Source: Candidatus Hodarchaeota archaeon (lineage in GTDB: Archaea; Asgardarchaeota; Heimdallarchaeia; Hodarchaeales; Hodarchaeaceae). From it: a stretch of DNA of 16,082 nt. The translations under genes and the position numbers were made by a program. Location of the stretch: positions 1 through 16,082 of the forward strand of contig JAHQWW010000083.1 in NCBI GenBank assembly GCA_029856365.1, read 5' to 3'. Numbering within the stretch: the first letter of the stretch is position 1; each line of letters starts with the position of its first letter. Below the pieces are notes generated by a model. It was not told the origin of the DNA. It did no database searches and was given only the letters and a program-made list of their open reading frames with translations. Of this stretch, positions 1-16,082 are shown piece by piece.

Positions 1-2
1 TT

Positions 3-3000
3 GGGAAAAATCCTCGCTCTAATCCAGCTACTTATACCAATTTAGCGGGTGTCGTTCGTGATATCTTTGCAAAAATTACAGGGGTTTCCTCTTCACACTT
101 TTCTTTCAATCGGTCAGAAGGATGGTGTGAAAACTGCAAAGGTATGGGAGCCATTGAAGTAAAAATGCGATTCCTACCCTCCACTTGGATTCCATGTGAT
201 GTGTGTGAGACAAAACGGTTTTCTGAAAAAGTCCTTGAAGCAATGATACGATTTGAGAACCAATCACTTTCAATTTCTGATTTCTATGAACTATCAGTTG
301 ATGAAGCGTATAATTTGCTCATTAAACAGAAAAAAATCAGTCTCACACAAAAGGACTGGAACGCTGTTAAACGGATTTTGACTGCACTTCATGACGTTGG
401 CTTAGGTTATCTCCCCCTTGGACAACCCTCTCCAACACTTTCAGGAGGAGAAGCTCAACGAGTAAAATTAGCGAAATATTTAGGAATGAAGTCGTTAAAA
501 GAGAGGTTGATCTTATTAGATGAACCTTCTACAGGCTTACATCCGCATGATGTATCACGATTATTATCTGTTTTAGATAAACTAGTGCGAACAGGTGCAA
601 CGATAGTAGTTGTAGAACATAATTCTGATTTTATTCGTGCAGCCGATTGGATTGTAGATCTTGGACCTGGTGCGGGCCCTGAAGGGGGACAATTGATCTT
701 TGCTGGTTCTCCAAAAGAGTTACCTAAAGTCAAGGAATCTGTTACTACAAAAGGACTTCTCTTTGAGGATTCGATAAGTCCTAAGGAAAAAGATTTTCAG
801 TATGACAATAAAGTAGACATTATTCGAGTAGAGAAAGCAGCTGCAAACAACCTTAAGAACGTTTCAGTAGAGTTTCCTAAGGGGTCAATAACTGTAGTCA
901 CGGGGGTGTCTGGTTCAGGGAAGTCAAGTCTAATTAGTGATATTCTTAAATCTGAGGCAGAAAGACGTTTCCTCGAGACATTATCTCTTTATGAGAGACA
1001 AGGATTCAGAGAAGGGCCTGAAGCACCAGTTGATTCTATAACTGGTCTTGGTGTCACTATTAGTATTGATCCAAGGCGAATTGGAAAATGGTATAATTAT
1101 CGTTCAACTGTAGGCTTGATAACAGAGATTTCACATCATTTAACAATCCTTATGTCTAATTTCGGTGAATATAAGTGTTCAAATTGTAATACTCTATGTA
1201 GGAGACAACACCAAGAATGGTTTTGCCCAAACTGCAATTTTTCATTTCCAATTCCTGAAGCAAAGTATTTTTCCACTTCAAATTATGCTTCAGCTTGCAA
1301 GAAATGTCATGGGGTTGGGACACTTCCAATCCCTAAACCAGAGAAATTAATCATTCATCCTGATAAACCTTTGTGTAAGGGAGCAATGTACTCTCCAGGA
1401 TTCTTTCCAAAGGGCTATTTATGTAAAAGGTATAATGGAGGATATTATGTAGTTCAGGCTTTAGCAAAACGTCATTATTTTGATCCTATGACAACTCCTT
1501 GGAATAAAATGTCTCCTGAAGCTCAAAGCGCCTTTTTATTTGGCGAATCAAAACCATTAAAGGTTACATTTGAAAGTCGAAGTCGACCAGGTATCTATGA
1601 TAGGACAATTCAATTCCGCGGGTTTTATGGTTGGATAGGTGACTGGGATGTAGGGGGTACATATTCTTCTACAGTAACATGTTCCGAGTGTAATGGAACA
1701 CGATTAAGGCCTGAATACCTTTCTATAACTCTTGGAGGCTATAATATACATGATTTTACTGAAATGGCTTTTAAGCAACTTCTAGCGGTATTACAGGACC
1801 TAAAATTACCAGATATAGATACAAATATCGCTCGATTCAGTTTGGAGACCATTATTCATCGTCTCAGCTTCTTGAATCAAGTCGGTTTAGGGTATATCAA
1901 TGCCTCACGAGTTATAATGACATTGAGTGCAGGAGAGGCTCAACGAATAAGATTAGCTGGATTATTAGGGAGTAATTTGACCTCTCTTACTGTCTTACTT
2001 GACGAACCAACTAGAGGTTTACATCCTAGTGAGATTGATGGATTGTTAAATGCTTTAACTCGACTTCGTGATGATAATAATACAGTCATTGTTATAGAGC
2101 ATGATCCTCAGGTAATCAAGGCAGCTGATCATGTAATCGATATTGGCCCTGGCCCTGGAGCAGCGGGTGGAAAAATTGTTGCTCAAGGAACTCTTGCGCA
2201 AATTTCTAAAGCTGATACAATCACTGCATTATGGTTGCGAGGAAAACGTCGTTTTCGTCGTCCAAAGAAGTACGAGAAATTCCGTAAACCACGTGGATGG
2301 TTAACTCTTAAAGGTGTTCGTGAAAATAATCTTAAGAATATTGATTTAAAAATTCCTCTCGGTGTTTTTGTAGGTATTTGCGGGGTATCTGGTTCAGGGA
2401 AAAGTTCGCTGTTCATTGATGTCTTAAGCCGTATTCTTGTACCTAAAAAGCATACAACATCGGTCGCTTATGAACCAAAAGATCCTGGTGAATACGATTC
2501 TATTAATGGTGCTCCTTCTCGAGCACTGATTATTGACCAATCAAAACATGAAGTTAGTAGTCCATTTGCTTATTTTAACTTAAGAAAACCTCTTTATTCC
2601 TTATATGCCGAAAGTGCCGATGCCAAAGCTCTTGGATTGGATGAAAAGCATTTATTCCAACGATGTTCTGCTTGTAAGGGTAGGGGTCGAATTCGAATGG
2701 ACATGGGGTTTCTCCCTGACGTATTCACTTCTTGTGATACATGTCAAGGAACTGGCCTCACAGCTGAAGCATGGATGGTTCGATTATATGGGTATACTTT
2801 GCCAGAGCTGTTTGATTTAACACTTAACCAGATATATGATCTTTTCAAACATGATGATAGGATCTCTCGACCACTACAAGCAGCTAAAGACGTGGGTCTA
2901 GGATATTTAATATTACGTCAACCACGTATTCATTTATCAGGTGGAGAATGTCAAAGGCTAAAAATTGCCAAAGAACTTAGTAGAAAGAAACCAAAATCAG

Positions 3001-3287
3001 AAAAATCAACAATGTATATTTTGGATGAACCGACCGTGGGTCAGCATTTGCAAGATGTGTCACGTTTGCTGAAAGTTCTTCAACGTTTGGTTGACGAAGG
3101 GAATAGTGTGATAGTGATTGAACATCACCCCCATGTTCTTGCTGCCTGTGACTGGCTTCTAGAACTTGGCCCTGTGGGGGGACCAGAAGGTGGGTATATT
3201 GTGGCAGCTGATACACCCATAAAAGTAGCGGAAGGAGTTACTCCTACTGCTAAGTACCTTTGTACTGTTTTAGAGGGCCAATTATGA
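3..3287 (+). CDS. uvrA: Tandem-fused (double-length) UvrA-family ABC ATPase, 5'-truncated by the window edge
   Basis: The frame is open from nt 3 (GKNPRSNPATYT...FSFNRSEGWCENCKG), so the ATG at 144 is internal. The end of one UvrA unit (LSGGEAQR, DEPSTGLH, VEHN) is followed in frame by a complete second unit: GVSGSGKS twice, LSAGEAQR/DEPTRGLH, LSGGECQR/DEPTVGQH and several CxxC zinc modules. Confidence 0.92.
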   Translation, partial: GKNPRSNPATYTNLAGVVRDIFAKITGVSSSHFSFNRSEGWCENCKGMGAIEVKMRFLPSTWIPCDVCETKRFSEKVLEAMIRFENQSLSISDFYELSVDEAYNLLIKQKKISLTQKDWNAVKRILTALHDVGLGYLPLGQPSPTLSGGEAQRVKLAKYLGMKSLKERLILLDEPSTGLHPHDVSRLLSVLDKLVRTGATIVVVEHNSDFIRAADWIVDLGPGAGPEGGQLIFAGSPKELPKVKESVTTKGLLFEDSISPKEKDFQYDNKVDIIRVEKAAANNLKNVSVEFPKGSITVVTGVSGSGKSSLISDILKSEAERRFLETLSLYERQGFREGPEAPVDSITGLGVTISIDPRRIGKWYNYRSTVGLITEISHHLTILMSNFGEYKCSNCNTLCRRQHQEWFCPNCNFSFPIPEAKYFSTSNYASACKKCHGVGTLPIPKPEKLIIHPDKPLCKGAMYSPGFFPKGYLCKRYNGGYYVVQALAKRHYFDPMTTPWNKMSPEAQSAFLFGESKPLKVTFESRSRPGIYDRTIQFRGFYGWIGDWDVGGTYSSTVTCSECNGTRLRPEYLSITLGGYNIHDFTEMAFKQLLAVLQDLKLPDIDTNIARFSLETIIHRLSFLNQVGLGYINASRVIMTLSAGEAQRIRLAGLLGSNLTSLTVLLDEPTRGLHPSEIDGLLNALTRLRDDNNTVIVIEHDPQVIKAADHVIDIGPGPGAAGGKIVAQGTLAQISKADTITALWLRGKRRFRRPKKYEKFRKPRGWLTLKGVRENNLKNIDLKIPLGVFVGICGVSGSGKSSLFIDVLSRILVPKKHTTSVAYEPKDPGEYDSINGAPSRALIIDQSKHEVSSPFAYFNLRKPLYSLYAESADAKALGLDEKHLFQRCSACKGRGRIRMDMGFLPDVFTSCDTCQGTGLTAEAWMVRLYGYTLPELFDLTLNQIYDLFKHDDRISRPLQAAKDVGLGYLILRQPRIHLSGGECQRLKIAKELSRKKPKSEKSTMYILDEPTVGQHLQDVSRLLKVLQRLVDEGNSVIVIEHHPHVLAACDWLLELGPVGGPEGGYIVAADTPIKVAEGVTPTAKYLCTVLEGQL

Positions 3288-4315
3288 ATTGGATTCCATT
3301 ACTTTTAGCAGATCCATCTCCTTGTTTGCGTTTATTGGTCTTACAGGACCTTCTACATAAGTCAGAATCAAATCTAGAAGTCAAAGAGTTAAAAGAAATT
3401 CGTGATTCTGATTTTCTAATAGTAGACTTCATTAAACTCCAACAATCTGATGGTTCTTGGAATGGTGCTGATTTTCCGAATTTATTTACTTATACCGATA
3501 AAATAACAACTACTTCAATGGTGTTGTTAAGATTTGGATTCTTAGGATATTCATCAGAGCATCCTTCCGTTCAGAAGGGAGTTGATTTTCTCTTCTCAAA
3601 ACAATCAGATGAAGGATCATGGCCTCTTCCTCTTAGAAGCCAAAAAGTTGATGGAGGGTATGATATGATTCCTTTACAAACTGCATTTCCATTACGTGCA
3701 GTCGCAGCATGTGGATACTCGACTAATGAACGAGCTGAACTTGGTTTCGAATGGTTATTAGCTCAAAGACTAAGAGATGGATCATGGCCAGCAGGAACGA
3801 AAGCAGGAACAAGGGGTTTTATTGCAGGCTATCGAAAGCTCGCTCATTCTCGGTGGGGATGTCGAACAAATACTACAGCAGCGTTACATTGTTTGGCATT
3901 ACATCCTACATATCAAACTGGTGAAGACGCTCATCGTGCCCTTGATCTTCTTCTTGCTCGTGAAACTCGTGAAAAACATACTCTTGGATTTGAAGTTACT
4001 CGTCTGATTGGATTAGAACTAGCTACAGGATATTTTACACATTTTGCTAGATTTGATGCTGCTTTCCTTCTCCATTTATGTTGGCGAGTTGGAGCTAGTA
4101 CTGAGGATGACCGAGTGAATGAACTATTAGAATTCATCCTTCAACAACAAGGATCTTATGGTTTATGGAATTATCCCCCTTTTCCACAAGCTTCTAGGTG
4201 GATAACCTTTGATATATTACGGTCTCTTTCAGGACTGGATAATTCCACTGATTGGCTCAGTCTTGAACCAAGAACCCCATTCAGAACATATCAGAGAAGT
4301 GAGAAGAGATTCTAG
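3284..4315 (+). CDS. Prenyltransferase/squalene-oxidase (QW-repeat) alpha/alpha-barrel protein
   Basis: Repeated QxxDGSW-type motifs (QQSDGSW, QSDEGSW, QRLRDGSW, QQGSYGLW) each follow a helix. The ATG at 3284 overlaps the uvrA stop (ATGA) and is preferred over the TTG at 3260. Confidence 0.8.
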   Translation: MNWIPLLLADPSPCLRLLVLQDLLHKSESNLEVKELKEIRDSDFLIVDFIKLQQSDGSWNGADFPNLFTYTDKITTTSMVLLRFGFLGYSSEHPSVQKGVDFLFSKQSDEGSWPLPLRSQKVDGGYDMIPLQTAFPLRAVAACGYSTNERAELGFEWLLAQRLRDGSWPAGTKAGTRGFIAGYRKLAHSRWGCRTNTTAALHCLALHPTYQTGEDAHRALDLLLARETREKHTLGFEVTRLIGLELATGYFTHFARFDAAFLLHLCWRVGASTEDDRVNELLEFILQQQGSYGLWNYPPFPQASRWITFDILRSLSGLDNSTDWLSLEPRTPFRTYQRSEKRF

Positions 4316-4349
4316 TGTGAAAACATAACTTTCCAAGTGATTTATTGGT

Positions 4350-5300
4350 CTAGTTTTCAAGAAAAACATTGTTAATTTTAAGAAGTAACGATCGAAGCCA
4401 GATAACGAGAGAAAGATGCCCTCCTGGATAGGAGAGGAGTGGTTTACTTAACATGTTGGCTAGATTTCGAACTCGACTAAATGGCACAATTCGATCATAT
4501 TTTCCTCCAATTATTGCAGTGTGACGATTAGTGGTAAATGGAGAAAAATATTTCAAGTTACACGAGTAGAGGATCTTATACCAATTAGTTTGTCCTTTTT
4601 CTTTCATTTGAGAGACAATTTCTGTCGAGATAGGGACAATTTTTGGGTTAATGTTAAATAAAAAAGGACTTGCAAGTGCACAAATAATATCAATTTCTTT
4701 AAGAAATTGTGTTATGAGAGCTGTTAAATGGCCTCCTAGTGAAACTCCAAATAAAACGATTCGTTCATATTTTTCTTTAAGATAGTAAACTAAGTACAAA
4801 ATTTCTTGAATAGATTGCCGGATGGATTCTAACATCCTAATAGGATTACCATTAAGGTAATAAGCTCCTGAGAAAGGAGAATCGTTTGGTTGACGATGAA
4901 AATGATAGGGTAATTCAAAAGTTAATATATTACTTTGAAATATATTCTGTAAGATGCGAAAATAACTGATTTCATGGAAAAAAAAAGTTGATTCAGCATA
5001 ACCATGAATGAAAAGAACTACAGATTTAGAATTCTGGCCATCAAAGTCCTTATGTCGATATTGGTGAGTGATCATTTTGAGTACAGGATGATATTTTGTT
5101 TCTTGTAATATTGGAGAAAGAGGTTGATATGGACTGCTAAATTTAGCAGCAGAATGAGAGAAAGAACCTCTAGAAATGCTTTGACTCCATTTGATTTCGT
5201 GAAATTTTGGTTTGAAATTTTTGATAAAAAAATCACGGGGGTTTTTTTGATAATAACGCCTGTATATAGAAATAAATGACTGAGAAAGATCTATATCCAT
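4350..5300 (-). CDS. Alpha/beta-fold hydrolase
   Basis: HG oxyanion motif (LFIHGY), GxSxG nucleophile elbow (GVSLGG), Asp in GKYDRIVP and His in YPGGH. Start is uncertain: ATG 5300, GTG 5351 or TTG 5417. Confidence 0.85.
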   Translation of the reverse strand: MDIDLSQSFISIYRRYYQKNPRDFFIKNFKPKFHEIKWSQSISRGSFSHSAAKFSSPYQPLSPILQETKYHPVLKMITHQYRHKDFDGQNSKSVVLFIHGYAESTFFFHEISYFRILQNIFQSNILTFELPYHFHRQPNDSPFSGAYYLNGNPIRMLESIRQSIQEILYLVYYLKEKYERIVLFGVSLGGHLTALITQFLKEIDIICALASPFLFNINPKIVPISTEIVSQMKEKGQTNWYKILYSCNLKYFSPFTTNRHTAIIGGKYDRIVPFSRVRNLANMLSKPLLSYPGGHLSLVIWLRSLLLKINNVFLEN

Positions 5301-5537
5301 AAGATTTCCTTTATTTCGGAATTTAAAATAATTTATAACGGGATACTCCACTAGATCGCTGGGAACAATGGTGCCCAATACTAAACTAGCTCCTTGATGA
5401 CAAAAGGTAATTAACAAAATGCAGCTTGATCTTTTTTTATTGAAGATACTTATAAATTATGGCTTACAGAAATTTCCAAAGAATATCTAATCTATCATTT
5501 GAGAACATTAGCGATTAAAAATCTTGAGAATAGTAAA

Positions 5538-6302
5538 ATGAGTATCAAAGAGATCTTCAATGAACTCATAAATGCTAATAACGCAGAACCACTTTTAAAA
5601 TTGATCCAAGAAATTAAGGAGAGTATTCCCCAATCTCAAAGAACGGGAAAAGGCATAGTTTGGACCTTACGTCAGATTAGAAAACAAATTATCAAAGAAA
5701 AAGTCCTTTTAGAAGTGAAAAAGCAATCTTTGGATGTGTTAATTAGTAATGATCATTGGCAAATCAGACACCTCGCTCCATTAATAGCATCTAATTGTAG
5801 TATTGAGGAAAAACACCTTACATCTTACTTGCCTATAATAAAATCTGCTGCAATTGATTTGCATTTTGCTGTGAGAGAAGCAGCCCAAATGGCAATGAGG
5901 GAATTATTGCAGGTATTTCCTGACGAAGTCCTCCAACTATACGATAATGAATGGATAGCTAACCCTGAGGAAAATGTTAGGCGTTGTGTATCGGAATCAC
6001 TCAGGCCAGTTCTGGTTGGAGGTAAAAATTGGATCCATAATGAACCACAGGAGAGTGTTAAGAGATTAAAGCGGTTAAATCGTGATCCAAGCTTATATGT
6101 TCGTAAAAGTGTTGGGAATAATCTAGCTGATATTTCTAGAAAGCATCCAAAATTAGTATTAGCAATTCTTCGTGAATGGTTAGATGAAAATAATTATAAT
6201 AAATGGACATTATTCATTGCTCGAAAAGCATGCCGTCGTGTCGTTAAGATTCACCCTGTTGAAGTGAATGAACTACTTAGAGGGAAATCCATCGTCAAAT
6301 AG
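5538..6302 (+). CDS. HEAT-repeat DNA alkylation repair protein (AlkC/AlkD-like superfamily)
   Basis: HEAT-like helical repeats (FAVREAA, ENVRRCVSESLRP, DPSLYVRKSVGNNLADIS). The last motif is typical of DNA alkylation repair enzyme families. ATG 5538 is preferred over TTG 5499. Confidence 0.8.
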   Translation: MSIKEIFNELINANNAEPLLKLIQEIKESIPQSQRTGKGIVWTLRQIRKQIIKEKVLLEVKKQSLDVLISNDHWQIRHLAPLIASNCSIEEKHLTSYLPIIKSAAIDLHFAVREAAQMAMRELLQVFPDEVLQLYDNEWIANPEENVRRCVSESLRPVLVGGKNWIHNEPQESVKRLKRLNRDPSLYVRKSVGNNLADISRKHPKLVLAILREWLDENNYNKWTLFIARKACRRVVKIHPVEVNELLRGKSIVK

Positions 6303-6495
6303 TCTATAGCTATTTATCTATTAAACGTTAAAAGGAGTATTTTTGATTCTTGTGAAGAACTAAAACAGAATGAAAAGTGTATGCTTGCTTGGAAAGAGAC
6401 CATCATGAACATAGAAAAGTTTCAGGCTCCACTATAAAAGCAAGCACAGAAATAGTATTCATTAACTAGAATTAAAATTTTTCCTTAACCTCTAT

Positions 6496-6897
6496 TCATT
6501 CCATTGTTGTCAATCCTTTCAAAAGTTCCAATGCTTGATCTGATTTATCAATAGGAACAAAAAGATGATCATGATAATACGCAGAAACAATATTCACACT
6601 TATTTTTGATTTAGCTAACGTATCTGTGATTACAGACAGAAATCCAATAGCTGAGAGGTTGGAATGAACTGTGAGGATAATCCATGCCCATACCCCAAAA
6701 TAAGAAAGAGAATTATTTTCTGCAATTTTCCTTTTTACAATAAGAGTGATTCCTTCTTCTTCTGAAAACATCATTAGGGGACTAATTTTCAGTTCAGAAA
6801 AACGAGTTCTGGAAATAGTACAAAAAACAAATTCTTCATTTACTATTTTTGGTTTCATTTGTTTTAACAAGATCTTCAAGTTTGATATGCCAACCAA
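6496..6897 (-). CDS. ACT domain-containing protein (DUF2241/ACT_3 + ACT_7, CASTOR-ACT-like)
   Basis: Motifs FVFCT, EEEGITLIV, LTVHSNLSAIGF and NIVSAYYHDHLFVP. A GAGGT RBS-like motif lies just upstream of the TTG start. Confidence 0.88.
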   Translation of the reverse strand: MVGISNLKILLKQMKPKIVNEEFVFCTISRTRFSELKISPLMMFSEEEGITLIVKRKIAENNSLSYFGVWAWIILTVHSNLSAIGFLSVITDTLAKSKISVNIVSAYYHDHLFVPIDKSDQALELLKGLTTME

Positions 6898-6974
6898 AAA
6901 AATACCTCTTATACTGGTTGATTGTTAAATTGGATCCTTTTTTTAAAAGTCTGCTTAAATCAATTAATAGAATA

Positions 6975-8204
6975 TTAAATACGAGAAAGTGCTTGTGATA
7001 AGTCTTCAATGAGATCATCAATATCCTCAAGGCCCACAGACAACCTTACTAAACCATCCATAATTCCACTATCAATACGTGTTTCTCGAGGAACTTTAGC
7101 ATGACTCATACTGGCCGGGTGCTGAATAAGACTATATATACATCCCAAAGAAGGTGCCAATGTGATAACTCTCACATTATTCATTAAACTCTCTCCTCCT
7201 TCTAGTCCTGTTTTTAATTCAAAAGCTATCATACCACCAAATTTTCCATTCATCTGTCGTTTAGCTAATGTGTGTTGAGGATGGGATGTTAATCCTGGAT
7301 AAAATACCTCTTTAATCTTAGGATGGTCTGTAAGATATTCTGCTAAAGCCATGGCATTAGAACAATGTCTTTCCATCCTTAATGGCAAAGTTTTCATTCC
7401 ATTAAGAACTAAAAAAGCATCGAATGGTGATTGTGTTGCCCCAAGATTTTTCTTTACAAACTGTAAACGTTCTCTTTTCTCCCCAATTAATTTTGAAGCT
7501 AGAATCCCAGAACAAGTCGTACCATGGCCATTTAGATATTTTGTAGTAGAATGTACAGAGATATCTGCTCCCAATTCCAGAGGTTTTTGTAACACAGGAG
7601 TAGCAAAAGTGTTGTCAACAATAACTGGGATGCTATGTTCTTTTCCAATCTTACTGATTTCATGAATGTCAGAAATAGCTAAATTTGGATTAGTAGGAGT
7701 TTCAATATAGAGAAGATCGATTTTGGAATTCATAACTTCCTTTACTCGTTCTACCCCTTCAATCCCTGATGTATTAACGTATTTGGTTTTAATACGATAA
7801 GCTTGCAGAATTCCATCGAGTAAATAATTGGTGCCACCATAGACTGGATTCGTAGCCAAAATTATGTCTTCACTTTTTGTCAACGCAATTAAAATTGTTG
7901 CAATGGCAGACATTCCTGTTGCAAAAGCATGGCCTTCAACATGAATTCTCTTTTTCATTAGATTAATTCCTTCAAGAATAGCTAACTTCTCTTCAGAAGC
8001 AAATACTGTTGGATTGCCAAGCCGTGTGTAAATATATCCTGGTTCGTCACCCTCAAATCTTTTACGTCCAATCTCAACATCAGGAAATCTGAAGGTAGAA
8101 GTAGCAAAAATTGGTGTAACAAGAGAATCAGCATAGCTCTCTTCGATCCCTGCACGGAGAGCTAGTGTTGCAGTCTTCCAATTAAGATATGTATTATATG
8201 TCAT
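6975..8204 (-). CDS. megL: PLP-dependent trans-sulfuration enzyme, methionine gamma-lyase-like
   Basis: Motifs PIFATSTF, GYIYTRLGNPT, ETPTNP, DNTFATP, HSTTKYLNGHG (PLP lysine), HPASMSH and GLVRLSVGLE. The family is certain but the substrate is not, because the sequence has YGGT rather than YGCT. Confidence 0.85.
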   Translation of the reverse strand: MTYNTYLNWKTATLALRAGIEESYADSLVTPIFATSTFRFPDVEIGRKRFEGDEPGYIYTRLGNPTVFASEEKLAILEGINLMKKRIHVEGHAFATGMSAIATILIALTKSEDIILATNPVYGGTNYLLDGILQAYRIKTKYVNTSGIEGVERVKEVMNSKIDLLYIETPTNPNLAISDIHEISKIGKEHSIPVIVDNTFATPVLQKPLELGADISVHSTTKYLNGHGTTCSGILASKLIGEKRERLQFVKKNLGATQSPFDAFLVLNGMKTLPLRMERHCSNAMALAEYLTDHPKIKEVFYPGLTSHPQHTLAKRQMNGKFGGMIAFELKTGLEGGESLMNNVRVITLAPSLGCIYSLIQHPASMSHAKVPRETRIDSGIMDGLVRLSVGLEDIDDLIEDLSQALSRI

Positions 8205-8303
8205 AATTATCAAAATCCATTATATGTAATTATGGTCAAGATTTCGTGTTTTGAAAATCAAACCTTAAGTTTTTAGTCTTCTATAGGAGTTTAATTTATT
8301 GAC

Positions 8304-9080
8304 GTGAATTCTCTTCTCTATCCTCAAAAACCATGTGGTCTCCCTTTCAGAGAAGCTATTCAGCGTGATCCCTCCTTAAGCAAATATGCAACCAAGAATA
8401 AAATTGATTTGGGGGATAGGGAGGCTTTACTTCTGTACAATCGGTTAGTACTACAAGATTTTATGTCTTTAGATTTCACGGTTCCTCCAGGATTTTTGGT
8501 TCCAACCATTTGCAGTCGGTGGGCTTTTATTTCATGGATTATTCAGGATAATCCATCTAAAGTCTTGGAGATCGGTACAGGTTCTTCTGCAATCCTAGCT
8601 TTGATGTTTACTAAAATTGGTTGTGTTGTAGAGGCAACAGAAATCAATGGTATTGCATTTCAAAGTGCTCGAAATAACATCAAATTTAATGGTCTAGATT
8701 CAAAGATACAGTTAAGAAAAATAAAAGGGAATGATTATATTCTTAAGAATTATTATACTTCTTTGAATAGATTTGATGTGATAGTTTGTAATCCACCACA
8801 ATATGACAAAGATTATTTCAAAAAGCAACGTTCATCAAATAAAGGTTTTGCTGGGCAAGAATCTGAACTAGTAGGAGGGGATAGAGGTCATGAATTTATT
8901 GTAAAGTTAATAGAGGAAATCGTAACTTTTACAAATCCTCCAAGTCTTTATTTCCAATTAACCGTACCTAATTTACAAAAAATAATTTGCTCTTATCTCC
9001 AAGATAAGAATTATTCATTTATTAAAGACAAGAATATTATTGGTACCAGACAACGATATTACTTCAGAGTAGATTATTAG
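8304..9080 (+). CDS. RlmF/METTL16-related SAM-dependent N6-adenine RNA methyltransferase
   Basis: N-terminal IDLGDREALLLYNR...VPPGFLVPT..SR resembles RlmF/METTL16. Motif I is LEIGTGSSAI, followed by EATEIN, the catalytic CNPPQY motif and ELVGG. Confidence 0.8.
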   Translation: MNSLLYPQKPCGLPFREAIQRDPSLSKYATKNKIDLGDREALLLYNRLVLQDFMSLDFTVPPGFLVPTICSRWAFISWIIQDNPSKVLEIGTGSSAILALMFTKIGCVVEATEINGIAFQSARNNIKFNGLDSKIQLRKIKGNDYILKNYYTSLNRFDVIVCNPPQYDKDYFKKQRSSNKGFAGQESELVGGDRGHEFIVKLIEEIVTFTNPPSLYFQLTVPNLQKIICSYLQDKNYSFIKDKNIIGTRQRYYFRVDY

Positions 9081-9176
9081 TCTTCTCATTCTAAGATATT
9101 AGGTGATTTACCTAATTATGTATAACAAATAAATCTAATCTCCAATTACTACTGACTTGTAGATTAATATTATTTC

Positions 9177-9527
9177 TCAATTGTTGAGACATTCTTCTAC
9201 GATTTCTATTGCTCTTCTTAGATGTGGGATAACAATTGATCCGCCAACAACTAGTGCTACATTAAATATCTCGTAAAACTCTTTTTCAGAGACACCCAAT
9301 TTATGGCACTGGAGAATATGGTAGGTGATACAGTCATTACACCTCAATACAAGACTAGCAACCAACCCTAGCATTTCTTTTACCTGGGAAGATAGTACTC
9401 CTTTGTCATATGTCCGTGAATCTATTGCAAAAAATCTTTTAATCCCTAGGTTTGCCTTTTCCAGAATAATTTCATTCATTTTTTCTCTATAATAATTAAA
9501 TTCCTCAATTTTAGACACGAAACTCAC
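9177..9527 (-). CDS. Carboxymuconolactone decarboxylase / AhpD-like protein
   Basis: KEMLGLVASLVLRCNDCITYH (CxxC-x3-H) and VVGGSIVIPH; 116 aa. Confidence 0.9.
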   Translation of the reverse strand: MSFVSKIEEFNYYREKMNEIILEKANLGIKRFFAIDSRTYDKGVLSSQVKEMLGLVASLVLRCNDCITYHILQCHKLGVSEKEFYEIFNVALVVGGSIVIPHLRRAIEIVEECLNN

Positions 9528-9695
9528 CTTATGGTTTCCTTTTTACTATAGATATGATCTCTAATGCTTTTCTTAATTATGTTTAAATGCTAATGTTTTA
9601 ATGTAATAAGTGATAGTTACTTTTCAAAACAGCGTAGAATTAGATGATCTTTCCCTTCCCCATTCGAAGCTATCAGAAAAAAACGGAGTAAATTG

Positions 9696-9941
9696 ATGTA
9701 TCTTGATCAACGAAATTTCGATTTGATTAAGCAATTCCTGTATAAACAGGGCCTATCCAATATAAGTTTATACAAAGAGAAATATCTTATTAGTCATTTG
9801 ACCATTAGAATGAAACAAAGGAATTGTAATAGTTTTGAAGATTATTATAACACTATATCCAGTAATCAAACTAGTTACTTTAGAGTACCCATTTATGGAA
9901 TAAGATTATTGCATTTAACTAAGGTTCAGATTTTTTGTTAA
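9696..9941 (+). pseudogene. cheR: Degenerate N-terminal fragment of chemotaxis methyltransferase CheR
   Basis: F..I...L...G....YK..YL...L..RM......SFEDYY...NQTSYFR matches the CheR N-terminal domain. There is an apparent frameshift right after YFR and no catalytic domain. Confidence 0.65.
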
Positions 9942-9993
9942 TGATTCTCCCCTAGAGGTGAATGGAATCATACAGAATTAATCGAAGATAAAA

Positions 9994-10009
9994 CGGAAAA
10001 ATTATTTAA
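9994..10009 (+). promoter_or_regulatory. Putative archaeal BRE/TATA promoter for the first rhodanese gene
   Basis: Purine-rich CGGAAAAA is followed by TTATTTAA (10002-10009), ending about 29 nt before ATG 10039. This spacing fits a leaderless transcript. Confidence 0.45.
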
Positions 10010-10038
10010 GTAATTCTTCAGGATCACTTCTGATTGAA

Positions 10039-10551
10039 ATGAATCCTAGGATCCTGAAAGTTAAATATTGCATCTCTTTGTGTATTGTTTTCATCATCTT
10101 AATCTTATCCTCTAATGGATGTCATTCATCTATAGGAGTGATTTCAAAATGGAATTATAATACAATTTCTGTTTCTGAGGCAAAAGAACTAATTGAAAAT
10201 AATACAAATTTGTTTATCCTCGATGTTCGAACAGAATCTGAATATAAAGAGGGCCATATCGAAAGTGCTTATCTAATACCTCATTCAGACATCATAGACC
10301 GTCAAGATGAGCTTCCCACTAATAAATCTCAAGCCATCCTTGTGTATTGTAGATCAGGTACGCGTTCTGCAACAGCCAGTAGTACACTAGATTCATTGAA
10401 TTATACCCAAATTTATAACATGGAAGGAGGTTTTACGGCATGGAAGAAGGCTGGTTATCCTTATATTAACAGTTCTACTACAGGATCATCATTATTATTG
10501 GTATTAAATATATTAATGCTAATGATTATTTACTTAAAGAAACGAACTTAA
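10039..10551 (+). CDS. Exported rhodanese-domain protein with C-terminal TM anchor (copy 1)
   Basis: N-terminal hydrophobic signal; rhodanese motifs LDVRT..EY..GHI, active loop YCRSGTRS and GGFTAW; C-terminal hydrophobic helix followed by KKRT. Confidence 0.92.
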   Translation: MNPRILKVKYCISLCIVFIILILSSNGCHSSIGVISKWNYNTISVSEAKELIENNTNLFILDVRTESEYKEGHIESAYLIPHSDIIDRQDELPTNKSQAILVYCRSGTRSATASSTLDSLNYTQIYNMEGGFTAWKKAGYPYINSSTTGSSLLLVLNILMLMIIYLKKRT

Positions 10552-11137
10552 TCACCACAAATAATATCAAGAGTTAGAAATTACTATTTTATCAATCTGG
10601 TATTTCTCCTAAGTTCTGACTAATCCTCGTTATTTTCACCTTTCAGTTTCTAAGGCAAAGGAACTAATTGAAAATAGTAAAAAAAATCCTTTATGACTAT
10701 TTAAGATGATAGAAATGATATTAAAATTCCATATCTCTAAATTTTGTTTTCTTGTTGTCATTTTTCTCACTATCTCATTTTTATCATCCCGTGGATGCTA
10801 TTTAACTACAGGAATAACATCAAAAGCAAGTTATGATACAATCTCTGTTTCAGAGGCTAAAGAACTAATTGAAAATAATACAGATTTGTTTATTCTTGAT
10901 GTACGAACAGAAACTGAATATAAAGAGGGTCATATTGAAAGTGCTTACCTAATACCTTATTTAGACATCAAAAATCGCCAAGATGAGCTTCCCACTAATA
11001 AATCTCAAGCTATCCTTGTGTATTGTAGATCAGGTACGCGTTCTGCAACAGCCAGTAGTACACTAGATTCATTGAATTATACTCAAGTTAATAACTTGGA
11101 GGGGGGTTTTACAGAATGGAAAAATGCTGGTTATCCT
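10161..11137 (+). repeat. Direct repeat of the rhodanese domain (10161-10461 vs 10837-11137, offset 676 nt)
   Basis: Hand alignment is colinear. The block 10303-10406 versus 10979-11082 differs at 1 of 104 nt. Confidence 0.9.
10640..10680 (+). pseudogene. Intergenic remnant of a third rhodanese copy
   Basis: CTTTCAGTTTCTAAGGCAAAGGAACTAATTGAAAATAGT translates to LSVSKAKELIENS, compared with ISVSEAKELIENN in both intact genes. It is bounded by in-frame stops. Confidence 0.7.
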
Positions 11138-11341
11138 TTTGAAACTGGTTCATTTGTTGAACCAAATACAAACACTACAGTAGGGACAACATCTATTGTT
11201 CAAACAAGACCATCTTCCAAGGAGCAAACATCAGCCTCATTAACGATTTCATCAACTATTCCTGCCTTTGAATTAGCCTTTATTATACAAGTAATTGGCC
11301 TATTTTTGATAACACTTAAAAAACTGCGAAATAAAGAATAA
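10706..11341 (+). CDS. Exported rhodanese-domain protein with Ser/Thr linker and CTERM-like sorting tail (copy 2)
   Basis: Signal peptide, rhodanese domain (YCRSGTRS), S/T-rich linker, then IPAFE, a TM helix and a basic tail (KKLRNKE). Confidence 0.92.
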   Translation: MIEMILKFHISKFCFLVVIFLTISFLSSRGCYLTTGITSKASYDTISVSEAKELIENNTDLFILDVRTETEYKEGHIESAYLIPYLDIKNRQDELPTNKSQAILVYCRSGTRSATASSTLDSLNYTQVNNLEGGFTEWKNAGYPFETGSFVEPNTNTTVGTTSIVQTRPSSKEQTSASLTISSTIPAFELAFIIQVIGLFLITLKKLRNKE

Positions 11342-11451
11342 AAAGTCCTTGAATTGAAGAATCAAATTATTAATATTCAATAAAGGAGTTTATAAAGGTA
11401 AAACTTTGATATTATGGCCAATGATGTCTATTACTCTGGTGAACTGAGTAA

Positions 11452-12996
11452 ATGAAATCTAACACAACTGCTAATCACCTTTCCAAAGAAACATCTATTT
11501 TAAAGTATCGCCAGGGAGGAATTTTACTTCACCCTACTTGCTTACCAGGTATGTTTGGTATAGGTGATCTTGGATCAGAATTTTACCATTTTATCGATTT
11601 TTTACATTTAAGTCGCCAGCAGTTACTGCAAATTTTACCACTTGGTCCGACAGGTTATGGAAATTCTCCTTACCAATCTTTTTCTGCTTTTGCAGGGAAT
11701 CCGTTACTGATTAGTCCTGAAAAACTCGTTGATATTGGTTTACTCACTTCTGATGAAATTATTCCCCCAAAATTACAATCATCAAGAGTGGATTATGAGA
11801 AGGTAATGCCCTATAAGTGGAATTTATTACTTCTGGCGTTTGAAAATTTCTCTAAAAAGGGACTCCCAGAGTTAAGGGCCCGATTTAAAACATTTACAAA
11901 AGAACACCATTATTGGTTGGAAGATTATGCACTATTTATGTCTATCAAGGAAGTTCATGATTTAGAAGCATGGAATACATGGGAAAGACCACTAAAAACA
12001 CGACAAGCATCTGCAATAACTTCTTGGAAGAAAAAATATAAAGAAAACATCGAATTTCATAAGTTTACTCAATTCTTCTTCTTCCATCAGTGGAATGAGG
12101 TAAGAAAGTATGCACACGAGAAGAAAGTATGCATTATTGGCGATATTCCAATATTTGTTGCTTATGATTCAGCGGATGTTTGGGCAAATTCCCATCTTTA
12201 TTACTTAGATAAGCACGGTGAATTGGAATACGTTGCAGGGGTGCCACCAGATTACTTTTCCGAGACAGGCCAACGTTGGGGAAATCCTATTTATCACTGG
12301 GATCGTATGCAAAAAAATGGGTACAAATGGTGGATTCAGAGACTAAACCATAGCTTTACTCTGGTTGATATTCTAAGAATTGATCATTTCAGGGGATTTG
12401 AGGCATATTGGCGGATACCTGCTGATGAACCAACAGCTATCAATGGAAAGTGGGTGCAAGGTCCAGGAATTGATCTTTTTATTACGTTAAAGAGTGCATG
12501 TGGATTTTTACCAATTATTGCTGAAAACCTTGGGATAATCACACCTACAGTTGATGAATTACTACAACAGACTGGGTTTCCAGGTATGCGAGTATTACAA
12601 TTTGCATTTGGATCTGAAGAGGAGGAGGGTATCGAAAATGATTATCTTCCTCACAATTATATTCCCAATACTGTTGTATATACTGGTACCCACGATAATG
12701 ATACAACTCTGGGTTGGTTTCAGACTGCACCTAAGGATGTCCAAAGAGAAGTCTTAGAATATCTTAACTCAGATGGTGAGGATATAGTTGGAGATTTAAT
12801 TCGACTAGCATGGAGTTCTGTCGCGAAAATCAGTATAATTCCGTTGCAAGATCTACTTCGATTAGGAAGTGAGGGACGTATGAATCTCCCTGGCTCAGAG
12901 AGCGGAAATTGGGAGTGGAGATTCACACAGGATCAGCTGACAGAAGAAAGAAGCGAGAAAATCGCCAAATTGAGTAAGATATATCAAAGATTATAA
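11452..12996 (+). CDS. malQ: 4-alpha-glucanotransferase (amylomaltase, GH77)
   Basis: Motifs GILLHPTCLPG, SPYQSFSAFAGN, GVPPDYFSETGQRWGNP, RIDHFRG, YTGTHDNDT and RMNLPG...NWEWR. A GGTGA RBS sits at 11438-11442 and TTTATAAA at 11389-11396. Confidence 0.97.
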   Translation: MKSNTTANHLSKETSILKYRQGGILLHPTCLPGMFGIGDLGSEFYHFIDFLHLSRQQLLQILPLGPTGYGNSPYQSFSAFAGNPLLISPEKLVDIGLLTSDEIIPPKLQSSRVDYEKVMPYKWNLLLLAFENFSKKGLPELRARFKTFTKEHHYWLEDYALFMSIKEVHDLEAWNTWERPLKTRQASAITSWKKKYKENIEFHKFTQFFFFHQWNEVRKYAHEKKVCIIGDIPIFVAYDSADVWANSHLYYLDKHGELEYVAGVPPDYFSETGQRWGNPIYHWDRMQKNGYKWWIQRLNHSFTLVDILRIDHFRGFEAYWRIPADEPTAINGKWVQGPGIDLFITLKSACGFLPIIAENLGIITPTVDELLQQTGFPGMRVLQFAFGSEEEEGIENDYLPHNYIPNTVVYTGTHDNDTTLGWFQTAPKDVQREVLEYLNSDGEDIVGDLIRLAWSSVAKISIIPLQDLLRLGSEGRMNLPGSESGNWEWRFTQDQLTEERSEKIAKLSKIYQRL

Positions 12997-13007
12997 GTAA
13001 AGAGGAA

Positions 13008-13409
13008 CTATCTCCCATGGCAATCTTTGATAGCCCATTCAATAAGTGGTTGAAGACTATTCCGTAATTGAATTCCTTTGGAAGTTAAATGATATTCAAC
13101 TCGAGGTGGGATTTCTGCAAAATGCTTCTTGTTGAGGATCTTCATTTCTTCTAGCTCTTTCAATCGTGAAGATAATGTTGTATCACTAATTATTTCTGAG
13201 GTAATTCCTTTAATTCTAGTTTTAACCTCTGAATATCTCAATTTCTTAATTGTACTAGCAAATTCATCGTGGTCTATTGGAAAAATCATTATAATAAATA
13301 TCATCCACTTTTTACTGATTGATTTTAGGTATTTTATAAGAGGTTTCAGGCAAATACCATTTACCTCAATTGGTAGGCATTCTTGTATCATTTTTTGTTG
13401 AGTGATCAA
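13008..13409 (-). CDS. HxlR/DUF24-family winged-helix transcriptional regulator
   Basis: Motifs KKWMIFII, LRYSEVK..I, ISDTTLSSRLKELE and PPRVEYHLT..G..L. The N-terminal region has two cysteines (ECLP..GICL). An alternative ATG lies at 13391. Confidence 0.9.
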   Translation of the reverse strand: MITQQKMIQECLPIEVNGICLKPLIKYLKSISKKWMIFIIMIFPIDHDEFASTIKKLRYSEVKTRIKGITSEIISDTTLSSRLKELEEMKILNKKHFAEIPPRVEYHLTSKGIQLRNSLQPLIEWAIKDCHGR

Positions 13410-13429
13410 TTCTTTATTCCACCGTAGTA

Positions 13430-13496
13430 ACTAACAAAGTGTTTAGTAAATGATTTATTAAGCTTTAGTTTTTGGTGTTAATCACTTTATTAAAGT
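13430..13496. promoter_or_regulatory. Putative divergent promoter with two inverted-repeat operators
   Basis: ACTAA-N8-TTAGT (13430-13447) and ACTTT-ATT-AAAGT (13484-13496) flank TTTATTAA (13454-13461), between the HxlR gene and the small ORF/ABC genes. Confidence 0.45.
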
Positions 13497-13515
13497 TGTA
13501 AAAAAGTGAAGAAAA

Positions 13516-13677
13516 ATGTCAAAAAAGAAGGATTGTTCCTGTGAAAAGCATAAGAAAGATCATCATGAAGAGATGAACCAGTCAGAAAAGATAAAACACC
13601 TCAATGAATGTCTTGAGGATGTTATTGGGAGGCTTGAGTGTATCAAAGAGATTGTAATAAAACTATCATCAAATTAG
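13516..13677 (+). CDS. Small Cys/His-rich protein (53 aa), below the ORF-track cutoff
   Basis: ATG 13516 to TAG 13677 gives MSKKKDCSCEKHKKDHHEEMNQSEKIKHLNECLEDVIGRLECIKEIVIKLSSN. It fills an otherwise long gap and has a coiled-coil-like C-terminus. Confidence 0.7.
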   Translation: MSKKKDCSCEKHKKDHHEEMNQSEKIKHLNECLEDVIGRLECIKEIVIKLSSN

Positions 13678-13756
13678 AAATCACGAAAGGATTTCTTTTT
13701 TATAATGATAGATGCTATGAAGTTGTAACTAAATCTTTTCCTAGAAGTTGATTATA

Positions 13757-14758
13757 ATGACCAATGCAATTGAAGTTGATAATTTATCCAAGCACTTTCA
13801 CACTCCTAAAGCAAAAAAATTATTTCTAGCCAAACAAAAAAGTTTTGAACAGAAAGCCACCAAAAGAGACGTTATACGAGCTGTAGATAATGTGAGTTTT
13901 CATGTTGTAAAAGGAGAAATCTTCGGTTTATTAGGACCTAATGGCGCTGGGAAGACAACAACAATACGAATGCTAACAGGAGTATTAAAACCAACAGCAG
14001 GGAAAATTACCATATTGGGGAGAGATTTCTTGAAAAATAGAATAGTGATCCAACAAATCATCGGTAATGTGCCAGAAATGGCAAATGCTTACCTAGATCT
14101 ATCAGGATTCCAAAATTTAGAGTTGATTGGTGAACTTTATGGTGTAAAGAAGACTGAACGCATTAAACAAGCCGAATATCTGCTAAAAAAGTTTGGAATT
14201 TTTGAAAGTCGTAATCTCAAAGCAAAAAAATATTCAAAAGGAATGAGACAACGATTATTATTGTGTATGGCCTTAATGAGTAATCCAAAAGTACTTTTTC
14301 TAGATGAACCAACTTCAGGTTTGGATGTACAAAGTAGTATTATTATTAAAAATCTAATAAGAGAATATCACAAAACAGGTATGACAATAGTTCTCACAAC
14401 GCACAATATGGATGTTGCAAATGAGTTATGTGACAGAATAGGGATTATAAATAAAGGCAAACTGGTAGGATTAGATACACCAGAAAATCTGCTAAAATTA
14501 ATGCAAGAATATCTAGCTTTAGATGTTAGTTTCGAAAATAACTATATTAACGAAAAAGAAATGATAATTTTACCATATGTCAAGAAGATTTCCAAAATTG
14601 GGAAAAAATACCGAATTATTGTTAGTAGCCTTAATGATGGTCTTTGTGATATTGTAGAATATGCAAAATCAAATAATTTGAAGATAGATAAAATCAATAC
14701 ATATGAACCGCATTTACAGGATGTTTTCATACAAATTATTAATGTAGGAGGAGTCTAA
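13757..14758 (+). CDS. ABC-2 type exporter ATP-binding subunit (DrrA/NodI-like)
   Basis: Walker A GPNGAGKTT, signature YSKGMRQR, Walker B LFLDEPTSGLD, TTHNM, and a C-terminal P.L.DVF tail. Confidence 0.95.
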   Translation: MTNAIEVDNLSKHFHTPKAKKLFLAKQKSFEQKATKRDVIRAVDNVSFHVVKGEIFGLLGPNGAGKTTTIRMLTGVLKPTAGKITILGRDFLKNRIVIQQIIGNVPEMANAYLDLSGFQNLELIGELYGVKKTERIKQAEYLLKKFGIFESRNLKAKKYSKGMRQRLLLCMALMSNPKVLFLDEPTSGLDVQSSIIIKNLIREYHKTGMTIVLTTHNMDVANELCDRIGIINKGKLVGLDTPENLLKLMQEYLALDVSFENNYINEKEMIILPYVKKISKIGKKYRIIVSSLNDGLCDIVEYAKSNNLKIDKINTYEPHLQDVFIQIINVGGV

Positions 14759-14759
14759 A

Positions 14760-15530
14760 GTGCAAGAATTTATTTCAGATAGTCCAACATCTCTCATTAC
14801 TCAATTAAAGAGATCATTTGCTATTATGAAGAAAGACCTTAGGATCTATTATAATAAAGGGCCTGTGATCATTCAGGGAATACTTTTCCCAGTAATGCTA
14901 TTTTTTGCTTTTACTATCGGCAGAAATATAGCCCCAGTTTATATTATCTCTGGCCTTATGGCTATGGTACTCTTTCTGACTTCAACTTCAATAGGACCAG
15001 TAGTATTCCCCTGGGAAACAAGGCAAATGACTCTTGAAAGATTAATAACATGTCCAGTTTCAATAAAAACGATTTTGTTGGGAAATTTGTGGAGTTCACT
15101 TGTCTTTGGTTGTGTTTTTTCAACTATTCCTTTAATTTTAGGAATGATTCTATTTTTTGAGTTCCAAATGAATTATTTCTTAATTATCATGGGAATTATA
15201 ATTGCTGCGCTAGCATTTTCTAGTTTCTCATTAATTCTTTCAGTACCTCCAACAGATATGCCTGCAAATACAATGATTTTAACCATCTTAGTTAAATTTC
15301 CAATAATATTCATAAGTCCTCTGTTTATGCCAGTTTCTTTTGCACCACTTGCGATAGTTTCCCCACTCACTTATTTCATTGATATAATAAATATTGGTCT
15401 TGGAATTGAAAGTTCATTTGGATACCTCGGATTTTTTTTTGACTTTATTATATTAATGGTCTTTTCTCTCTTGTCTTTATTTGCAGCGTTTTTCTTACAT
15501 GAAAAAACTATAACGAGAAGATTTTCTTGA
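14760..15530 (+). CDS. ABC-2 type exporter permease
   Basis: About six hydrophobic helices, ETRQMTLERLITCPVS and SPLTY motifs. It starts after a 1-nt gap from the ATPase stop, with GGAGG upstream. Confidence 0.92.
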   Translation: MQEFISDSPTSLITQLKRSFAIMKKDLRIYYNKGPVIIQGILFPVMLFFAFTIGRNIAPVYIISGLMAMVLFLTSTSIGPVVFPWETRQMTLERLITCPVSIKTILLGNLWSSLVFGCVFSTIPLILGMILFFEFQMNYFLIIMGIIIAALAFSSFSLILSVPPTDMPANTMILTILVKFPIIFISPLFMPVSFAPLAIVSPLTYFIDIINIGLGIESSFGYLGFFFDFIILMVFSLLSLFAAFFLHEKTITRRFS

Positions 15531-15667
15531 TCTAATTTTATTATTAATATAGTCCTTTTTCCAATAATAGAGAGGTATTACATTAATTTTATTATTTAAA
15601 GTGATTCAGTTAAATTTAATTCACTCGTTCTCTACTGTATTAAAATAGAATAAGGAGACAATATCTG

Positions 15668-16082
15668 ATGAGTAAAAACTCGATTATCACTGCTTCGGGT
15701 AAAATAACAAGTGAGATCTATCATTTGGATATTGAACAGTATAATATGTCGCGATCTTGCTCCATATTTTTCTTGGTAACACCTGAATCGATTGTTATCA
15801 TGGATGTAGGGACTTCAGATGATGTGGACTCAATATTTGAGTTCATGAAGATTAATAACTTTCCTTTAAAGAAAACCCAGTATCTTGTTCCATCTCATCA
15901 TCATTTTGATCATTTTGGGGGTGGATGGAAATTATGGAAGGTAATTCACGATTTTAATCCTGATGTGAAAGTTTTAAAAACTGGAAAAACAAAAAGATTA
16001 TTACAAAATCCAAGTGATCATATCATCCGAGCCAAGCGAACTTTTGGGGAATTTGTTGGAGTAATGAAGCCTCTTCCTGATG
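15668..16082 (+). CDS. Metallo-beta-lactamase-fold hydrolase, 3'-truncated by the window edge
   Basis: Not in the ORF track. ATG 15668 with AGGAG upstream gives MSKNSIITASGKITSEIYHLD...IMDVGT...VPSHHHFDHFGG (HxHxDH), open to the window end. Confidence 0.9.
   Translation, partial: MSKNSIITASGKITSEIYHLDIEQYNMSRSCSIFFLVTPESIVIMDVGTSDDVDSIFEFMKINNFPLKKTQYLVPSHHHFDHFGGGWKLWKVIHDFNPDVKVLKTGKTKRLLQNPSDHIIRAKRTFGEFVGVMKPLPD

Follow-up and report, generated by a model that had tools for sequence, protein, structure and literature searches.

A double UvrA translationally coupled to an alpha/alpha-toroid protein as a dedicated two-gene module of Asgard archaea and sediment bacteria

Main finding

A double-length UvrA ATPase and a small alpha/alpha-toroid protein are encoded side by side in an Asgard MAG, and it is strongly supported that they constitute a dedicated two-gene system, as was suggested in the first-pass annotation of this DNA: the genes are adjacent and overlapping in related loci, have diverged together and have no other constant neighbour. 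The best explanation is that the translationally coupled pair is a self-contained unit whose two parts move between genomes together. As to its function, the reading we prefer, with a probability of roughly 0.4, is that of an accessory ATPase-toroid module directed against one particular bulky DNA-bound genotoxin or adduct, which the toroid may bind, trap or process. No paper describing a double-UvrA/toroid module was found in the literature.

The locus and its features

The window, i.e., the whole stretch of 16,082 nucleotides analysed, is a complete 16-kb contig (C103 of genome G000), and its first open reading frame (3-3287) is therefore open at the 5' end. This frame encodes the C-terminal 1094 aa of a single-chain double UvrA of ~1633 aa, truncated by the contig end, and comprises the C-terminal ABC module of unit 1 and the entire unit 2. 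The ~540 N-terminal residues are absent only through the contig start, and unit 1 was read from the full-length homologue P0123. The following features were established.

3..830, plus strand: remainder of double UvrA unit 1 with the second ABC module, zinc module 3 and signature domain, then a short, poorly conserved linker (alignment to P0123)
831..3287, plus strand: the whole of double UvrA unit 2, stop codon included, containing two ABC modules, the insertion domain and zinc module 3 (motifs, PF17755, family alignment)
1341..1631, plus strand: insertion (DNA-binding) domain of unit 2 (PF17755 UvrA_DNA-bind, residues 447-543 of the ATPase fragment P0001)
3273..3287, plus strand: coupling junction, Shine-Dalgarno-like GAGGG (3273-3277) and ATGA (3284-3287), with a 4-nt NTGA overlap kept in related loci
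3284..4315, plus strand: toroid partner of 343 aa, one (alpha/alpha)6 barrel bearing QW-like repeats (profile, fold model, structure comparison)
3827..3865, plus strand: family signature G-Y-R-K-L-A-H-S-R-W-G-C-R, toroid residues 182-194 (invariant columns, predicted secondary structure)
4262..4312, plus strand: conserved C-terminal tail E-P-R-T-P-F-x-x-Y...K-R-F (alignment; pLDDT about 46-67)

The ATGA coupling noticed earlier was verified by reading out both frames: the TGA of the double UvrA occupies 3285-3287, and the ATG of the toroid begins at 3284, 6 nt downstream of GAGGG. Chance does not account for this stop/start coupling, since 65 of 75 related loci retain the NTGA overlap of exactly 4 nt. 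An earlier remark that no uvrB or uvrC follows the pair is also correct, neither gene being present anywhere on the contig. In the same genome, both are located on contig C18 and canonical uvrA on C187; the module is thus accessory, existing alongside a full UvrABC set. A homologue of AlkC/AlkD2-like alkyl-DNA glycosylases is encoded within the window, 1.2 kb downstream of the module.

Architecture of the double UvrA

The identification of the first gene as an atypical double UvrA stands, with the addition that unit 1 is truncated where the contig begins. Walker A, signature and Walker B motifs are all intact in P0001; the product of 3..830 aligns with residues ~540-815 of the 1633-aa P0123, being 90% identical, and its LSGGEAQR, LLDEPSTGLH and VVEHN are unbroken. 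Since zinc module 1 of unit 2 is shrunk to a 12-residue loop between its cysteine pairs, this unit is without a UvrB-binding domain. In unit 1 of P0123, a UvrB-binding-like domain was recognised at residues 127-201 by PF17760 (UvrA_inter; 28.9 bits against a cut-off of 23.3), the insertion-domain profile PF17755 gave no match, and of zinc module 2 only a collapsed CPYCKGEGCKRC is left. The ATPase is therefore asymmetric, unit 1 having a UvrB-binding-like domain without an insertion domain and unit 2 the reverse. Because the units lost different accessory domains, the particle carries one domain of each kind and not two.

The 1094-aa fragment belongs to the UvrA family as defined by TIGR00630 (1017 bits, cut-off 729.8). 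It falls below the class I equivalog NF001503 (930.9 bits, cut-off 1147), and neither unit has both accessory domains. Nor is it a class II UvrA (UvrA2/DrrC/Ecm16), in view of its two units and of PF17760 above cut-off in unit 1 of P0123; unit 2 by itself fits the class II pattern. The long chlamydial-type UvrA (NF001885, 1809 positions) is also a double-length model, but with 597.9 bits, where the cut-off is 3054, the ATPase encoded here lies outside that family.

Class I UvrA (TIGR00630; PDB 9gxk, 3pih, 2r6f) shares with the double UvrA the ABC modules split by signature domains, the zinc modules and the insertion and UvrB-binding domains; each unit of the double UvrA aligns with it lengthwise, and four ATPase sites per functional particle are present in both. 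The class I protein is a homodimer, whereas here two units are fused in one chain of ~1633 aa, which is always co-encoded with the toroid, never with uvrB/uvrC, and is additional to canonical UvrA. Class II UvrA (PDB 2vf7, 7sh1) is likewise an accessory paralogue and, like unit 2, is devoid of the UvrB-binding domain; in both cases, the function plausibly concerns drugs bound to DNA and not UV damage. Ecm16, a class II UvrA, provides resistance to echinomycin without binding UvrB, and its specificity is determined by the insertion domain (PMC10192343; 10.1101/2022.02.02.478902). The same domain in unit 2 is among the best conserved in the double UvrA (0.76). However, the class II proteins (~750-850 aa) contain a single unit, form homodimers and have neither a UvrB-binding domain nor a dedicated partner, and Ecm16 acts alone, while the double UvrA has an obligatory partner gene and a UvrB-binding-like domain in unit 1.

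The suggestion that the barrel replaces UvrB cannot be kept as written, as full-length homologues have PF17760 in unit 1 and both UvrB and UvrC are encoded in this genome; for these same reasons, the module could use UvrB. A specialised front end of NER is thus conceivable, though we consider it rather unlikely: unit 1 would load one UvrB, the toroid would serve as a lesion-presenting or specificity subunit, and UvrB and UvrC would finish the process. UvrB is encoded in 10 of 12 module-bearing genomes tested (the two genomes lacking it are 74% and 81% complete), and in one genome (locus L115) a toroid paralogue lies between uvrA and uvrC. Yet this gene order occurs in only 1 of the 17 loci of that paralogue family, uvrB/uvrC never travel with the module in related loci, and no domain of the double UvrA is less conserved than the UvrB-binding-like one (0.56, compared with 0.69-0.78 in the ATPase and DNA-binding domains), an unexpected finding for a surface that would contact UvrB, itself highly conserved. 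In such a front end, the role of the toroid would be comparable to that of alkyltransferase-like proteins, which hand lesions to UvrA.

The toroid partner

Sequence similarity of the toroid (P0002) to known families is limited. PF13243 (SQHop_cyclase_C) matches residues 47-176 only (2.5e-11, 43.6 bits), and squalene-hopene cyclase is matched with E = 5e-9 across about 140 residues. The earlier assignment of a single alpha-barrel is borne out by a confident model of one alpha/alpha toroid (pLDDT 89.5, pTM 0.90). The best structural matches, with Z of 14-15, are complement TED (14.7), drimenyl-PP synthase and squalene-hopene cyclase, and in this comparison no solved structure or family rises above the general toroid background. 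The toroid family itself comprises about 2000 clusters at 90% identity, its members having ~344 aa.

Of the four QW-like repeats reported at first, three are strict QxxDGSW-like copies and the fourth is only a looser one. The absence of the DxDD cyclase motif was confirmed: there is no D.DD in P0002, and the one occurrence among 21 family members is at a non-homologous N-terminal position. The basic central segment, GYRKLAHSRWGCR, was indeed found at residues 182-194, where the model predicts a beta-hairpin-like insert ending at the N-terminus of an inner helix. G182, Y183, R184, C193 and R194 are invariant in the alignment, and GCR[ST]N is present in 18 of 21 family members. These residues (G-Y-R, G-C-R-S/T-N) are polar or charged and do not form an aromatic cavity of the terpene type; their predicted positions at helix N-termini suggest that they may surround a polar pocket. 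The C-terminal tail has low predicted order and is specific to toroids paired with double UvrA, being absent from paralogues; it is a candidate docking peptide.

Class II terpene cyclases, prenyltransferase beta subunits and the TEDs of complement and alpha2-macroglobulin share the (alpha/alpha)6 fold and QW-type repeats with the toroid, which differs from them in its single 343-aa domain, the lack of DxDD and of CGEQ (replaced by G-C-R-S/T-N), a zinc triad that is not evident, its own invariant polar set and the basic hairpin insert. A class II terpene cyclase was rejected, as the QW repeats on a barrel are accompanied by neither DxDD nor a sufficient score (TIGR01787, 44 bits, cut-off 322.7). 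Thioester identity was also rejected: the sole C-x-x-[QN] is C193-R-T-N, situated mid-protein and not near the domain start, so that the TED likeness is one of fold. With regard to prenyltransferase beta subunits, there is one conserved Cys, GGTase-III beta appears in the fold list at Z 10.6, and PF00432 has no match in P0002 at E <= 0.01.

Pfam and NCBI names (squalene-hopene cyclase C-terminal domain; prenyltransferase/squalene oxidase repeat protein) might suggest that an isoprenoid or other metabolic enzyme merely happens to lie downstream of a UvrA paralogue. Such chance adjacency is very improbable, considering that archaea and bacteria alike keep the pairing and the 4-nt overlap, that no isoprenoid genes are found near module loci and that the toroid is a single domain with polar conserved residues and no DxDD.

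Conservation and distribution of the pair

A neighbourhood survey of barrel homologues, as recommended in the first-pass annotation, placed a double UvrA immediately upstream in 77 of 79 related loci (metagenome and genome) with enough upstream DNA, in both archaea and bacteria; the two are adjacent in all seven genome loci. They stand side by side in about 100 of 399 Asgard genomes, the seeming exceptions being contig breaks, and bacterial carriers are sporadic (2/14 and 1/121 in two phyla). The unit recurs nearly unchanged in sediment archaea and bacteria, and no third conserved gene was found beside it in related loci. The window pair has all the defining traits of the module: a two-unit UvrA of ~1630 aa (here truncated), a toroid of ~344 aa, GYR...GCR[ST]N, the EPRTPF tail and the 4-nt overlap. 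The distance matrices of the ATPase and toroid are correlated (r = 0.92, Mantel 0/999), and two natural in-frame fusions of the genes were found.

The strict 1:1 translational coupling, equal divergence rates of the two proteins (0.405 versus 0.397) and the fact that no catalytic motif of known toroid enzyme families was recognised are compatible with an ATPase that works alone and a toroid without catalytic activity, whose part would be to help assemble, stabilise or regulate the ATPase, for instance by covering the UvrB-binding-like domain like a lid. In our opinion, this is a doubtful proposition. The invariant Cys, Arg and Asp residues are predicted to cluster at helix N-termini like toroid active sites, the Cys193 equivalent is retained by a paralogous toroid serving another UvrA, and the toroid is kept after loss of the ATPase in a few loci (L059, L073, L084). 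The non-catalytic scaffold proposed originally likewise fits poorly with this invariant set.

The patchy, horizontally transferred appearance of the distribution and the ATPase matches to the PADLOC models mad3 and mad8 raise the question of anti-phage or anti-plasmid defence, in which the ABC ATPase would sense foreign or modified DNA and the toroid would be an effector. This is improbable. MAD3 is described as an OLD-related ATPase and partner of the MAD4 nuclease (PMC13662399); the mad3 match is spread across five stretches of the ABC modules and reflects general likeness to ABC/OLD-type ATPases, the toroid has no PADLOC match, and neither a nuclease nor any other killing domain is encoded in the module. 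The viral contigs searched contained no relative, a search of plasmids with P0002 gave no toroid, and plasmid UvrA proteins are single-unit among the matches listed. The neighbours are metabolic or regulatory and do not form defence islands, and the paralogous operon is PadR-regulated with enzymes of small-molecule type. A MADS system as such, in which MAD3 is accompanied by the MAD4 nuclease and methylation genes, was rejected, no other component of it being present on the contig.

Paralogous operons and neighbours

Toroid paralogues are recurrently linked to UvrA paralogues. All nine operons fetched for the paralogous toroid have the order PadR, BtrH_N/DUF4872, toroid, DUF3795, SAM methyltransferase and class II-like UvrA. 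Three operons continue into a double UvrA with its own toroid, and precisely these three lack the paralogous toroid. Direct neighbours of the module occasionally include a glyoxalase/bleomycin-resistance-fold protein (5 loci), an HlyD efflux adaptor (6) and a methyltransferase (5); such genotoxin-flavoured neighbours are scarce (2-6 of 88 loci each), and the remaining ones are unrelated.

The idea that the partner is a sink or modifier for DNA-binding compounds thereby gains circumstantial support from the PadR/methyltransferase/class II-UvrA operon and from occasional neighbours of genotoxin-resistance type, and the AlkC/AlkD2-like homologue in the window agrees with this theme. That these compounds are hydrophobic is not supported, the invariant residues being polar or charged.

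Proposed mechanism

Gene 1 encodes an asymmetric single-chain "UvrA dimer" with four ATPase sites, and gene 2 a dedicated cytoplasmic alpha/alpha-toroid protein. According to the reading we prefer, the ATPase may scan duplex DNA like the class II proteins DrrC and Ecm16 and, with the help of ATP, recognise one particular bulky compound or adduct on the DNA and either detach it or lay it open; recognition would take place via the conserved insertion domain of unit 2. Docking of the toroid on the ATPase may involve the conserved C-terminal tail of the toroid, the UvrB-binding-like domain of unit 1, or both. The toroid would then bind, capture or chemically alter the freed ligand, or the lesion, in the polar pocket, for which the invariant Cys193, Arg184, Arg194, Asp165 and Asp258 are the proposed residues. 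A bolder version, in which the toroid is a new repair or detoxification enzyme taking the docking place of UvrB, with Cys193 covalently capturing or cleaving the genotoxin or adduct, seems unlikely. If true, it would define an excision-free, UvrBC-independent UvrA branch common to Asgard archaea and sediment bacteria.

Significance

UvrA is among the best studied sensors of DNA damage, and its lesion discrimination and hand-over are still debated. An asymmetric UvrA "dimer", fixed in one chain and having a different obligatory partner, gives access to the asymmetric intermediates through which damage is recognised, and the PadR-regulated paralogous operon provides a second, independent experimental entry point. 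The module also suggests that a large orphan branch of the terpene-cyclase/prenyltransferase fold has a function overlooked so far, and it may reveal a route of genotoxin resistance that is common in anoxic sediments and present in roughly a quarter of Asgard genomes.

Genomic Context and Pairing of the Two Genes

The window represents the entire contig C103 of a metagenome-assembled genome (MAG) of 4.24 Mb (204 contigs, 83.6% complete), and its closest relatives were found in Asgard archaea, in MAGs of Hodarchaeota, Heimdallarchaeota and 'Promethearchaeota'. Two genes are located at its start:

3-3287, plus strand: remainder of the gene of a double UvrA (two UvrA units in one chain), the 5' end lying beyond the contig start, with the stop codon TGA at 3285-3287
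3284-4315, plus strand: toroid gene encoding a protein of 343 aa, with the start codon ATG at 3284-3286 overlapping TGA 3285-3287

The sequence GAGGG is situated 6 nt 5' of the toroid ATG. On contigs from one genome per species, a gene of ~1640 aa was found directly upstream of the toroid gene in 7/7 loci, belonging to five Asgard genomes, one KSB1 bacterium and one unclassified bacterium. Loci from genomes and metagenomes were counted if at least 300 nt of sequence preceded the toroid gene; in 77 of these 79, across archaea and bacteria, the gene immediately before it was double UvrA. The exact 4-nt NTGA overlap of the window was present in 65/75 loci. Clustering of all neighbouring ORFs gave no third conserved gene, and the next commonest neighbour occurred in 6 loci. 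These counts confirm the coupled two-gene system proposed in the first-pass annotation.

The two exceptions are L012, where an M42 peptidase gene is inserted between double UvrA and toroid, and L073, where the toroid gene has no UvrA upstream. Two of the 77 loci, L059 and L084, have just a C-terminal UvrA stump before the toroid. Unpaired loci look like products of decay; the persistence of the toroid in L059, L073 and L084 may reflect either decay of the module or an ability of the toroid to act alone.

Toroid orthologues, defined by at least 45% identity (paralogues show 34% or less, with a clear gap between), were found in about 100 of 399 Asgard genomes. The coordinates of Asgard double-UvrA orthologues abut the toroid gene on the same strand; in one genome (G270) the two genes are on separate contigs, each ending at the junction. 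Pairwise distances of the two proteins correlated with r = 0.92, a value reached by 0/999 permutations, and their mean divergence was nearly equal (0.405 vs. 0.397). Because shared ancestry by itself gives some correlation, this is read as co-inheritance, not contact. Natural in-frame double UvrA-toroid fusions, two among about 2000 clusters and one of them on a 409-kb contig, add weak support because of possible sequencing errors. By several independent counts the pairing is real, and adjacency by coincidence is extremely improbable.

Distribution

Within Asgard archaea the module is patchy by family, being present, for example, in 16/19 genomes of one family and 0/12 of another. In two sampled bacterial phyla it was found in 2/14 and 1/121 genomes, and Chloroflexota and Bathyarchaeia were added by source names and by the ESM Atlas. 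No relative of the module was found on viral contigs. In the plasmid collection, P0002, the toroid protein of the window, gave no toroid match (E 1e-8), and the plasmid UvrA matches listed were all single-unit. The module is accessory: the host genome of the window also encodes canonical UvrA on contig C187 (1032 bits) and UvrB and UvrC on C18.

Architecture of Double UvrA

The protein fragment encoded in the window, P0001, matched TIGR00630 (UvrA) with 1017 bits over 1094 residues and contains the last ABC module of unit 1 followed by complete unit 2; every Walker A, signature, Walker B and H-loop motif is intact. Homologues on longer contigs have 1620-1650 aa and are 53-90% identical. In the 90%-identical homologue of 1633 aa from L011, unit 1 carries a UvrB-binding-type domain (PF17760, 28.9 bits, residues 127-201) between the cysteines of zinc module 1; its zinc module 2 is shrunk to CPYC-KGEG-CKRC, and the insertion domain is absent. 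In unit 2, only 12 residues separate the cysteine pairs of zinc module 1, and therefore it has no UvrB-binding domain, whereas a full insertion domain (PF17755) is present. Double UvrA is therefore an asymmetric pseudo-dimer within one covalent chain, in which four ATPase sites are combined with a single domain for partner binding and a single insertion domain for clamping DNA.

This architecture fits none of the obvious types. Class I UvrA was ruled out, because the NF001503 score was below the cut-off and each unit misses one accessory domain. In contrast to simple class II UvrA (UvrA2/DrrC/Ecm16 type), unit 1 still carries the UvrB-binding-like domain. The long chlamydial type was rejected by NF001885 (598 bits vs. 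a cut-off of 3054). A different long UvrA was noticed in one Asgard family (G082:C57:30108-32144, G086:C4:108325-110388 and G084:C52:14695-16758); its open frames span 1972-1975 aa, its identity to unit 2 is about 40%, and its match range is of the canonical type.

The suggestion that the toroid replaces UvrB is not supported in the form proposed, given the UvrB-binding-like domain in unit 1 and the presence of UvrB and UvrC in the host genome. The main rival to the mechanism that we prefer, recognition of a bulky ligand or adduct with subsequent handling by the toroid, proceeds from the same domain: unit 1 would recruit UvrB, and the toroid would serve as a specificity subunit of ordinary nucleotide excision repair (NER). 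Conservation, calculated over 31 full-length members, is lowest in the UvrB-binding-like domain (mean top-residue frequency 0.56), and the insertion domain, with 0.76, equals the ATPase cores. UvrB was detected in 10/12 module-bearing genomes tested and the remaining two are 74% and 81% complete, so that this survey is compatible with the preferred mechanism and with the NER-adaptor role alike. The latter is plausible, if less likely than not.

Toroid Partner

The match of P0002 to SQHop_cyclase_C is limited to residues 47-176 (E 2.5e-11), and squalene-hopene cyclase was found among PDB sequences at 5e-9. Three strict repeats of the QxxDGSW type and one loose repeat were recognized; a motif scan found neither DxDD nor CGEQ. 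The AlphaFold2 model, based on a 21-sequence alignment, is a confident single domain of paired helices (pLDDT 89.5, pTM 0.90). A structural search of 48,161 PDB representatives returned alpha/alpha toroids only, beginning with the complement C5 thioester domain (Z 14.7), drimenyl-diphosphate synthase (14.5) and squalene-hopene cyclase (14.0), followed by GH76, LanC and others, falling to Z 10, a flat list in which no single fold family is prominent. The Foldseek check advised in the first-pass annotation agreed on the toroid fold, with weak matches in PDB (TM <= 0.48), and singled out no family; the ESM Atlas returned only the toroid's own family and unnamed paralogues. A thioester idea, likening C-x-x-N to CGEQ, was dropped, as it had nothing but the motif in its favour.

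The family is tight, with about 2000 clusters at 90% identity and ~15 full-length clusters at 50%. Its invariant residues include G182-Y183-R184 and C193-R194, within A-G-Y-R-K-L-A-H-S-R-W-G-C-R-S/T-N-T-T, as well as D165, D258, R277 and W157, in addition to near-invariant P-L-Q-T-A. By the secondary structure of the model, conserved residues occupy a hairpin-like insert and the N-terminal ends of inner helices, and thus appear to be placed at the position of the active site in toroid enzymes. A purely structural role of the partner is in our opinion unlikely. The C-terminal tail E-P-R-T-P-F-x-x-Y...K-R-F is conserved, modelled with low confidence and not found in paralogues. The invariant residues are mainly polar or charged, and the 'hydrophobic' compounds of the original proposal are not supported in that form; the toroid as a sink or modifier is still the best available idea, as yet unproven.

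Paralogous Toroid Operon

A toroid paralogue of 22-24% identity, keeping the Cys as G-K-H-T-C-H-M, belongs in one Asgard family to a conserved operon of the order PadR, BtrH_N/DUF4872 papain-like protein, toroid paralogue, DUF3795, (second BtrH-like protein), SAM methyltransferase and class II-like UvrA. This UvrA is single-unit (~830 aa), with the insertion domain and without the UvrB-binding domain. The layout was observed in 9/9 operons of this type examined (L102, L103 and L107-L113), for example:

L103:2863-9563, minus strand: PadR operon with the same gene order

In L103 the BtrH_N/DUF4872 protein is fused to HNH (one case), and an actin-family gene (L103:1562-2707, minus strand; PF00022, 4e-129), which fits an Asgard host, adjoins the operon. 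A toroid of the paralogue type stands alone in L099.

In three genomes (L104-L106), the PadR operon lacks the paralogue and runs straight into double UvrA with its own toroid. In the genus of the window, L116 and L117 have a toroid-free core of PadR, BtrH_N and class II UvrA; the double-UvrA module is elsewhere in the genome. Thus, each of two different UvrA paralogues is linked to a toroid of its own, and the interchange of the two toroids in one operon frame argues for a shared pathway of both systems.

A third toroid type was found at L115:1-3583 (G381:C78), where the C-terminal end of uvrA at the contig start, a toroid paralogue of 324 aa with Ser replacing the Cys, and full uvrC follow on one strand. 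It is not counted as a general link to NER because the other 16 checked loci of this type had no UvrA, UvrB or UvrC neighbour.

Neighbouring Genes

Directly beside the module, genes of HlyD-type efflux adaptors (6 loci), glyoxalase/bleomycin-resistance-fold proteins (5 loci), SAM methyltransferases (5 loci) and alpha/beta hydrolases (3 loci, including window 4350-5417) were found. Downstream of the toroid gene, at a distance of 1.2 kb, is a gene of the DNA_alkylation family:

5499-6302, plus strand: AlkC/AlkD2-like HEAT-repeat alkyl-DNA glycosylase homologue, 267 aa (PF08713, 26.5 bits; AlkC 5vhv, 1.2e-13)

The host genome has two such genes, and a relative flanks the module in L013. Because each of these genotoxin-flavoured neighbours is infrequent, together they are a hint rather than proof.

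Elsewhere in the window, an HxlR-family regulator is divergent from a DrrAB-like ABC-2 exporter pair (13008-15530), an ATPase with a weak DrrA1-3_C match followed by an ABC2_membrane permease. Its distance of 9 kb to the UvrA paralogue may mean nothing, as exporter pairs of this kind are common. At the level of Pfam families, the minus strand of the region 6496-9080 encodes an ACT-domain protein and a PLP enzyme of Cys/Met metabolism, and the plus strand carries a Methyltransf_10 gene of the RlmF/METTL16 type.

Proposed Role

Full-text literature searches gave no description of the double UvrA and toroid pair. The P. gingivalis uvrA-PG1037-pcrA operon was rejected as a precedent, PG1037 being an unrelated SWIM zinc-finger protein. 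The PADLOC mad3/mad8 matches of double UvrA reflect, in our judgement, a general resemblance among ABC ATPases, and a defence system is an improbable reading of the module. Structural, defence and coincidence explanations are all less likely than the NER-adaptor role and the ligand or adduct mechanism.

Class II UvrA proteins give UvrB-free protection against DNA-binding drugs; Ecm16 requires ATP hydrolysis and the insertion domain to tell echinomycin-bound DNA and is functional in uvrA, uvrB, uvrC and uvrD mutants (PMC10192343; 10.1101/2022.02.02.478902). By analogy with these proteins and from the genomic context, the single-chain UvrA would use its conserved insertion domain to recognise bulky ligands or adducts of one class; the toroid, attached through its own tail and/or the UvrB-binding-like domain, would then bind, trap or transform what the ATPase exposes. 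We give this mechanism a probability of about 0.4. The PadR regulators and small-molecule methyltransferases of the related operons suggest that what these systems respond to may be a compound and not radiation.
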